Origin: an uncultured Polaribacter sp.
Lineage (GTDB): Bacteria; Bacteroidota; Bacteroidia; Flavobacteriales; Flavobacteriaceae
Length of the DNA: 64,000 nucleotides
Reading direction: 5' to 3'
NCBI GenBank assembly: GCA_947497755.1
Contig: CANMHT010000004.1
Span: 209,589-273,588 of the forward strand
Shown: positions 1 through 64,000 of the stretch, one piece after another
How the letters are laid out: each line of letters starts with the position of its first letter
How positions within the stretch are numbered: the stretch's first letter is position 1
Translations under genes and position numbers: made by a program
Notes under the pieces: model-generated
Seen by the model: the letters and a program-made list of their open reading frames with translations, nothing else
Told to the model about the DNA's origin: nothing
The model's database searches: none

Positions 1-1044
1 TACTAAACCTTGTAAGACAATCTCAAATGTATATTGAAATAATAGTTGTTTTTTAGAAAGTCCCAAGGTTTTCTTTACTCCAACTTCTTTAGCTCTTTGG
101 CTAGCAGAAGCTACTGATAAATTGATAAAGTTTACACAAGAAATAACAATTAGTAAAATTGAAAGCCCGAGTAATACCATTAACAGTTGATAGTTACCTG
201 TTCCGCTTGGCCCAGCTCTTTTTGCTGAATTGTGTAAATAAATAGTATCTAATTTATCTAAAGTTACTGTTGGTATTCCATATCGTTCATTCAGTTCTTC
301 TATGCTAATTCCTTGTTGTTTAGCATAAACAGCATAGGCTTTATCAATGATAATCTGGTCCATTTTTTTCTTTACTTCATCCAGATTGGCTCCTTTTGCT
401 ATCTTACAAAAAAGCTCGTTATTATGATTTCCCCAATGTACTTCAAAAGGTTCTTCATATTGCATCAATAACTCAGGCTCATAATGCGAGTTTTTGGCTA
501 CTTTATATACACAAGCAACAATATAACTTTTGTTATCAATTCGAACTGATTTTCCTACCGCTTTTCTTCCTTTAAACACACGTTCTGCATAGGCTTCAGA
601 CAATGCTATACTTAACCTTGTCTTAGCAAACTCTTGAGTAGTTCCATCAACAATATCAAAAGGGAAAAAATCGAAAAACTTTGGCTCTGTATAGATGACT
701 TTACTTGAGAACTCATAATTTTTATCATATTGTAATACTCTACTTCTATAAAAAGGCTTTATCATCACAGCCTCACTAACTTCTGGTATTTCCTTCGGAT
801 ATGTTAAATACATTCCTGGATTAACAGTATACCAAACTTCTCCCGATTTAGCATGTTTAATATTTACTCTATAGGTATCTTCTTTATTCGGGTTCCATTG
901 GTTGTAGCTTTGCTCTTCTTTTAAATAAAGAAGTACAATTAATAAACCAGCCAAACCTAAGGTTAAACCACTAATATTTATAAAAGTGTTTAACCAGTTT
1001 TTTTGCTGATTTCTAAAAAATATTTTAAACCAAATTTTTAACAT
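1..1044 (-). CDS. ABC transporter permease (MacB/FtsX-like), runs off the window start
   Basis: Manual translation from ATG at 1044: MLKIWFKIFFRNQQKNWLNTFINISGLTLG... and ...CVNFINLSVASASQRAKEVGVKKTLG, a typical FtsX-permease motif; follows the ABC ATPase; absent from the ORF track because it is open at the edge. Confidence 0.9.
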   Translation of the reverse strand, partial: MLKIWFKIFFRNQQKNWLNTFINISGLTLGLAGLLIVLLYLKEEQSYNQWNPNKEDTYRVNIKHAKSGEVWYTVNPGMYLTYPKEIPEVSEAVMIKPFYRSRVLQYDKNYEFSSKVIYTEPKFFDFFPFDIVDGTTQEFAKTRLSIALSEAYAERVFKGRKAVGKSVRIDNKSYIVACVYKVAKNSHYEPELLMQYEEPFEVHWGNHNNELFCKIAKGANLDEVKKKMDQIIIDKAYAVYAKQQGISIEELNERYGIPTVTLDKLDTIYLHNSAKRAGPSGTGNYQLLMVLLGLSILLIVISCVNFINLSVASASQRAKEVGVKKTLGLSKKQLLFQYTFEIVLQGLV

Positions 1045-1063
1045 CTATCTTAGTTTTAAGCAA

Positions 1064-1765
1064 TTATTTAACTAAAACATCTACTTTATGGTCATTCACT
1101 TTTTCTGAGATAATTTCACCGTCTTTTAATGTGATAATTCTAGATGAAAATTGGGCATCATAAGAAGAGTGAGTAACCATAATAATTGTAGCTCCTGTTG
1201 CATGCAATTCTGTTAGTAATTCCATTACATCATTTCCACTTTTACTATCTAAATTTCCTGTTGGCTCATCGGCTAATATCAACTTTGGATTGGTTACTAA
1301 AGCTCTAGCAACAGCAACTCTCTGTTGTTGTCCTCCAGAAAGTTGTAACGGAAAGTGTTTAGCTCTGTGTGCAATTCCGATTCTCTCTAAGATATCTTTT
1401 ACACGTTGCTTTCTTTCTGATGCTTTTACATTGTTATAAATTAATGGTAACTCTACATTTTCAAATACAGTAAGTTCATCAATTAGATTAAAATTTTGAA
1501 ATACAAAACCTATATTTTCTTTACGCAGCCCTGCTCTTTCTTTTTCATTAAATCCAGCTACTTCTGTACCATCAAATAAATAACTTCCTTCATCTGGAGC
1601 GTCTAATAAACCTATTATATTTAATAAGGTAGATTTTCCACAACCAGAAGCTCCCATAATTGAAACAAACTCTCCTTTTGTTACCTCTAAACTTAATTTG
1701 TTTAGTGCCGTTGTTTCTACTTCTTCTGTTCTATAAACTTTTACTAATTCTTTAATTGTTATCAT
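1064..1765 (-). CDS. ABC transporter ATP-binding protein (MacB/LolD type)
   Basis: Walker [17 protein letters not shown] signature, [10 protein letters not shown] Walker B/D-loop. Confidence 0.95.
1717..1765. repeat. 49-bp exact direct repeat, copy 1 (5' end of the ABC ATPase gene)
   Basis: ctacttcttctgttctataaacttttactaattctttaattgttatcat is identical to 2922..2970. Confidence 0.95.
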
Positions 1766-2856
1766 TTTATAAGTTTTTTTATAATTTTTAAAGCATAATT
1801 TGTTAATTCTCCATTACTATTATTATTAGCTAAAATTGCTACTCCTACTTTTTTCTGTGGAGCAATTATAACTATACTAGAACTTCCATATGTACCCCCA
1901 TTATGAAAATATACAATTTCATTCTCTATAGAATAAATTCCCCAAGCTAAACCTACTTTTTGTCCCTTTTCTTTTAATTGATTAGATAAAACTGTTTTAA
2001 CAACATTTTTTATACTATTTGGTGGTTGAATATGTAGTTTCAAAAATTTTAATAAATCAGACATTGTTGTTTTAATGCTACCTGAAGGACTTAATTTTTC
2101 TAACTGAATTAGAGGCATTACTTTCAGTTTTCTATGAGGTATTGCAATGTTAGTTAAGTCTTTTTCACTTAAACTTAAAAATGTTGATTTAAGATTTTGA
2201 TTTTGGTTAATATATTTTTTGAATAAATCTTTAAACGTTGTTTTTTGAGATGAAGCTAGTACAAGTCCTAAAACACCAATTCCAAAATTTGAGTATCTGA
2301 TTTTTCCATAATTATTCAATGTATCTGTGTCTTTTAAGACTGACATCATAAAATCTTCTGTAAATACCCCATAAGGATTGTTTTCATCAAAACCATCTAA
2401 CTTTATTAAACTCTTCGTGTTATCAAAACTAGGAAGGCCAGATGTATGAGTAGCTAAATCTATTAATTTAATCCGTGAAGCCCATTTTTTACCTTTCGTT
2501 ATACTTTCAGGTAAGTATTTTGATAATAAATCACAACGATTTATCTTTTTTTCTTTTTCAAGAACAGCAAAAATAAATGCTGTATAAAGCTTTGTTACTG
2601 AACCTATTTCAAAAAGAGTTGCACTATCAATATCTTTTATTTGATTTGTGTATTTACCTCCATAATAAAATTCGTTTGTCTCTCCATTTTTAATTATTCC
2701 AATACTTAACCCAGAGTTGGTTGACTCTATAAAATGTATTTTAGCAATACTATCTATTTTAATTTTTAAATTCTGAGAAAAACTTATCTGAATGCATAAA
2801 AACAGTAATAGTACTTGCCCTTTTATTATTTTATCAATTTTTAATCTATTTATCAT
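1762..2856 (-). CDS. Serine hydrolase, beta-lactamase class C/PBP-like family
   Basis: SxxK (SVTK), YSN and HNGG motifs; N-terminal signal-like segment. Confidence 0.9.
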   Translation of the reverse strand: MINRLKIDKIIKGQVLLLFLCIQISFSQNLKIKIDSIAKIHFIESTNSGLSIGIIKNGETNEFYYGGKYTNQIKDIDSATLFEIGSVTKLYTAFIFAVLEKEKKINRCDLLSKYLPESITKGKKWASRIKLIDLATHTSGLPSFDNTKSLIKLDGFDENNPYGVFTEDFMMSVLKDTDTLNNYGKIRYSNFGIGVLGLVLASSQKTTFKDLFKKYINQNQNLKSTFLSLSEKDLTNIAIPHRKLKVMPLIQLEKLSPSGSIKTTMSDLLKFLKLHIQPPNSIKNVVKTVLSNQLKEKGQKVGLAWGIYSIENEIVYFHNGGTYGSSSIVIIAPQKKVGVAILANNNSNGELTNYALKIIKKLIK

Positions 2857-2898
2857 TTTTTTCTTAAATATCTATTTAATACTTACCTTTTTTACAAC

Positions 2899-2970
2899 TC
2901 ATCCATTTTCTACAAAAATTCCTACTTCTTCTGTTCTATAAACTTTTACTAATTCTTTAATTGTTATCAT
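2899..2970 (-). pseudogene. Truncated duplicate of the ABC ATPase N-terminus ([23 protein letters not shown])
   Basis: First 16 codons identical to 1064..1765, then diverges and stops after 23 aa. Confidence 0.85.
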
Positions 2971-2988
2971 TGTTGTATGTCTTTTATA

Positions 2989-4386
2989 CTAGCTTAACAT
3001 GGCTGTATAAAGTTCATGTATTGTAATGGATGGATTCTGCTTATACAAGCTTAACATTTTTCTATTAAACTCTTTAAACTTATAAAAACCTCTATAGTTT
3101 GCCATTAGTTCTTCCATTTTCGGCAAAAACTTAGCGACTTCTTTTGCAGGATAATTATCCGATATGTACAGAGAATACAAAGCAAATGTCATGTATTCGT
3201 TAAAAATCATATACGGACTATTGTAATTGCTACTCGCCTCACCCTTTTGCCAATCTTTAAGTGTTGCAAATCGAGCATCTATCTTGTCTAAAAACTTATC
3301 AGAAACTGGATTTACATAATTGTGATCTATTTCTGTAAACAAGACTCTACTGGCTTCTAATATATTCTGAATAGTAGAAATTTTTTCATTCTTTTCTGCT
3401 TTGGCTACAAACATTATCGTTTGTTTAAATCCGTTATCTTCAAATCTTTGTGCAGCATGTGACCCAAATACTAATGGAGAAAAATAAACGGTAAAATTAT
3501 CATAACTAAAATCGAATTTACTTTCCAACCATTCTCTCATGGTATGAATTGGATTTAACTCTGAATAAGTTTTAATTAGTGAATTGTAATACGGTTGCTC
3601 TTTTTTGTAAAAAGCTCTAAAATTAGACACTCTGGCAAAATCTGCCATTAGCAAGCTATCTTTCATCGCATTAAAATCACTCCATCCATAAGCCATATCT
3701 CTAATATTTCCATTGTTTTTTACTGTACCATTATTATCAAAATTAAAAGCACAAGCATTCATCTTCAATCGATAATAATAACGATAGCTTTCATTAGAAA
3801 AAATAGAATCGTTAATGCTTTCTATATAACGCAAGCCACTAATGTATTTCTGAATGGTATCTATCATCGGATGGTTTTTATATGGCTTAAAATACTCTTG
3901 AATTCGTTGAAAATACTCCGTAGAAGAATCTATCATGTTTCTATCTTTCTTAGCATCTTTATGTAAAGCAACAAGTACATTAACCAACTCACTAACTTCT
4001 GGTATCTCTACAGTAGTTTTTCCTTTGTGCTTTTGTATATATGCTTTGGTAAAATTTAATATGGGTTTTATTCCTTTAATTCTTGTCCTAGCTTTTTGCT
4101 GATTTGCTTTTACAATATCAAAATCTACTTCTTCACCTCTTTTTATAAAAAAACGAATGTTCTTTTCTCCTTCAGAAAACTCTACTTCAGTAATTTCTTT
4201 TTTACACTCTACTTCTATTAAATCTAAAGGAACTTCTGGATCTACATACCATTTTTCAGAAATCAATTTTCCATTTTCTTTGATAGTAACATAATCTCCA
4301 GTGATAAAGAATTCCTTTTTTTCTTGCTTTGCACAGCTTACAAAAGCAATGATTAGTACCAAAAATAATTGACTATAAGTTTTCAT
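2989..4386 (-). CDS. Lipoprotein with DUF4932-like domain
   Basis: Lipobox-like FVSC; EIPEVSELVN, FTEIDHNYVNP and FNEYMTFA motifs shared with 16339..17760. Confidence 0.7.
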   Translation of the reverse strand: MKTYSQLFLVLIIAFVSCAKQEKKEFFITGDYVTIKENGKLISEKWYVDPEVPLDLIEVECKKEITEVEFSEGEKNIRFFIKRGEEVDFDIVKANQQKARTRIKGIKPILNFTKAYIQKHKGKTTVEIPEVSELVNVLVALHKDAKKDRNMIDSSTEYFQRIQEYFKPYKNHPMIDTIQKYISGLRYIESINDSIFSNESYRYYYRLKMNACAFNFDNNGTVKNNGNIRDMAYGWSDFNAMKDSLLMADFARVSNFRAFYKKEQPYYNSLIKTYSELNPIHTMREWLESKFDFSYDNFTVYFSPLVFGSHAAQRFEDNGFKQTIMFVAKAEKNEKISTIQNILEASRVLFTEIDHNYVNPVSDKFLDKIDARFATLKDWQKGEASSNYNSPYMIFNEYMTFALYSLYISDNYPAKEVAKFLPKMEELMANYRGFYKFKEFNRKMLSLYKQNPSITIHELYTAMLS

Positions 4387-4396
4387 TTACTCTTAT

Positions 4397-5647
4397 TTAA
4401 TCATTAATATTTACTTCTTCTACAGTGTCAAAATCGTCATAACTAGAGGTAATTACTCGATCTCCAATTTGTAAACCATCCAATACTTCGTAATAAAATG
4501 GGTTTTCTCTTCCAATTTTAATATTTCTCTTTACCGCTTTGTTATCAGATGACAAAACAAAAGCCCATTTACCACTTGTGCTTTGGTAAAACATTCCCTT
4601 CGGAATCATAATCGCTTCTCTATCTCCAGACAAATAAATTTTACTATTTAAAGACATTCCTCTTCTTATTTCAGAAGGAACTGTTCCTTTATCAAATTTT
4701 AACTCTATTAAAAACTGTCCATTTTCAATTTCTGGATGAATCTTTGTTAGTTTTATAGGCATTTTTTTATCTCCAACAGCTACAGAACCAGACAAACCTT
4801 CTCTTAATTTAGAACCATAAAACTCATCAACTTTAGCTACCAATTTATAACCATCTAGTACATCAATTTTACCAATCGGTTCTCCTTGGTTGTAGTTTTT
4901 ACCTAATACAGGATTAAATGAAGATAGCATTCCATCTGTTGGTGCTTTTACGGTAAAATTTTCTTTGTTTTTACGTAGTAGTTCTAAACTTTTTTCCATG
5001 TTTGTTAAAGAAGAATTAATTCTAGATAATTGTACATCTCTACTTTTCTTTTCTTCAAAAACACTTTTCTTAATTACATTACTTCTTTTCTTTTGAAAAG
5101 TATATTCTTGAGCTGTTTTTTGATAATCATTTCTAGCAATTACATCTCTAGTATACATGGTAGAATCTAACTTAAATTGCCTTTTAGCATTTTTAAAATC
5201 GTTGTTGATACTTAACAATTGTTGATCTAATACCAACTGCTGATTTTTAATACTCACTCTTAAGCTTCTTAAATTATTTATCTGTTCAATCATTGCAGTT
5301 TCTTGTGTTAAATAATTTAATTCTGCATTAGGATTGTATACTTTTAATAATGGTGTTCCTTTCTTTACAATTTGTCCGCTTTCTACAAAAATTTCTGCTA
5401 AAGAACCTCCTTGAATCACATTAATTAAGATAGAAGTTTTTGGCTCTACAAAACTGTTTACCAATAAAACATCTTCAAAATTCCCTTTCACAACTTTTTG
5501 AATTTTTAAATCGGTTTTTGAAATATTAATTTGCTTCTTTCTTGTAAAGTTTGATAGAATAAAGCCTAAAACAATAATAGCTGGAATTGCCCATGTCAAT
5601 AACTTTTTAGTCTTTGTAGTACTTTTTCTTTTTATTTGTTTGTCCAT
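4397..5647 (-). CDS. Efflux periplasmic adaptor subunit (HlyD/MFP family)
   Basis: TM anchor, coiled-coil hairpin, VKAPTDG, C-terminal VKRNIKIGREN...VLDGL; likely start MDKQIKRK at 5647 (the ORF track starts at 5695, inside the promoter). Confidence 0.9.
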   Translation of the reverse strand: MDKQIKRKSTTKTKKLLTWAIPAIIVLGFILSNFTRKKQINISKTDLKIQKVVKGNFEDVLLVNSFVEPKTSILINVIQGGSLAEIFVESGQIVKKGTPLLKVYNPNAELNYLTQETAMIEQINNLRSLRVSIKNQQLVLDQQLLSINNDFKNAKRQFKLDSTMYTRDVIARNDYQKTAQEYTFQKKRSNVIKKSVFEEKKSRDVQLSRINSSLTNMEKSLELLRKNKENFTVKAPTDGMLSSFNPVLGKNYNQGEPIGKIDVLDGYKLVAKVDEFYGSKLREGLSGSVAVGDKKMPIKLTKIHPEIENGQFLIELKFDKGTVPSEIRRGMSLNSKIYLSGDREAIMIPKGMFYQSTSGKWAFVLSSDNKAVKRNIKIGRENPFYYEVLDGLQIGDRVITSSYDDFDTVEEVNIND

Positions 5648-5675
5648 TACTAATGATTTCGTTTGGCATAGTAAA

Positions 5676-5691
5676 TACCACAAATATGCCA
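5676..5691 (-). promoter_or_regulatory. Possible sigma-54 (-24/-12) promoter for the efflux operon
   Basis: Minus strand TGGCATATTTGTGGTA: good -24 TGGCA, imperfect -12; divergent from a sigma-54 activator gene. Confidence 0.4.
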
Positions 5692-5755
5692 TCAAAAAAC
5701 TATTCTATAAACAACTGACACACTGACACTTAGCATTAAAACAGTAATTTTTAAC

Positions 5756-5793
5756 TGTTCGTTTTTGAACATATTTTTGTTCATATTCAAACA
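5756..5793. promoter_or_regulatory. Tandem palindromic enhancer-like sites (TGTTC-N6-GAACA; TGTTC-N6-AAACA)
   Basis: Two dyads 22 bp apart, between the divergent efflux operon and the NtrC-type regulator. Confidence 0.55.
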
Positions 5794-5811
5794 AAATGGT
5801 AATTATGTAGC

Positions 5812-7182
5812 ATGAGAAAAAAAGAAGCCACCATATTAATTGTTGATGACGACGATGATATTTTATTTTCTGCCAGAATAAGTTTAAAGAAGTACTTTAC
5901 AACGATCATCACAGAGAACAATCCTAAAAAAATACACAATCACTTGACAAAAAATACGATTGATGTTGCTTTGTTAGACATGAATTATAGAATTGGTTTT
6001 GAAGATGGTAAAGAAGGATTGTATTGGCTTAAACAAATTAAAGAGATCAACCCAGAAACTACAGTGATATTAATGACTGCTTTTGGAAGTGTTAATTTAG
6101 CTGTTGAAGCCATTAAACAAGGTGCAACTGACTTTATTTTAAAACCTTGGAATACCGAAAAGCTTTATGGTGTAGTGAATGCGGGAATAGAATTGGCAAG
6201 ATCTAAACGAAAAAACACGCAGTTAGCTACTATACAAAAACAACAAGACAAAGATTTTCATCAACAAACAGAACATATTATAGGAAACTCTTTAAGTATG
6301 CAATCTGCAATAAAGTTGGTCCACAAAGTTGCTCCAACAGATGCTAACGTACTTATTTTAGGAGAAAATGGAACCGGAAAATATGTATTTGCAAAAGAAA
6401 TTCACTTACAATCCAAACGAAAAAACAATCCGTTTATCCATGTTGATTTAGGTTCTTTGAATGAAAATCTTTTTGAAAGTGAGCTTTTTGGATATGTAAA
6501 AGGAGCTTTTACGGATGCTCAAAAAGACACTTTAGGTAGGTTTGAATTGGCAAAAGGAGGTACTATCTTTTTAGATGAGATTGGTAACTTACCTTTGCAT
6601 TTACAATCTAAACTGTTAACTGTAATTCAAAATCGTAAAATTACCAGATTAGGAGAAGGTAAAGAACGAGAAATTGATGCTCGTATCATTTGTGCTACCA
6701 ATGCTCCTATTCATAAAATGGTAGAAGAACAAAACTTTAGGCAAGATTTACTTTTTAGAATTAATACGATTGAGCTAACTTTACCTCCATTAAGAGAGCG
6801 AAAGGAAGATATTTCATTATTAGCAAATCACTTTTTAAAGAAGCTATCACAGAAGTACAGAAAAAGGGCATTGGAATTTACTGCGGATGCACTTTCTGCC
6901 ATGAAAGATTATCATTGGCCAGGTAATATTAGAGAAATTGAACATCTAGTAGAACGTGCTGTTATTATATCTGACAATGAAAAAATAGAAACTTCTGATT
7001 TGCATTTTTCTACTAAAAAAGCAGCTGTAGATAGTGTTGCTAATTTAAATATTGAAGAAACAGAGAAAACCCTTATTCAACAAGCCATGCAAAAACATCA
7101 AGGAAATATTTCTAGAGCGGCTAAAGATTTAGGGTTAACAAGAGCTGCTTTGTATAGAAGATTAGAAAAGCATCAATTATAA
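5812..7182 (+). CDS. Sigma-54-dependent response regulator (NtrC family)
   Basis: REC domain (LLDMN), GENGTGK, ESELFGYVKGAFTDA (GAFTGA-like), HWPGNIRE, Fis-type HTH. Confidence 0.95.
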   Translation: MRKKEATILIVDDDDDILFSARISLKKYFTTIITENNPKKIHNHLTKNTIDVALLDMNYRIGFEDGKEGLYWLKQIKEINPETTVILMTAFGSVNLAVEAIKQGATDFILKPWNTEKLYGVVNAGIELARSKRKNTQLATIQKQQDKDFHQQTEHIIGNSLSMQSAIKLVHKVAPTDANVLILGENGTGKYVFAKEIHLQSKRKNNPFIHVDLGSLNENLFESELFGYVKGAFTDAQKDTLGRFELAKGGTIFLDEIGNLPLHLQSKLLTVIQNRKITRLGEGKEREIDARIICATNAPIHKMVEEQNFRQDLLFRINTIELTLPPLRERKEDISLLANHFLKKLSQKYRKRALEFTADALSAMKDYHWPGNIREIEHLVERAVIISDNEKIETSDLHFSTKKAAVDSVANLNIEETEKTLIQQAMQKHQGNISRAAKDLGLTRAALYRRLEKHQL

Positions 7183-7183
7183 A

Positions 7184-8506
7184 ATGGGAAAACCTCAATA
7201 CATAGAAATAATTATTAGATTGCTTTTAGTAATATTAAATGGAACTATTGTTTTTTATAGCTTCACAAATGACTACTATGTAAATTCTCTCGGTTTTTTC
7301 TTATTACTTGCTTTTCAAATATACTTGTTTATCGACTTTATAAAAAGGCTATTTCACGATATTGAAAAATCGATTGATTGCTTATTATACAATGATTATT
7401 CCAATACTATTTCTAAAGAAAAAAGAAAAAATCCTTTGCACAATAAAACCGCTTTACTTTTAGAAAAACACAGAAAACAAAACCTATTAAAAACTTCTGA
7501 ACAGTTAATTTTTACAAATATTATTGAAAGTTTAAGCATTGGAATTTTAATTTTAAGAAAAGGAGTTGATAATGAAATTGCTGTATTTCAAATCAACAAA
7601 GCATTTACAGATTTTCTAAAGATTCCGAAATACCATAACTGGAACTTATTGCAAGATAAAATTGGCGGACTTACGGAGTTTGTCAATCAATGGAAAAAAA
7701 TTAGACATACCATTTCTTTAAGTGTCAATGACGAGACAGAAACTTTTTTTATCAAAACTTCTGTAACCCAAACCAACCAATTTGAATATTTGATCATTTC
7801 TTTAGAAACCATTCAGCAATTAATTGATAAAAAAGAAAAAGAAGCTTGGTACAAACTAATGAATGTAATGTCTCATGAAATTATCAACACCATTACTCCT
7901 ATTAGTAGTTTAGCAGAAAACTTAGATTCATTAATACAAGACACTACTGTAAATGAAGATACTTTTGACGAACTATCTGAAGGTTTACAAATCATTAAAA
8001 AGAGATCGCATCATTTAACCTCTTTTGTTGATACTTACAGAAAATTAGCTGAATTGCCTTTGCCAAATAAAGAAGAATTAAACTTAAATGCTATTATTAA
8101 AGCAACATTAAATTTATTTAAACAAGAGTTTTCTTCTAAGAATATTGCCATTGTTTTTCATCCAGAAAACAACATACTAATCAATGCTGATAGGCAACAG
8201 TTAGAGCAAATACTTATCAATCTTATTTCAAATTGTATATATGCTGTTGAAACAGTTAGTAATCCTACAATTTCGATAACAACTAAAGAAATAAACAATC
8301 GTGTTCATATAGAAATTATTGACAACGGAATTGGAATTTCAGAAAAAATTAAAGACAATATTTTTGTTCCTTATTTTACTACCAGAAAAAACGGATCTGG
8401 TATTGGATTAACCTTAACCAAAAGTATTGTTGAAGCACATAAAGGAATAATCAACTTTAAGTCGACTCCAGGAAATACTTCATTTGTTATCACATTTATT
8501 AATTAA
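7184..8506 (+). CDS. Sensor histidine kinase
   Basis: SHEIINTITPI H-box, NLISN, DNGIGI, FTTRKNGSGIGL. Confidence 0.95.
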   Translation: MGKPQYIEIIIRLLLVILNGTIVFYSFTNDYYVNSLGFFLLLAFQIYLFIDFIKRLFHDIEKSIDCLLYNDYSNTISKEKRKNPLHNKTALLLEKHRKQNLLKTSEQLIFTNIIESLSIGILILRKGVDNEIAVFQINKAFTDFLKIPKYHNWNLLQDKIGGLTEFVNQWKKIRHTISLSVNDETETFFIKTSVTQTNQFEYLIISLETIQQLIDKKEKEAWYKLMNVMSHEIINTITPISSLAENLDSLIQDTTVNEDTFDELSEGLQIIKKRSHHLTSFVDTYRKLAELPLPNKEELNLNAIIKATLNLFKQEFSSKNIAIVFHPENNILINADRQQLEQILINLISNCIYAVETVSNPTISITTKEINNRVHIEIIDNGIGISEKIKDNIFVPYFTTRKNGSGIGLTLTKSIVEAHKGIINFKSTPGNTSFVITFIN

Positions 8507-8508
8507 AC

Positions 8509-8536
8509 TGTAACAATCTTAAAAACTTTTGGTCTT
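8509..8536 (+). promoter_or_regulatory. ECF-sigma-type promoter TGTAAC-N16-GGTCTT
   Basis: Same hexamers and spacing as 13284..13311, upstream of the ECF sigma gene. Confidence 0.65.
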
Positions 8537-8604
8537 TAGGATAGATATAAGAATTAATGAACAATATATTTCAGAAAGTTATCTGAATAGCAAAACTTTA
8601 ATAA

Positions 8605-9378
8605 ATGAAAAAAACAACCACACTTGCCGCATTATTCATCTGTTTATTTTTAAGTTTAAACAGTACTGCTCAAAAGAGAGTTAAAGCTTCTAAAATTATG
8701 AACGATATCAAGAATGGAAAAGATATTGTTTATAAAAATGCTACCATTGTTGGAGTGTTAGATCTGACATTTATGGATGAAAAAGCAGAAAAACTACCAA
8801 AAAGAAAGAGAAGATGGTGGAATAACGGAAACTCTAATAATAAAATAGAAGAGCAAATTAAACAAGAAATTTCTTTTACCAACTGTACTTTTGAAGACAA
8901 TGTTTTTGCCTACTTTCATGATGAAGATACGCAATATACTTTTGTAGCTAATTTTGAAGATGATGTAGTTTTTAAGAACTGTACTTTTAAAGAAATGGCT
9001 TTATTTAAATATTCTCATTTTGAAGAAAAAGCAGATTTTTCTGGAGCTAATTTTAATAGAGAGAATACTTTTAAATATGCACAATTTAAAGGCGATGTAG
9101 ATTTTGCCAATACAACTTACAACCAATCTTCTACTTTTAAGTATGCATTCTTTAGAAATAATGTAAGCTTTGCGAATGCTGTTTTTAAAGAAACCGCAAC
9201 CTTCAAGTATGCGCAATTTAAAGACGGCGTTTCTTTTAATAAAACACGTTTTGAAGAAGATTTAAATATCAAATACACCAAAGTTCGTGGAGATTTTAAT
9301 ATCCAAGGAATGCATGTAGAATATAGTGTAGATGCTAAGTACACTAAAATAAACGGTAAAAGCTTTAGTTACCACTAA
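8605..9378 (+). CDS. Secreted pentapeptide-repeat protein
   Basis: Signal peptide; repeated A(D/N)F..A.F / FKYAQF pentapeptide units. Confidence 0.85.
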   Translation: MKKTTTLAALFICLFLSLNSTAQKRVKASKIMNDIKNGKDIVYKNATIVGVLDLTFMDEKAEKLPKRKRRWWNNGNSNNKIEEQIKQEISFTNCTFEDNVFAYFHDEDTQYTFVANFEDDVVFKNCTFKEMALFKYSHFEEKADFSGANFNRENTFKYAQFKGDVDFANTTYNQSSTFKYAFFRNNVSFANAVFKETATFKYAQFKDGVSFNKTRFEEDLNIKYTKVRGDFNIQGMHVEYSVDAKYTKINGKSFSYH

Positions 9379-9648
9379 ATAAAAAAACAGGTATAAATAC
9401 CTATTGTTCAAATTTCTCTTCAATAGTACCTTGCGTGCAGCTAGAATTGTAATATTGAAAAGGAAAGAGAAATTATGAACAAGTAAGATTAGGGGCTTAC
9501 TTATTCTATACAACTGGCTTTGGTTACTAAAGCCAGTTATTTTTCTCAAGTTCTTTATTAAGATAAAATCATAATTAAATGATTTAAAAAGCATTAACTT
9601 TTTAGTTAATGCTTTTTTATTATATTGTCCTACCCGAACATTACTTTT

Positions 9649-11355
9649 ATGACGCTGCAACCTACCCGATTATTTGATTTTATTTATTACCAACAACAGT
9701 TTTTTTCACAAGAAAAATGCTACAACTATAAAAAAAATGAAAAGTGGGAATCTATTAGTACCAAGAACTTTATCAAACTATCTAATCAAGTAAGTAGAGC
9801 TTTATTAGCATTGGGACTTCAAAAGAACGATAAAGTGGCAGTTATCAGTACAACGAATAGATACGAATGGCACGCATTAGATATTGGATTACTACAGATT
9901 GGTGTACAAAATATACCATTATACCCTACTCTTTCTGAAAATGACTATGCTTATATTTTAAATCATTCTGATGCAAAATATTGTTTTGTTTCTGATCAAG
10001 AATTATTAAATAAAGTTAAAGCTGTAGAAAGTAAAACACAATTAAAAGGTGTGTATACTTTTGATGAGATTGATGAGGAAACCAACTGGAATACATTTTT
10101 AAATCTTGGTAAACCTGAAGAAAATCAATCAAAAGTAAATGAACTTAAAGAAGCTGTTAGTGAGGATGATTTAGCAACTATTATTTATACTTCTGGAACA
10201 ACAGGTACTCCAAAAGGTGTTATGTTATCTCATAAAAACATTGTGCAAAACACTTTAGTTAGTGCAGCTGCTTTAGATTTAACAGGTAATAATTACAGAG
10301 TAGTTTCCTATTTACCTATCAACCATATTTTTGAACGCTTTGCTTCTTACTATTACCATTTTATGGGTTTTGAAGTATACTTTGCTGAATCTATAGAAAA
10401 ACTGGGTGAGAATTTAAAAGAGATTCAACCCCATTTTATGCCTGTTGTACCTCGACTATTAGAAAAAGTATTTGATAAAATTATTGCCAAAGGAAATGAA
10501 TTAACCGGACTCAAAAAAGGCTTATTCTTTTGGGCTGTTCAATTAGGTGAAAATTACAAACCATACAATCAAAATAGTATTGGATATCGTTTGCAATTAA
10601 AATTTATGGTTTCTGGTAGTGCTCCATTACAAGAACGACTAATTCGAATTTTTACAGCAGCCGGAATGCCAATTTATGAAGGCTATGGTATGACAGAAAC
10701 TTCTCCTGGTGTTTCTATAAATGACTTAAGAAATAATGGTTTAAAAGTAGGCACTGTTGGTAAACCTTTAAAAGATATTGATGTAAAAATTGCTGATGAC
10801 GGAGAAATCTTAGTGAAAGGTAGTAACGTAATGTTAGGTTATTATAAAGACGAAGCACTGACTCAAAAAACAATCATTGATGGGTATTTACATACAGGAG
10901 ATATTGGTATGATAGATAAAGATGGTTTTCTAAAAATTACCGACCGTAAAAAAGAAATCTTTAAAACTTCTGGAGGAAAATATATTGCACCTGCTGTCTT
11001 AGAAAGTGAATTAAAACAATCTCGATTTATAGAGCAAGTAATGGTTATTGGCGAAAGTGAAAAAATGCCAGCCGCAATCATTCAGGTAAATTTTGATTTT
11101 GTACATGAATGGGCAAAAAGGCACGATCATATTATCAAAGATGTAACAAGTGACTTAAAACTAATCTTTAGAGTTCAAAAGGAGATTGATGTTTACAATC
11201 GCAATTTTGGGAGTTGGGAACAAATAAAAAAGTTTGAAATTACTCCAGACGAATGGACAATTGATGCTGGACATTTAACTCCGACTATGAAAATGAGACG
11301 AAAAGTTATTAAAGAAAAGTACCAAGATTTGTTTTACAAAATCTATAACTCCTAG
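9649..11355 (+). CDS. Long-chain fatty-acid-CoA ligase, paralog 1, with a ~19-aa in-frame deletion
   Basis: IYTSGTTGTPKG AMP-binding loop, YEGYGMTET, HTGDIG; likely ATG at 9649. Confidence 0.9.
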   Translation: MTLQPTRLFDFIYYQQQFFSQEKCYNYKKNEKWESISTKNFIKLSNQVSRALLALGLQKNDKVAVISTTNRYEWHALDIGLLQIGVQNIPLYPTLSENDYAYILNHSDAKYCFVSDQELLNKVKAVESKTQLKGVYTFDEIDEETNWNTFLNLGKPEENQSKVNELKEAVSEDDLATIIYTSGTTGTPKGVMLSHKNIVQNTLVSAAALDLTGNNYRVVSYLPINHIFERFASYYYHFMGFEVYFAESIEKLGENLKEIQPHFMPVVPRLLEKVFDKIIAKGNELTGLKKGLFFWAVQLGENYKPYNQNSIGYRLQLKFMVSGSAPLQERLIRIFTAAGMPIYEGYGMTETSPGVSINDLRNNGLKVGTVGKPLKDIDVKIADDGEILVKGSNVMLGYYKDEALTQKTIIDGYLHTGDIGMIDKDGFLKITDRKKEIFKTSGGKYIAPAVLESELKQSRFIEQVMVIGESEKMPAAIIQVNFDFVHEWAKRHDHIIKDVTSDLKLIFRVQKEIDVYNRNFGSWEQIKKFEITPDEWTIDAGHLTPTMKMRRKVIKEKYQDLFYKIYNS

Positions 11356-11429
11356 TATTTTAAGTACTTAAATCTTACTTGCAAAATCAACTGATTTTTT
11401 ATACTTTGCATGTCTTCAAATAAATTTTT

Positions 11430-13202
<1,773 letters not shown>

Positions 13203-13229
13203 ATCGTGATATAAAAATAAATACAACTC

Positions 13230-13254
13230 AAAGCTCCTATTTTAGGGGCTTTTA
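13230..13254 (+). terminator. Intrinsic terminator
   Basis: aaagctccta/taggggcttt hairpin followed by T residues. Confidence 0.75.
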
Positions 13255-13283
13255 TTGTTTTTTTGAAAAAAATATTTTTAGAA

Positions 13284-13311
13284 TGTAACCTTTTAAATAT
13301 TCTCTGGTCTT
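13284..13311 (+). promoter_or_regulatory. ECF-sigma autoregulatory promoter TGTAAC-N16-GGTCTT
   Basis: Directly upstream of the ECF sigma gene; matches the TGTAAC...GTCT ECF promoter type. Confidence 0.7.
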
Positions 13312-13340
13312 CAATATAACTAACAAACAAAAACGTCAGC

Positions 13341-13874
13341 TTGAAACAACTAACAGACGAAGAATTAATGCATAAGGTAGCCTCTGGTAATTTAGATGCA
13401 ATGCGGTATATTTTTGACCGATATCATGTGCGTATTTATAATTTCTATTATCAAATGATAAAGGACGTTGCTGTTTGTGAAGATTTGACACAGAATGTTT
13501 TTTTAAAAGCAATTAAATATAAACATTCATACAAAGGAGGGAAATTTGTCTCTTGGATTTTTAAGATTGCACGTAATTTGTTTTACGATCATTATCAAGA
13601 ACAAAAAAAGACACAATCCTTTGAAGATATAGATGAAGTTACAAGTTCTATAGATGATTCATCCATAGAAAAACAAGAAGAAGTAAATCATCTAATGAGG
13701 GTCTTAAATAGTTTAAACGAAAAAGACAAAGAACTCATTGTAATGAATCGAATAGACGGAATTAAATACGAGCAAATTGCCGAAATTATAGGTAGTAATA
13801 CCATAGCCGTTAAAACAAGAATTCATCGAATAGTAAAGAAGTTAAGAACCAATTATTTTGAAACATTAGCCTAA
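13341..13874 (+). CDS. ECF RNA polymerase sigma factor
   Basis: DLTQNVFLK, FVSWIFKIARN (region 2), YEQIAEIIG..VKTRIHR (region 4); TTG start. Confidence 0.95.
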   Translation: MKQLTDEELMHKVASGNLDAMRYIFDRYHVRIYNFYYQMIKDVAVCEDLTQNVFLKAIKYKHSYKGGKFVSWIFKIARNLFYDHYQEQKKTQSFEDIDEVTSSIDDSSIEKQEEVNHLMRVLNSLNEKDKELIVMNRIDGIKYEQIAEIIGSNTIAVKTRIHRIVKKLRTNYFETLA

Positions 13875-14668
13875 TGAATTGTAACGTAGTAGAAAATAAA
13901 CTGGTAGATTATATAGATGGTCTTTTAACTGAGAAAGAAACCATCAACATAAAAGAACACATTGCTTCTTGTGAAAGTTGTAAAAAAGCATATACAGAAA
14001 CTGTTGCTCTATTAAGTGCTTTTTCTCATCAGCCTGTAGCTCAACCATCAGAAGACTTGAAAGATACTTTTGAGCTCTTGTTAACACAAGAAAAATTAGC
14101 GCAATCTAAAGTTGTACAATTACAACCTAAGAAAAATAAGTCCTACAAAAGTATGTTACAAATTGCTGCTAGTATTGCCCTTTTATTTACTGGATATTTA
14201 ATTGGAGGTTACCAAGAAAGTAGGCAAACAGAAATACAATTAGCTAAGCATCAAAAAGAACAACAAGAAATAAAAGAAAATATGATGCTAGCGATGATAG
14301 ATAATACATCGCCAAGCACACGAATTAAAGCAGTAAATTATTCAGAACAACTCACAAGTCCTGATATCAAAATTTTAGAAGCATTAATTGATAGAATGAA
14401 ACGTGATTCTAACAGTAATGTACGCTTATCTGCAGTAGAAGCGCTCTCTAAATTTATTGACTCAGAACTTGTAAAAACCGCTCTAATAGAAGTTTTAGCC
14501 ATAGAGAAAAATCCAAGTATTCAGATTGAAGTAATACAAATACTGGTACAAATTCAGGAAAAAAGAGCTCTTGAGCCAATACAAAAAATATTGGATCAAC
14601 CTGAAATACCAGACTATTTGAAAACTCAAGCAAGTATTGGAATTTCAAAATTAACAACAAGTATTTAG
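13874..14668 (+). CDS. Anti-sigma factor (zinc-binding HxxxCxxC, TM segment, HEAT repeats)
   Basis: HIASCESC motif; TM helix; RLSAVEAL HEAT-like repeats; coupled to the sigma gene. Confidence 0.85.
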   Translation: MNCNVVENKLVDYIDGLLTEKETINIKEHIASCESCKKAYTETVALLSAFSHQPVAQPSEDLKDTFELLLTQEKLAQSKVVQLQPKKNKSYKSMLQIAASIALLFTGYLIGGYQESRQTEIQLAKHQKEQQEIKENMMLAMIDNTSPSTRIKAVNYSEQLTSPDIKILEALIDRMKRDSNSNVRLSAVEALSKFIDSELVKTALIEVLAIEKNPSIQIEVIQILVQIQEKRALEPIQKILDQPEIPDYLKTQASIGISKLTTSI

Positions 14669-14681
14669 AAAAAATAAAACC

Positions 14682-15455
14682 ATGAAAACATTAAAATTAA
14701 CCTTCGTTCTTTGCTTATGCATTCTTAGCGCACAAGCTCAAAAAGCATACAAACACTCACTTGCTGGTATTAAACTGGTAAAAATATACACCAATACTAC
14801 TGTAAATTTAAGTGTAGGAAACACCAACGAATTACAAATTAGAAGTAATAAAGGAAATAATTCTAATAAGAATAGAAATGATAAAGCCAAAGGTTTAAAA
14901 GCATTGTACGCTGATGGCAGTGATAATACAGGAATGGGTATTGAAATAACCAAAGATGGAAGTACATTAATTGTAAAAGATTTAGAATCTTTCATGAAAC
15001 GTAGCGGATTTAAAATGAAAGTTGCTAAAAATGTACAAGTCTATTTAAACTGTGGTAATTTAGGAGGTGCAAAAATTAATGGTATTACCTCAGAAATTGA
15101 AGTAAAAACAAATACTGGTGATATAGATTTAGTAAACATTACTGGACCTGCAACTGCTCGTACAAACACAGGAAATGTAAACGTAAAATTTTCATCAGTT
15201 AACCAATCTAATCCAATTTCCTTAAGTACAGCTACCGGAGACATTGATGTTAGTTTACCTAGTAGTACCAAAGCTAATCTGTCTTTAAAATCTACCTTAG
15301 GTAGTGTGTATACCGACTTTGATATAAAAGTGAAGAAAAGTAAAGGATTAAGTCCGATTGGAAACCCAAGAAAAATCAACACTAAAATTAATAATGGTGG
15401 CGTATTGATCTCATTAAAATCTTCTACTGGAAATATTTACTTAAGAAAAAAATAA
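14682..15455 (+). CDS. DUF4097-family beta-strand repeat protein
   Basis: Signal peptide; repeated (T/N)TGD(I/V)..V units; C-terminal LKSSTGNIYLRK. Confidence 0.8.
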   Translation: MKTLKLTFVLCLCILSAQAQKAYKHSLAGIKLVKIYTNTTVNLSVGNTNELQIRSNKGNNSNKNRNDKAKGLKALYADGSDNTGMGIEITKDGSTLIVKDLESFMKRSGFKMKVAKNVQVYLNCGNLGGAKINGITSEIEVKTNTGDIDLVNITGPATARTNTGNVNVKFSSVNQSNPISLSTATGDIDVSLPSSTKANLSLKSTLGSVYTDFDIKVKKSKGLSPIGNPRKINTKINNGGVLISLKSSTGNIYLRKK

Positions 15456-15543
15456 TTACAAAAACATACAAATTTCTCAATGCTTTGGAAGTCTATAACT
15501 TTCGAAGCTTAGAAGAGAACTGTCTAAAATCAATCTAAATATC

Positions 15544-16230
15544 ATGAAAAAAATCATTCAATTCGCGTTTATTTTACTAGTAAGTATTACTGTAAATGCT
15601 CAACGTAAAGTAGAAAAATCGGTACGAGTTTCTAACAATCAAGAGTTATTTGTTCACTTTAAATTTGCTCAAAAGATTGAAGTGAAACAATGGAATCAAA
15701 ACAAATTTGAAGTAAGAGCCACTGTGAATCTTAATAACGGAGAAGGCAACAAACACTTTAGCCTAAAAACTTCTGAAAGTGATGGTGTAGTAAAAATCTA
15801 TTCTGACTTTGGCGATTATTTTAAAAGAAAAAGAAGTTGGAATAATAACTTCAATACTGAATTAAACTATGTGGTTTATGTACCAAAAAATGCCAACTTA
15901 GAAGTAAAAAGTATTTCTGGTAGTTTACAAGCAGATTCTTTTAATGGTGACTTAACTACCAACTTAATTTCAGGTAATATTACAATTAAAAAATACAATG
16001 GTAAGTTGCATTTAAAAACCATTAGTGGAGATGTAGATGTTGCCGTAAGAAAAGCCAAAATCAATGCAAAAACAGTAACAGGAACTATCTATTCTGATTT
16101 AAATATTGATACAAAATATCACCAAAACAAATCGTATGGAAGTAAAATTAAAGGTACAGTAAATAACGGAGATACACCGTTATATTTATCTACTATATCT
16201 GGAAATATCTATATGCGTAAAGTAAAATAA
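15544..16230 (+). CDS. DUF4097-family beta-strand repeat protein
   Basis: Repeated KTISG(D/N)(V/I) units; C-terminal LSTISGNIYMRK. Confidence 0.8.
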   Translation: MKKIIQFAFILLVSITVNAQRKVEKSVRVSNNQELFVHFKFAQKIEVKQWNQNKFEVRATVNLNNGEGNKHFSLKTSESDGVVKIYSDFGDYFKRKRSWNNNFNTELNYVVYVPKNANLEVKSISGSLQADSFNGDLTTNLISGNITIKKYNGKLHLKTISGDVDVAVRKAKINAKTVTGTIYSDLNIDTKYHQNKSYGSKIKGTVNNGDTPLYLSTISGNIYMRKVK

Positions 16231-16254
16231 CAACTTCATTATATCTATTTTTTT

Positions 16255-16284
16255 AATGGCTATTGACTTTTTTCAATAGCCATT
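16255..16284 (+). terminator. Intrinsic terminator-like hairpin
   Basis: aatggctattga/tcaatagccatt perfect 12-bp stem after the ECF operon. Confidence 0.7.
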
Positions 16285-16338
16285 ATTGTTATGAGGCAAC
16301 CCTATGAAATAAATCAACGTCTACCTAAAAAACATCTT

Positions 16339-17760
16339 ATGAACTTTAAACTATCAACCTTAATAATTGTTGTTTCACTCCTATTCTTTTCATGTAAAAA
16401 AGAAACACAACAATCTAAAGATATTGTACAAGTAGAATATCCAGAAACTTATGAACTGTCAAACATTATTTTGGCACTCACAGAATATGGAAAAAAAGAT
16501 AAGTGGGAAGTAAGACAAAACTTTGATTACTATAACAAAGTACAAGAATACTTTAAGCCATTTAGCAATCATCCATTATTAGATTCTGTTAATTATTCAA
16601 GAAAAAAATGGATGGAGTTATTAAGTTTTCGTTCAGATGCTTATGCATTTTCTTTTGATAAAAACAATCAATTGAAAAGAGATTATGAGTTTTATGCCAA
16701 TCCTGGAGTTGCTCCTTTTGACAAACATTTAGATTTAATTAATGATTTTGTAAAAGTGACAAATTTTAGGTCTTTTTATTCCCAACATAAAGATTATCGT
16801 AACAAGATGCGTAAAACCTATAAGAAAACACAATATTTACCAGAAATGAAAGCTTTTTTAGAAGCAGAGTTTGGAAAACAAATTGCATCGGACAAAGCTT
16901 ATAAAGTTATTCTTTCTCCTTTTGTATATAGAATGAATTGTCATAGAGAAATTGATTCTCTAACTGTTGCTGATTTTATTACAGTGCCAGATTATGTCGT
17001 TTCTGATACCATCGAAGCCAATGCTAAAAATATAGCAACTTCTATTCATAATCTTTTTACAGAAATGGATCATGGATATGTAAATCCAACTACTAAAAAA
17101 ATTGATAGCTTAATTACTCAAAAGTTTGATGAAAATATTTGGAACGATAAAAGCGGTTATGAAAATAGTGGAAATGCTGTTTTTAATGAATACATGACTT
17201 GGGCAGTTTATGATATTTTTCTTCAAAAATATTTTCCAGAATATACTAAACAAGCTGGTTTAAACTGGAGTTTTCAAAACGATAGTAGAGGTTTTCAATA
17301 TGCTCAATTGTTTACACAAAAGCTATTGGAATTGTATAATAACAAAAAACCTAATCAAACAATTGTCGACTTGTATCCTGCTATGTTAGATTGGACTTCG
17401 AGTATTCAATCTCAATTATCTAAACCAACTGTTCTCACTCCAAAAGAGCAAATGAATGTCTCTTTTTCTGATAAGACTCCAATTCGCATTACTTTCTCTG
17501 AAGCAATGAAACCTGTAGAAGAATTTAGCATCATTGTACAAGATACCAACGGTAATCAAACAGTAAAAGAAATCACTGCAAGCAAAAACCAATTAACCTG
17601 GGAGAAAAAAAATACAGAAGTTTCCTTCATACTAGAGTTACCAACTACTCAAAATGAATACTATTTAATTCTAAATTGGTGGAAAACAAAAAGACCTTTA
17701 TACAGTGAAAAAGAAGCATTGCTAAAAAGTGGTACTTACTTTAAAGTTTCTAATAAATAA
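16339..17760 (+). CDS. Lipoprotein with DUF4932-like domain and C-terminal Ig-like extension
   Basis: FFSC lipobox; YELSNIILAL, FTEMDHGYVNP, FNEYMTWA; likely start MNFKL at 16339. Confidence 0.7.
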   Translation: MNFKLSTLIIVVSLLFFSCKKETQQSKDIVQVEYPETYELSNIILALTEYGKKDKWEVRQNFDYYNKVQEYFKPFSNHPLLDSVNYSRKKWMELLSFRSDAYAFSFDKNNQLKRDYEFYANPGVAPFDKHLDLINDFVKVTNFRSFYSQHKDYRNKMRKTYKKTQYLPEMKAFLEAEFGKQIASDKAYKVILSPFVYRMNCHREIDSLTVADFITVPDYVVSDTIEANAKNIATSIHNLFTEMDHGYVNPTTKKIDSLITQKFDENIWNDKSGYENSGNAVFNEYMTWAVYDIFLQKYFPEYTKQAGLNWSFQNDSRGFQYAQLFTQKLLELYNNKKPNQTIVDLYPAMLDWTSSIQSQLSKPTVLTPKEQMNVSFSDKTPIRITFSEAMKPVEEFSIIVQDTNGNQTVKEITASKNQLTWEKKNTEVSFILELPTTQNEYYLILNWWKTKRPLYSEKEALLKSGTYFKVSNK

Positions 17761-17800
17761 GACCATGTAATTTATAGTTTACTATATAAAACCAAGAATA

Positions 17801-17833
17801 AACAAGCAGAAAATAATTTATTTTCTGCTTGTT
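17801..17833. terminator. Bidirectional terminator hairpin
   Basis: aacaagcagaaaat/attttctgcttgtt between convergent genes. Confidence 0.75.
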
Positions 17834-18749
17834 AGTTATACAAGTCCCCATTTAAATATCTTAATCCTGAATCAATAATTACTGTGACCACTTTTTTACC
17901 TGGGCCAATTTCTTTGGCTCTTTGTATAGCAGCCCAAACATTTGCTCCAGAAGTTGTGCCACCAAAAATCCCTTCTTTTTTTGCCAGTTCATTTGCCATA
18001 AAATAAGCATCTTCATCTTTAACAGAAATTACATCATCAATTAAATCATGTCTCAATATTGTTGGTTTAAAAGAAAGTCCAATACCTTCTAATCTGTGTT
18101 TTCCGCTGGTATCTCCACCTGAAATGTTCCTAACATAATAAGGTTCACAGGCAGTAACTCTAAGTGAAGGGTTTGCTTCTTTTAAAATTTCTACATTTCC
18201 AGAAATACATCCACCTGTTCCAGCGACAGCAACAAACTCGTCAATATCAGTTCCTAGTGTTGCTAAAATTTCTTTTCCCATTTCATGATAACCCAATTTA
18301 TTATCCATATTGTGTATCTGATTTGGCCAAAACACATTGGGTTCATGAATTAACTCTTTGGTTCTTGCAATCATTCTATCAATTACATCAGCTGTTAATA
18401 TTCCATTTGCTGCGTGTATTATTTCTACCGTAGCACCAAAAGCTCTCATGGTTTGAAGCTTCTCTTCCGAAAAACCGTTTGAAGAAACAAAATGCGCTTT
18501 ATAACCTTTCATTGCACAAATCATGGCTAATGAACTTCCAGTACTTCCTCCAGTATACTCTACAATTTTTCCTCCAGGTTTAAGTTCTCCTCTACGCTCT
18601 GCTCCTTCTATCATAGAAAGTGCCATACGATCTTTCATACTTCCAGTTGGGTTAGCACCTTCAAATTTCACATAAACATCTGCGCAACTTTCATCAGTAA
18701 GCCTACTCAATTTTAATAATGGGGTTTTTCCTATGTTATTCATGCTCAT
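17832..18749 (-). CDS. PLP-dependent cysteine synthase family protein
   Basis: NPTGSMKDRMA (PLP lysine), GTGG, LEGIG. Confidence 0.9.
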   Translation of the reverse strand: MSMNNIGKTPLLKLSRLTDESCADVYVKFEGANPTGSMKDRMALSMIEGAERRGELKPGGKIVEYTGGSTGSSLAMICAMKGYKAHFVSSNGFSEEKLQTMRAFGATVEIIHAANGILTADVIDRMIARTKELIHEPNVFWPNQIHNMDNKLGYHEMGKEILATLGTDIDEFVAVAGTGGCISGNVEILKEANPSLRVTACEPYYVRNISGGDTSGKHRLEGIGLSFKPTILRHDLIDDVISVKDEDAYFMANELAKKEGIFGGTTSGANVWAAIQRAKEIGPGKKVVTVIIDSGLRYLNGDLYN

Positions 18750-19221
18750 AAATTTTTATTGCTCGTTTATCAAAACTCAATCTAGTATATTCTTGTTCTA
18801 GTTTCTCGAGTGATTCCATAAAGTACTCATTGTTTTTTAGTAATTCTTGCACTGCGAGTTGCCCTGCATTCCATACTTTTTCAAATACTGGCATTTTAAC
18901 TTTAGCCATTTTAGATAGTTCGATCATTTTTTTTCTACTATCATTAGCATTTGCTGTAATCGTTACATAGTTCATTTGTTGCATTTTCTTTATCATTTTT
19001 GTGACAGCAGGTTTTGATAAGTTTAAGGCTTGTGCTAGTTCTAACATAGATACTGCTCCTCTTTCTTTCAAAATTAGCAATACCAAATGCCAACTTGGTT
19101 CAATATCAATATGAACATATTTGTAATATTCTTTAATACTGTAAAAAAGAGATTCGCTTAAGCGTTTAATCCTTGCAGTAACTCCTAAATATTCTAACTC
19201 TCTTAAATAATCTGTATCCAT
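18736..19221 (-). CDS. MarR-family transcriptional regulator
   Basis: wHTH with LAQALNLSKPAVTKMIKKM and DSRKK; overlaps the cysteine synthase start. Confidence 0.9.
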   Translation of the reverse strand: MDTDYLRELEYLGVTARIKRLSESLFYSIKEYYKYVHIDIEPSWHLVLLILKERGAVSMLELAQALNLSKPAVTKMIKKMQQMNYVTITANANDSRKKMIELSKMAKVKMPVFEKVWNAGQLAVQELLKNNEYFMESLEKLEQEYTRLSFDKRAIKIYEHE

Positions 19222-19244
19222 AACTTACTTTTGTTAATCGTTTA

Positions 19245-19277
19245 CAAAGTTATAAAATTTTAGTTAACCAGTTAACT
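19245..19277 (-). promoter_or_regulatory. MarR operon promoter (-7 TAACTTTG) with palindromic operator AGTTAAC-CA-GTTAACT (19262..19277)
   Basis: Bacteroidota -7 consensus at 19245..19252 plus a perfect dyad just upstream. Confidence 0.65.
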
Positions 19278-19522
19278 TTATGTATAAAATTAAGAAATGT
19301 AAACTTTACGTTAAGTTTAAAAACGAAGTTGAGAATATTAAAATAATTACTATATTTGCACAGAATTTAATTACAAGGATTTAATTCTTGTACCCCTTCA
19401 TAATTAAGATAATAGCCCCAATTATCGAACGGTGAATTCCCCTTTAATTCATCATGTTTTACTACCCCAAAACTAAATAAGATATAATACAATGTAAGTT
19501 CGTATTTATATTTTAAAAAATT

Positions 19523-20527
19523 ATGAAAAGAGTCATACTAATGACCTGCTTATTGGTTTGTTCATTATTACATGGACAAATAAAATTCTCGCATGAAAGA
19601 GAAATTAAAGGGAAAGAAAACTACAATCACTATGAATTAGATTTTTTTAACTTCACAGACAAGCTACGCCTATCTGGAACATTAATTAGCCCTAAAAAAG
19701 ATTATACAAAAATTGTAATCATTGTGCCTGGGTCTGGGAAAGATACACGTTATGCACATTATAAATTAGCTACTTCATTTTTAAAAAATAACATTGCTGT
19801 TTATCGTTTTGATGAACGTGGTGTTGGTAAATCTCAAGGAAATTATACTTCTGCAATAGATCGCTTAACAGACGATATTTCTTATTGTATCAAACATCTA
19901 AAATCGTTACCTGCACTTAAAGATAAAGAAATTGGTTTGCTAGGTCATAGTCTTGGTGGTATGGCAGCATCTATTGCTACAAAGAATAGTTTTTCTTCTA
20001 CTACACCTGTAGATTTTCTTATTCAGATTGCATCGCCAGTTAAGAACTTTTCAAATGCATCAAAATACCAATTAAAAACGCTTCCTCAATATCAAATTAA
20101 GAAGAAGACAACCAAAGAAACTGTTGCTTTATTAGATACATTACTTCTAATAACAAATTCAAATAAAAACATAAGTGATATCACTCTAAGAAAAAAAGGA
20201 ATCAAAGCCATTGAAAAGAAAGGTTTTGATTTAAAAGATATCAAATTCTGGAGTTTCACTCATATTTCCCTCTTTAAACAAGACTATGAGGCTATTTATA
20301 AACAGCTTCAGATTCCGACTATTTACCTTATTGGTTCAAAAGATCAATACGTAAACCCTAAAACGGAGATTGGCTTGTTAAAAAAATACAATAACCCCTT
20401 AATAACGGTAAAAGTAATGAACAATTTGAATCATTATTTAACCGCAGGAGCTTTAGATGCAAATGTTATTTATAACATCGATCAAAAAGCTACCGAAACG
20501 ATTATAAACTGGGTACAAAAAATTTAA
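19523..20527 (+). CDS. Secreted alpha/beta-fold hydrolase
   Basis: FDERGVGKSQG, GHSLGG nucleophile, GSKDQYV, LNHYL. Confidence 0.9.
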   Translation: MKRVILMTCLLVCSLLHGQIKFSHEREIKGKENYNHYELDFFNFTDKLRLSGTLISPKKDYTKIVIIVPGSGKDTRYAHYKLATSFLKNNIAVYRFDERGVGKSQGNYTSAIDRLTDDISYCIKHLKSLPALKDKEIGLLGHSLGGMAASIATKNSFSSTTPVDFLIQIASPVKNFSNASKYQLKTLPQYQIKKKTTKETVALLDTLLLITNSNKNISDITLRKKGIKAIEKKGFDLKDIKFWSFTHISLFKQDYEAIYKQLQIPTIYLIGSKDQYVNPKTEIGLLKKYNNPLITVKVMNNLNHYLTAGALDANVIYNIDQKATETIINWVQKI

Positions 20528-20828
20528 ATTTTAGAGATAGAAGTATAGATTTTAAGTACAAATTATAATCCATAGAGACGAACCACCGATCCTCTATAGG
20601 TGGTGTTGCTAGTTTAATCCCTACAGTGTTAGCAATTGTTTTAAGCATCGTTTTTCAGTTTTAAAAATTTTTAAAAGCCCTCAAACTGCAAACTATGATT
20701 TCGATCATTTTTTGCGCTTGAGAATAAAGATGTAACCCCTCCTAAGTGGCATCTGCTTTAACCGGCAGGTGCTTTAGGAAGGACTATAAAAATGAAAAAA
20801 TAATTAGTAATCCTTAAACACAATTAAT

Positions 20829-21653
20829 ATGAAAAATGTAGTAAAATTTGTAGCAAGCTTAGTATTGATTAGCTCAATTAGCGTAAACGCACAATTAAAA
20901 AGTCAAGCTGGAGTCGGAATCACTTTAGAAATGAAACCTGTCTTACAATTAGACATTAGCTCTCCAGAACAAATCAATTTTATTTTTAAAAATAAAGAAG
21001 ATTATGCCAAAGGAATCGTCAAAAAATCAGCTACGATTATTAGAGTTACCTCTACCACAAAATGGGATTTGTATGCTGTAGGTAGATCTATGGGGAAAAG
21101 TCCGAATGGAAAAACATTTTGGGATCAAGAAAAGAGTTATGCTAGTACTGTAAATTCTGTAGCTGACTTGCCTTTAAGTTTGTTAGAAATTAAACAAAGT
21201 CAGATAAATGTAGCCACTGAAGGTAGTATTGCTACGTATCCTGATTATAGTGCCAACTTCTCTACTCCTTTTAGATCTAGTGCTAGTAACAGCTTGTATG
21301 TAGCAGAAGATGGTTCTATTTCACCACCAAATAAGTTAGGGAAATACATTGCTGGGCAAAGTGGTATTTCTAACGGAGAAAGAAACGATTATATGGCTGG
21401 TGGTTCTTATGATTCTAATCATAAAAGTGCGAGTAATTTCTATTATGAAATAGATTATAGAATCTTACCTGGTTATCCTGCTATTTTTCCAAATGCCTAT
21501 AGTGCCGATGCTAAAGTAGCTGAAAATATTGTAGCTAATGCCAATGCGAATACTGTTTTGGCTGGAGGTGCCGCAGGAAATGGTAACAAGAGTTTTGCTG
21601 AACCTGGAGAATATAGAATGTATGTACAGTATGTTTTATTAGAAGATCAGTAA
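20829..21653 (+). CDS. Secreted beta-rich hypothetical protein, possibly a fimbrial/pilin-like subunit
   Basis: Signal peptide; N-terminal ITLEMKPVLQL..INF....DY..G..; C-terminal PGEYRMYVQYVL resembles donor-strand pilin ends (recalled similarity only). Confidence 0.45.
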   Translation: MKNVVKFVASLVLISSISVNAQLKSQAGVGITLEMKPVLQLDISSPEQINFIFKNKEDYAKGIVKKSATIIRVTSTTKWDLYAVGRSMGKSPNGKTFWDQEKSYASTVNSVADLPLSLLEIKQSQINVATEGSIATYPDYSANFSTPFRSSASNSLYVAEDGSISPPNKLGKYIAGQSGISNGERNDYMAGGSYDSNHKSASNFYYEIDYRILPGYPAIFPNAYSADAKVAENIVANANANTVLAGGAAGNGNKSFAEPGEYRMYVQYVLLEDQ

Positions 21654-21720
21654 ACAATAAAAAATATCAAAAAAATTGTATAAGGAAACTTATACATAAT
21701 TGTGTATTAAGGATGCATGT

Positions 21721-21748
21721 AATAAGGCTATCTTAGGGTAGCCTTATT
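21721..21748 (+). terminator. Intrinsic terminator
   Basis: aataaggctatc/ggtagccttatt stem plus T tract. Confidence 0.75.
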
Positions 21749-22015
21749 TTTAAATGAGTTCTTTTTATAAACATCTCCTCTCTCCTATTTTTTCTTTTTG
21801 CTCTGAAAAGAAAAGCCTTTTTATAAGTCATCATTTACTTCTAAGCACTTTGTTCTTTTTAGAATTTATACTACATTTATCCTGCTAAAAAGGAAAAGAA
21901 ATCACTACTAGATAAAAAATTGTTGTACTTCTTATCTTTTGTAAGATTTTAGTAAAAGGTTTAAATAATATCTATATTTCTTAGCATAAGAAAATAGTAT
22001 ACATTCAAAAAACAA

Positions 22016-22681
22016 ATGACTTCTGAACCTAAAAAAATAAATGTATCCATTACTAATATTATTGCTGTTGCTTCTTCGATTGGAATGATTTGTTGGTTTG
22101 TTACTGACTTTTTGGGTGGTATGGTTCTCTGGGCTATTTCGTATATTTCTATAATAATTTCAATTCTTTTTCTATATGTTTTTTCATTTATTGAGACTTT
22201 AATTTCATTAATTAAAAAAAGAAAAAAAACAAGTAACATAAAATTAATTGCATATGGAATAGTACTACTTTCAATGGTAACCTTAAATCTTTATAAGTCA
22301 GAAATTTTTAAATCTGAAATTGTAATGAAAGCAATACTAAAAGATGATTTTTACCATTATATCCTAGTTTTCAGAAAAGATAATAGTGTTGAAAATCAAA
22401 TAAATGGGTTTATGGGGTATTCAAAAACTATACATGGTAAATATAAGATTGAAGATAATTTGATAATTTTTCAACCTAAACCATATACTAATAATTTTAT
22501 ACCTGACACTATATTAATTGATAGAAAACAAAATGCATTATTCATTGAAAAAGATAAAAACGGAAATTTTAGAACACAAAAAGAGTGGTTAAATCATTTT
22601 AAAATCGAGAAAATACAGAATGACTTTTGCTGCATGTTAACATCTAAAGAAATAGAAAAGCAAAAAAATACTAAAAACTAA
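22016..22681 (+). CDS. Hypothetical membrane protein
   Basis: About three N-terminal TM segments and a soluble C-terminal domain. Confidence 0.7.
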   Translation: MTSEPKKINVSITNIIAVASSIGMICWFVTDFLGGMVLWAISYISIIISILFLYVFSFIETLISLIKKRKKTSNIKLIAYGIVLLSMVTLNLYKSEIFKSEIVMKAILKDDFYHYILVFRKDNSVENQINGFMGYSKTIHGKYKIEDNLIIFQPKPYTNNFIPDTILIDRKQNALFIEKDKNGNFRTQKEWLNHFKIEKIQNDFCCMLTSKEIEKQKNTKN

Positions 22682-22731
22682 ATTTGAAAAAATAGGAATT
22701 ACGAAATAATATGTAGCATATAATTAATCTA

Positions 22732-22774
22732 TATATTTAAACCAAAATTGTAAATCAAAATAACTTAATAGAAT
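22732..22774 (+). repeat. 43-bp intergenic repeat, copy 1
   Basis: 40/43 identical to 27413..27455. Confidence 0.85.
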
Positions 22775-22805
22775 TTTATTACGTCTACCATAAAAAATTA
22801 GCGAG

Positions 22806-23645
22806 ATGAATATTGAAAAAATAAAAAATTACAATCAAAAATTACTGGCAATACTAGGTACAATTGGCGGAATTTGCATCATTATTATTCTTATTTCATT
22901 TATATCACTTCTTATTCAAGAACATAGTAGATTTGATTATAATGAGCCAAATCCTGGCATTTTATCTGAGGAAAAAATTGAAAAACTACAAAAAGAGAAT
23001 AAGCGTGAACAAGTTATTTCTTACGAAACTCCAATATTAATTGATACACTACAAACAACATATATAATTCCTGTTTCGCATAAAACCTTAAACGAAAAAG
23101 AAGATATTGATTTGGTTGGCAATCTAAATGCATTTGCAAGTTCTAAATCAAGCTTTAAAAAGAGAGATTTAAGATACTCAAAAAGAATTTATGGAGAGTT
23201 TAATAATGTTATTGTTTATAACCCAACAAAAAACACTAATAAAAAACTATTTGATAACCGAGTAAATTTTCAAAAAATAAAAACCGAATATTTCGAAAAT
23301 GAAATTCTAGTTCTGATTAATGCTTCAGAAAAAGATACATTCAAAGATGGAGTCATCAACTTAAAAGATTTTAGTTCCCTTTATATCTACTCTTTTAAGG
23401 AAAAAGAGTTTAGAAGAATTGGAATTGCAGGAATGGATGTTTATAATTACAAGTTTATTAATAATAGTAAGGATTTAATTATTGAATTCGGAATTGACAA
23501 AAATAAAGATGGTTCTTATGATAATTATAATGAACCAACAATTATTAAGAAATATGACTTTAAAAAGAAACAGTTAATTGAAATTATCAATTCAAAGATT
23601 AATTCTGAATTGCAAAAAACATTAGAGGGCACAAAAAATAATTAA
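22806..23645 (+). CDS. Hypothetical protein with N-terminal membrane anchor
   Basis: 279-aa ORF, single TM segment, DKNKDG calcium-loop-like motif. Confidence 0.7.
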   Translation: MNIEKIKNYNQKLLAILGTIGGICIIIILISFISLLIQEHSRFDYNEPNPGILSEEKIEKLQKENKREQVISYETPILIDTLQTTYIIPVSHKTLNEKEDIDLVGNLNAFASSKSSFKKRDLRYSKRIYGEFNNVIVYNPTKNTNKKLFDNRVNFQKIKTEYFENEILVLINASEKDTFKDGVINLKDFSSLYIYSFKEKEFRRIGIAGMDVYNYKFINNSKDLIIEFGIDKNKDGSYDNYNEPTIIKKYDFKKKQLIEIINSKINSELQKTLEGTKNN

Positions 23646-23665
23646 TCTCCTTATTTTATTATGCT

Positions 23666-24238
23666 ATGAAAATCACCAATAAAAAATACAAAAACTTACA
23701 TTTAGCAAGTGTAGAGGAACGTGGAGATAATTTTGTTATTGACTTTCTCTTTTCTTCTGTTTTTGGAGTTCTTATTGCAATACTGACTTTTAAAAATTAC
23801 ATTACTGCTTATTTCATCTATCTAAGTGTTAGAAGCCTCTATTATTACCTTTTTGAGCTTTTGTATGGTAGAACACTAGGGAAATTTCAAACCCAAACAA
23901 AAGTTGTGAATTTTAAAGGAGGAAAACCTAGCTCAGTTCAATTACTAAAACGAAATATGAGTCGATTTATTAGTATTTTTTCTGGTGTTAACGATGATGA
24001 AAGAGCCATACACGATAACTTCTCAAATACTTTTGTAATTAAAGATACTGAACTGCAAAAAATAGAAATAAAAAAGCCTTTGAGTCTCATTTTTCATCTA
24101 GCAATCATTTGCTATTATATTTATTTTTTTGGTATAAAACCTGAACAAAATAACATTGATTATCCCTTTTTAGTTTTTTTATCAACCTATTTTATTGTCA
24201 GTATAATTAGAGGTATAAAACCTAAGATTAGTAAGTGA
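23666..24238 (+). CDS. RDD-family membrane protein
   Basis: R..N.VID, GRTLGK..T.TKVV, R.IHD.FSNT.V motifs. Confidence 0.8.
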   Translation: MKITNKKYKNLHLASVEERGDNFVIDFLFSSVFGVLIAILTFKNYITAYFIYLSVRSLYYYLFELLYGRTLGKFQTQTKVVNFKGGKPSSVQLLKRNMSRFISIFSGVNDDERAIHDNFSNTFVIKDTELQKIEIKKPLSLIFHLAIICYYIYFFGIKPEQNNIDYPFLVFLSTYFIVSIIRGIKPKISK

Positions 24239-25110
24239 AAAACATATTTAAAATGAGAATAAAAAAAGAAATGATTGAGGTTTCTATATTAATAAAATAC
24301 ACACAGGTATTAATAATTTTCCTTGTTATATTTTCTTGTGCTAAAAAAACAACTCAAATGAAAACTCCTAAAGATGCCCATAAACAATTTACTGCATTCA
24401 TAGCAAAAAAGAAATTTATTGAACAACCTTATCCTAATTATTATCCTGGAATTGGAAAAGAAAAAATAAGGCCAATCCTTACCGAAAAGATAAATCAGAT
24501 TGCATTTGACTTCAAAGAAATTGCAGTAAATAGAAACCCAACTGATAAAAAGTATCTAGAAAAAATAGAAATTGGACTTTCAAGATTTAAAGACATTTAT
24601 TTGGTTTTGGATACTGAAGACAGAGAAATGATTTGTACTTATATAGAAGAAATAATGGATATTGTTCACTTAAAAAGTTCTAATGGGAAGCTAAATAGAT
24701 TTATGTATGGGGTTAATCCAACAGAGTTGCCAAAAGAAGAAAAATGGACTGACTCAAATGGAAATGTTTTCATTCAAAAAGGAAATGAAGTTTCAATTAT
24801 ACCTGCAAAAAATCGTAAAACTGGGAAAGTTCATAAAATATTTATCTTTAATGAAACTGGTAAAGATATAGGGGTTATAAGTAATCTAAAAATAAAACCA
24901 AACGAATTCAAAGTTTTTGATTTAATGGATACTGACACTCTTAAATTAGATAATGGTGTGGAATTTATGTTTGGAGAAACCTACGGACTTGAAGTTGAAG
25001 ATAAAAAATCTCAAGTTAGCGGACTCGGAGGGAAGTTTTTAGTTAAATATGGAGTCCCAGATAATGCTGAATGGGCTTTTGTCATTGTTCCTAAAGGTGA
25101 AGGAGATTGA
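24235..25110 (+). CDS. Lipoprotein with DUF4844-like N-domain fused to an unknown C-domain
   Basis: FSC lipobox; LDTEDREMICTYIEEIMDIV..SSNG.LN.F.YG motif, followed by ~125 extra residues. Confidence 0.6.
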   Translation: MKNIFKMRIKKEMIEVSILIKYTQVLIIFLVIFSCAKKTTQMKTPKDAHKQFTAFIAKKKFIEQPYPNYYPGIGKEKIRPILTEKINQIAFDFKEIAVNRNPTDKKYLEKIEIGLSRFKDIYLVLDTEDREMICTYIEEIMDIVHLKSSNGKLNRFMYGVNPTELPKEEKWTDSNGNVFIQKGNEVSIIPAKNRKTGKVHKIFIFNETGKDIGVISNLKIKPNEFKVFDLMDTDTLKLDNGVEFMFGETYGLEVEDKKSQVSGLGGKFLVKYGVPDNAEWAFVIVPKGEGD

Positions 25111-25265
25111 AACTCTCTCAGCATACCAAAAATCAATCAAACCAAATACAATCAACTCTAACTTATTAACAGGAGTAATTCTTTAAAATAAAAGTATATT
25201 TATCGCCTAAAATAAAGTTTAAAAAGCTTTGTTCTTATTTAAACATACACATTGTAACCCTGTAG

Positions 25266-25796
25266 ATGAATATTAAAGCACTAAGAGAACAAAAACATCT
25301 TACTCAAGAAGAATTAGCCAACAAATCTGGGGTTTCTATAAGAACTATTCAGCGTATTGAAGCTGGGCAAGAGCCCAAAGGACATACTGCAAGAGTATTG
25401 GCTAAAGCACTTGATATTGATATAAACACATTCAATAAAAAAACTCTTGATGATAAAAATTTCTCTTTAGTTAAAATCATAAACCTCTCTTCTATTTTTG
25501 TGTGTTTTATACCGCCTTTAAATATTATACTACCAGTAATCATCATGTATTATAAAAAACAATTTAATACAACTACAAAACAAATCATATCTATTCAGAT
25601 TATATGGACAATTATAACTTTTTTAATGTTTTTTATTAGTGCAACCCTAAAAAATGCCTTCTCTCTTTCTCATAGATTGCCACTTTGGATTATGATTTCT
25701 TTAATTATCATCAACATCTATATCATTCTAAAAAATGCTGCTGGCTTAGATCGCAATCAAAAGCTTACATTTAAACTCAATTTTAATTTTATTTAA
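25266..25796 (+). CDS. XRE-family HTH regulator with C-terminal membrane domain
   Basis: LTQEELANKSGVSIRTIQRIE HTH; three TM segments. Confidence 0.85.
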   Translation: MNIKALREQKHLTQEELANKSGVSIRTIQRIEAGQEPKGHTARVLAKALDIDINTFNKKTLDDKNFSLVKIINLSSIFVCFIPPLNIILPVIIMYYKKQFNTTTKQIISIQIIWTIITFLMFFISATLKNAFSLSHRLPLWIMISLIIINIYIILKNAAGLDRNQKLTFKLNFNFI

Positions 25797-25916
25797 AAAA
25801 ACTAGTGTTTATAGGTAGTTGACGTATAATTGACAGCTTATTGGCGGGTAATTTTTAAGCATATCTATTTCGTCTTTATGGATTTTTGCAAAAAATAATA
25901 AATAAAAACCTGAAAG

Positions 25917-27374
25917 ATGAACAAAACACATTTCTGTACGCTCCTAATTATAATTTTAACAAGTATTTTTTCTCAAGCTCAAAACAAATCTGATGCGATC
26001 AATCTTTATACTAGAATTGATACCTATCTAGCTAAAGGTGTTAAAAATGGGTTTTCTGGTGCAATTGCTGTAATGATTCAAGGAAAAACAATAATTAATA
26101 AAGGATATGGAATTGCTAATAAAAATACCAATACATTGAATAATCCAAATACTATTTTTGATATCGGTTCTAATACCAAACAATTTACTGCAACAGCCAT
26201 TTTAAAATTAGCTGAATTAAAAAAACTTAAACTAACGGACTCTTTAAGTAAGTATTTTAAAAACTTACCAAAAGAGAAACAGTCAATTACCATACATCAA
26301 TTATTAACACATTCTGCAGGTTTTGTAGATGCCATTGGACGTGATTTTACCAAAATTTCTCAAAAAGATTTTTTTGAAAAACTCTTTGCAAGTAAATTGC
26401 TATCAAAACCCGGAGAAAAGTATGCTTATTCAAATACAGGATATAGTATTTTAGGGCGAATTATTGAAATTGTTTCTAATCAACCTTATGAAACTTTTCT
26501 AAATAAATACCTTTTTAAACCAGCAGGAATGTATCAAACAGGATATTTATTACCTACATGGAACAAAACCCAAATTTCTCGCAGTTATAACAGAGGAATT
26601 ATAGATAGTGAATCTTCTATTTTTCGTTATCAAAAACACAATAAAGTTAATTGGCACTTAAAAGCCAATGGAGGTATCAATAGTACACAAAACGACATGT
26701 TACGTTGGTTCAAAGCATTAAAAACAAATAAAATTCTATCAAAAGAATCCATAAAAAAACTCACTACTCCTTATGCTCATTTTTTAAGTGGAAAATACCA
26801 TTATGCTTATGCCTATGGTTGGACAGTAAGAATGTTAGAAAATGATATTAAACGCCTAACACACAATGGCTCTAACGGCGCATATGCTCATTCACTAATT
26901 TGGTTTCCTGAAAAAGATATTCAAATTGTTTATGTTACCAATGCCAATAGTGCTAAAGTTGAATTCCTAGCTTATGATATTGCTAAAATTATTTTGGACA
27001 AAAAGTATACTCCACAGCCAATTGTAAAGAATGTTTATGCTTTTGCGATGGATTATATAAAACAACATCCTAAAGAGAATTCTAATGAATTGATTGCTTT
27101 ACTTAAAGAAAAATACTCTGAAGATTTTAATTCTAGGCTTTTAAATACCATAGGAAATCTCTTGGTGAGATCTACTAAAAATTTAGATTGGGCAATTGTG
27201 CTGTTTCAAAAAAATATTGAATTACACCCTAAAAACGGAAACCTTTGGGATTCTTTAGGTGATGCATATAAAGCGACAAAACAAAAAGAAAAAGCTATTG
27301 AGAGTTATCAAAAAGCCGTAGAATATGGACATGTAAACTCACAAAAGAAACTAGAAGATTTGAGAAAAGATTAG
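25917..27374 (+). CDS. Serine hydrolase (beta-lactamase family) with C-terminal TPR
   Basis: SNTK, YSN and HNG motifs; NLWDSLGDAY TPR. Confidence 0.9.
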   Translation: MNKTHFCTLLIIILTSIFSQAQNKSDAINLYTRIDTYLAKGVKNGFSGAIAVMIQGKTIINKGYGIANKNTNTLNNPNTIFDIGSNTKQFTATAILKLAELKKLKLTDSLSKYFKNLPKEKQSITIHQLLTHSAGFVDAIGRDFTKISQKDFFEKLFASKLLSKPGEKYAYSNTGYSILGRIIEIVSNQPYETFLNKYLFKPAGMYQTGYLLPTWNKTQISRSYNRGIIDSESSIFRYQKHNKVNWHLKANGGINSTQNDMLRWFKALKTNKILSKESIKKLTTPYAHFLSGKYHYAYAYGWTVRMLENDIKRLTHNGSNGAYAHSLIWFPEKDIQIVYVTNANSAKVEFLAYDIAKIILDKKYTPQPIVKNVYAFAMDYIKQHPKENSNELIALLKEKYSEDFNSRLLNTIGNLLVRSTKNLDWAIVLFQKNIELHPKNGNLWDSLGDAYKATKQKEKAIESYQKAVEYGHVNSQKKLEDLRKD

Positions 27375-27412
27375 GCGATTCAGAGCCTAATTTTTACTTT
27401 GTATAAAAATAC

Positions 27413-27455
27413 TATCTTTAAACAAAAATTGTAAATCAAGATAACTTAATAGAAT
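27413..27455 (+). repeat. 43-bp intergenic repeat, copy 2
   Basis: 40/43 identical to 22732..22774. Confidence 0.85.
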
Positions 27456-27539
27456 CAGCAGATACAGAATAATCCAGAAAGTTACATTTCTATGTATAAC
27501 TTATTACATCTTCTATTTACGATTCATAGCTAATACATT

Positions 27540-28166
27540 ATGAGCATCATTGAAAAATTAAAATACCACGAAGAAGACAAACTTAATGATTGGGTAGATT
27601 ATAGTGAAAAAAGGTCTCGCAAATTTCTAAAAGAAATAGTTCATTATTCAAAAGATAATTTTGAAGAAATTAGAACTTACTGCAATAATACAATTCCTAA
27701 AGAACTTTCAAGTTTAAGTATTGTTTATGAAGCTTTATCTGAATATTCAACAAACTATAACGATTTTCTATCTCAAGAAGTACAACGTGTTGTTAATCTC
27801 GCTAAAAACGGAACTATCAAAGCAACATATTTAGAAGTTTTAACTGATATAGAAACAGAAGATATTTATTCAAAAACGGAAGATATCTATATAAAAACAA
27901 TGAACTTTTTGATTGCTAATTTACATTTAGAAAATGATAACAATTTCAACATTCAACTTCTAGAAATTATTGATTGGTATTTAATTGAACTTGATGAAGA
28001 TGACGATATAAAAGAAGCATCAGTTTGGATTAATCAAATAAAAAACCTTGCCAATAATGGTAGTTCTAGTGTTAAGATTAAAGCTCGAGAGGTTCTTAAT
28101 AACTCCGAAATTTCTGTTTCATTAAATCCGCTTTCGGTTATAGAGAAAATCAAGTCACTTTTTTAA
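27540..28166 (+). CDS. Hypothetical acidic alpha-helical protein
   Basis: 208-aa ORF, no recognised motif. Confidence 0.65.
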   Translation: MSIIEKLKYHEEDKLNDWVDYSEKRSRKFLKEIVHYSKDNFEEIRTYCNNTIPKELSSLSIVYEALSEYSTNYNDFLSQEVQRVVNLAKNGTIKATYLEVLTDIETEDIYSKTEDIYIKTMNFLIANLHLENDNNFNIQLLEIIDWYLIELDEDDDIKEASVWINQIKNLANNGSSSVKIKAREVLNNSEISVSLNPLSVIEKIKSLF

Positions 28167-28346
28167 TTAATTAGTCTAAAAATAAAACCATCCATCAGGC
28201 AAAATCAAGAATCGTAATCAACAATGAATTATAGTAAGAAAGTCATCTGTTAAAAAAATTGTTTTAGTATTTTATTAACTAGCATTTATCATGATTAATC
28301 GTAGTTATGCAATAATTATATCTCTAACAATTAAAAAGTTTGATGA

Positions 28347-29270
28347 ATGAAAAATAGATATCTAATTCTACCGCTCATATTCTCTGTATTATTAAGTGCT
28401 TGTAATTCTAAAAAACAACAATCAAAAGACAATGATTCTTCAACAGTAATAAGTCCTTATTTTGGACAAAAAACACCTGGTTTAACTGCTGAAATTTTTG
28501 CTCCTGGAGTTATTTCATTAGAAGGAAGATATGAGCATTCTGTATCTTTTTCTCCAGATTTGGATGAAATCTATTTTACTGGTAGCTGGAAAGATAAAAG
28601 TACTCACATTTACTATTCTATATTGAAAAATAATAAATGGTCTACTCCCCAAAAAGCCAATTTCACTAAAGGTAAAAAGAAAGAGGAAATGGAATCATTT
28701 ATGAATCTTAAAGGTGATAAAATATATTTTACCGCTTATGATTCTATTTTTGGAGATGAGAAAATTTGGTATGTAGATCGTTTAAAGGATTCTTGGAGCG
28801 ATGCTAAAAAACTGGAATCACCAATTAATGATGGTATGGTTTTTTATTCAAATCAAGCAAAAAACGGAGATCTTTATTATTTCAATATTTCAAAGCGAAA
28901 AACGTATTATGCACCAAATAAAAATGGTAAATTTCCAGAAGTAAAAGAAATAAATATTAGAGGTGCTCATGCTTTTATTTCTCCTAATGAAGACTATATT
29001 GTTATCAATGCTAGAAATAGAGAAAAAGCAGAAAGAAAAAGTGATATTTATGTTTACTTTAAAGAAAAAGATGGAACTTGGTCTAAAGCATTTAATCTTG
29101 GAGAAGGAATCAATTCTAATTTTCTAGAAACCTGTCCGAGTATAACTCCTGATGGCAAGTATTTATTTTTTGGAAGATATAATGAAAAAGACGGATTATC
29201 TAATATTTATTGGGCAAGTACAGAAGTAATTCATCAATTAAAAGATGCCTATTTTAAAAAGAAACAATAA
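28347..29270 (+). CDS. Lipoprotein with TolB-like/PD40 beta-propeller
   Basis: LSAC lipobox; SFSPD..IYF, PSITPDGKYLFF repeats. Confidence 0.85.
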   Translation: MKNRYLILPLIFSVLLSACNSKKQQSKDNDSSTVISPYFGQKTPGLTAEIFAPGVISLEGRYEHSVSFSPDLDEIYFTGSWKDKSTHIYYSILKNNKWSTPQKANFTKGKKKEEMESFMNLKGDKIYFTAYDSIFGDEKIWYVDRLKDSWSDAKKLESPINDGMVFYSNQAKNGDLYYFNISKRKTYYAPNKNGKFPEVKEINIRGAHAFISPNEDYIVINARNREKAERKSDIYVYFKEKDGTWSKAFNLGEGINSNFLETCPSITPDGKYLFFGRYNEKDGLSNIYWASTEVIHQLKDAYFKKKQ

Positions 29271-29356
29271 AGTAATTGATATCCTGTTAATTAAAAAACA
29301 CTACTATTTACAAACAACCAAAAATAAAAACAATCATAAAATTTTAAAACTTATAT

Positions 29357-30409
29357 ATGACTTTTTTATCATTGCTTTTATTCTTTTTTGGAGCTATTGG
29401 TATATTCAATAGTTTTTTATTAAGCTTATATTTTCTTTTTTTTAAAAAGCCAAAACAATTATCTAAACTGCTTTTTGGTTGCTTTTTATTCTTTATTAGC
29501 GAAAGAGCTCTGCGCTCTTTGATCTATTTCTTTTCGCTCGAATTACCAAATGGCTATACTCAAACAGATCCTTTAAGCTTTCTTTTTATTGGACCTTTTT
29601 TATTCTTATATATTTTATCGGTTTTAAAACCAACAGCGAAATTAGTAAGACATTGGAAATCGTATATTTTGTTATGGGTAATTATTGCGGTTTGTCTCTA
29701 TCTTAAATACCCATTTATTGAAGATCCAATCTTTTGGAAAAAGTACATATTAAAAGCAATTAATCTTCAATATCTAGTTTATATTTTATCTGCTGCATAT
29801 CTGATATTTGTACATTATAAGAAAACAAATCTTGCAAATGGTAAAAAGCCATCTATTTTTCTTTGGCTTGTATTGTTAGTAACAAGTAATCTCATTTTAT
29901 GGATTATTTATTTTGTAACAAGCTTTACTTATTTTGCTACAGGATCTATAGTGTTTTCATTATTGTTTTATGGTTTTTTCTTATTTTTTATTTCTAAGAA
30001 AAAAATAAGCGCTAAAGTTTTTAATCCTTCAGAGAAGACCTTCAAAAAAGCTGATGAGAATCATTTAAGTTCGCTAATTGAACAGCTACAAACTTATATG
30101 ACAAATGAAAAACCTTATACAAATCCTAAATTAAAACTCAAAGATATTGCCGATTATTTAGAGGTTTCAACACATCATCTTTCGCAATTATTGAATGAAC
30201 ATTTAGGGAAAAGCTTTGCAACATTTGTTAATGAATATAGAATTGAAGAAGCCAAACGTTTAATTGAATCCAATACCAAATATTCTTTTGATGGTATTGG
30301 CAAAGAATCTGGTTTCAACTCTAAATCAACATTTTATACTGTTTTTAAGACTATAGTTGGACTAACACCAGCCAAATACAAAGAGTTATTTTTTAGTTCA
30401 AAATTATAA
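29357..30409 (+). CDS. AraC-family regulator with N-terminal membrane sensor
   Basis: Multiple TM segments; LSQLLNEHLGKSFATFVNEYRIEEAK and GFNSKSTFYTVFK HTH. Confidence 0.9.
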   Translation: MTFLSLLLFFFGAIGIFNSFLLSLYFLFFKKPKQLSKLLFGCFLFFISERALRSLIYFFSLELPNGYTQTDPLSFLFIGPFLFLYILSVLKPTAKLVRHWKSYILLWVIIAVCLYLKYPFIEDPIFWKKYILKAINLQYLVYILSAAYLIFVHYKKTNLANGKKPSIFLWLVLLVTSNLILWIIYFVTSFTYFATGSIVFSLLFYGFFLFFISKKKISAKVFNPSEKTFKKADENHLSSLIEQLQTYMTNEKPYTNPKLKLKDIADYLEVSTHHLSQLLNEHLGKSFATFVNEYRIEEAKRLIESNTKYSFDGIGKESGFNSKSTFYTVFKTIVGLTPAKYKELFFSSKL

Positions 30410-30490
30410 TTACGAACCGAAATCACTTTTTTTTACATACTTTTTTCTTGAAAGTATCAGTTTTTTGCATTGTATATTTAAATTAAACCA

Positions 30491-32200
30491 ATGAAAATGT
30501 CAGCAAAAAAAATCACTACTACTCTACTATTATTCTTACTTACATTCACCAGTTGTAATTATCAAAAAAAAGATACTGAAAAAACAAGCTCTAAAAAATC
30601 CATTACAAAAGCTTTGGGAATGCTTCCGAATGCTACAGTAGAAGAAACAATTGCTTATTATAAAAAATTAAAAAAAGAAAAACCAAACGATTTTAATTTT
30701 AATGATGAAAATGAATTGAATACACTAGGATATCAATATTTAAATAATGGAGAAATTAAAGCTGCTATAGAAATTTTTAAGTTGTTGGTTTCTGAATTCC
30801 CTAATGCTTTTAATCCTTATGATAGTTTAGCAGAAGCCTATTTTGAAGACAAAGATTACGAAAAAGCAATACAATTTTATACTAAATCTCTTGAGTTAAA
30901 TCCACAAAATTCTAATGCAGATCGCATGATCTTTCGAATTAAATATCAAACTAGAAAGCTTTCAAAATTTGATCAAGTATTCACAAAAGAACAATACAAA
31001 GCTGATATGGACGAATTGGCTAAACGCATTGTAGAAACACATCCATTTCCTTTTCAGTTCATCACAAAAAAAGATTTTTACAAGTTAGTAAATAGTCAAA
31101 AATCTAAGTTAACTAGCACCACAACATACAGTCAATTTATGTGGCTTTTAAGTCCGATTATTGCCAGTGTTGGTTGTGAACATTCTCATTTTGGCATTTT
31201 TAATCAAGAAGATAAAATGTTACCAACAACGCTTCGATTTCCTTTAGAAGCTAGTTTAGAAGATTCAAAGTTATTAGTTACCAATTCTCATTCAAACAAA
31301 AAAATACCTTTGGGTAGCGAAATACAAGCTATAAATAATGTAGAAATAGCAACCATTAAAAAGGCTGTCTTTAGACATATTGCTTCAAATGGCTATGCAA
31401 AGTCATTAAAAAAATCGATGTTTAGCGCCTATTTAACCTCATACATTCCGTATTACTTTAACTTTCCTAAATCGTATACTGTAAAGTTAAATGGTTCAAA
31501 TAAAAGTATTGAGCTTTCACAACTTACCCAATTTGCATATACACCAAGAAACAATGAATACAGTTTTGATATTCTTAAACCAAAACATACTGCAAAACTA
31601 AGATTGCCTAGCTTTAGTTATTATGGCGGAAAAGCTTTACAACAGTATAAAGAATTTATAGACAATAGTTTTACAACTCTAAAAAACAAAAGTATTAACA
31701 ACCTTATCATTGATCTTAGAGGAAACGGCGGAGGATGTTCTTGTGCTGCCATTTATTTATTAAAATATATTAGTAAAAAAACATTTACATACTTCTCTCC
31801 AGATTTAGCTGTTTTACCTGGAGATGCTTCAGAAGACAAACCGCAAGAATTATTTAAAAATCGTTTTTTAGGTAAAGTTTATGTATTAATTGATGGAAGA
31901 AATACCTCTACCTCTGGTCATTTTTTAGCAATGGTAAAGAAACATAAAATGGCAACTTTAATTGGAGAAGAATCTGGAGCGAGCTATTATTCTATGGCTA
32001 ATGTAAAAGGTTTCTTAGGAACAAATACCAACGTTGCTTATTGGATTGCTAGAACATATTACAATGTTACTGCAGACGATTTTCCTAAAAACAAAGGTAT
32101 ATTACCAGAACATTATGTGTACAAAACCAAAAAATCTATCTTAGAACAAAAAGATCCACAAATAACATACGCATTACAGTTAATTGAAACAAATAAGTAA
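30491..32200 (+). CDS. TPR plus S41-family peptidase lipoprotein
   Basis: N-terminal TPR (NPYDSLAEAY); LIIDLRGNGGG; IGEESG. Confidence 0.85.
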   Translation: MKMSAKKITTTLLLFLLTFTSCNYQKKDTEKTSSKKSITKALGMLPNATVEETIAYYKKLKKEKPNDFNFNDENELNTLGYQYLNNGEIKAAIEIFKLLVSEFPNAFNPYDSLAEAYFEDKDYEKAIQFYTKSLELNPQNSNADRMIFRIKYQTRKLSKFDQVFTKEQYKADMDELAKRIVETHPFPFQFITKKDFYKLVNSQKSKLTSTTTYSQFMWLLSPIIASVGCEHSHFGIFNQEDKMLPTTLRFPLEASLEDSKLLVTNSHSNKKIPLGSEIQAINNVEIATIKKAVFRHIASNGYAKSLKKSMFSAYLTSYIPYYFNFPKSYTVKLNGSNKSIELSQLTQFAYTPRNNEYSFDILKPKHTAKLRLPSFSYYGGKALQQYKEFIDNSFTTLKNKSINNLIIDLRGNGGGCSCAAIYLLKYISKKTFTYFSPDLAVLPGDASEDKPQELFKNRFLGKVYVLIDGRNTSTSGHFLAMVKKHKMATLIGEESGASYYSMANVKGFLGTNTNVAYWIARTYYNVTADDFPKNKGILPEHYVYKTKKSILEQKDPQITYALQLIETNK

Positions 32201-32206
32201 TACATT

Positions 32207-33580
32207 TTGATAAAAGAACATCTCATGAAAAACATACTTTATTTATTCATCTTACTATTTACATTTAACTGTATTTCTCAAGAGAAAAAGTTAAATAAGA
32301 AACATACTCAATCCAATGTTACTATTCTAAAACAAGAATATTTGTCAGATATAGATGAACTATCAAATGCTTTAATTTCGAATCATCCATTTCCGTATCA
32401 ATATACTTCCAAAAAAGAATTTTGGAAAAAAGTTAGCAACATCAAAAAGCAAATTACAAACCAAACTACTTTACCTGAATTTATATGGCATTGTAGTGAA
32501 ATTGTAGCAAGTATCGGATGTAGTCATACAACTTTGGGGGCTTTTTTACAAGAGAGCAAATTGCTCTCGACAGAAAAGCTGTTTCCTTTAGAATTAAGAA
32601 TTATCGAAGGGAAAATGTACGTTACAAAACCACTGATTAATCGTGATAAAGTCCAACCTGGTATTGAAATCACATCCATTAATGGCATTAGTACAGAAAA
32701 AATAAAAGAAGATATTTTTAAGCATATTTCTATTGATGGTAATTGGAATCGCGCAGCAAAAAAGAAGTATTTTAATTTCTTTTCTCCGTATTATATTGCC
32801 TATTCACTTAAATTTCCAAAAAAATATAAAATCCAATTAAAAAACAAAAAGACAACAATAACTTTAACTCAATTAAAAGACTACGAGTTTTCTTGGAATG
32901 GAAAAAGTGGTTACTCTAAAGAATTTTGTGATGATAAAATTTGTTTCGACATTATTGAAAACAAAGACTTAGCAATACTTACAATGCGTACTTTTTATTA
33001 TGAAGCTAAAGATTTGACTAATTACAGAAAATTACTCAAAACCTCATTTAAGAAAATCAAGGAAAAAGGAATCCATAATTTAATCATCGATGTAAGAGGA
33101 AATGGCGGTGGGCAATCTTTTAATGGAGCTCATTTATTACGCTATTTAACGAACAAACCTTTTACCTATTTTATAAAGGGAACACCAACAGCAGAAGAAA
33201 GTATGAATCCAATGGAACCTTTTGAAAATGCATTTACTGGAAATGCTTTTATACTACAAGATGCAGGATGCGGTTCAACTACTGGGCATTTCTTATCACT
33301 TATAAAACATTTAAAATTAGCGATAAGCATCGGAGAAGAATCTGGCGGCACCTATTTATGTAATGATGGTAGTACCCATATCCAATTAAAAAACACAGGT
33401 ATTTCTTGCCGAATTGCCCGAGTAACATTTACAACTACTGCAAAAAATTTACCGAGAGAAAGAGGTGTTTTTCCTGATCATAAAGTTGTTCAAAATAGTA
33501 GTGATTATCTTAACAATAAAGACACTGTATTAAATTATGCGCTAAATCTTATTAACAATAACGCTGAACAAAAAAACTAG
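32207..33580 (+). CDS. S41-family peptidase
   Basis: LIIDVRGNGGG, STTGHF, IGEESGG, GVFPDH; paralog of the upstream gene's catalytic part. Confidence 0.85.
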   Translation: MIKEHLMKNILYLFILLFTFNCISQEKKLNKKHTQSNVTILKQEYLSDIDELSNALISNHPFPYQYTSKKEFWKKVSNIKKQITNQTTLPEFIWHCSEIVASIGCSHTTLGAFLQESKLLSTEKLFPLELRIIEGKMYVTKPLINRDKVQPGIEITSINGISTEKIKEDIFKHISIDGNWNRAAKKKYFNFFSPYYIAYSLKFPKKYKIQLKNKKTTITLTQLKDYEFSWNGKSGYSKEFCDDKICFDIIENKDLAILTMRTFYYEAKDLTNYRKLLKTSFKKIKEKGIHNLIIDVRGNGGGQSFNGAHLLRYLTNKPFTYFIKGTPTAEESMNPMEPFENAFTGNAFILQDAGCGSTTGHFLSLIKHLKLAISIGEESGGTYLCNDGSTHIQLKNTGISCRIARVTFTTTAKNLPRERGVFPDHKVVQNSSDYLNNKDTVLNYALNLINNNAEQKN

Positions 33581-33610
33581 AAAACAAGTACTCATCTAGT
33601 TCATAAAATT

Positions 33611-33964
33611 ATGATTAACTTGCCGCTAATCAATAAAAACATGAAACAAGAACTAATTGAATTCATCGCAAAAAGAACTCATTTACAAGCAAATGAAATT
33701 AACTCAGAGTTACGATTAGCAAAAGACATCGGGTTTTATGGACTAGATTCTCTTCAATTTTTTGACGACTTTTTTAAAGAATTTCATATTCAAAATAGAG
33801 AAGATTTTGATATTCATTTATATATCGATGGTGGCCAAGATTTTGAACCACAACCTTTAAATTTTATTCGAAATTTATTCAGTAAAAGGTACAATCATCC
33901 AGATGTAACCTTGGGACATTTAGAAAAGGTTATTGAAAAAGGAAAATGGATCAATGAGGAATAA
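33611..33964 (+). CDS. DUF1493-like protein
   Basis: L.KDIGFYGLD...FF..F..EF and TLGHLEK.IE.G.W pattern; start may be 33641. Confidence 0.7.
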   Translation: MINLPLINKNMKQELIEFIAKRTHLQANEINSELRLAKDIGFYGLDSLQFFDDFFKEFHIQNREDFDIHLYIDGGQDFEPQPLNFIRNLFSKRYNHPDVTLGHLEKVIEKGKWINEE

Positions 33965-33986
33965 CAATGTTATTGCTTCCCAAAAT

Positions 33987-34643
33987 TTAATGCAGCCTCG
34001 CCTCTTTCTTTAAAATTGTTGGAAACAACTTTTTAAATCGATTTAACCTTGGTATAGATACCTTTTGTACATAAGGGTTTTCTGGGTGTAAACGCTCATA
34101 ATTTTGGTGATAATCTTCTGCCTGATGAAACTTGGTAAACTTGGTTACTTCTGTTACAATTTTACCTTTATAATACTTTTCGTTTAATTCTTTAATTACC
34201 GATTCTATATTCGCTTTCTCAGCTTCTGTTTGGTAAAAAGCAATAGATCTATATTGGCTACCATAATCTGGGTGTTGTCCATTCTTTGTGGTTGGATCAT
34301 GAGAACCAAAAAACACTTTTACCAAAGTATCAAAACTCACTTTTTTAGGGTTGTAATACACTGCTACAGTTTCTGCATGTCCGGTAGTTCCTGTACCAAT
34401 GCTTCTATATGTAGGATTTTTAGTAAATCCACCTGCATAACCAGAAATAGCCTCTTCTACTCCTTCTACACTTTCAAAAATGGCTTCTACACACCAAAAA
34501 CAGCCGCTAGCAAAATAGGCTATTTTTAAATCCTTATTTGAAGTTTGGTAGATAGTAGTTTGTTCTTCTGGATTAGAAAAACTCAATAAGAAAAAGGTAA
34601 AAAGGGCAAAAGCAACTGCAAATAAAGGTTTTAATAACTTCAT
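33987..34643 (-). CDS. msrA: Peptide-methionine (S)-S-oxide reductase with signal peptide
   Basis: GCFWCVEA, GYAGG, HAE, AEDYHQNY. Confidence 0.97.
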   Translation of the reverse strand: MKLLKPLFAVAFALFTFFLLSFSNPEEQTTIYQTSNKDLKIAYFASGCFWCVEAIFESVEGVEEAISGYAGGFTKNPTYRSIGTGTTGHAETVAVYYNPKKVSFDTLVKVFFGSHDPTTKNGQHPDYGSQYRSIAFYQTEAEKANIESVIKELNEKYYKGKIVTEVTKFTKFHQAEDYHQNYERLHPENPYVQKVSIPRLNRFKKLFPTILKKEARLH

Positions 34644-34788
34644 AAAATAATTTCTAATTTTTCAACTTGGTCGTAAGATCAAAAGATTTCATACAATTGT
34701 TAAAAACTTTAATTCGACTACCTAAATTAATGTTGTAAAACTATCTCATCTTACTTACATTTGTTTACCTAAAGATTAATCGTTTTTT

Positions 34789-36498
34789 ATGGAGCAATTT
34801 ATCGTTTCTGCACGTAAATACAGACCTCAAGTTTTTGCTGATGTTGTTGGGCAACAAGCCATTACTAATACATTAGAAAATGCTATTAGCAATAATCATC
34901 TAGCCCAAGCTTTGTTGTTTACTGGACCACGTGGAGTTGGAAAAACCTCTTGTGCTAGAATTTTAGCAAAACGAATTAATCAAGAAGCTTCTTTTGCAGA
35001 CGAAGAAGATTTTGCTTTTAACATTTTTGAATTGGATGCCGCTTCTAACAACTCTGTTGATGATATTAGAAGTTTAACAGATCAAGTTCGAATTCCGCCA
35101 CAAACAGGAAAGTTTAAAGTATATATTATTGATGAGGTACACATGTTATCTCAAGCTGCTTTTAATGCTTTTTTAAAGACCTTAGAAGAGCCGCCTGCCC
35201 ATGCAATTTTTATCTTAGCAACTACAGAAAAGCACAAAATTATTCCTACGATTTTATCAAGGTGTCAGATTTTTGATTTTAAACGTATTGGTGTTTTAGA
35301 TGCTAAAAACTATTTAAAAACCATCGCCGAAAAGGAAGGAATTACTGCAGATGATGATGCTTTGCATATCATTGCTCAAAAAGCAGATGGAGCCATGCGT
35401 GATGCGCTTTCTATTTTTGATAGAGTGGTCAGTTTTTCTGGTGATAACTTAACAAGAGAAGCTGTTACACAAAATCTTAATGTCTTAGATTATGATGTGT
35501 ACTTTAGTATTACTGATTTAGTATTAGACAATAAAATTCCAGAAGCTCTTATTGCTTTTAATGAAGTGCTAACCAAAGGTTTTGAAGGACATCACTTTAT
35601 CAATGGATTGGCTTCTCATTTTAGAGATTTATTAGTAGCAAAAGACAAAGCCACTGTTGATTTATTAGAAGTTGGGGATACTGCCAAAAAGAAGTATTTA
35701 GAGCAATCTACCAAAGCTAGTGTACAATTTTTAATCACTGCCATAGAAAAGGCCAATGATTGTGACTTGAATTATAGAACAAGTAAAAATCAGCGACTTT
35801 TAGTAGAACTAACCTTAATGCAAATTGCCTCTATCACTTTTGATGGAGAAAAAAAAAAGTCAGCTAACTACATAATTCCAGCTACTTTTTTTACTTCTTT
35901 ATCACCAGCAGCAAAAGCAATAGCTAAACCTACATTAAAAAAGCAAGTTGCAAACACTACAACAAATACTAGTGTTGAAGAAGTAGCAAATACAAACTCG
36001 GCAACAACTACCAGAAAACCATCATTAAAAAATGTTAGAAGAAGAACTTCTTCATTATCCTTAAAGAGTATTCATCTTAAAAAGGAAGAAAAAACAGATA
36101 ATCAGGTAGAAGAAAACTTTGACAATCACCCAAAAGAAATATTTACACAAGGCGAATTAGAAGATGCTTGGAATGCATATCATGCAATCTTAATTAAAAA
36201 AGGTAAAAAAAGTATTGCAGCTTCCATGATTTCAAACCTACCTAAATTAGGAGATAATTTTGAAATCACTTTAGATTTGCCCAACTCATTAATGTCTGGT
36301 CAAGTAGAAAAAGAAAGACCTAAATTGATGAAACATTTAAGAGAGAGCTTAAATAACTTTGGTATTTCTCTTTCAATAATTGTAAATGAAAAAGTTACGA
36401 AGAAATTTGCCTATACTCCACAAGAGAAATACAGCAAATTACTAGAAAAAAACCCAGCTTTGGCTTTATTAAAAGAAGCCTTTAAGCTCGACTTATAG
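34789..36498 (+). CDS. dnaX: DNA polymerase III subunit gamma/tau
   Basis: ARKYRPQ.F, GPRGVGKT, ELDAASN, IIDEVHML, SRCQ. Confidence 0.97.
   Translation: MEQFIVSARKYRPQVFADVVGQQAITNTLENAISNNHLAQALLFTGPRGVGKTSCARILAKRINQEASFADEEDFAFNIFELDAASNNSVDDIRSLTDQVRIPPQTGKFKVYIIDEVHMLSQAAFNAFLKTLEEPPAHAIFILATTEKHKIIPTILSRCQIFDFKRIGVLDAKNYLKTIAEKEGITADDDALHIIAQKADGAMRDALSIFDRVVSFSGDNLTREAVTQNLNVLDYDVYFSITDLVLDNKIPEALIAFNEVLTKGFEGHHFINGLASHFRDLLVAKDKATVDLLEVGDTAKKKYLEQSTKASVQFLITAIEKANDCDLNYRTSKNQRLLVELTLMQIASITFDGEKKKSANYIIPATFFTSLSPAAKAIAKPTLKKQVANTTTNTSVEEVANTNSATTTRKPSLKNVRRRTSSLSLKSIHLKKEEKTDNQVEENFDNHPKEIFTQGELEDAWNAYHAILIKKGKKSIAASMISNLPKLGDNFEITLDLPNSLMSGQVEKERPKLMKHLRESLNNFGISLSIIVNEKVTKKFAYTPQEKYSKLLEKNPALALLKEAFKLDL
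35849..35858 (+). other. A10 slippery site in dnaX (gamma/tau junction)
   Basis: GAA AAA AAA AAG; the -1 frame stops at TAA 35865..35867. Confidence 0.7.
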
Positions 36499-36571
36499 TA
36501 TTAATAACTCAGAAAAAGCTTTTCTTTTTCCACTATTTTTTTATCTTTAAACTTCTTAAAAATTTAGGCAT

Positions 36572-37405
36572 TTGCAAGTATTTAAAAAAATCTTAATCGG
36601 TATTGCTTTCTCACCAAACTTAAAAGCTAACCTATTTGAAGCTATTAGAATATCAAATATGTTTGGCGCTGAATTAATTGGTGTGCATGTTGGAGAAAAA
36701 ACTTCTGACAAAGAAAAACAACTCCAAGAATTATTAAATGAAACTCAAAAACTAAACACTCCTTTAAAAACCATTTGGCAACAAGGAAAACCTGTCAATG
36801 TAATCTTAGACACTTGTGCTAAAGAACAAGTAGATTTATTGATTTTAGGTGCATTACAAAAAGAAAACCTATATAAATATTATGTAGGTTCTATTGCAAG
36901 AGAACTTACAAGAAAAGCTCCTTGCTCTGTACTCCTTTTAATTAAACCATCTGTAGAGAGAGTTGCTTGTAAACATATTGTAGTGAACGGTTTAAAAGAC
37001 GAACAAACCAAAGACACTATTAAAATGGCTTTTAAAGTAGGAAATCGTTTGGACTGTAAACGTATTACTATTGTAGAAGAAATTAGTCAAGCAGAATTAG
37101 ATATTAAAGTTAGTGATGATGCTTCTTTACGTAAAGCAACTTTAGAAAAAGAACGTATAAAAAAACGTGAAGATGAACGTGTAGAAAAGATTTTGAAAGA
37201 AATTGATTGTAAAGACACTACACTTAAAATTCAAAGTATTTTTGGGCGTAGAGGATATTCTATTGGCCATTATGCTAAAGTTAAAAGAGCTGATTTATTA
37301 ATTATGAATGCGCCTCAAAAAACGAGATTAATTGATCGAATTTTTCCGCATGATTTAGAATATATATTATCAGAATTACCAACCGATTTATTAATAGTAA
37401 AGTAA
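36572..37405 (+). CDS. Universal stress protein (tandem USP domains)
   Basis: VDLLILG..., GSIARELTRKAPCSVLL, LPTDLLIVK. Confidence 0.85.
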   Translation: MQVFKKILIGIAFSPNLKANLFEAIRISNMFGAELIGVHVGEKTSDKEKQLQELLNETQKLNTPLKTIWQQGKPVNVILDTCAKEQVDLLILGALQKENLYKYYVGSIARELTRKAPCSVLLLIKPSVERVACKHIVVNGLKDEQTKDTIKMAFKVGNRLDCKRITIVEEISQAELDIKVSDDASLRKATLEKERIKKREDERVEKILKEIDCKDTTLKIQSIFGRRGYSIGHYAKVKRADLLIMNAPQKTRLIDRIFPHDLEYILSELPTDLLIVK

Positions 37406-37406
37406 T

Positions 37407-39599
37407 ATGAGTAAAGAAAATTCAATGAAGACATTTGTAAAAGATATGCCGCAAAATATCTTTTCTGGTTTTGTAGTTTCTTTAATTGCATTACCATTAG
37501 GATTAGGATTGGCCTTAGCATCGGGAGCACCACCTATTTCGGGAATTATTGCTGCCATTGTTGGAGGTATTGTTTGTGCCATTTTAGGAGGATCTAATGT
37601 AACCATTACTGGTCCAGGAAATGGATTGGTTGTAGTGGTTTTAGCTGCTATAACAACGCTAGGAAACGGAGATATGCAACAAGGTTTTTTATATACCTTG
37701 GCTGCCATTGTTGTCTCTGGTATCATCATGATTATTTTAGGATTCCTTAGGTTAGGCTCTTTGGGAGATTTCTTTCCTTCTTCTGCGATTCAAGGAATGT
37801 TGGCTGCCATCGGAATTGGGATTTTTGCCAAACAAATACATGTAATGTTTGGAAATTTAAATGCTAAAGGAAGCATTGTCGATTTAATTCTTAAGGTACC
37901 TGAAGGATTGTACGAATATGCTACTTCAGATAATCAAAGTATGTTTTATGCGGGTTCTGTAGGTATTATTAGTTTTTTAATCATGGTTTTTTATAGTAAG
38001 ATTAGAAACAGGTATTTTCAATTAATTCCGGCTCCAATGTGGATTGTCGTATTGAGTGTTGGAATGTATTATTACTATCAGTATTTTTCAGACACAGCCT
38101 ACCCTATTCATAAAGATTTATTAATCTCTTTACCGGACGATGTACTTTCTAATTTTGCGTTTCCAGATTTTGGAAAAGTTTTTGAAATGGACTTTATCAA
38201 TGCAGTTATTGCCATTACTTTAATTGCTTCTATAGAAAGTTTATTAAGTATCAAAGCTGTAGATAAATTAGATCCTTTAAAGCGTCGTTCTAATGTAAAT
38301 AAAGATATTAGAGCTTTAGGTTTAGCTACTGTAATCAGTGGTTTTTTAGGTGGATTGAATGTTGTTACTGTTATCGCCAGAAGTTCTGTAAATGTTAATA
38401 ACAAAGGAAGCAACAGATCTGCAAACTTCTTTCATGCAACATTCTTAGTACTATTTATTCTACTATTTGCTACCGAACTTCGTAAGATTCCGTTAGCTGC
38501 ATTAGCTGCAATCTTAGTATATACAGGTTATAAATTAGCTTCTCCTGAAAATATCAGAAAGGTTTTTAGAATTGGAAAAGAGCAATTATTAATCTTCTTA
38601 ATTACCTTAATAGTAACCATCACTACAAGCTTAATTACTGGTATTGTAATGGGTATCCTTGCTACTTTTGTAATTCACGTTATTATTAATAAAGACATCT
38701 TTTTGTTTGTTAGAAATCTATTAAAGCCAAATGTTTTAATGTTTAAAGAAGACGGAAAATATTTTGTGAGTGTAGATAATTTCTCTAGCTTTTTAAATTA
38801 TACCAAACTAAAATCTAAGCTAAATCAAATACCAGAAAACGAAGAAGTAATCATCGATTTTTCTATGTGTGATTTTGTAGATCATTCGGTAATGGAAAAC
38901 ATGAACAATTATGCCGAGACCTTTAAACGTAAAGGTGGGCATTTTGAAATCATTGGTTTGGATGATTATGATACTCGAAGTGAACATCCTTTTGCTTTGC
39001 GTAAAAACATTCCAGATGAGACTACTCCTAAAAAAGAAGTACTGACAAAAAGACAAAAATCATTGCAAAATATTGCCTTAGATTTTGATTGGAAATATCA
39101 GTCTTTACAAAAAGAAGAAATTACTGAATTAACGACTTTTGGTTATTTTAAAACCAGAAAAATTAACAAGGTTTCTAATATTATTTCGAATGGTAAATGT
39201 TCGTTGTTTGATGTAGAATTTTCTGAAGGTGAAATGATTGCTAAACAAGTAATTAGAGCCAGTATGTTCTATATCAATATAGACAAAGAGATTCCAGAAT
39301 TTACCTTAGATAAAGAAGGTGTTTTTGAATACATCTATCACTTTGCTGGATTTAAAGATATTGAAATAGAAAATCACCCAGATTTTTCAAAGCGTTTCTA
39401 CTTATCTGGTAAAGAGCAAGAAGCTATTAAACAGTTATTTACAGACGATTTAATTTTATTCTTTGAAAGCAATCCTTATTATCATATTGAAAGCTCTAAA
39501 CACGGTCTTTTAATTCTAGGAAAAGAACGTTTGGGTGGTGTCAAAGAGATTAAAGCTTTGGCAGATTTTGGTATCCGTTTACAGAAAATTATTTCTTAA
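37407..39599 (+). CDS. SulP-family anion transporter with STAS domain and C-terminal extension
   Basis: SGFVVSLIALPLGLG, ITGPGNG, RSSVN, STAS VIIDFS...D. Confidence 0.92.
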   Translation: MSKENSMKTFVKDMPQNIFSGFVVSLIALPLGLGLALASGAPPISGIIAAIVGGIVCAILGGSNVTITGPGNGLVVVVLAAITTLGNGDMQQGFLYTLAAIVVSGIIMIILGFLRLGSLGDFFPSSAIQGMLAAIGIGIFAKQIHVMFGNLNAKGSIVDLILKVPEGLYEYATSDNQSMFYAGSVGIISFLIMVFYSKIRNRYFQLIPAPMWIVVLSVGMYYYYQYFSDTAYPIHKDLLISLPDDVLSNFAFPDFGKVFEMDFINAVIAITLIASIESLLSIKAVDKLDPLKRRSNVNKDIRALGLATVISGFLGGLNVVTVIARSSVNVNNKGSNRSANFFHATFLVLFILLFATELRKIPLAALAAILVYTGYKLASPENIRKVFRIGKEQLLIFLITLIVTITTSLITGIVMGILATFVIHVIINKDIFLFVRNLLKPNVLMFKEDGKYFVSVDNFSSFLNYTKLKSKLNQIPENEEVIIDFSMCDFVDHSVMENMNNYAETFKRKGGHFEIIGLDDYDTRSEHPFALRKNIPDETTPKKEVLTKRQKSLQNIALDFDWKYQSLQKEEITELTTFGYFKTRKINKVSNIISNGKCSLFDVEFSEGEMIAKQVIRASMFYINIDKEIPEFTLDKEGVFEYIYHFAGFKDIEIENHPDFSKRFYLSGKEQEAIKQLFTDDLILFFESNPYYHIESSKHGLLILGKERLGGVKEIKALADFGIRLQKIIS

Positions 39600-40363
39600 T
39601 GAAAAAGGTTTGTATATTATTTTTAATGATTGGTTTTTGTGCTCCAGTAACTGCTCAACAAAACTATTCTTTAAGAAAATACAACCATGTAAAATCATTT
39701 TATAAAAATATAAGCAAGCAGGCAACTGAATTATGTTTACAAAACAATATTCCGCCTGCTTCTTTATTAGCTATCACAGGATTAGAATCTGGCTGGGATA
39801 GCGGATATATTGGGCAAATTACTGGAAATATTCTAAGTTTAGGTTTGCGAAAAGGAGATATAGAACTACCTGCTTTGCGTTTACCTAGATTACTAAAAAA
39901 CAACAGGATACTTTTTGATTCACTAGAAATTATCAAATACCAAGCTAGCGAATTAAAATGGGAAAACAGGCCTGAAAGTTTAAAGAAAGATTATCGCCCA
40001 ACATCTATTGCTGGCACAAAATATCAACTGGCTTATTTTAAATATCACCCAAAAGAAAAAGCGGCAGCACAACTTGCCAATATTAAGGATTTTGTTACCG
40101 TTTTTATTGGTAGAAATAGCCGTTTAAAAGCCTATAGAAATGCACGTAAAAAGATGGATGATTTGGTAGCTAAATACGGAAAAGAAATCTTATTAAAAGA
40201 ACAAACAGCCATTGATTTTGTAAATGAAATTGGCGGCAAACCAAATTCTTATAATTTTAGAGAAACCTGGCCTAGAAAAGTAGTCTACATTATCAAAAGA
40301 GCAGGACTTTCTCAATTAACTACAGATTTACACAACGGAATTGACTTTGAAAAAAGTTGGTAG
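39599..40363 (+). CDS. Glucosaminidase-domain (peptidoglycan hydrolase) protein
   Basis: IPPASLLAITGLESGW catalytic Glu motif; signal peptide. Confidence 0.75.
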   Translation: MKKVCILFLMIGFCAPVTAQQNYSLRKYNHVKSFYKNISKQATELCLQNNIPPASLLAITGLESGWDSGYIGQITGNILSLGLRKGDIELPALRLPRLLKNNRILFDSLEIIKYQASELKWENRPESLKKDYRPTSIAGTKYQLAYFKYHPKEKAAAQLANIKDFVTVFIGRNSRLKAYRNARKKMDDLVAKYGKEILLKEQTAIDFVNEIGGKPNSYNFRETWPRKVVYIIKRAGLSQLTTDLHNGIDFEKSW

Positions 40364-40424
40364 ACTTTAGACCAAATTCTTCGCAAATTTATACGTAATT
40401 TTGCACTTCAAAATCGATTCATAC

Positions 40425-41006
40425 ATGTTAGGATTACAGTTCGAAACCAAAACTTCGTGGGCAGAAATTGCAAAAGACAACTTACAGCAAATATTAACAG
40501 ACCATGCTTTTTTAGAGCAAAAAGCTGCGTCTAATGCCGTTTCTTTAATTATCAATTATTCTGAAGAAACAAAACTAGTACAAGCCATGAGTGAAATTGC
40601 CATTGAAGAAATGGAACATTTTAAAATGGTACACGATTTTATGGTTAAACGTGGAATGGTTTTAGGTAGAGAACAAAAGAATGATTATGCCATTCAGCTT
40701 CAAAAATTCTTTCCAAAAACAAAAGACAGAACCGATGCTTTGATTCAACGTTTATTAATTGCTGCATTAATTGAAGCCAGAAGTTGCGAACGTTTTAAAG
40801 TCTTTTCTGAAAATATGGAAGACGAAGAATTGTCTAAGTTTTACAAAGACTTAATGATTTCTGAAGCCAACCACTACACTACTTTTTTAGGTTTTGCTAG
40901 AGAATATCAAGACAGAGAAATTGTAGATGAAAAGTGGAAAGCTTTACTAGCTTTTGAAGCAGAAATGATGCGAAATAGAGGTACAAAAGCAAAGGTACAC
41001 GGATAA
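40425..41006 (+). CDS. miaE: tRNA-(ms2io6A)-hydroxylase (ferritin-like)
   Basis: DHAFLEQKAA, EEMEHF, LIEARSCERF, SEANH; ATG at 40425, downstream of a TAatTTTG promoter. Confidence 0.92.
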   Translation: MLGLQFETKTSWAEIAKDNLQQILTDHAFLEQKAASNAVSLIINYSEETKLVQAMSEIAIEEMEHFKMVHDFMVKRGMVLGREQKNDYAIQLQKFFPKTKDRTDALIQRLLIAALIEARSCERFKVFSENMEDEELSKFYKDLMISEANHYTTFLGFAREYQDREIVDEKWKALLAFEAEMMRNRGTKAKVHG

Positions 41007-41030
41007 ATAACTACTTAGTTAGCACTAAAT

Positions 41031-41468
41031 ATGTTTAGCAAAGAAGAAGCCGCTCAAATACGAAAGGAATTTTGGATCTCTTTTGGAAAATCTTTTCCAA
41101 GGAAATGGTTGTTGTACAATACAAAAATCAAAGGGTTTTCTTTTAAGTTTGTTGCAGAGCGCAAACAAGCAATGGTAGTTTTAGATATTGAACATCCTGA
41201 TGAAATCTATAACGAACTACTTTTTGAACAATTACAATCTTTACAAACTATTTTAGAACAAGAATATATTTCTGAAATCATTTTTCACGATGCTTATCAA
41301 TTGGATAACGGAAAAATTATTAAACGCCTTTTTGTAAAGTTTCCTGAGAAGTTTAGTATTTACAACAAAAATACTTGGCGCGATTGTTTTGAATTCTTTG
41401 TAGAAAACATGACACAATTTGAATTGTTCTTTTACGAATACGAAGACTATATCAAACAAGCCATATAA
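41031..41468 (+). CDS. DUF4268-like protein
   Basis: MFSKEEA..IRKEFW..FG...PRKWLLYNT.IK motif. Confidence 0.75.
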   Translation: MFSKEEAAQIRKEFWISFGKSFPRKWLLYNTKIKGFSFKFVAERKQAMVVLDIEHPDEIYNELLFEQLQSLQTILEQEYISEIIFHDAYQLDNGKIIKRLFVKFPEKFSIYNKNTWRDCFEFFVENMTQFELFFYEYEDYIKQAI

Positions 41469-41501
41469 AAAAAACGCTCTATAGAGCGTCTTCTTAAATT
41501 A

Positions 41502-41840
41502 TTAACTAATAAATCGAATGCTTAAAGGATAACTAGGCGCTTCATTATTACTCGCTTTTATTGCGTTGATTATTGGAAAAATAATATAGAAAATTCCGAT
41601 GGCAATAAATCCAAGTATTCCTAATCCAAAAATCAATACCAAAGGAATACAGATTAGCAAGTACAAAAACATGGTAATTCTAAAATTTAAAATGGCTTTA
41701 CCATGAGTATCCATTCCGTATACTTCATCTTTTTTAACAAGCCATAAAATAAATGGCACAATAAAACCGCCAATACCTGAAACAAAATCTAATAACTGAC
41801 TTAAATGGGTTAATACTAATAATTGTTTATTTTCTTTCAT
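41502..41840 (-). CDS. DUF4870-like membrane protein
   Basis: HLSQL, P.ILWLVKKD, HGKAILNF, IINAIKAS..E..YPL. Confidence 0.85.
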   Translation of the reverse strand: MKENKQLLVLTHLSQLLDFVSGIGGFIVPFILWLVKKDEVYGMDTHGKAILNFRITMFLYLLICIPLVLIFGLGILGFIAIGIFYIIFPIINAIKASNNEAPSYPLSIRFIS

Positions 41841-41936
41841 CTTCTAAAATTTAATGGTTGGTATACTTCGAGTTGTTCATTCACTAATAAAGTACTTTAA
41901 CTCGATAAAGTGCCTTGTATTTATTGCTCAATGTAT

Positions 41937-41964
41937 TAGACAACAAAAAGTACTGTTTGTTACA
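41937..41964 (-). promoter_or_regulatory. ECF-sigma-type promoter TGTAAC-N16-TGTCTA
   Basis: Minus strand tgtaac-aaacagtactttttgt-tgtcta upstream of the DUF4870 gene; same spacing as 8509 and 13284. Confidence 0.55.
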
Positions 41965-42008
41965 AACAATCAGTTTTCCATACTGATTTAACTACGTATA
42001 TTTGCATC

Positions 42009-43403
42009 ATGATTCAAAACGATACTATTATTGCATTGGCTACTCCATCTGGTGTTGGAGCCATTTCTGTTATTCGACTTTCTGGAGAAGATTCTATTGC
42101 TATTGTTGACCGTTTTTTTAATTCGGTTACTCAAAAAAAATCTTTAAAAGACCAGAAAACGCATACAATTCACTTAGGTCATATTGTAAATAACGGGGTT
42201 GTTTTGGATGAAGTATTGGTTTCTATCTTTAAAAACCCACGTTCATATACTGGAGAAAATGTGGTAGAAATTTCCTGTCATGGTTCTGTGTTTATTCAGC
42301 AAGAAATTTTACAACTCTTTTTACAAAATGGTTGTAGAATGGCAGATAATGGAGAGTTTACCATGCGTGCTTTCTTAAATGGTAAAATGGATTTGAGTCA
42401 GGCAGAAGCTGTTGCCGATGTAATTGCTTCAAACTCGGCGGCATCGCATCAAATGGCTATTCAGCAAATGCGAGGCGGAATTACCAATGAATTAAAAGAA
42501 TTACGTACTCAGTTATTAGATTTTGCTGCATTGATTGAATTAGAATTGGATTTTTCTGGTGAAGATGTGGAGTTTGCAGATCGTACAAAATTTAAAGAAT
42601 TAGTAGCTAAAATAACTGCTGTTTTAAAACGATTGATCGATTCTTTTGCTTTTGGAAATGCCATGAAAAACGGAATTCCAGTTGCTATTATTGGAGAGCC
42701 AAACGTAGGAAAATCTACCTTATTAAATGCCTTATTAAACGAAGAAAAAGCCATTGTATCTGATATTGCTGGTACCACAAGAGATGCCATTGAAGACGAA
42801 TTAATTATTGAGGGTGTGGCATTCCGTTTTATTGATACTGCCGGAATTAGAGAAACCGAAGATGTTGTAGAAAATATCGGAATTAAAAAAGCCTATGAAA
42901 AAGCAGAAAACGCGCAATTGGTCATTTTCTTAATTGACGCCAATAAGTTTATCTATTCTAGTGAAGAATTTTTAGAAGAAATTGAAAGCATCAAACAGCG
43001 TTTTCCGAACAAACGTTTGTTAGTAATTGCTAATAAAATTGATACACTTTCGTGTCATGATGTTTCCATTTTACAATCAGATATTGAGCATTTAATTTTA
43101 CTTTCTGCCAAGCAAAAAACGGGTATTGACGAATTGAAAAATGAATTAACTTCATTAGTAAATACTGGAGCTTTAAGCAATAATGAAACCATTGTTACCA
43201 ACTCACGTCACTTTGAAGCATTGAACAATGCTTTAATTGCCATAACTTCTGTACAACAAGGAATAGACTTAGACATTTCTACCGATCTCTTTTCTATTGA
43301 TATTAGAGAGTGTTTAAGACACCTAGGAAATATCACTGGAGAATACGATGTAGACAAAGATATTTTAGGACATATCTTTGGTAATTTTTGTATTGGGAAA
43401 TAG
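42009..43403 (+). CDS. mnmE: tRNA uridine-5-carboxymethylaminomethyl(34) synthesis GTPase
   Basis: GEPNVGKS, GTTRD, DTAG, NKID, C-terminal FCIGK. Confidence 0.98.
   Translation: MIQNDTIIALATPSGVGAISVIRLSGEDSIAIVDRFFNSVTQKKSLKDQKTHTIHLGHIVNNGVVLDEVLVSIFKNPRSYTGENVVEISCHGSVFIQQEILQLFLQNGCRMADNGEFTMRAFLNGKMDLSQAEAVADVIASNSAASHQMAIQQMRGGITNELKELRTQLLDFAALIELELDFSGEDVEFADRTKFKELVAKITAVLKRLIDSFAFGNAMKNGIPVAIIGEPNVGKSTLLNALLNEEKAIVSDIAGTTRDAIEDELIIEGVAFRFIDTAGIRETEDVVENIGIKKAYEKAENAQLVIFLIDANKFIYSSEEFLEEIESIKQRFPNKRLLVIANKIDTLSCHDVSILQSDIEHLILLSAKQKTGIDELKNELTSLVNTGALSNNETIVTNSRHFEALNNALIAITSVQQGIDLDISTDLFSIDIRECLRHLGNITGEYDVDKDILGHIFGNFCIGK
43388..43403 (+). repeat. att core = mnmE 3' end (ttgtattgggaaatag), left copy
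   Basis: Exact 16-bp match at 49927..49942; degenerate copy at 51092..51107. Confidence 0.85.
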
Positions 43404-43606
43404 ATTTCTTTTCCTTTAGTTTCTTTTGTTTTCTACTATTAAATATTAGAAAGAATAAGACTCAAAAATCTATTTTACCTTTCCTTTCATTTTTAATAAA
43501 TAATTATGAGTTATTTAATAAATACATTAACAAAATTAGAAATGAAATAATTTACATTTGAAAAAAATACAGGCTATAAAATCTATTTTTTTAGATATAT
43601 TAAATA

Positions 43607-44701
43607 ATGAATCAAACAATACTAGACTTTGTAATTATTACCAGTGGAGTTTTAGGATATTTTTTATGCCTAGCATTGGTAACTTCACCTTTTTATAAGA
43701 GTCGCGCAAATAACTATCTTTCTCTATCATTATTTTTATTAATAAGTTTAAGTTTTTTAGGCAGTTGGTATGATAAAAAGAATATCATTTTAGATTTTTT
43801 AAGTCTTTCAATGTCAGAATACCTTGTTGCTGTCACTTTATTTACATATTTTCTCATCCAAATTAAACATAGGTATCTAAAAGAAAAATGGTACAAATGG
43901 CTTTATGTTCCATTCGTTATCTCTGTCCTTATTGAAATTATTCTTCACCTAGATTCTATTTTTCACTTATATGATTCAGAATTTGCCACCTTTGTGGACT
44001 ACACAAAGTTCTTTACGGTATTTGGCTACAATTTCTTTTTAATTCTCTTTGGAAGATATTTAGTAAAAAAATCAACTACAATCTCAAAAGAAAAAAAACA
44101 TTGGTTACTAAGATTAAACTTTTTCATTATATGCATTATTATATCTTGGCTTTTGGCCAGTATAGAGATAAATTTTTCTGGATCTGATTATAATTTACAT
44201 TTTTTGAAAATTCTCCCATCGCTTTTATCATGGTGGATATTGTACTATGGAGTATTCAAACTCCAAATAATTGTTCAAAAAGATGAAATACATGACTATT
44301 TAGTTTCAAAAAAGACACCTATTTCCCAGAAAAAAAAGAAAATAAATAGCACAACATCATCTAAAATCATCGCACAACTTTATATATTGATGGAAGATGA
44401 AGAGTTGTTTAAAAATCCTCTTTTAAGTAGATTAGATTTGGCTAATAGATTAGATACCAGTGAAGGATATTTATCTCAAATTATAAACCAGGAAATAAAT
44501 AAAAGCATTGTTCAATTTGTAAATGAATATAGAATTGATGCTGCTAAAAATCTACTACAAGACCCTATATTTAATAAATATTCCATTGAAGCAATTGGTA
44601 TGGAAGTTGGTTTTAAATCTAAAAGCGCTTTTTATAATGCCTTTAATATAAGTTTAAGAATGTCTCCTGGTGCGTATAGAAAACTTCAAGAAACGTCCTA
44701 A
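43607..44701 (+). CDS. AraC-family regulator with N-terminal membrane sensor
   Basis: TM segments; YLSQIINQE..FVNEYRIDAAK and GFKSKSAFYNAF HTH. Confidence 0.9.
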   Translation: MNQTILDFVIITSGVLGYFLCLALVTSPFYKSRANNYLSLSLFLLISLSFLGSWYDKKNIILDFLSLSMSEYLVAVTLFTYFLIQIKHRYLKEKWYKWLYVPFVISVLIEIILHLDSIFHLYDSEFATFVDYTKFFTVFGYNFFLILFGRYLVKKSTTISKEKKHWLLRLNFFIICIIISWLLASIEINFSGSDYNLHFLKILPSLLSWWILYYGVFKLQIIVQKDEIHDYLVSKKTPISQKKKKINSTTSSKIIAQLYILMEDEELFKNPLLSRLDLANRLDTSEGYLSQIINQEINKSIVQFVNEYRIDAAKNLLQDPIFNKYSIEAIGMEVGFKSKSAFYNAFNISLRMSPGAYRKLQETS

Positions 44702-44805
44702 TTCGTTCATTCTTATTATTTCTGTACTTCTTAGTTCTAAAAAATAACTCTTTATTTTTTTATCCAATATACTTTTGAATCAATTAATTATATAAAACTT
44801 AAAAG

Positions 44806-45354
44806 ATGAAAAAAGTATTATTATTTACTGCTCTAGCAGTTTTCGGGTTTACAAACTTAAACGCACAAGAAATTAAATTGGGCATTAAAGGAGGTTTAAA
44901 TTTTGCACAAATTAAAGGAGAAAATTCACAACAAAACAATAGAATAACTGATTTTAATTTGGGAATTATGGCTGAAATACCTATAGCTAATAGGTTCACT
45001 TTTCAACCAGAACTATTATATTCTGGTCAGGGTTCTTCAGTTAATTTAAACTATTTGAATATTCCTTTAATGGCAAAATATAACTTAACAAAAGAATTTA
45101 GTTTAGAGGCAGGACCACAAATTGGTTTTTTACTTTCTGCAAATGCCAATGGAAATAATGTAAAGAGCTCATTTAAAACATTGGATTTTAGTCTTAATTT
45201 CGGATTAAGTTATCAACTTAACAATAAAATATATTTTGGAGCTAGATATAACCTAGGCTTATCTAATATAAGTACCGGAGTTGCTACTCAATATACTAGC
45301 ACAAAAATTAAAAATGAAGTATTCCAATTATCTATTGGTTATTTTCTTTTTTAA
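44806..45354 (+). CDS. Outer-membrane beta-barrel (porin-family/PorT-like) protein
   Basis: GIKGGLNFA, QPELLYS, YLNIPLMAKY, C-terminal aromatic residue. Confidence 0.85.
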   Translation: MKKVLLFTALAVFGFTNLNAQEIKLGIKGGLNFAQIKGENSQQNNRITDFNLGIMAEIPIANRFTFQPELLYSGQGSSVNLNYLNIPLMAKYNLTKEFSLEAGPQIGFLLSANANGNNVKSSFKTLDFSLNFGLSYQLNNKIYFGARYNLGLSNISTGVATQYTSTKIKNEVFQLSIGYFLF

Positions 45355-45545
45355 AATATATAACATTAATCATTCATATAGGTTTGTAAATCCTCTTTTT
45401 TTTGAAGTCTTGATGCAAATTACTAATCACTTTAAAAAGTCCTAATTTGTATAATCATAACAATTTAGCACTTCTCTAGCTTAAAAATGGGTTTCTTTTT
45501 TACAAGCCTACTATACTTTAGCGGTATAATCAAAAATATTAATAA

Positions 45546-46424
45546 ATGAAAAGTTCAAATTATTATCCAATTTCAACCTTAATTGCAATCATTTTAATAA
45601 CATTTACAACAATATCTTGTTCTAAAAAACGTATTACAGAACCAGAGCCTTTAAAAATTTCACAAGAAATAAAAGATTTAATTTATTTTAAGGGAAACGA
45701 AAACGCCTCTACAGTTTTAATCAATTCACAAGGCGGACCTGCTTACGAACTAGATGAAAGAACAGTAGATATATTCTTCCAAGGTTATAATACAGATGAT
45801 GTTTTAATGGCAAATGTGCATCAAGCACAAACACAAAATTTCAATCCTTTTGTAAACAATGATATAACATTGGAACAAGCTGTTAATTTTAATACAGAAA
45901 GTGTGGAAAATCTTTATAAAACTATTAAGTTTTTTAAAGATCAAGATAGAACCGTTTATGTATTAGGTGTCTCTTATGGAGCTTTTTTAACTCAAGAACT
46001 AATAGCAGAACAAGGAATTGGTATTGCAGATAAATATTTGATTATTACTGGTAGATTAGATTTAAATGATATTGTTTGGCAAGCAGCCTTAGAAGGTAAA
46101 AATTCAGAGTTCCAAAATGGTACTACACCTGTAGTTAATCCTAATATTGTAACTAATGTAATGGAAAAGAACTCTATGAAGTTATTTGCTGGAATAGCTA
46201 AGAATAAATATACACAACGTTTAGAAACTATTAATGATCTATCTAAAGTAATGTACATTTATGGAACACTAGATGAATCTGTTGGTAGTCTTACCTCTGA
46301 AGAAATTAATTTTTTACAGACTAGAAATGCAACTGTAATTTCTGAAAGTGGTAATCATGATGAAACTTACAATAATCTTGTTGTAGGTGCACTTAAAGAT
46401 TTTTTTGGAATTGCACCAAAATAA
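45546..46424 (+). CDS. Lipoprotein, alpha/beta hydrolase-like
   Basis: ISC lipobox, QGGP, GVSYG nucleophile elbow, GTLDE, GNHD. Confidence 0.7.
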   Translation: MKSSNYYPISTLIAIILITFTTISCSKKRITEPEPLKISQEIKDLIYFKGNENASTVLINSQGGPAYELDERTVDIFFQGYNTDDVLMANVHQAQTQNFNPFVNNDITLEQAVNFNTESVENLYKTIKFFKDQDRTVYVLGVSYGAFLTQELIAEQGIGIADKYLIITGRLDLNDIVWQAALEGKNSEFQNGTTPVVNPNIVTNVMEKNSMKLFAGIAKNKYTQRLETINDLSKVMYIYGTLDESVGSLTSEEINFLQTRNATVISESGNHDETYNNLVVGALKDFFGIAPK

Positions 46425-46511
46425 ATTCACACTTAAATTTTCACATAGAATATAGAAGTTTGTTGTGTTAAACAACTTCTATATTCTTCAATATTTTAAA
46501 ATCAAAAAATA

Positions 46512-47213
46512 ATGAAAAGAATTATTCTAATAATAATAGTATTTACAGGAACTAGCTTAAGTGCTCAAAAAGTAATTGACTCATTAACTTATGAAAACAC
46601 TCAGGATATTAAATTTTTCAAAAAAATAAAAAATAGAGCGTTAGTCAAGAAATACACAACTATTAATAATAATGTAATTAAAGTTGGTGATACTGTTATT
46701 TTAGGAACTCCAACCTCACAAGAATTAAATTCCAGAATGCTATCTGGGCTTTATGGAGAAAAAGTAAAATTCGGGTATGCTAAAACAAGAAGTACTACTA
46801 TAAAAACCTATGAATTTATAAAAATGGGAAGACCAGCTGGATTTGGAAGTATAATGAATGCCTTAGTAGGAGAAGATGAAATTATGGCTAGTAACAGTTT
46901 AAAAAATACAAAAGCTATTGTTAAAGAAATAAAAGCGTATCACAGAGGCAGCAAAAAGAAACCTTTATTTTTAGTAATGATATTAGGAGAAATAAATGGT
47001 AGAGCTTTTGGTTTAAATAAATATTTAAGTGTTATGGATACAGAACTAGCTATTGAGTCTAGTGAAATTTTATTAAAAAACAGAAAAATGACTAGAGAAG
47101 AAGCCATTTTAGAATTAAAAGAAGCAAAAACTTTATTGGATCTTGAAATGATAACACTAAAAAAATTCCAAGAATTAAAAAAGAAATTACGTCCAATAAT
47201 AATGAAACAATAA
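46512..47213 (+). CDS. Secreted hypothetical protein with C-terminal SHOCT-like domain
   Basis: Signal peptide; ELKEAKTLLDLEMITLKKFQELKKKL. Confidence 0.65.
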   Translation: MKRIILIIIVFTGTSLSAQKVIDSLTYENTQDIKFFKKIKNRALVKKYTTINNNVIKVGDTVILGTPTSQELNSRMLSGLYGEKVKFGYAKTRSTTIKTYEFIKMGRPAGFGSIMNALVGEDEIMASNSLKNTKAIVKEIKAYHRGSKKKPLFLVMILGEINGRAFGLNKYLSVMDTELAIESSEILLKNRKMTREEAILELKEAKTLLDLEMITLKKFQELKKKLRPIIMKQ

Positions 47214-47234
47214 CATTCTATTAAAAAATTAAAA

Positions 47235-48374
47235 ATGAAAACAAAAAATTATGTCGAAATAGGATTACTTCTAGTTATACTAACAAGCTTTAGTTACACT
47301 ACTAAAAGTAAAAAAAATCCAATTTTAACAAGACACGATAAAGATGAAACTGAGTTTTTTAAACTTGCCGAAAGATTTGAAAAATACATCTGTCATCTAA
47401 ACTTACCAGATTGCGAAGCTACAGTTATAGAAGACCAATGGGCATTAACTGCAGCGCATTGTGCTGTAACCATTGTAAATAAATTTAAAATTGGCAAGAA
47501 ACATTTCGTGATTATAAACAATGTTGAAATTGAAGTAGATAAAGTTATAATGCATCCTTCTTGGAAGACAGGACAAAATGCAGATGAAAACGATATCGCA
47601 CTAATACATTTAAAAACAAAACCTAAAAGCGCTAAAAAAGCAAAATTATATACAGAGAAAGATGAGTTAGACAAGCTCATATATATGGTAGGTAAAGGAG
47701 ATATAGGCAATGGACTTATAGGAGTAAACGGAAATGACGGAAAACAAAGAGGAGCTACTAATAGAGTAGAAACAGTAACTGAAAAATGGTTAACATGGAC
47801 ATTTGATCATCCGAATACGAAAACAAAATACCTGACCGAATACGAAGGTATTAGTGGCCCAGGGGATAGTGGTGGACCCGCTTTTATTCTCAAAAACAAT
47901 ATAGTATACTTGGCAGGTATTAGTTCAGGACAAGACCAAAAAGGCGGAGATGAAGGACTTTACGGAGTAGAAGAATACTATACAAGAGTATCACAGTATA
48001 TAAAATGGATTCATGAAGAAATGACAGGAAATGGTGATGTCGCCTATGCGAAATACAGAGTAGAACCCAAACCTTATGCTATCGATACTAGACCCAAAGC
48101 CATATATGTAAATCCAAATACATTAAAAAAATATGTCGGTGAGTACATAGTACAAGGAATTACCATAAAAAATTACTTAAATAAAGAAAACTCTAAACTT
48201 TACTCTTCCGTAGATAATCAAATGCCTTATGAGTTAGTTCCAATCGCAAAAAATGTGTTTTCTTTTAAGAGATTAGAAGGTTTTAAATTAGAATATAAAA
48301 ATGAGCAAAACGGCATTTTTAAACACTTAATAGTAACACAACCAGATGGTACATATAAAGCAACTCGTAAATAA
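47235..48374 (+). CDS. Trypsin-like (S1) serine protease with C-terminal DUF3471-like domain
   Basis: TAAHC, DIAL and GDSGGP catalytic-triad motifs. Confidence 0.9.
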   Translation: MKTKNYVEIGLLLVILTSFSYTTKSKKNPILTRHDKDETEFFKLAERFEKYICHLNLPDCEATVIEDQWALTAAHCAVTIVNKFKIGKKHFVIINNVEIEVDKVIMHPSWKTGQNADENDIALIHLKTKPKSAKKAKLYTEKDELDKLIYMVGKGDIGNGLIGVNGNDGKQRGATNRVETVTEKWLTWTFDHPNTKTKYLTEYEGISGPGDSGGPAFILKNNIVYLAGISSGQDQKGGDEGLYGVEEYYTRVSQYIKWIHEEMTGNGDVAYAKYRVEPKPYAIDTRPKAIYVNPNTLKKYVGEYIVQGITIKNYLNKENSKLYSSVDNQMPYELVPIAKNVFSFKRLEGFKLEYKNEQNGIFKHLIVTQPDGTYKATRK

Positions 48375-48382
48375 AAAATAAA

Positions 48383-49744
48383 ATGAAAAAAACAATATCA
48401 ATATTATTACTACTAATTACTTCATTATCATTAATGAATTTTAGCTGTACAACTAATAAAACTAAAAAAGCAGTTACTTTTAATCATTTAAAACAATATG
48501 TCGGAGATTATGTATATGAAGAAGCAGGAATTACAATAAAGATTTACACAAAAGAGAATAATACTAAATTATTTCTATTCATATCAGGACAACCTGAATA
48601 TGAATTAATTGCTACTGGAAAACACAAATTTTCTTTTAAAGTAACAGATGAATATAAAGTAGAGTTTAAGAATCCTGAAAATGGTGTTTTTAAAGAATTA
48701 GTTGTAACTCAACCTAATGGAACATATACAGCTATTCGAAATGGAAAGTTAAAAATTGATAATTTAACTACCATAGATCAAAAGCTTACTGCAAGAGGAT
48801 TTTCAGGAGTAATTTTAGTAGCTCAAAATGATAGTATCATATTTAATAAGGCATATGGCAGAAAAAACAATCAAAAAAATGGGTTAAACGACATAAATAC
48901 CGTTTTTGATATTTGCTCTATTACAAAACAATTTACAGCTGCGGGGATCATGAAATTGGTAATGAAGAACAAAATTTCTGTAAATGATAAACTGTCAAAA
49001 TATTTTGATAATATTCCAAACGACAAAAAAAATATTACCATCCATCAACTACTAACACATACTTCCGGATTAGATACTGGTATAGGAGGTGATTATGAAT
49101 CTATTACAGAAGAAAAATTTTTAAAGAAAGTATTCAAGAGCAGACTATTAAGTCCTATAGGAGAAAAATTTAATTATTCAAATATGGGTTATAGCTTATT
49201 AGGTATAATAATTGAAAAAGTTAGCGGAATGGATTATGAAACTTTTTTAAACCAAGCTCTTTTTAAACCTTCAAAAATGTACCACACTGGTTATATAATT
49301 CCAAATTGGAAAAATAACGAAATTGCTAATGGTTTTTTAGATGGTAAAGAAGCAAAAAAGCCAAATGAAGAGAATTGGAGTAAAAAAGGACCATATCTTA
49401 ACCTCAAAGGTAATGGCGGCATCCTATCTAATGCCAACGACATGTTCCTTTGGAGTAAAGCAATAAGAAATAACACAGTACTTGATAAAGAAACAACGTC
49501 TAAATATCTTTATCCACATTTTGAATTCAATGATATATATACACATTATGGATATGGTTGGGGAATAGAAAATAACGATTCTCGGAATAAGTTAGTGGTT
49601 CATGGCGGTGCTAGTGATCTGTTTGCTTCAGACCTATGGATCTATCCTAAAAAAGAGATTACAATAATTGTACTTAGTAATACACAAGAGGAATATGTTT
49701 ACTCAATAGCAAGAAAAATCTCAAAATTTTTACTACAAAAATAA
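48383..49744 (+). CDS. Serine hydrolase (beta-lactamase family) with N-terminal DUF3471-like domain
   Basis: SITK, YSN, HGG; N-domain resembles the C-domain of the upstream protease. Confidence 0.88.
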   Translation: MKKTISILLLLITSLSLMNFSCTTNKTKKAVTFNHLKQYVGDYVYEEAGITIKIYTKENNTKLFLFISGQPEYELIATGKHKFSFKVTDEYKVEFKNPENGVFKELVVTQPNGTYTAIRNGKLKIDNLTTIDQKLTARGFSGVILVAQNDSIIFNKAYGRKNNQKNGLNDINTVFDICSITKQFTAAGIMKLVMKNKISVNDKLSKYFDNIPNDKKNITIHQLLTHTSGLDTGIGGDYESITEEKFLKKVFKSRLLSPIGEKFNYSNMGYSLLGIIIEKVSGMDYETFLNQALFKPSKMYHTGYIIPNWKNNEIANGFLDGKEAKKPNEENWSKKGPYLNLKGNGGILSNANDMFLWSKAIRNNTVLDKETTSKYLYPHFEFNDIYTHYGYGWGIENNDSRNKLVVHGGASDLFASDLWIYPKKEITIIVLSNTQEEYVYSIARKISKFLLQK

Positions 49745-49926
49745 AATGCATTTTTTAAAATATTCTGACAAAATCTAAAAAATATATAAGAATTAACTCT
49801 AAGCTAAGAATATATATAATCAAAAATATTATTTTCTTATTAAAAGTAACTAAAGGAAAAGAAAATCTCACACCTCTTCTCCACCTCATAACCCCAACCC
49901 TTTATTAAATAAAGGGTTGTTACATA

Positions 49927-49942
49927 TTGTATTGGGAAATAG
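49927..49942 (+). repeat. att core, second copy of the mnmE 3' end
   Basis: Exact match to 43388..43403. Confidence 0.85.
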
Positions 49943-50105
49943 TAAAGTACCCTATTTATTTTACATCCCTACTTCTACCCTATAGCAATTCTTATTGCCA
50001 AATATTTGATATAAATATCTATAAAGAATTATGTTTTTAGAGATTCAAGAATGACTGGAATAAATAGTTTATCTTTGTGATACTATCAAATGATACTATC
50101 AAAAG

Positions 50106-51068
50106 ATGAAACCACCATATCACATCACTGATAAAATTTTAAAATTAGTTGTCACTATTTCAGAACGAATAGGAGAAATTAATGCTACACATTTATACAA
50201 ACCAACTACAGAATTACGAAAAAAAAACCGCATTAAAACCATTCAATCATCTTTAGAAATTGAGGGAAATACACTTACAGAAGAACAAATTACAGCACTT
50301 ATAGATGATAAGCGAGTTATTGCACCTCAAAAAGATATTATAGAGGTAAAAAACGCAATAAAAGTATATGATCGCTTACGTACATTTAACCCAAACAAAC
50401 TATCAGACTTAGAAAAGGCTCACGCTACTTTAATGCTAGGATTAATTGATGATGCAGGCAAACTAAGAACTAAAAATGTTGGTATAGTAAAAGGTTCTAA
50501 AATAGCACACGTTGCACCAAGTGGAGATATGGTAAAAGGATTGCTAAGTGATTTATTTAAATACCTTAAACATGATAAAGATATATTGTTAATTAAAAGT
50601 TGTGTATTTCATTATGAGTTTGAATTTATACATCCTTTTATAGATGGTAATGGACGTATGGGTCGTTTATGGCAAACATTAATTTTAATGCAACAATACC
50701 ATGTATTTGAATTTCTACCTGTAGAAAGTTTGATTAAGAAAAACCAGCAAGAATACTACAACGTTTTAAGCTTATCAGACAAGTCAGGACATTCTACGCT
50801 ATTTATTGAGTTTATGCTTGATAACATACTTCAATCTTTAGAAAGCCTTTTAAAAACACAAAACCGAAACCTTACACAACAAGATAGAATTGAATTGTAT
50901 AAAGGCATCATAGGTCATCATCAGTTTAGTCGTAAAGATTATTTGCAAAACTTTAAAAACATTAGCCAAGCCACTGCTAGCAGAGATTTAAAATGGGCTG
51001 TGGAGCAAAGAATTTTAGTAAAAACTGGAGATAAAAGATTAACTAAATACCAATTCATTTTAACTTAA
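50106..51068 (+). CDS. Fic-family protein with C-terminal HTH
   Basis: HPFIDGNGRMGR canonical Fic motif; ATASRDL HTH. Confidence 0.95.
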   Translation: MKPPYHITDKILKLVVTISERIGEINATHLYKPTTELRKKNRIKTIQSSLEIEGNTLTEEQITALIDDKRVIAPQKDIIEVKNAIKVYDRLRTFNPNKLSDLEKAHATLMLGLIDDAGKLRTKNVGIVKGSKIAHVAPSGDMVKGLLSDLFKYLKHDKDILLIKSCVFHYEFEFIHPFIDGNGRMGRLWQTLILMQQYHVFEFLPVESLIKKNQQEYYNVLSLSDKSGHSTLFIEFMLDNILQSLESLLKTQNRNLTQQDRIELYKGIIGHHQFSRKDYLQNFKNISQATASRDLKWAVEQRILVKTGDKRLTKYQFILT

Positions 51069-51091
51069 ATGTGTAGCTATTTACTTATTTT

Positions 51092-51172
51092 TTCTATTAG
51101 AGAACAATAAAGTATCCTATTCATTTATTTTATTTCCCCTACTTCTGCTATAAGGCAATTCTTATTGCCAAA
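51092..51172 (+). repeat. Degenerate third att copy plus shared downstream flank
   Basis: ttctattagagaacaa-taaagta...gcaattcttattgccaaa aligns with 49927..50002. Confidence 0.7.
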
Positions 51173-51383
51173 AATCTTATCATAACTACGAATCAAACAA
51201 GTGTATTTTAACAGGTATAAATACCTGTTTTTATGATTTATTCTTAAAATTAAGGTTTCCCGTAAATCATAGTTTTTCATTTTATATATATTCGTTAAAA
51301 ATTGTAAACAACAATTCCTTTTATACGGAAATAATAATGACTAAATGAGAACTTTGTTCTCTATATAACAAGTTGGAATTAAT

Positions 51384-52214
51384 TTGATCGAACTAAACTC
51401 TTTAATCAAAAAAACATATAAAATAATGGACGTGACCCAAGCACTAAAGAACACAGAAAACTTATTACGTGATTTTATTGCTTTTACATTGAGGAATCGA
51501 TTTAAAGAAAATTGGATTACTAAATGTGGAATATCCAATAATAGAATTGAAATTTGGAAGGAGAGAAAAAAAGTTGAAATAAAACGACAAACTTCTGGAG
51601 TTATTGAAGAAAGGATACTATTCTATGCTGATTTTTATGATTTAAAAACGATTTTAAAAAAACATTGGGGAACAGAATTCTCAAAAGTTTTTGGAGATTG
51701 GAAAACTATGGAAGTTTGGCTCAAGGAAATGGAAAAATTAAGAGACCCTGATGCACACAGACGTGAATTATTACCACATCAAAAGCATTTAATCCTAGGG
51801 ATTTCAGGAGAGATTAGGACACGATTAATAAAATATAGAAGTAAAATGGAGACAAGTGAAGATTTTTTTCCAAGAATTGAAAGCGCAAGAGATAATTTAG
51901 GAAACATAATCACATATGGTCAAAAAAAGAATCAAAACCTATTTAATTTAAAACCTAATGACATTATTGATTTTGTTATAACTGCAAGTGACCCTTTAGG
52001 TGAGAAATTGGAATTTGCAATGACTATAACTGGACAGCATCACAATCCAAAATGGCAAGAAGAAAATACTTTCAATCTCAAAATCAATAACAGTCATATA
52101 AGAATGGGATTTGGAGTAATGTTTTGGTTAAAGAGCCCTAGAAAGTTTCACGCCAAAGATCAGTACGATGACTCAGTCACTTTTGAATATAACATTTTAC
52201 CATCTAAAAACTAA
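51384..52214 (+). CDS. Swt1-like HEPN-domain protein with C-terminal beta domain
   Basis: ENLLRDFI...W; YADFYDLKTILKKHW..F..VF; R-x4-H motif RDPDAH. Confidence 0.65.
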   Translation: MIELNSLIKKTYKIMDVTQALKNTENLLRDFIAFTLRNRFKENWITKCGISNNRIEIWKERKKVEIKRQTSGVIEERILFYADFYDLKTILKKHWGTEFSKVFGDWKTMEVWLKEMEKLRDPDAHRRELLPHQKHLILGISGEIRTRLIKYRSKMETSEDFFPRIESARDNLGNIITYGQKKNQNLFNLKPNDIIDFVITASDPLGEKLEFAMTITGQHHNPKWQEENTFNLKINNSHIRMGFGVMFWLKSPRKFHAKDQYDDSVTFEYNILPSKN

Positions 52215-52400
52215 TGTCGACAATGTATAACTAATTGCTAACTCTACTCTACTTAACAACAAGTCTTTATCTTGTTTTATCGATGTTATTGTTGCTGCAT
52301 TTCCATGACCTGTTAACACCTTTGTTGGATTCAATTTTAAAATAGAATCAAGTGTCTTCATTAAATTAGGAAGCAATCTTTTTAAGTGGTAAAATAACAT
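52197..52400 (-). pseudogene. C-terminal remnant of an MBL-fold hydrolase
   Basis: LDSILKLNPTKVLTGHG resembles the terminal His motif of metallo-beta-lactamase folds; no HxHxDH part upstream. Confidence 0.5.
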
Positions 52401-52457
52401 TAATAAGTGATGTACTTATTTATTAAATCTTTTAAAATACTTATACATTATAAATCA

Positions 52458-52487
52458 AAGAAGGTTGTCAAAAATGACAACCTTCTT
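52458..52487. terminator. Terminator hairpin downstream of slipin
   Basis: aagaaggttgtca/tgacaaccttctt perfect 13-bp stem. Confidence 0.75.
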
Positions 52488-52489
52488 CC

Positions 52490-53590
52490 CTATTTATTTA
52501 CGGTAAAAATCTCTTTTAACTGTTTTACCATATTACCATTACCGCCAAGTGTAATCTCACCAATCTTATCAGCAATTTTCTCTACATACTCCATTTCTTT
52601 TAACTTAAACAACATTTCATTGTTTTCCATTAATTTGGCTGTATTTAATAAGCTTCTAGTAGATGCTGTTTCTTCTCTTCTAGTAATAATATTTGCTTGC
52701 GCTCTTTTTTGGGCAATTAAAACTTGATTCATGATTTCTTTCATATCTCCAGTTAAAATCACATCCCTAATTCCGCAGTTAATTACCTGAATCCCTAGTT
52801 GATTCGTATTCTTAGCTACATCTTCAAATACAGCCGTTGCAATACTTTCTTTTTTCTCTAACAACTCATCTAAAGTATAAGCTCCAACATAACTTCTTAA
52901 AGCCAATTGCATTAAAATATATAATTGTTTTTCGTAATCCTTGTTTTCTAACAAGGCTTTTTCAACATTCGTTACTTTATACTGTGTATAAAAGTTAATT
53001 CTAATGTTTGCTTTGTCTTTGGTTAACAATTCTTGACCAGCAATTTCTAATTGTAACTGCCTCATATCAACTTTTGCTATTTTAATAGTTGTATCATTTT
53101 TCCAAAACCTATAAGTTCCTCCTATTAAGGTTTTAGTATAAACATCATCAACTAATAACACTGCTTTTTCATAAGCAGCAACCTCAAAAGTTCTGATATA
53201 TTTAGTCAATTGATTATTACTAAATAAAGCTTTATCAATATTCTCTGTGATATATACTTTACTTCTATCTACTTTGTAAAATTTTCTATCTAAAAAACCT
53301 TTCCAGTACACATAATTACCTGCTTCCAATACATATTTAAAATTGTTTCTTTCGTACACTAATACGATTTCATTATCCTTTACTTCAACAATTTCTAACA
53401 TTGCAGCTAAAGTGCTATCTTTTAATAAAATTTCTATTGCTACAGCAGTATCAAACTGTTTAGTTAAATCATAAATTCTTACTTCTTGATTTAAAAACAA
53501 CCAGTAATTTCCTTCTGTAATCACTTTTTGGTAATCATCTTTTTTGAAAACCAAACCTACTTTTCCTTTGTTTATTCTTACTATTTTCAT
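52490..53590 (-). CDS. Slipin-family SPFH/band-7 protein
   Basis: GQELLTKDK..R.N, IRDVILTGDMKEIMNQV, REETASTRSLLNTAKLME; likely start MKIVRINKG at 53590. Confidence 0.9.
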   Translation of the reverse strand: MKIVRINKGKVGLVFKKDDYQKVITEGNYWLFLNQEVRIYDLTKQFDTAVAIEILLKDSTLAAMLEIVEVKDNEIVLVYERNNFKYVLEAGNYVYWKGFLDRKFYKVDRSKVYITENIDKALFSNNQLTKYIRTFEVAAYEKAVLLVDDVYTKTLIGGTYRFWKNDTTIKIAKVDMRQLQLEIAGQELLTKDKANIRINFYTQYKVTNVEKALLENKDYEKQLYILMQLALRSYVGAYTLDELLEKKESIATAVFEDVAKNTNQLGIQVINCGIRDVILTGDMKEIMNQVLIAQKRAQANIITRREETASTRSLLNTAKLMENNEMLFKLKEMEYVEKIADKIGEITLGGNGNMVKQLKEIFTVNK

Positions 53591-53926
53591 TGTATTTTTT
53601 TTATTAGAATAATTCAACATTTATTACATAATTTCTATCAATAGAAATTGTTTTTCTTAATTAAAAACGGTGCGTCCAAATGCTTAACTAAGCACGGAAA
53701 TAATCAATCTAAAAAAAGGCCGTTACTCATTTTTAAAAATGGATTGATATCGCAATATGAAATCAATTGATTGATAAAAAATCATTACTTTCTATTTTCA
53801 GTATTAAAAACTTCAAGTTCTTTTTTAAGTGTTTATTTAAAAACTCATTTAGAACACATCGTTTTTTTGTTTACCATCAGTTTTATAAGTTGATGAGCTT
53901 ACTTGATGAAATTAGTTCATCTTTCT

Positions 53927-53993
53927 CTAGAACCTAAATCTAGTGTCCTACCAATTAGACGATATCCATTAGGATAGTGGGACTCGAACCCAC
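53927..53993 (-). ncRNA. Circularly permuted tRNA mimic B (T-arm, closed acceptor hairpin, D-arm, full anticodon arm with TAG)
   Basis: gtggg-TTCGAGT-cccac / tatcc-taat-ggata / tcgtctaattggtaggac / ctaga-tttaggt-tctag. Confidence 0.8.
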
Positions 53994-54002
53994 ACATGAA
54001 AC

Positions 54003-54072
54003 TTCTATTGCTCTAACCAGGCTAAGCTACATAACTGCTGTTATGGAAGGATTCGAACCTTCGTACATAGAA
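54003..54072 (-). ncRNA. Circularly permuted tRNA mimic A (YrlA-like)
   Basis: ttctat-gtac-gaagg-TTCGAAT-ccttc-cataac-agca-gttatg-tagcttagcctggttagagc-a-atagaa; every stem pairs. Confidence 0.85.
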
Positions 54073-54318
54073 TTGTGATTATTTTTTGGTGAATAATCGA
54101 AACCTTCAAGTCAAGTTGCATATAACTATCGAATACATAAACTGTACGTAATTATACAATGGTGTTATACAGAAACACTCAACAAGACTTACTTGATATT
54201 TTTAGTTGTTAATGAACTTTTTAAAATGCCCCACTATACTTTATATAGCGAGGACTTTTGCAATTTTCCCACTTCACGTGTTCTTTTTCATAAATACGCT
54301 ACAAAGATTTCACCCTGT

Positions 54319-54337
54319 TACGCAATGATTTTGCGTA
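54319..54337. promoter_or_regulatory. Palindromic operator TACGCAA-N5-TTGCGTA, copy 1
   Basis: Perfect dyad 13 bp from the TTTG of a minus-strand -7-like element (AAtcTTTG, 54302..54309). Confidence 0.8.
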
Positions 54338-54343
54338 CCAAAA

Positions 54344-54871
54344 TTATTTTTCATTTTTTTTCTCTTTTTCACTTACTTTGGTTTTCTTTTTCTTTGGCAT
54401 TTTCCCTTTTATACGTTCTTTAGCTTCAGTAACTACACACAGAATATCTGAACTATACCCATGTATTTTGGCTTGTTTTAAAAAAGATAAGGCTTCTTTA
54501 TACTTTTTTAAATGCTCATATAAGAGCGCTTTCTTTATATATAACATGGCCTTATCCAATCCTTTAACAGTAATTCCAAAATCAATAAAATCTTCTGCCT
54601 CTTTATAATCTTCGTTCCATAACAAAGCATCTATATAATGTGGATATACTTCAAATGCATGTACGTTTTCTGCTAAGGCTTCTTTGTAATACAAAATTGC
54701 TTCTTCGTATTTGTACAATTTTTCTGCATACACTCTCCCCATTAATGTCAATGCCATGGTGTTTTTTTCATCATAAGACAAGGCATAATTCAATGCTTCC
54801 ATTACCTCTTCCAAATCATAAGGGTAATTCTCTAAAGCTTTAAAAACATAATTGTTAATCAATGTTCCCAT
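54344..54871 (-). CDS. TPR-repeat protein
   Basis: ALTLMGRVYAEKLYKYEEAILYYKEAL and related TPR helices; last gene of the rtcB-prfH operon. Confidence 0.85.
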   Translation of the reverse strand: MGTLINNYVFKALENYPYDLEEVMEALNYALSYDEKNTMALTLMGRVYAEKLYKYEEAILYYKEALAENVHAFEVYPHYIDALLWNEDYKEAEDFIDFGITVKGLDKAMLYIKKALLYEHLKKYKEALSFLKQAKIHGYSSDILCVVTEAKERIKGKMPKKKKTKVSEKEKKNEK

Positions 54872-54874
54872 GTT

Positions 54875-55567
54875 TTATTCTAATTGTTTTTTCAAATCAT
54901 TTTTTAATTCGTTTCTTTTTTTCTTAAATGATTTGACTTTCTTTTTCTGTTTAAAATCATTCCCTGTAAATACTCTTACAGGATTTCCTCTTTCTACTAC
55001 CTGATGATTCATACATTGATTCTCAAGTTGCTTACTGGTTTGTTCTCTATTAAAATTGAGTACCTTCTCTTGCAATCTCTTGATGGCAATCTTTTTATTT
55101 TGATGCTGAGATCTGCTATCCATTACCAACACTTGCAATCCAGTTTTTAAGTGTTTTGCTCTAATTGCAGAACTTACTTTATTTACATGCTGGCCACCAG
55201 CTCCAGAACTTCGAATTGCCTGAAATTGAATTTCGTTTTCTTTTATTTCTAAAGAAGTTGCTAGATCAATCTCAAAACAACCAATAAACCAATTTTTACG
55301 TTGGTGGTATTTTCTAAAAGTAGATTTACCAATCCACTGAATAGTACCTAACCAATTATTTAAAAAACTGGCAAGTTGATGTCCATCTAATTGTATACTT
55401 ACCGATTGTACAGTGCCGTTTTGTAATCCGTTTTCTTTGTGTAGCATTGCATATTCAATATTGTTTTGTTGCAATTCTTTTAAAAAGATTTTTAACACTT
55501 TAGCTACTACAAAGGCACATTCTTCTGGGCCTTTACCTGCCGATATTTGTATTACTTTTGTTTCCAT
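54875..55567 (-). CDS. prfH: Peptide chain release factor H
   Basis: QISAGKGPEEC N-terminus, RSSGAGGQHVNK (GGQ), RSQHQNK; adjacent to rtcB. Confidence 0.92.
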   Translation of the reverse strand: METKVIQISAGKGPEECAFVVAKVLKIFLKELQQNNIEYAMLHKENGLQNGTVQSVSIQLDGHQLASFLNNWLGTIQWIGKSTFRKYHQRKNWFIGCFEIDLATSLEIKENEIQFQAIRSSGAGGQHVNKVSSAIRAKHLKTGLQVLVMDSRSQHQNKKIAIKRLQEKVLNFNREQTSKQLENQCMNHQVVERGNPVRVFTGNDFKQKKKVKSFKKKRNELKNDLKKQLE

Positions 55568-55655
55568 AATTTTTTATAGTAGAGAAAAAAAGAGAAGAGA
55601 TAAAAGACTCTTATTAATTAGACCTTTCTTTTATGTATTCTATTTTCTTATCTCT

Positions 55656-57047
55656 TTATTTATCCATTCTAACAATTTTAGGAGTAAATGTTCCTAGTAC
55701 TTCTACCAATTCTTGCTGATTAGACATTACCTTTTTTATATTCTTATAAGCCATAGGAGCTTCATCCACTCCTCCTCCAATCAATGTCACATCATTCATT
55801 TTTAATTGATACTTTACATCACTTTTGGTAAACTTCTCTTTACATTTTCTACGCGAATATTTTCTTCCTGCTCCGTGAGAAGCAGATTGTAAACTTTCTG
55901 TATTTCCCAAACCTCTAACAATAAATCCTGGAGCTGTCATAGAACCTGGAATAATTCCTAATTCACCACGCTTTGCAGGCGTAGCTCCTTTTCTATGCAC
56001 AATACATTCTTTACCATTTACCATTTCTTTCCAAGCAAAATTATGATGGTTCTCAATCTTAACTAAAGGCTTTGCTCCTAGTAACTTTGCGATACGTTCA
56101 TGAATATTATCATGACAAGCTTTGGCATAATCACCGGCTAAATTCATAGCCAACCAATATTCTTGTCCGTCATGAGTATTCATATCTAACCAAGCTAAAT
56201 GTTGAACGTTTTTAGGTAAATAACACTGTTTGGTTGCCAAATAAGTATAATGCTTCGCAATATTTGCTCCTAAACTTCTTGAACCACTATGTGATAACAC
56301 GCCTAAATACTCGCCTATTTTTAATCCAAATTCATTGTGCTCTTCTGTAATTGATACCGATCCAAATTCAACAAAATGATTTCCTCCTCCAGAAGTTCCT
56401 AATTGTTTGTACGCTTTATCTTTTAAGCGTTTAATTAATGGAATCTCTGTAAACTCATCTCTATAAAATATTTCATGATCTTGTTTTTTATCATGCGTTT
56501 CTCGCATACCAAACTTTGTATGATTTTTTAAAATATTTTCATATTGATGTTGCTTTCCTTTTAAAAAAGAAACCGGAATTGGATAAACAGTTAAGCACAT
56601 TCTACAACCAATATCAACTCCAACTCCATACGGAATTACCGCATTGTCTGTAGCTAATACGCCACCAATTGGCAAACCATAACCACTATGTGCATCTGGC
56701 ATTAATGCTCCTTGTACCGCAATAGGTAATTTTAAAGCATCGTATAATTGATACTTTGCTTGCTCATCAATTTCATCTTCTCCATAAATAGAAAACGGTA
56801 CTCGTGTATTTCTCAATTGGTGCATTTTAACTGCAACTGGTGTTACCAAACCTTCGGCAACTTTTCCCCAAATCGCATTTCCTTGAAACTTTTCTGGATG
56901 TTTTAATACTTCTTTAGCCTCTTCTAAAATGCGTTCCTTTTTTTCTTTTTTTCTGTATCTATTGATTTGCCCTAAAGCAATATTGATACTATTATTCTTT
57001 GGGAATCCTAATTTTATTAGGTCTTTCCCTTTTAATTTATTTCCCAT
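55656..57047 (-). CDS. rtcB: RtcB-family RNA ligase (PrfH-linked)
   Basis: MPDAHSGYGLPIGG, VGVDIGC, GGGNHF, HSGSR, HHN, HRKGAT, HGAGR. Confidence 0.95.
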   Translation of the reverse strand: MGNKLKGKDLIKLGFPKNNSINIALGQINRYRKKEKKERILEEAKEVLKHPEKFQGNAIWGKVAEGLVTPVAVKMHQLRNTRVPFSIYGEDEIDEQAKYQLYDALKLPIAVQGALMPDAHSGYGLPIGGVLATDNAVIPYGVGVDIGCRMCLTVYPIPVSFLKGKQHQYENILKNHTKFGMRETHDKKQDHEIFYRDEFTEIPLIKRLKDKAYKQLGTSGGGNHFVEFGSVSITEEHNEFGLKIGEYLGVLSHSGSRSLGANIAKHYTYLATKQCYLPKNVQHLAWLDMNTHDGQEYWLAMNLAGDYAKACHDNIHERIAKLLGAKPLVKIENHHNFAWKEMVNGKECIVHRKGATPAKRGELGIIPGSMTAPGFIVRGLGNTESLQSASHGAGRKYSRRKCKEKFTKSDVKYQLKMNDVTLIGGGVDEAPMAYKNIKKVMSNQQELVEVLGTFTPKIVRMDK

Positions 57048-57155
57048 AATTTTAAGATGTATAATTCTATAGAAGTCAACTTTTTGCTGATTCTTTTTAC
57101 ATTCCTGCTTTGTGGAATGCTGATTGGTTTCGGAAAATTCTTAGGAAATACTCAT

Positions 57156-57190
57156 AAAAAAAGTCCGAAATTTTACAACTCCGGACTTTT
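57156..57190 (-). terminator. Leader terminator upstream of rtcB-prfH
   Basis: aaaagtccg/cggactttt stem followed by a U7 tract on the minus strand, ~110 nt before the rtcB ATG. Confidence 0.8.
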
Positions 57191-57209
57191 CATATATAAT
57201 AGATTCTTA

Positions 57210-57296
57210 CTATTTGTAATGTTGAAAGTCGCGAAGTATACATAGCATAGAACCTGGTTCTAATTGTATGTCTTTGTTTAAATGATAATTGAACAT
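57210..57296 (-). CDS. Putative leader peptide MFNYHLNKDIQLEPGSMLCILRDFQHYK
   Basis: 28-aa ORF between a perfect TAggTTTG promoter and the leader terminator. Confidence 0.5.
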   Translation of the reverse strand: MFNYHLNKDIQLEPGSMLCILRDFQHYK

Positions 57297-57338
57297 TGTA
57301 CTTCGTTTTTAACTGTTATTTGTTGCTTTATTGCGATG

Positions 57339-57348
57339 CAAACCTAAA
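57339..57348 (-). promoter_or_regulatory. Bacteroidota -7 promoter TAGGTTTG for the rtcB-prfH leader
   Basis: Plus strand caaaccta within ...gatgcaaacctaaaacc. Confidence 0.65.
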
Positions 57349-57534
57349 ACCAATTTTTGAATTACACAAATAAAAAATTAATTTATTTTGTTGAAAACCA
57401 ATTAGTTACACCGTATTTAGACAATAAAATTCCTGTCCGCTTTAGAGCAGATATCTAATTCCCTGATGGTCTGATATGTAATGAAACTTTACACGATCTT
57501 TTAGCATCTATTAATGGTTCATTTTTTTTACAAA

Positions 57535-57568
57535 AAAAGCGTCCAAAAAATACATTTTGGACGCTTTT
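57535..57568. terminator. Terminator-like hairpin
   Basis: aaaagcgtccaaaa/ttttggacgctttt 14-bp stem. Confidence 0.7.
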
Positions 57569-57761
57569 GCTATCTTTTTAAAAATTTTTACCTAGAATAC
57601 AGCTCTAAAAAGTCGCAGTTTAGCGTCCAATTTATGTAATTTTAATAGCATCATAGGTTCTAACTTTTGTTTTTTCTTGTTTTTATTGATTGCAAATATG
57701 CAAGAAATTTAATGAATGTTCCAAATTTTAATTGTAAAACTTATTTCTAAATACTTATCTT

Positions 57762-58364
57762 TTAATCTGTAGTTGAAGCAACTATACCAATAAAATAATC
57801 TTTTTTATGTGAATAGATTGTCCAATAGAATTCTCCCCACCATTCTTTTCCCTCATCAAAATATGTTGAAAAATCTGTACTCCATTTATACACTTCAATA
57901 AAACTTAAATCACCAAATATTTTTTTAAAAAAATCAAAGAAAAAATCTCCTTCTTCTTTAATGCTTTTCTTAAGTTTTATACCATAAGGTGTTTCAAAAA
58001 AAGCATATCCCAACCCTCCGTTTAAGTATGTTATAGAAACTTCTTTATTAGATTTATGTTTAAAATACTTATTCCAATTTTTCTTTCTCCCTTTTAAGAT
58101 TATTTCTTCTTCATCTATATTAACAAGGTTTCCATAAAATTCACTCAAAGAAATTTTCTCTCCCGAGTTAAAAAAATCTTGTTCTTTTTCTTTAGATAGC
58201 AAATCATTATTAATTGTATTTAACGCAGTATCAAAATGTAAATCTTTACGCTTTAAATCTATATAATCTCTATTTTTAAAAACTTTAAATTCCAAAACAC
58301 CTCTAGCAATTTCAAACTCTTTAATCATTTGTTTTAATTTCTTGTCCAAACATACTTCTTCCAT
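57762..58364 (-). CDS. Hypothetical protein, co-transcribed with the distal rtcB
   Basis: 200-aa ORF with Trp-rich C-terminus WSTDFSTYFDEGKEWWGEFYWTIY...ASTTD. Confidence 0.7.
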   Translation of the reverse strand: MEEVCLDKKLKQMIKEFEIARGVLEFKVFKNRDYIDLKRKDLHFDTALNTINNDLLSKEKEQDFFNSGEKISLSEFYGNLVNIDEEEIILKGRKKNWNKYFKHKSNKEVSITYLNGGLGYAFFETPYGIKLKKSIKEEGDFFFDFFKKIFGDLSFIEVYKWSTDFSTYFDEGKEWWGEFYWTIYSHKKDYFIGIVASTTD

Positions 58365-58381
58365 GTTCTTTTTAATTTTAC

Positions 58382-59845
<1,464 letters not shown>

Positions 59846-59853
59846 TTACTTAT

Positions 59854-59872
59854 TACGCAATCTTTTTGCGTA
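59854..59872. promoter_or_regulatory. Palindromic operator TACGCAA-N5-TTGCGTA, copy 2
   Basis: Between the divergent rtcB and WYL genes; same 13-bp spacing to a -7-like TTTG as copy 1. Confidence 0.8.
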
Positions 59873-59909
59873 GCAATAAGTATTTTCTATTTTTATCAAA
59901 AAAAATAAA

Positions 59910-60950
59910 ATGGCTTCAAATAAAAATGCGCTTATCAGATACAAAACTATAGACCAATGTCTACGAAACACAATGAAAAAGTGGACATTAGATGATTTAA
60001 TTGAAGCCTGTTCTGATGCCTTGTATGAATATGAAGGGAAAGATGTATATGTTAGTAAACGCACCATTCAATTAGACATTCAATTGATGCGTAGCGATAA
60101 ATTAGGATACAACGCTCCTATTGAAGTTTATGATAGAAAATACTATAGGTATGGAGAAAATGGATACAGCATAAAAAATATTCCTGTAACCGATAATGAC
60201 ATAAAAATTATGAATGATGCCATTCAAATGCTTCGTCAGTTTAAAGACTTTTCTTTATTTCAAGAAATGGATGGAGTACTACAACGGCTAGAAGATTCTG
60301 TTTATTCATCGCAAAAAAATAATCGTCCAATTATTCACTTAGAAAAGAATGAACAACTGAAAGGTTTAAAATACATTGATCCTATTTATGAAGCTATTCA
60401 GAATAAAAAAGTAATCAAAATTACATATCAATCTTTTAAAGCTCGAAATCCAAGTGATATAATTGTGCATCCGCAACTATTAAAAGAATATAACAATCGA
60501 TGGTTTTTATTAAGTATTACCAAAAAAAGACAATTTATAACTTTAGCACTAGATAGAATGTCTAATATCATTTATGAAGAAGCCGCAGAATATGATGATT
60601 TAAAAATTGATGGTGATACTTATTATAGAAATGTTATTGGAGCTACAGTATCAAATTCACGTGCTGAGCGCATTCAATTTTGGATTGACAAAGAAAACGC
60701 TCCTTATGTCATAACCAAACCTTTCCATAAAAGTCAACGCCTAATTAAACATACCAACGATGGAGTGATTTTTAATATTCTAGTGCAAATAAATTTTGAA
60801 TTAGAACGTAAAATCTTAGGGTTTGGCGATGCTATTGAAGTTCAAAAACCTCTGCGATTACGAAAACGTATGATTGAAAAATTAAATAAATCTATTAATA
60901 GATATTCTCTAACTGATAACGAAACCCAACAACTAAAAAATCCGTCTTAA
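59910..60950 (+). CDS. WYL-domain transcriptional regulator (wHTH-WYL-WCX)
   Basis: VSKRTIQLDIQLMR HTH; ITYQSF, HPQLLKEYNNRWFLL, LALDRM WYL motifs. Confidence 0.92.
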   Translation: MASNKNALIRYKTIDQCLRNTMKKWTLDDLIEACSDALYEYEGKDVYVSKRTIQLDIQLMRSDKLGYNAPIEVYDRKYYRYGENGYSIKNIPVTDNDIKIMNDAIQMLRQFKDFSLFQEMDGVLQRLEDSVYSSQKNNRPIIHLEKNEQLKGLKYIDPIYEAIQNKKVIKITYQSFKARNPSDIIVHPQLLKEYNNRWFLLSITKKRQFITLALDRMSNIIYEEAAEYDDLKIDGDTYYRNVIGATVSNSRAERIQFWIDKENAPYVITKPFHKSQRLIKHTNDGVIFNILVQINFELERKILGFGDAIEVQKPLRLRKRMIEKLNKSINRYSLTDNETQQLKNPS

Positions 60951-60961
60951 AAAGACGGATT
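60939..60961. terminator. Bidirectional terminator
   Basis: aatccgtctt/aagacggatt stem between convergent genes. Confidence 0.75.
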
Positions 60962-61053
60962 CTTAGTATTAAAAAACAACTGGCATTTAAATAATTATTG
61001 GTTTTAATTATAGTCCCCTAACTTAATTTAAAATGCTAGTGCTAATTCTTTCT

Positions 61054-61932
61054 CTAAAACTGATACCTCACCAACATTTCAAGTGAGCCATTGTTGTTAA
61101 TTTGATTGATCTTTGATGTTGTAAAATCATAAGCTGCACCAAAACGTAGGTTCTCCATGATGTTAAACAGTGTAAATACAGAATACATCTCACCGAGTCT
61201 GTAGTTCATCCCTGCTTGTATCTGATTGTATCCAACGGTGGCACTAATATCTGTTGATGATGGTGCTCCTTTGGTACTTCTATGCATAAAAGCTGGTGTG
61301 ATTTGTACCTGTTCATTGATCTTAAAATGGTATCCTGCTCCATAGTATAAATGCAAGTTATCTACCGCTGCTTTGGGTGCATTTCCATGTTTGATGTATC
61401 GTTTTCCATTTAAAAAGTTAGGTGTGGAGATACTCACATAATACTTCTCATGCTTTAAATACATCCCTGCTCCAAACTGTGTATTGATAAAACTTTGGTT
61501 TCTACTAAACAATGGATCATTTCCTAAAGCTCCAGCCTTTTTTAAATCAATGTTTACTATCGATGCTCCTGTCTTTACCCCAAAGTATAAATCATGTGTT
61601 TGTGAGAGTTGTAGCTTGTAAGATAGATCTACTGTTAGGTCTGTTTCTTGTAATACAAACACCTGATCTCTTACTAAAGAGACTCCCAATCCAAGTCCGT
61701 TTTTAAGTGGACTCACATAATTTAATGCCTGTGTGTTTGGAGCATCACTCACACCCACCCATTGGCTTCTATATCCCAAACTAATCTGTTGGACATCTGT
61801 ACTTCCTGCAAAAGCAGGGTTGATAATATTCATATTAAAGTTATACAAGGTAAAGTTTGGGTCTTGTTGTGCCACACTCTTTTGTATAAAACAAACCGCT
61901 ATAAGGAGCAATATATATTGAATTTTTTTCAT
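61054..61932 (-). CDS. Type IX secretion system PorP/SprF-family membrane protein
   Basis: QQDPNFTLY, INPAFAG, YRSQW, GAAYDF, GSLEMLVRYQF; directly downstream of a type-B CTD protein. Confidence 0.92.
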   Translation of the reverse strand: MKKIQYILLLIAVCFIQKSVAQQDPNFTLYNFNMNIINPAFAGSTDVQQISLGYRSQWVGVSDAPNTQALNYVSPLKNGLGLGVSLVRDQVFVLQETDLTVDLSYKLQLSQTHDLYFGVKTGASIVNIDLKKAGALGNDPLFSRNQSFINTQFGAGMYLKHEKYYVSISTPNFLNGKRYIKHGNAPKAAVDNLHLYYGAGYHFKINEQVQITPAFMHRSTKGAPSSTDISATVGYNQIQAGMNYRLGEMYSVFTLFNIMENLRFGAAYDFTTSKINQINNNGSLEMLVRYQF

Positions 61933-61972
61933 GTTGTTAACTGTTATAAATGTATTGCAATATTGTTGAGGG

Positions 61973-64000
61973 TTAATAATTGATATAGATCCATCCTTTG
62001 GCTGGTTTAGCTCCAGGAGTGTTAAATTCTACAGTAAAGTAATAGGCACCAACTGGTAGTTTATTACTACTACTTGTTTTATTAGAGAATCCATTAAATG
62101 AATTGTCATATCCTTTCATAGAGAAGACTAGTTTTCCAGAACGGTTGTAGATGTTTACTACATTGTTAGGATATAGCGCAATGTTCTCAATCACCCAAGT
62201 ATCATTAACTCCATCACCATTAGGAGAGAATCCATATTTCTTCTTCATTACAATAGAAGCCTGACAGCCTTCATTTTCTGTGTCATAGTAATTTAAGATT
62301 CCATCATTATCACAATCTTCCTGAACATCTCCAATACCATTGTTATTCGAATCCTCTTGGTCTGGGTTTGGCAGATAACTATTGTCATCTACATCTGGTA
62401 CTCCATCATTATCATCATCGGGATCAGTAATATCAGGAATCCCATCTCCATCGTTATCTCCTAAAATAGTTAAAGTTCCATTGACAGTAACAATCGTATA
62501 GTTTCCATCTGTAGCTGCACTTAACTCAATAGGAACAGTTCCTGCTGGTGTATTGGTAGTAGCTGTGCTACTTGCTACTGGAGCAGTATCTATATCAGAG
62601 GCCGTATCAGCTCCTTTAAAACCACTATAAGTAATGGTAAAAGTTGGATTTGCTTGTCCAAATACTTTGGTCTTATCATCAGCAGTTGCTGTTAAAGTAG
62701 CTTTGCCAATAGTTAAAGTTCCATTTACTGGAGTGATGGTATAGTTATTATCGGCTCCACCTGTGGTGGTAATTGCTACAGTACCAACATCAGTTGTAGT
62801 AGTTGCTGTACTACTTGCTGTTGGAGCAGTATCAATATCAGAGATTGTATCAGCTCCTTTGAATCCACTATACGAAATAGTAAATGTTGGATTTGCCTCT
62901 CCATATTCTTTGCTCTTATCATCAGCAGTTGCTGTTAGAGTAGCTTTGCCAATGCTTAAAGTTCCATTTACTGGAGCGATGGTATAGTTATTGTCATTTC
63001 CACCTGCGATGGTAATTGCTACAGTACCAACATCTGTTGTAGTGGTTGCTGTACTACTTGCTGTTGGTGCAGTATCAATATCAGAAATCGTATCAGCTCC
63101 TTTAAATCCACTATAAGAAATGGTAAATGCTGGATTGGCATCTCCATATTCTTTGCTCTTATCATCAGCTGTAGCTGTTAGAGTAGCTTTGCTAATTGTA
63201 AAAGTACCATCAACATAACTTGCTGTATAGTTATTATCATTAACTGCACCTGCTCTAATTGTATAGGTTCCAGCATCAAAAGAAGTTATTGGATCAACAA
63301 AAAAGACAAAGGCTCCTGTATCTAGAACAGAGGCATCGTCTCCATTTTTAAAGGGTCCATATGTAAATCCAATTGAAAAACTATCTCCATAAGTAATCGT
63401 TTGATTATTCGCTGTAACAACCAATACGGCTTTTGCAATGGTCAGCGTAATGTCTTTTTTTGCTGCACCATAAATTCCATCTGCTGGCAAAGTAGCTCTA
63501 ATCGTTACCGTACCTGCATTTCCGACATTTAACGTTCCATTGTTTGTTCCTGATAGACTAGCTGAACCTGTTCCTCCTGCAACAATCGAATAACTAATTG
63601 TTCCTGTTGAATTTGAAGTCGCTCCTAAAGCAAAATCTGCATCTCCATAGGTCTTATTAATATCAGCAAATGTAATTACAGCCGGAATTAAGTCATCATC
63701 TACTAGTGTAATCTCTAGCGTCTGATTTCCTTTTTCTGTTCCATTGGTTACTCCGGTAATCTCTGCAATAATTGTCTCGTTTCCTTCCGGACTAGTATCA
63801 TTGATAGGAGTGATAATTACCGCTGCACTTGCTGAGGTTTGTCCGGCAGTGATTGTAATCGTAGTACTTGCTGTACTATTGTAATCTGTACCGTTTAATG
63901 CCGTACCTGAATAACCAATTGTTACTTCTACATTCTTTCCAAAGGCATTAGAAAGCGTAGCTGTCAATGTTGCTGTTCCTGTAGCTTCATTAATACTACT
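61973..64000 (-). CDS. Large T9SS type-B cargo adhesin (Calx-beta-like, MBG repeats, TSP3 Ca-binding repeats, gliding-motility CTD); 5' end outside the window
   Basis: Frame open to 64000; KATLTATADDK MBG repeats; DxDxDG repeats; FSPNGDGVND...KGWIYINY CTD. Confidence 0.92.
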   Translation of the reverse strand, partial: SSINEATGTATLTATLSNAFGKNVEVTIGYSGTALNGTDYNSTASTTITITAGQTSASAAVIITPINDTSPEGNETIIAEITGVTNGTEKGNQTLEITLVDDDLIPAVITFADINKTYGDADFALGATSNSTGTISYSIVAGGTGSASLSGTNNGTLNVGNAGTVTIRATLPADGIYGAAKKDITLTIAKAVLVVTANNQTITYGDSFSIGFTYGPFKNGDDASVLDTGAFVFFVDPITSFDAGTYTIRAGAVNDNNYTASYVDGTFTISKATLTATADDKSKEYGDANPAFTISYSGFKGADTISDIDTAPTASSTATTTTDVGTVAITIAGGNDNNYTIAPVNGTLSIGKATLTATADDKSKEYGEANPTFTISYSGFKGADTISDIDTAPTASSTATTTTDVGTVAITTTGGADNNYTITPVNGTLTIGKATLTATADDKTKVFGQANPTFTITYSGFKGADTASDIDTAPVASSTATTNTPAGTVPIELSAATDGNYTIVTVNGTLTILGDNDGDGIPDITDPDDDNDGVPDVDDNSYLPNPDQEDSNNNGIGDVQEDCDNDGILNYYDTENEGCQASIVMKKKYGFSPNGDGVNDTWVIENIALYPNNVVNIYNRSGKLVFSMKGYDNSFNGFSNKTSSSNKLPVGAYYFTVEFNTPGAKPAKGWIYINY
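62462..63190 (-). repeat. Three tandem 243-bp MBG-domain repeats
   Basis: KATLTATADDK recurs at codons 63188, 62945 and 62702 (81-aa period) with high DNA similarity. Confidence 0.9.

Follow-up and report, generated by a model that had tools for sequence, protein, structure and literature searches.

A circularly permuted tRNA-Leu(UAG) mimic with a sealed acceptor and a canonical anticodon loop in a predicted non-coding RNA beside an SPFH/Band-7 gene

YrlA RNAs are permuted tRNA mimics that lack an anticodon loop and are bound by Ro60 (PMC4201824; bioRxiv 10.1101/312249). They run from T arm through a loop-sealed acceptor to D arm, their two ends form the Ro60-binding stem, and in many bacteria they are encoded beside rtcB. 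In 2016, Burroughs and Aravind (Nucleic Acids Res) predicted, in the setting of RtcB repair systems, a Band-7-associated tRNA-like RNA (b7a-tRNA). According to the passages that concern it in a later preprint on the crystal structure of YrlA, b7a-tRNA was described as strongly resembling authentic tRNA and in 2018 was still without validation; the same passages add that YrlA-type RNA can also adjoin Band-7 (bioRxiv 10.1101/312249). A full-text literature search for the term b7a-tRNA returned no paper besides this preprint, and Rfam contains no b7a-tRNA family. The permuted tRNA genes of Cyanidioschyzon merolae likewise encode the two parts of the tRNA in reverse order, 3′ before 5′, with the acceptor closed in the primary transcript, but give rise to chargeable tRNAs by way of a circular intermediate. 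In Anabaena, stress-induced operonic tRNAs are co-regulated with rtcB and some of them are cleaved, and a role as a sponge for toxin RNases has been suggested (PMC8421152).

The locus described here lies in a 64-kb window, the whole stretch of DNA that was analysed. On its minus strand we recognize a non-coding RNA of about 330 nt or more, presumably transcribed, of which unit B is the second L-shaped module. The RNA matches the context predicted by Burroughs and Aravind for b7a-tRNA, as far as that prediction is quoted: it is a tRNA-like non-coding RNA beside a Band-7/SPFH gene, with RtcB in the same island. The quoted text is silent on permutation, on chains of two to five modules and on anticodon turnover, all of which are documented below. 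The tRNA-mimic families skipping-rope, DUF2693-FD and salivarius-1 (2026 preprint) were considered as relatives and are different RNAs, and a transcriptome paper on Flavobacterium psychrophilum does not mention the locus. The parts of the RNA are as follows, in transcript order, those of unit B being read directly from the sequence:

54200..54075, minus strand: conserved 5′ domain, starting AATATCAAGTAAGTCTTGTTG; 76-88% identity in 52 genomes, one copy each
54074..54000, minus strand: unit A, a permuted tRNA mimic that resembles YrlA and lacks an anticodon loop (Rfam YrlA, sub-threshold), made up of the closing stem AATTCTAT / ATAG-A-AGTT, a T arm, the sealed acceptor CATAAC-AGCA-GTTATG and a D arm
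53993..53977, minus strand: unit B T arm GTGGG-TTCGAGT-CCCAC, with a canonical T loop
53976..53963, minus strand: unit B sealed acceptor hairpin TATCC-TAAT-GGATA, a 5-bp stem with a tetraloop
53962..53961, minus strand: unit B U8/C9 dinucleotide (TC)
53960..53945, minus strand: unit B D arm GTCT-AATTGGTA-GGAC
53944, minus strand: unit B A26, a single nucleotide
53943..53927, minus strand: unit B anticodon arm CTAGA-TTTAGGT-TCTAG, a 5-bp stem with a 7-nt loop
53936..53934, minus strand: unit B anticodon TAG, followed by G37 at 53933
53926..53905, minus strand: unit B long variable arm, AGAAA plus the hairpin GATGAA-CTAAT-TTCATC, at the class-II tRNA position
53897..53875, minus strand: conserved 3′ hairpin CTCATCA-ACTTATAAAAC-TGATG, following the module chain at 46 of 52 loci

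Of 267 Tenacibaculum genomes, 52 carry a single copy of the homologous RNA. It opens with the 5′ domain, about 125 nt long, and the YrlA-like unit A, after which come between one and three additional permuted modules and the 3′ hairpin, the last counted by a pattern search with mismatches allowed; from the 5′ anchor to the 3′ anchor the related loci span 245 to 460 nt. Unit A resembles YrlA in having no anticodon loop and in that its 5′ and 3′ ends close an anticodon-like stem. It matches the Rfam YrlA model (RF02553) at 30.3 bits with an E value of 2.6e-4, against a threshold of 69 bits, and in two related loci (L035 and L040) its closing stem has changed from CTAT/ATAG to CTAA/TTAG. Units A and B had been taken not to be recent tandem duplicates, and their scores agree with this: a model of unit B gives unit A 25.6 bits and unit B itself 75.6 bits.

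Every element of unit B between 53993 and 53927 sits where the sequence-only reading had placed it, and its observation that unit B, unlike unit A, shows a real anticodon loop is borne out by a self-contained 5-bp stem with a 7-nt loop. Two details needed correction. The anticodon arm had been given as the 3′ end of the unit, but the AGAAA and the variable-arm hairpin come after it; and the gap between A and B, put at about 9 nt, shrinks to a linker of 6 nt (TCATGT) because the closing stem of unit A reaches 54000. The variable-arm hairpin is required by ARAGORN for a class-II tRNA-Leu call after de-permutation, and relatives carry other hairpin sequences at the same place, frequently followed by another T arm. 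The minimum-free-energy fold of the 329-nt RNA recovers all hairpins of unit B. A coding role for the segment was rejected, as no open reading frame of 60 aa or more crosses unit B and the overlapping ones measure only 26-56 aa.

Unit B thus runs from T arm through the 3′ acceptor strand, a tetraloop and the 5′ acceptor strand to the D arm, the anticodon arm and the long variable arm, the order expected of a tRNA that has been opened at the junction of variable arm and T arm and whose aminoacyl end has been closed. When ARAGORN is run on the 64-kb window in linear order, it reports no tRNA and no tmRNA, and the 90-nt module (T arm through variable arm of unit B) receives no call in linear order either. 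The same 90 nt, circularized or cut within the acceptor loop, are called as tRNA-Leu(tag) at default thresholds. As controls in circular mode, none of 2,000 dinucleotide shuffles and none of about 3,000 random 90-nt pieces of the window were called. The anticodon stem, CTAGA/TCTAG, is identical in unit B and in the genome's own tRNA-Leu(UAG) at C2:609774, while the loop differs (CTTAGGA in the tRNA, TTTAGGT in unit B). The T arm of unit B is nearly identical to that of the genome's tRNA-Leu(CAA), to which T and D arms together are similar, and the D arms of relatives have the class-II tRNA-Leu form GGCGGA(A/G)TGGT..ACGC. Unit B is a circular permutation of tRNA-Leu(UAG) with a sealed aminoacyl end. 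The earlier description of a non-chargeable permuted mimic bearing a genuine Leu(UAG)-type anticodon arm holds, given the stem shared with the genome's tRNA-Leu(UAG): a 5-bp stem with a 4-nt loop leaves no room for a 7-bp acceptor, a discriminator base and CCA.

Other assignments fit less well. At gathering thresholds, Rfam gives no match anywhere in the window. With relaxed thresholds, the tRNA model yields two sub-threshold matches, at 27.5 and 24.9 bits, the former covering 53905-53960 and lying below the 29-bit threshold; the YrlA model (RF02553) has no match in unit B. A genuine tRNA gene was rejected, since no linear cloverleaf is detected and unit B has, in place of an open 7-bp acceptor stem whose free 3′ end could take CCA and an amino acid, a 5-bp hairpin with a TAAT loop. 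A two-piece permuted tmRNA was also rejected: ARAGORN finds none, and the Rfam tmRNA model reaches 12.4 bits against 47, with the match lying over unit A. Finally, the modules might have been conventional cloverleaves read across their junctions. For this, the 5′ acceptor strand of each module would have to pair with the 3′ strand of the following one; none of 71 junctions paired fully and the mean pairing was low, at 35%, which excludes such a fold.

Unit B shares with YrlA the permuted order of T arm, loop-sealed acceptor and D arm, the same tertiary determinants, and a place in an RtcB island. It differs in its complete anticodon arm and long variable arm, in being opened at the variable/T junction, and in residing in a genome without Ro60; no TROVE domain was found in this 99.6%-complete genome, whereas the control genomes were detected. 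Compared with the genes of C. merolae, unit B cannot become a chargeable tRNA: its acceptor has 5 bp and a loop of 4 nt, and both discriminator and CCA are missing. With the Anabaena arrays the RNA would have in common that extra tRNA-type RNAs are made together with RtcB, in Anabaena under translational stress (PMC8421152), but those are conventional, chargeable tRNAs in long arrays and not sealed, permuted mimics within one RNA.

To follow the structure through evolution, we aligned 33 Tenacibaculum orthologues of unit B with four helices specified. Over these helices 99.1% of cells are paired, and compensatory double changes occur in 10 of 18 pairs and are present in all four helices; none of 500 shuffles equalled the observed values of pairing and covariation. 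All five pairs of the T arm are kept, one of them with a compensatory change, and in the sealed acceptor four of five pairs show compensatory changes, with a stem length of 5-8 bp among relatives. In the anticodon stem, where pairing reaches 98.8% of cells, three of five pairs have compensatory changes, so that the arm, whose absence from related genomes would have spoken against the earlier proposal, is conserved in them. U8, A14, G18 and U33 are invariant among the orthologues; these are nucleotides that stabilize the tRNA elbow and the anticodon U-turn. The structure of unit B is under selection.

Within this frame the anticodon loop keeps a fixed shape while its triplet changes. Loops retain the natural tRNA form: a length of 7 nt in every sequence examined, U33, a purine at position 37 (which switches only between G and A) and, between positions 36 and 37, the coupling that natural tRNAs show. 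Among 51 distinct arms, G36 is followed by G37 in 18 of 20 cases and A or U36 by A37 in 29 of 31, in statistics that ignore shared ancestry, and C36 occurs in none. The triplets seen in unit B are UAG, UCG, UGG, GAA, GAU, GUU and AAG. Mapped on a tree made from flanking sequence of 35 genomes, the anticodon has changed at least 13 times, even between nearly identical loci. By column, position 35 changed 10 times, tied for the maximum of the module, and U33 not at all. Positions in the acceptor loop and the D loop change at rates similar to those of the anticodon, so that diversifying selection on the triplet is not demonstrated; plain lack of constraint fits equally well. When the anticodon changes, the stem does not: a Leu-type or Ile-type stem stays in place, so that the arm as a whole is no mimic of its counterpart in the new cognate tRNA. 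A decoy specific for Leu is disfavoured on both counts, the triplet changing much like unconstrained positions and the stem not tracking the cognate tRNA. A search of the rest of the RNA for an internal specifier turned up no column that could pair with the anticodon or its variable position 35, and the anticodon loop is therefore probably free.

The comparison of homologous arrays proposed with the sequence-only reading shows that both the number of units and the identity of the anticodon vary between genomes. In circular mode, ARAGORN calls Leu, Arg, Ile, Phe, Asn and Met modules in 46 related loci and none in linear mode; the individual calls are Leu(tag), Arg(tcg), Ile(gat), Phe(gaa), Asn(gtt), Met(cat), Leu(caa), Leu(cag) and a few odd ones. 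The modules of one RNA may carry two or three different anticodons.

The genes around the RNA, and a candidate regulatory site, are as follows:

59910-60950, plus strand: WYL/WCX regulator gene, divergent (Pfam)
58382-59839, minus strand: distal RtcB-like gene (Pfam)
55656-57047, minus strand: RtcB gene, upstream of the RNA (Pfam)
54875-55567, minus strand: PrfH gene, upstream (NCBIfam release_prfH, 226.6 bits; cut-off 166.65)
54344-54871, minus strand: TPR gene, upstream (Pfam)
54320..54336, no strand assigned: dyad ACGCA-N7-TGCGT, candidate operator upstream of the RNA; 2 copies in 64 kb
53620-52490, minus strand: soluble SPFH/Band-7 gene, directly downstream of the RNA (Pfam Band_7, E 1.9e-27)

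On the minus strand the order is thus distal RtcB-like gene, a 200-aa gene of no assigned function, RtcB, PrfH, TPR, the RNA and SPFH/Band-7, with two RtcB-family genes within 6.5 kb. With a maximum hydropathy of 1.5, the Band-7 protein lacks any transmembrane segment. Its gene follows the RNA in all 52 Tenacibaculum loci; PrfH and TPR lie upstream in only 27 of the 52, and among 15 remaining loci that were inspected, several have a PF04308 RNase-H-like gene and/or tRNA-gene-like sequence upstream. We found no terminator-like site between the RNA and the Band-7 start, so the two are probably co-transcribed. The dyad recurs only once in the window, at 59855..59871 in the stretch separating the WYL gene from distal rtcB; two copies are observed in 64 kb where 0.025 are expected, and in 14 of 49 related loci an exact dyad precedes the RNA. 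That the RNA and the WYL/rtcB promoter region have this dyad in common suggests that the RNA is made after induction, jointly with the repair genes. An operator-like dyad of this kind fits a decoy or cofactor supplied on demand better than a sensor already in place.

What might such a module do? We favour, at a probability of about 0.5, the reading that unit B is a non-chargeable surrogate or bait substrate for loop-directed enzymes (ribotoxins and RtcB) within an SPFH-RNA particle. Unit B would be neither charged nor delivered to the ribosome, yet keeps every determinant of the tRNA tertiary fold and an authentic anticodon loop; with no charging and such a stem-loop, its partners would be limited to factors recognizing the body of the tRNA or its loop. 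Held in the particle by the SPFH protein, to which it is predicted to bind, it would offer its anticodon stem-loop to ribotoxins that cut anticodons, and RtcB would reseal the 2′,3′-cyclic-phosphate and 5′-OH ends of the cut loops. On this reading, selection acts on the shape of the loop and leaves the triplet free, so that anticodons differ across genomes and across the modules of one RNA. Against this surrogate-substrate reading, unit A and the characterized YrlA Y RNAs have no anticodon loop.

The sequence-only reading had proposed that an exposed loop on a non-chargeable body would serve as a decoy or sensor, and such a role is plausible. The natural form of the loop, the possibility of several anticodons on one RNA and the presence of RtcB in the island speak for it. 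A stoichiometric sponge is another matter, as a single mRNA leader is unlikely to be abundant enough relative to the cellular tRNA pool. A bolder version, which we regard as doubtful, makes the RNA a polyvalent and evolvable sentinel, an anticodon-loop bait in the SPFH particle for nucleases of phages or competitors that is resealed by RtcB and used again. Cleavage of the bait would then either soak up the toxin or produce cyclic-phosphate ends that switch on a WYL-controlled RtcB/PrfH response, and the turnover of anticodons (at least 13 changes in one genus, two or three anticodons per RNA) would track the toxins met by each lineage.

The main rival to the surrogate-substrate reading is that the modules form a generic scaffold or tether in the manner of Y RNAs, attaching to the SPFH assembly some partner that binds tRNA, such as RtcB, a modification enzyme or PNPase, with the loop kept as a stable U-turn cap whose sequence carries no meaning. 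Unit A is YrlA-like, Y RNAs link Ro60 to effectors and Band-7 has been proposed as an alternative scaffold (bioRxiv 10.1101/312249); moreover, the triplet evolves like unconstrained positions and the length of the acceptor stem varies freely between 5 and 8 bp. A mere cap, however, needs neither a 7-nt loop nor an invariant U33, a purine 37 and the natural 36/37 coupling, and of the best 80 of 400 loci, crudely parsed, 70 retain at least one anticodon-arm module. On balance we consider this explanation somewhat unlikely. Less probable still is a cis-acting leader of the SPFH mRNA, in which the modules, instead of forming an RNA of their own, would control how stable the Band-7 message is, how it is processed (RNase P and RNase Z being examples) or how it is translated. 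The RNA adjoins the Band-7 gene in 52 of 52 loci with no terminator-like site before its start, and RNase P cuts the YrlA of Mycobacterium smegmatis, whose acceptor stem has 7 bp (bioRxiv 10.1101/312249). [quoted passage not shown] A leader function alone would also leave unexplained why the full set of tRNA tertiary determinants and canonical anticodon loops is retained.

Two further explanations appear very improbable. Unit B could be the precursor of a working tRNA, excised in Cyanidioschyzon style, circularized by RtcB and opened in the acceptor loop to give a linear tRNA-Leu, a possibility that has been raised for YrlA RNAs (bioRxiv 10.1101/312249). Its permuted order is the correct one, ARAGORN accepts the de-permuted sequence as a tRNA and an RtcB gene is nearby. 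Yet a 7-bp stem, a discriminator base and CCA do not fit into a 5-bp stem with a 4-nt loop, the acceptor stem varies from 5 to 8 bp among orthologues, a normal tRNA-Leu(UAG) is already present in the genome, and an endonuclease of the splicing type is unreported in bacteria (bioRxiv 10.1101/312249). Least credible is a non-functional relic, either decayed tandem tRNA genes or 3′ fragments of tRNAs left behind by integration of the island, in spite of tRNA gene clusters just upstream of the RNA in several related loci and of partial matches of tandem tRNA genes to the unit-B model. Decay is contradicted by the covariation, with compensatory changes in four of four helices, and by an element that keeps a fixed place as a single copy per genome in 52 genomes and is kept across families of the class; nor can the scars of att sites yield sealed acceptor hairpins.

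For the 2016 prediction of b7a-tRNA, in the part of it that is quoted, the locus supplies a concrete anatomy: a chain of circularly permuted tRNAs with sealed acceptors, at least one module of which has a fully canonical anticodon loop whose triplet changes quickly among close relatives. If the bait or surrogate reading is true, the RNA would represent a new bacterial way to detect or blunt tRNA-cutting toxins, and the joint travel of RtcB, PrfH and a soluble SPFH protein would be explained. If the loop is a structural cap only, this is still a large and widespread family of structured RNA absent from Rfam.

The family extends well beyond the genomes aligned above. A close relative of the Band-7 protein is encoded at 400 Flavobacteriaceae loci. 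In a crude parse of the best 80 of these, 75 are preceded by two to four modules of T arm plus sealed hairpin, and a canonical anticodon arm is present at least once in 70. For a search of the whole class with the unit-B covariance model, only compact matches of 65-75 nt that adjoin Band-7 were kept. The remaining matches were rejected as genuine, closely spaced tRNA genes, in which the T arm of one had been joined with the D and anticodon arms of the next, an artefact of tandem tRNA genes against which Chen et al. have warned (PMC4201824). Compact modules adjoining Band-7 were found in six other families of the class, and the occurrence of a UAG loop in three of these six suggests that the Leu(UAG) form is ancestral.

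None of the 51 distinct anticodon arms of the permuted tRNA modules (loci L011-L172 of related genomes) has C36 at the end of its anticodon, a count uncorrected for shared ancestry; GNN codons (Val, Ala, Asp, Glu, Gly) would therefore be read by none of the mimics. Immediately 5' of the mimic RNA and the Band-7 gene, loci from other families of the class carry arrays of 3 to 11 tRNA genes of conventional appearance:

L064, 1453-2813, same strand as the mimic RNA and Band-7, tRNA-gene array
L066, 1697-2198, same strand, tRNA-gene array
L069, 36-1141, same strand, tRNA-gene array
L074, 1931-3039, same strand, tRNA-gene array

These arrays may supply additional tRNA copies as part of the same response as the mimic RNA and Band-7.

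Another conserved hairpin-like element, GTGTT..AATGAGTTTTT..AAACAC, follows the 3' hairpin of the RNA and precedes the start of Band-7:

53829-53857, minus strand, hairpin-like element

It is present at the same position in L002, L003, L006 and L007, and because this conservation continues beyond the 3' hairpin, the conserved RNA may be longer than the ~330 nt analysed.

Several Tenacibaculum loci without upstream PrfH and TPR genes carry, immediately 5' of the RNA, a conserved gene of ~165 aa that matches Pfam PF04308 (RNase H-like, YkuK/DUF458; E 2e-35). It lies upstream of the RNA on the reverse strand in L043, and upstream of the RNA also in L023, L026, L030, L035, L042, L047 and L055; the genome of the window lacks one.

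Two further genes lie in the window:

51384-52214, plus strand, gene encoding a Swt1-like HEPN domain (E 1.3e-5, narrowly missing the Pfam cut-off)
57762-58364, minus strand, 200-aa gene flanked by the two RtcB-family genes

Neither Pfam nor NCBIfam gives a match for the latter. The HEPN gene is convergent with the Band-7 gene; ends left by HEPN RNases are joinable by RtcB.

The dyad ACGCA-N7-TGCGT occurs at just two sites in the 64 kb, against 0.025 expected:

54320-54336, dyad
59855-59871, dyad

Dyads of similar form also stand 5' of the RNA in distant families (L078, L090). The divergent frame upstream in L090 resembles, on visual inspection, the N-terminus of a WYL-type regulator.

Follow-up and report, generated by a model that had tools for sequence, protein, structure and literature searches.

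tRNA mimics of the Y RNA type have so far been studied only as partners of Ro60. What does such a mimic do in bacteria that have no Ro, and in which it is under strong selection? The question is raised by a locus in an uncultured Polaribacter sp. (contig CANMHT010000004.1), where a 70-base permuted tRNA mimic, here called module A, lies in an island of genes that follow one another on the same strand in the order rtcB, prfH, a gene for a TPR protein, the RNA and an SPFH/Band-7 gene. We refer to the whole stretch of DNA that was analysed, 64,000 nucleotides (nt) in length, as the window; the coordinates of its features are collected in Table 1.

Direct reading of module A on the minus strand (54072-54003) gives the same order of elements as the first-pass annotation, made from the sequence alone, had described: a tRNA mimic that is circularly permuted, has its acceptor stem closed by a loop and lacks an anticodon loop. 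Folded by minimum free energy, the 70-mer adopts the same four-way junction as that read from the sequence, and reading, fold and covariation agree on this architecture. A tetraloop seals the acceptor, and the two ends of the module pair as the anticodon stem, so module A has neither a CCA end nor an anticodon; it is an L-shaped tRNA body of the YrlA type. One detail of the earlier description needs trimming. Of the proposed closing stem, TTCTAT/ATAGAA, the inner 5 bp (TCTAT/ATAGA, 54071-54067 with 54008-54004) are conserved, whereas the outermost T-A pair (54072/54003) is not kept in relatives: the next position outwards does not pair in 18 of 32 sequences. The folding-energy z-score was -1.4 both for module A and for a 261-nt region, which is not significant, and thermodynamics was therefore excluded as evidence for module A.

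Table 1 Features of the RNA and of the surrounding gene island (positions within the window)
Feature	Position	Strand	Basis or remark
5′ domain, helices P1-P4	54077..54197	-	RNAalifold, 53 sequences
P1 helix	54196-54187 with 54116-54106	-	5′ domain alignment
P2 hairpin	54178-54162	-	5′ domain alignment
P3 long hairpin	54157-54120	-	5′ domain alignment
P4 hairpin, near-invariant loop N-CCAAAAA	54098-54077	-	5′ domain alignment
Module A, permuted tRNA mimic	54003..54072	-	Reading, Rfam, covariation, R1 covariance model
Module A, anticodon-stem 3′ strand TTCTAT	54072-54067	-	Direct reading
Module A, variable loop GTAC	54066-54063	-	Direct reading
Module A, T arm GAAGG-TTCGAAT-CCTTC	54062-54046	-	Direct reading
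Module A, acceptor hairpin CATAAC-AGCA-GTTATG (AGCA, closing tetraloop)	54045-54030	-	Direct reading
Module A, U8-A9 (TA)	54029-54028	-	Direct reading
Module A, D arm GCTT-AGCCTGGTTA-GAGC	54027-54010	-	Direct reading
Module A, A26 (A)	54009	-	Direct reading
Module A, anticodon-stem 5′ strand ATAGAA	54008-54003	-	Direct reading
Module B, second permuted tRNA mimic	53905..53997	-	Reading, Rfam tRNA model, R1 32.2 bits
Module B, T arm	53993-53977	-	Direct reading
Module B, closed acceptor TATCC-TAAT-GGATA	53976-53963	-	Direct reading
Module B, D arm	53960-53945	-	Direct reading
Module B, complete anticodon arm CTAGA-TTTAGGT-TCTAG, Leu-like, UAG loop	53943-53927	-	Direct reading
Degenerate T-like hairpin ending module B	53921-53905	-	Direct reading
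3′ hairpin AAGC-TCATCA-ACTTATAAAAC-TGATGG	53874..53900	-	Alignment of relatives
Small hairpin downstream of the mimics	53857-53829	-	RNAalifold, 14 sequences
Long-helix domain, ~150 nt	~53828-53683	-	RNAalifold, 14 sequences
SPFH/Band-7 (stomatin-like) gene without membrane anchor	52490..53620	-	Directly downstream of the RNA
rtcB, 463 aa	57047-55656	-	Island gene, 1.6 kb upstream of the RNA module
prfH, 230 aa	55567-54875	-	NCBIfam release_prfH, 226.6 bits against an equivalog cut-off of 166.65
TPR protein gene	54871-54344	-	Directly upstream of the RNA
Gene for a 200-aa protein of no assigned family	58364-57762	-	Distal unit
RtcB-like gene, 485 aa	59839-58382	-	Distal unit
WYL-WCX regulator gene, divergent	59910-60950	+	Distal unit
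Dyad TACGCAA-N5-TTGCGTA upstream of the RNA	54319..54337	.	Exact match
Identical dyad between the WYL gene and the distal rtcB-like gene	59854-59872	.	Exact match

The evidence that carries this assignment is covariation. BLAST of relatives recovered homologous DNA in eight genomes of the genus Tenacibaculum. A covariance model built on module A (R1) was run over 267 Tenacibaculum genomes, 47 of which gave matches of 60 bits or more. Among the 35 distinct Tenacibaculum sequences, 93% of cells pair, compared with 80% in shuffles and 37-46% when the partners are slid, and double-sided changes occur at 13 of the 21 pairs. A family-wide set of 143 distinct sequences, drawn from SPFH-linked loci in at least 20 Flavobacteriaceae genera, gave 92% against 67% in shuffles, with double-sided changes at 19 of 21 pairs. 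All four helices of module A covary. The first-pass annotation had singled out the closed acceptor hairpin and the closing stem as the helices in which a lack of compensatory changes would count against the mimic; both show them, at five of six acceptor pairs in Tenacibaculum and all six across Flavobacteriaceae, and at every position of the closing stem, which occurs as TCTAT/ATAGA, TCTGT/ACAGA, TCAAT/ATTGA, TCTAA/TTAGA and GCTAT/ATAGC. The module A alignments were fitted to the covariance model, which biases them towards the structure; despite this, the pairing result is robust, given the control with slid partners and the variety of pair types.

The nucleotides that shape a tRNA are kept as well. 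U8, A14 and T54-T55-C56-G57-A58 (TTCGA) are invariant in 78 of 78 sequences, all of which also have GG in the D loop, and the Levitt pair 15-48 covaries (G-C in 71 sequences, A-U in 5 and A-C in 2). Module A occurs in one copy per genome, at a fixed position. It is real and under strong selection, and we are highly confident that the anatomy and family assignment of the RNA are correct.

As the first-pass annotation had anticipated, tRNA finders miss module A: ARAGORN called no tRNA anywhere in the 64-kb window. No Rfam family reached its gathering score in the window, and YrlA in particular did so neither there nor in seven related loci. In a permissive local search, YrlA was the best Rfam match of module A; it scored 30.3 bits where the cut-off is 69 (E = 2e-4 for 901 nt), and the alignment covered model positions 18-91 of 114, which are the tRNA-like core. 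This bears out the topology of the YrlA tRNA-like module that had been recognized from the sequence. Positions 1-17 and 92-114 of the YrlA model, the Ro-binding part, had no match at module A. The Rfam tRNA model produced a chimeric, sub-threshold match running from the D arm of module A into the T arm of the second mimic described below.

Module A is one module of a multidomain RNA of about 515 nt (54197-53683). In relatives, conserved sequence flanks it on both sides, and the structured RNA ends about 90 nt ahead of the probable SPFH start at 53590. The 5′ domain, folded with RNAalifold from 53 sequences, shows compensatory changes at 21 of 35 pairs. One P1 pair alternates between U-A (17), A-U (16) and G-U (15), and the frequency of G-U pairs points to structured RNA and not to a DNA palindrome. 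A model of the 5′ domain (R2) matched 7 of 401 evenly sampled Bacteroidota genomes, all of them Flavobacteriaceae with one copy each; an exact-pattern scan of viral contigs for the same domain returned no match. A long-range pairing of the two ends of the RNA, suggested by the minimum-free-energy fold, was unsupported in relatives and was discarded.

Downstream of module A lies a second permuted tRNA mimic, module B, which has a complete anticodon arm. Together with the T-like hairpin that follows, it scored 27.5 bits against a cut-off of 29 with the Rfam tRNA model (positions 10-63), and its equivalents in relatives exceed that cut-off. Its anticodon arm is identical to the tRNA-Leu(UAG) arm of the source genome at 15 of 17 positions, and the module B anticodons of close relatives differ at position 35 only (UAG, UCG or UGG). 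B-type modules number one to three per species, with identities that differ between species; their anticodon loops are canonical, 7 nt long and of many identities (Phe, Met, Lys, Asn, Leu, Arg, Asp, Glu and others). In about 11 of 78 loci the A-type module is missing and the RNA opens directly with a B-type module, from which it follows that module A is not indispensable to the RNA. The 10-mer ATCAAGTAAG flanks the mimics in the source genome; it has no repeat in relatives, and we treat its placement as coincidence.

The 3′ part of the RNA is structured too. The hairpin that follows the mimics has an 11-nt loop, YCUURUAAAAC, that is nearly invariant across genera, and the region 53683..53857 shows compensatory changes at 31 of 55 pairs (RNAalifold, 14 sequences). 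Between the long-helix domain and the SPFH start there is a short A-rich stretch.

The linkage of this RNA to the SPFH gene is strict. When loci were collected by the RNA, an SPFH gene lay downstream in 39 of 39; when they were collected by the SPFH gene, a permuted unit in the same orientation preceded the ATG by 350-800 nt in all 78 of the Flavobacteriaceae loci with enough upstream DNA. About 67 of these 78 units are of the anticodon-less A type. No terminator-like site was found between the RNA and the SPFH gene in the three loci scanned; the scan relied on a sigma-70 model that does not cover Bacteroidota promoters and gave shuffle-level scores, and it was used for the absence of terminators only. 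The likely true start of the SPFH protein is the ATG at 53590 (MKIVRINKGK). The protein resembles stomatin over residues about 171-350, lacks a membrane segment and carries an N-terminal domain confidently predicted as all-beta. Its fold matches that of ring- or cage-forming SPFH proteins and, weakly and distantly, the major vault protein; no RNA-binding domain was identified in it.

The RNA is also strongly associated with prfH and rtcB. In about two thirds of the Tenacibaculum loci the prfH and TPR genes adjoin it. Eight non-adjacent loci were inspected: in six, prfH and/or TPR, as well as rtcB where the span reached that far, lay 4-9 kb off, and in the other two none of the three genes was found within about 10 kb. 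PrfH is encoded in 45 of the 47 Tenacibaculum genomes that have an A-type module and in 28 of the 220 that do not; the two module-bearing genomes without it are incomplete assemblies (84% and 75%). A regulatory tie runs through the dyad TACGCAA-N5-TTGCGTA, which is found upstream of the RNA and again, identically, in the distal unit beside the WYL gene. There are two exact sites in the window, against 0.09 expected with mismatches, and about ten other Tenacibaculum loci keep the dyad at this position ahead of the RNA. We regard the dyad as a candidate operator common to both sites; its sharing and conservation suggest a regulated promoter that would place the RNA-SPFH unit under a common regulator.

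The explanation that accounts best for these observations, and towards which we lean on genomic evidence, is that the locus encodes a YrlA-type mimic within a multidomain RNA that is a putative partner of the SPFH protein. A regulated promoter of its own, behind the dyad, probably drives the RNA, and the SPFH gene is probably part of the same transcript. The RNA would be the cognate partner of a soluble, ring- or cage-forming SPFH protein, a Ro-less counterpart of the Ro-Y RNA particle. The tRNA-shaped modules, nuclease-resistant on this view, may be stable handles or substrate mimics, and the elbow formed by the D and T loops would recruit factors that recognize tRNA, such as the RtcB ligase and tRNA-processing or tRNA-modifying enzymes, to the SPFH scaffold. 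Such recruitment could take place during the repair of cleaved tRNA or rRNA and the PrfH-mediated rescue of damaged ribosomes. This role as an SPFH-RNP cofactor we put forward tentatively, as a mechanism that is possible and somewhat open to doubt.

What kind of RNA this is can be decided more firmly than what it does. The first-pass annotation had matched the mimic to YrlA; the shared tRNA-like module stands, and membership of the family does not. The defining feature of Y RNAs is a terminal stem to which Ro60 binds, and Chen et al. (2014; PMC4201824) accepted YrlA candidates only within 4 kb of rsr (Ro60, TROVE). That the locus encodes a bona fide YrlA binding a Ro60 ortholog is suggested by the rank of YrlA as best Rfam match and by a CUUGACU-like sequence in the 5′ domain. 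Yet no TROVE/Ro60 gene was found in the source genome (99.6% complete) or in 40 other carrier genomes, in a search that was positive for its controls, D. radiodurans and B. thetaiotaomicron. The terminal 5′/3′ Ro60-binding stem is absent, as the unmatched ends of the Rfam model also indicate, and the flanks of module A fold as separate local domains. We rejected Ro binding through the CUUGACU-like segment, which sits within the covarying local helix P1 instead of a terminal stem, in genomes with no Ro gene. Given 30.3 bits against 69, no Ro-binding stem and no Ro60/TROVE gene in 41 genomes, the RNA falls outside the definition of the YrlA/Y RNA family. Barring a non-TROVE analogue of Ro, the absence of Ro already refutes a Ro-bound Y RNA, to which we assign next to no probability. 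Module A might instead be a decaying remnant of tandem tRNA genes, a pseudogene in which the T arm of one tRNA meets the D arm of its neighbour; other genera do have arrays of real tRNA genes directly upstream, and a dimeric tRNA is one proposed evolutionary origin of YrlA. A remnant does not fit with conservation across 20 or more genera, in which pairs change in a compensatory way and the tertiary nucleotides stay invariant, with a tetraloop that joins the acceptor strands directly, or with one copy per genome at a fixed position; decay is refuted for the present state, with a negligible probability, and tandem tRNAs may be the origin of module A. The permuted-gene topology and the RNA ligase encoded next door also recall a permuted pre-tRNA, whose ends would be joined by RtcB and whose acceptor loop would be opened by RNase P/RNase Z to yield a functional tRNA, as happens in some algae and archaea. 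Some genera do have a 7-bp acceptor stem with a loop of about 20 nt, and the YrlA of M. smegmatis, with a 7-bp stem, is cut by RNase P. Here, however, the 6-bp acceptor stem with its 4-nt loop is a poor RNase P substrate, no conserved anticodon-loop nucleotides flank the closing stem in the relatives' alignments, where the flanks vary, an equivalent of the splicing endonuclease is unreported in bacteria and the source genome already has a full tRNA set, all of which makes a pre-tRNA very improbable.

Two further readings concern function. The region could be the 5′ untranslated region of the SPFH mRNA, a leader that acts in cis on stability, processing (for example through RNase P/RNase Z cuts) or translation and has no role in trans. 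The RNA always lies on the same strand close upstream of SPFH, a placement that fits a leader and a particle equally well; the three loci scanned have no terminator-like site before SPFH, and the covarying structure runs to about 90 nt from the start codon. But about 515 nt of covarying structure with at least two complete tRNA bodies far exceeds the needs of known leaders, and the operon-internal yrlA and yrlB of rsr-yrlBA-rtcBA are likewise co-transcribed and then act as particles. We consider a purely cis-acting leader unlikely; action in cis and an RNA particle are mutually compatible. It is also conceivable that the RNA is a bait or sensor: modules that imitate tRNAs would be cut by anticodon nucleases or ribotoxins, and the products, or the loss of the RNA, would signal to the WYL regulator to turn on the RtcB-PrfH genes, with module A as a constant scaffold and the B-type modules carrying the bait loops. 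Canonical 7-nt anticodon loops of many identities in the B-type modules would suit such a bait, as would the presence of a WYL-type regulator and a shared dyad; the match of module B to the tRNA-Leu(UAG) arm at 15 of 17 positions and the variation of relatives at position 35 only point the same way, although neither is decisive. A precedent is the proposal (PMC10159003) that Salmonella RtcR is activated by 5′ tRNA halves ending in a 2′,3′-cyclic phosphate. Against the bait, module A offers no loop to cut, and the anticodons could vary through neutral drift or through recruitment, more than once, from nearby tRNA genes; we find this reading rather improbable.

The RNA partner of SPFH that we favour and the bait can be combined. 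The RNA of about 515 nt might belong to an undescribed class of large multidomain RNAs and be a dedicated subunit of a soluble, vault-like SPFH cage, in which module A would serve as the anchor and exchangeable modules copied from tRNAs would present real anticodon loops as bait for anticodon nucleases, with the WYL regulator and the dyad sensing the cuts and turning on repair by RtcB-PrfH. This is speculative, and we hold it to be quite improbable; if true, an SPFH cage with its bait RNA would unite alarm and repair in one particle that responds when the translation apparatus is attacked.

Whichever of these functions applies, the mimic here is joined to further RNA domains and tied firmly to a soluble SPFH protein, next to an RtcB-PrfH pair. 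The locus offers a tractable system for two questions, namely the role of the YrlA tRNA-shaped module and that of a cytoplasmic SPFH scaffold in RNA repair, and the analysis provides a well-supported alignment for an RNA family that is missing from Rfam.

Several known systems resemble parts of this locus. The rescue and repair module RtcB2-PrfH of E. coli (accessible parts of PMC9304027, PMC9223846 and PMC13166195) has RtcB and PrfH adjacent, as here, and the 230-aa PrfH fits the size of the PrfH-CT subfamily of Flavobacteriia, given as 225-250 aa in the portion consulted of a preprint (bioRxiv 10.1101/2025.01.09.632186). Both sets of studies, in those parts, describe a two-protein system, and a term search of the PrfH-CT preprint found no mention of a tRNA-like RNA in the text covered. 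Our data suggest that the published two-protein models of PrfH-RtcB rescue, to the extent that those texts present them, omit an RNA and two accompanying proteins in Flavobacteriia.

The permuted tRNA genes of Cyanidioschyzon merolae and some archaea (PMC3978253) share with module A the placement of the 3′ half first, an acceptor joined by a linker and an anticodon stem formed from the transcript ends. They mature through a bulge-helix-bulge, circularization and RNase P/Z, whereas module A has no anticodon-loop nucleotides and a 4-nt acceptor loop, and no splicing endonuclease is reported in bacteria. YrlA (RF02553; PMC4201824; bioRxiv 10.1101/312249; PDB 6CU1) is closer: the order of elements is identical, both lack an anticodon loop and CCA, both conserve the tRNA tertiary nucleotides and both have rtcB nearby. 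Among the traits of YrlA is modification by TruB and DusA (pseudouridine-55 and dihydrouridine). YrlA, however, is a Y RNA of 80-220 nt and is linked to Rsr, whereas module A is embedded in an RNA of about 515 nt with other domains and is linked to SPFH.

The nearest counterpart is a prediction. According to Wang et al. [quoted passage not shown] No later experimental work on the b7a-tRNA was found in the accessible literature, a scope that did not include the 2016 prediction paper itself. The multidomain RNA is absent from Rfam, and we found no description of it in the accessible literature, the 2016 prediction being known to us second-hand. As relayed by Wang et al., the b7a-tRNA (Nucleic Acids Res 2016;44:8525) is a tRNA-like RNA beside Band-7/SPFH and RtcB, as here, and is described as strongly resembling authentic tRNA, whereas module A is permuted and has no anticodon arm. 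Set against that second-hand description, the present RNA combines the YrlA-like module A and the more tRNA-like module B in one molecule and adds family-specific 5′ and 3′ domains. The Band-7 gene adjoins the RNA throughout (39 of 39 and 78 of 78 loci), and RtcB is linked to it, at 1.6 kb here and in relatives usually adjacent or 4-9 kb away. On that relayed account, the RNA is a Ro-less, SPFH-linked variant of the kind predicted in 2016.

The anticodon-less, permuted tRNA mimic that follows the 5′ domain of the RNA (module A) occurs in most members of this RNA family but not in all. In about 11 of the 78 SPFH-linked loci with enough upstream DNA, the first module after the 5′ domain already resembles the second permuted mimic of the window (module B), and in these loci it combines a type-II D arm with a full anticodon arm. 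The anticodon arm of module B itself matches that of the real tRNA-Leu(UAG) of the same genome, CTAGA-CTTAGGA-TCTAG, at 15 of 17 positions. Among close relatives, including the related loci L029 and L030, the arm differs solely at anticodon position 35, giving UAG, UCG or UGG, and across genera the B-type loops resemble those of tRNAs for Phe, Met, Lys, Asn, Leu, Arg, Asp and Glu.

Conservation extends to the parts of the RNA on either side of the mimics. The loop of the P4 hairpin, N-CCAAAAA, is near-invariant among relatives; this CCA-like motif adjoins a tRNA mimic that itself has no CCA end. Between the mimics and the start of the SPFH gene lies an additional covarying domain, in which TTCCGT motifs are also conserved. 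Other genera of the Flavobacteriaceae carry up to seven or eight apparently genuine tRNA genes, arrayed on the same strand directly upstream of the RNA, with the last of them often just 20–40 nt from the 5′ domain; the kinds met most often are Gln-UUG, Phe-GAA, Arg-ACG and Leu. ARAGORN, run on all 64 kb of this window, found no tRNA gene.

Features of the RNA, its neighbours and related loci.
Feature	Position or loci	Strand	Remark
SPFH gene	52490–53620	minus
Additional covarying domain	53683–53857	minus	about 150 nt; 31 of 55 pairs compensatory
Module B anticodon arm	53927–53943	minus	CTAGA-TTTAGGT-TCTAG
P4 hairpin	54077–54098	minus	just upstream of module A
Dyad upstream of the RNA	54319–54337		TACGCAA-N5-TTGCGTA
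prfH	54875–55567	minus	230 aa
Distal genes and small ORF	57762–60067	minus
Dyad between WYL-WCX regulator and distal rtcB-like genes	59854–59872		identical to the first
tRNA arrays	L079 7632–8341; L093 8017–8962; L089 7982–8596; others
Loci without module A	L059, L062, L063, L069, L071, L075, L083, L088, L100, L118
Long-loop module A variants	L079, L114, L120, other loci

The SPFH protein lacks a membrane segment and begins with a confidently predicted all-beta domain (residues 1–110). Its Foldseek matches include the major vault protein, which covers the whole length at a low TM-score. Relatives begin at MK(R/I)VRIN, corresponding to 53590 in the window, and the first annotated ATG at 53620 is probably not the true start. 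The length of PrfH falls within the size range of PrfH-CT, a subfamily typical of Flavobacteriia and reported to rescue damaged and intact stalled ribosomes alike (bioRxiv 10.1101/2025.01.09.632186). Farther away, the second RtcB-like protein (485 aa) is divergent and matches Pfam RtcB with its C-terminal part only, the 200-aa protein that follows it has no family match, and a 73-aa ORF (59846–60067) overlaps the start region of the WYL gene. The dyad shared by this distal unit and the RNA may be an operator at which a BrxR/CapW-like regulator binds; the copy upstream of the RNA is kept in about ten other Tenacibaculum loci.

Where module A is present, its acceptor stem comes in more than one form. 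Instead of the tetraloop version, Winogradskyella, Aquimarina and certain Tenacibaculum species have a 7-bp stem with a loop of about 20 nt. By analogy with the YrlA RNA of M. smegmatis, these 7-bp-stem versions could be substrates of RNase P.
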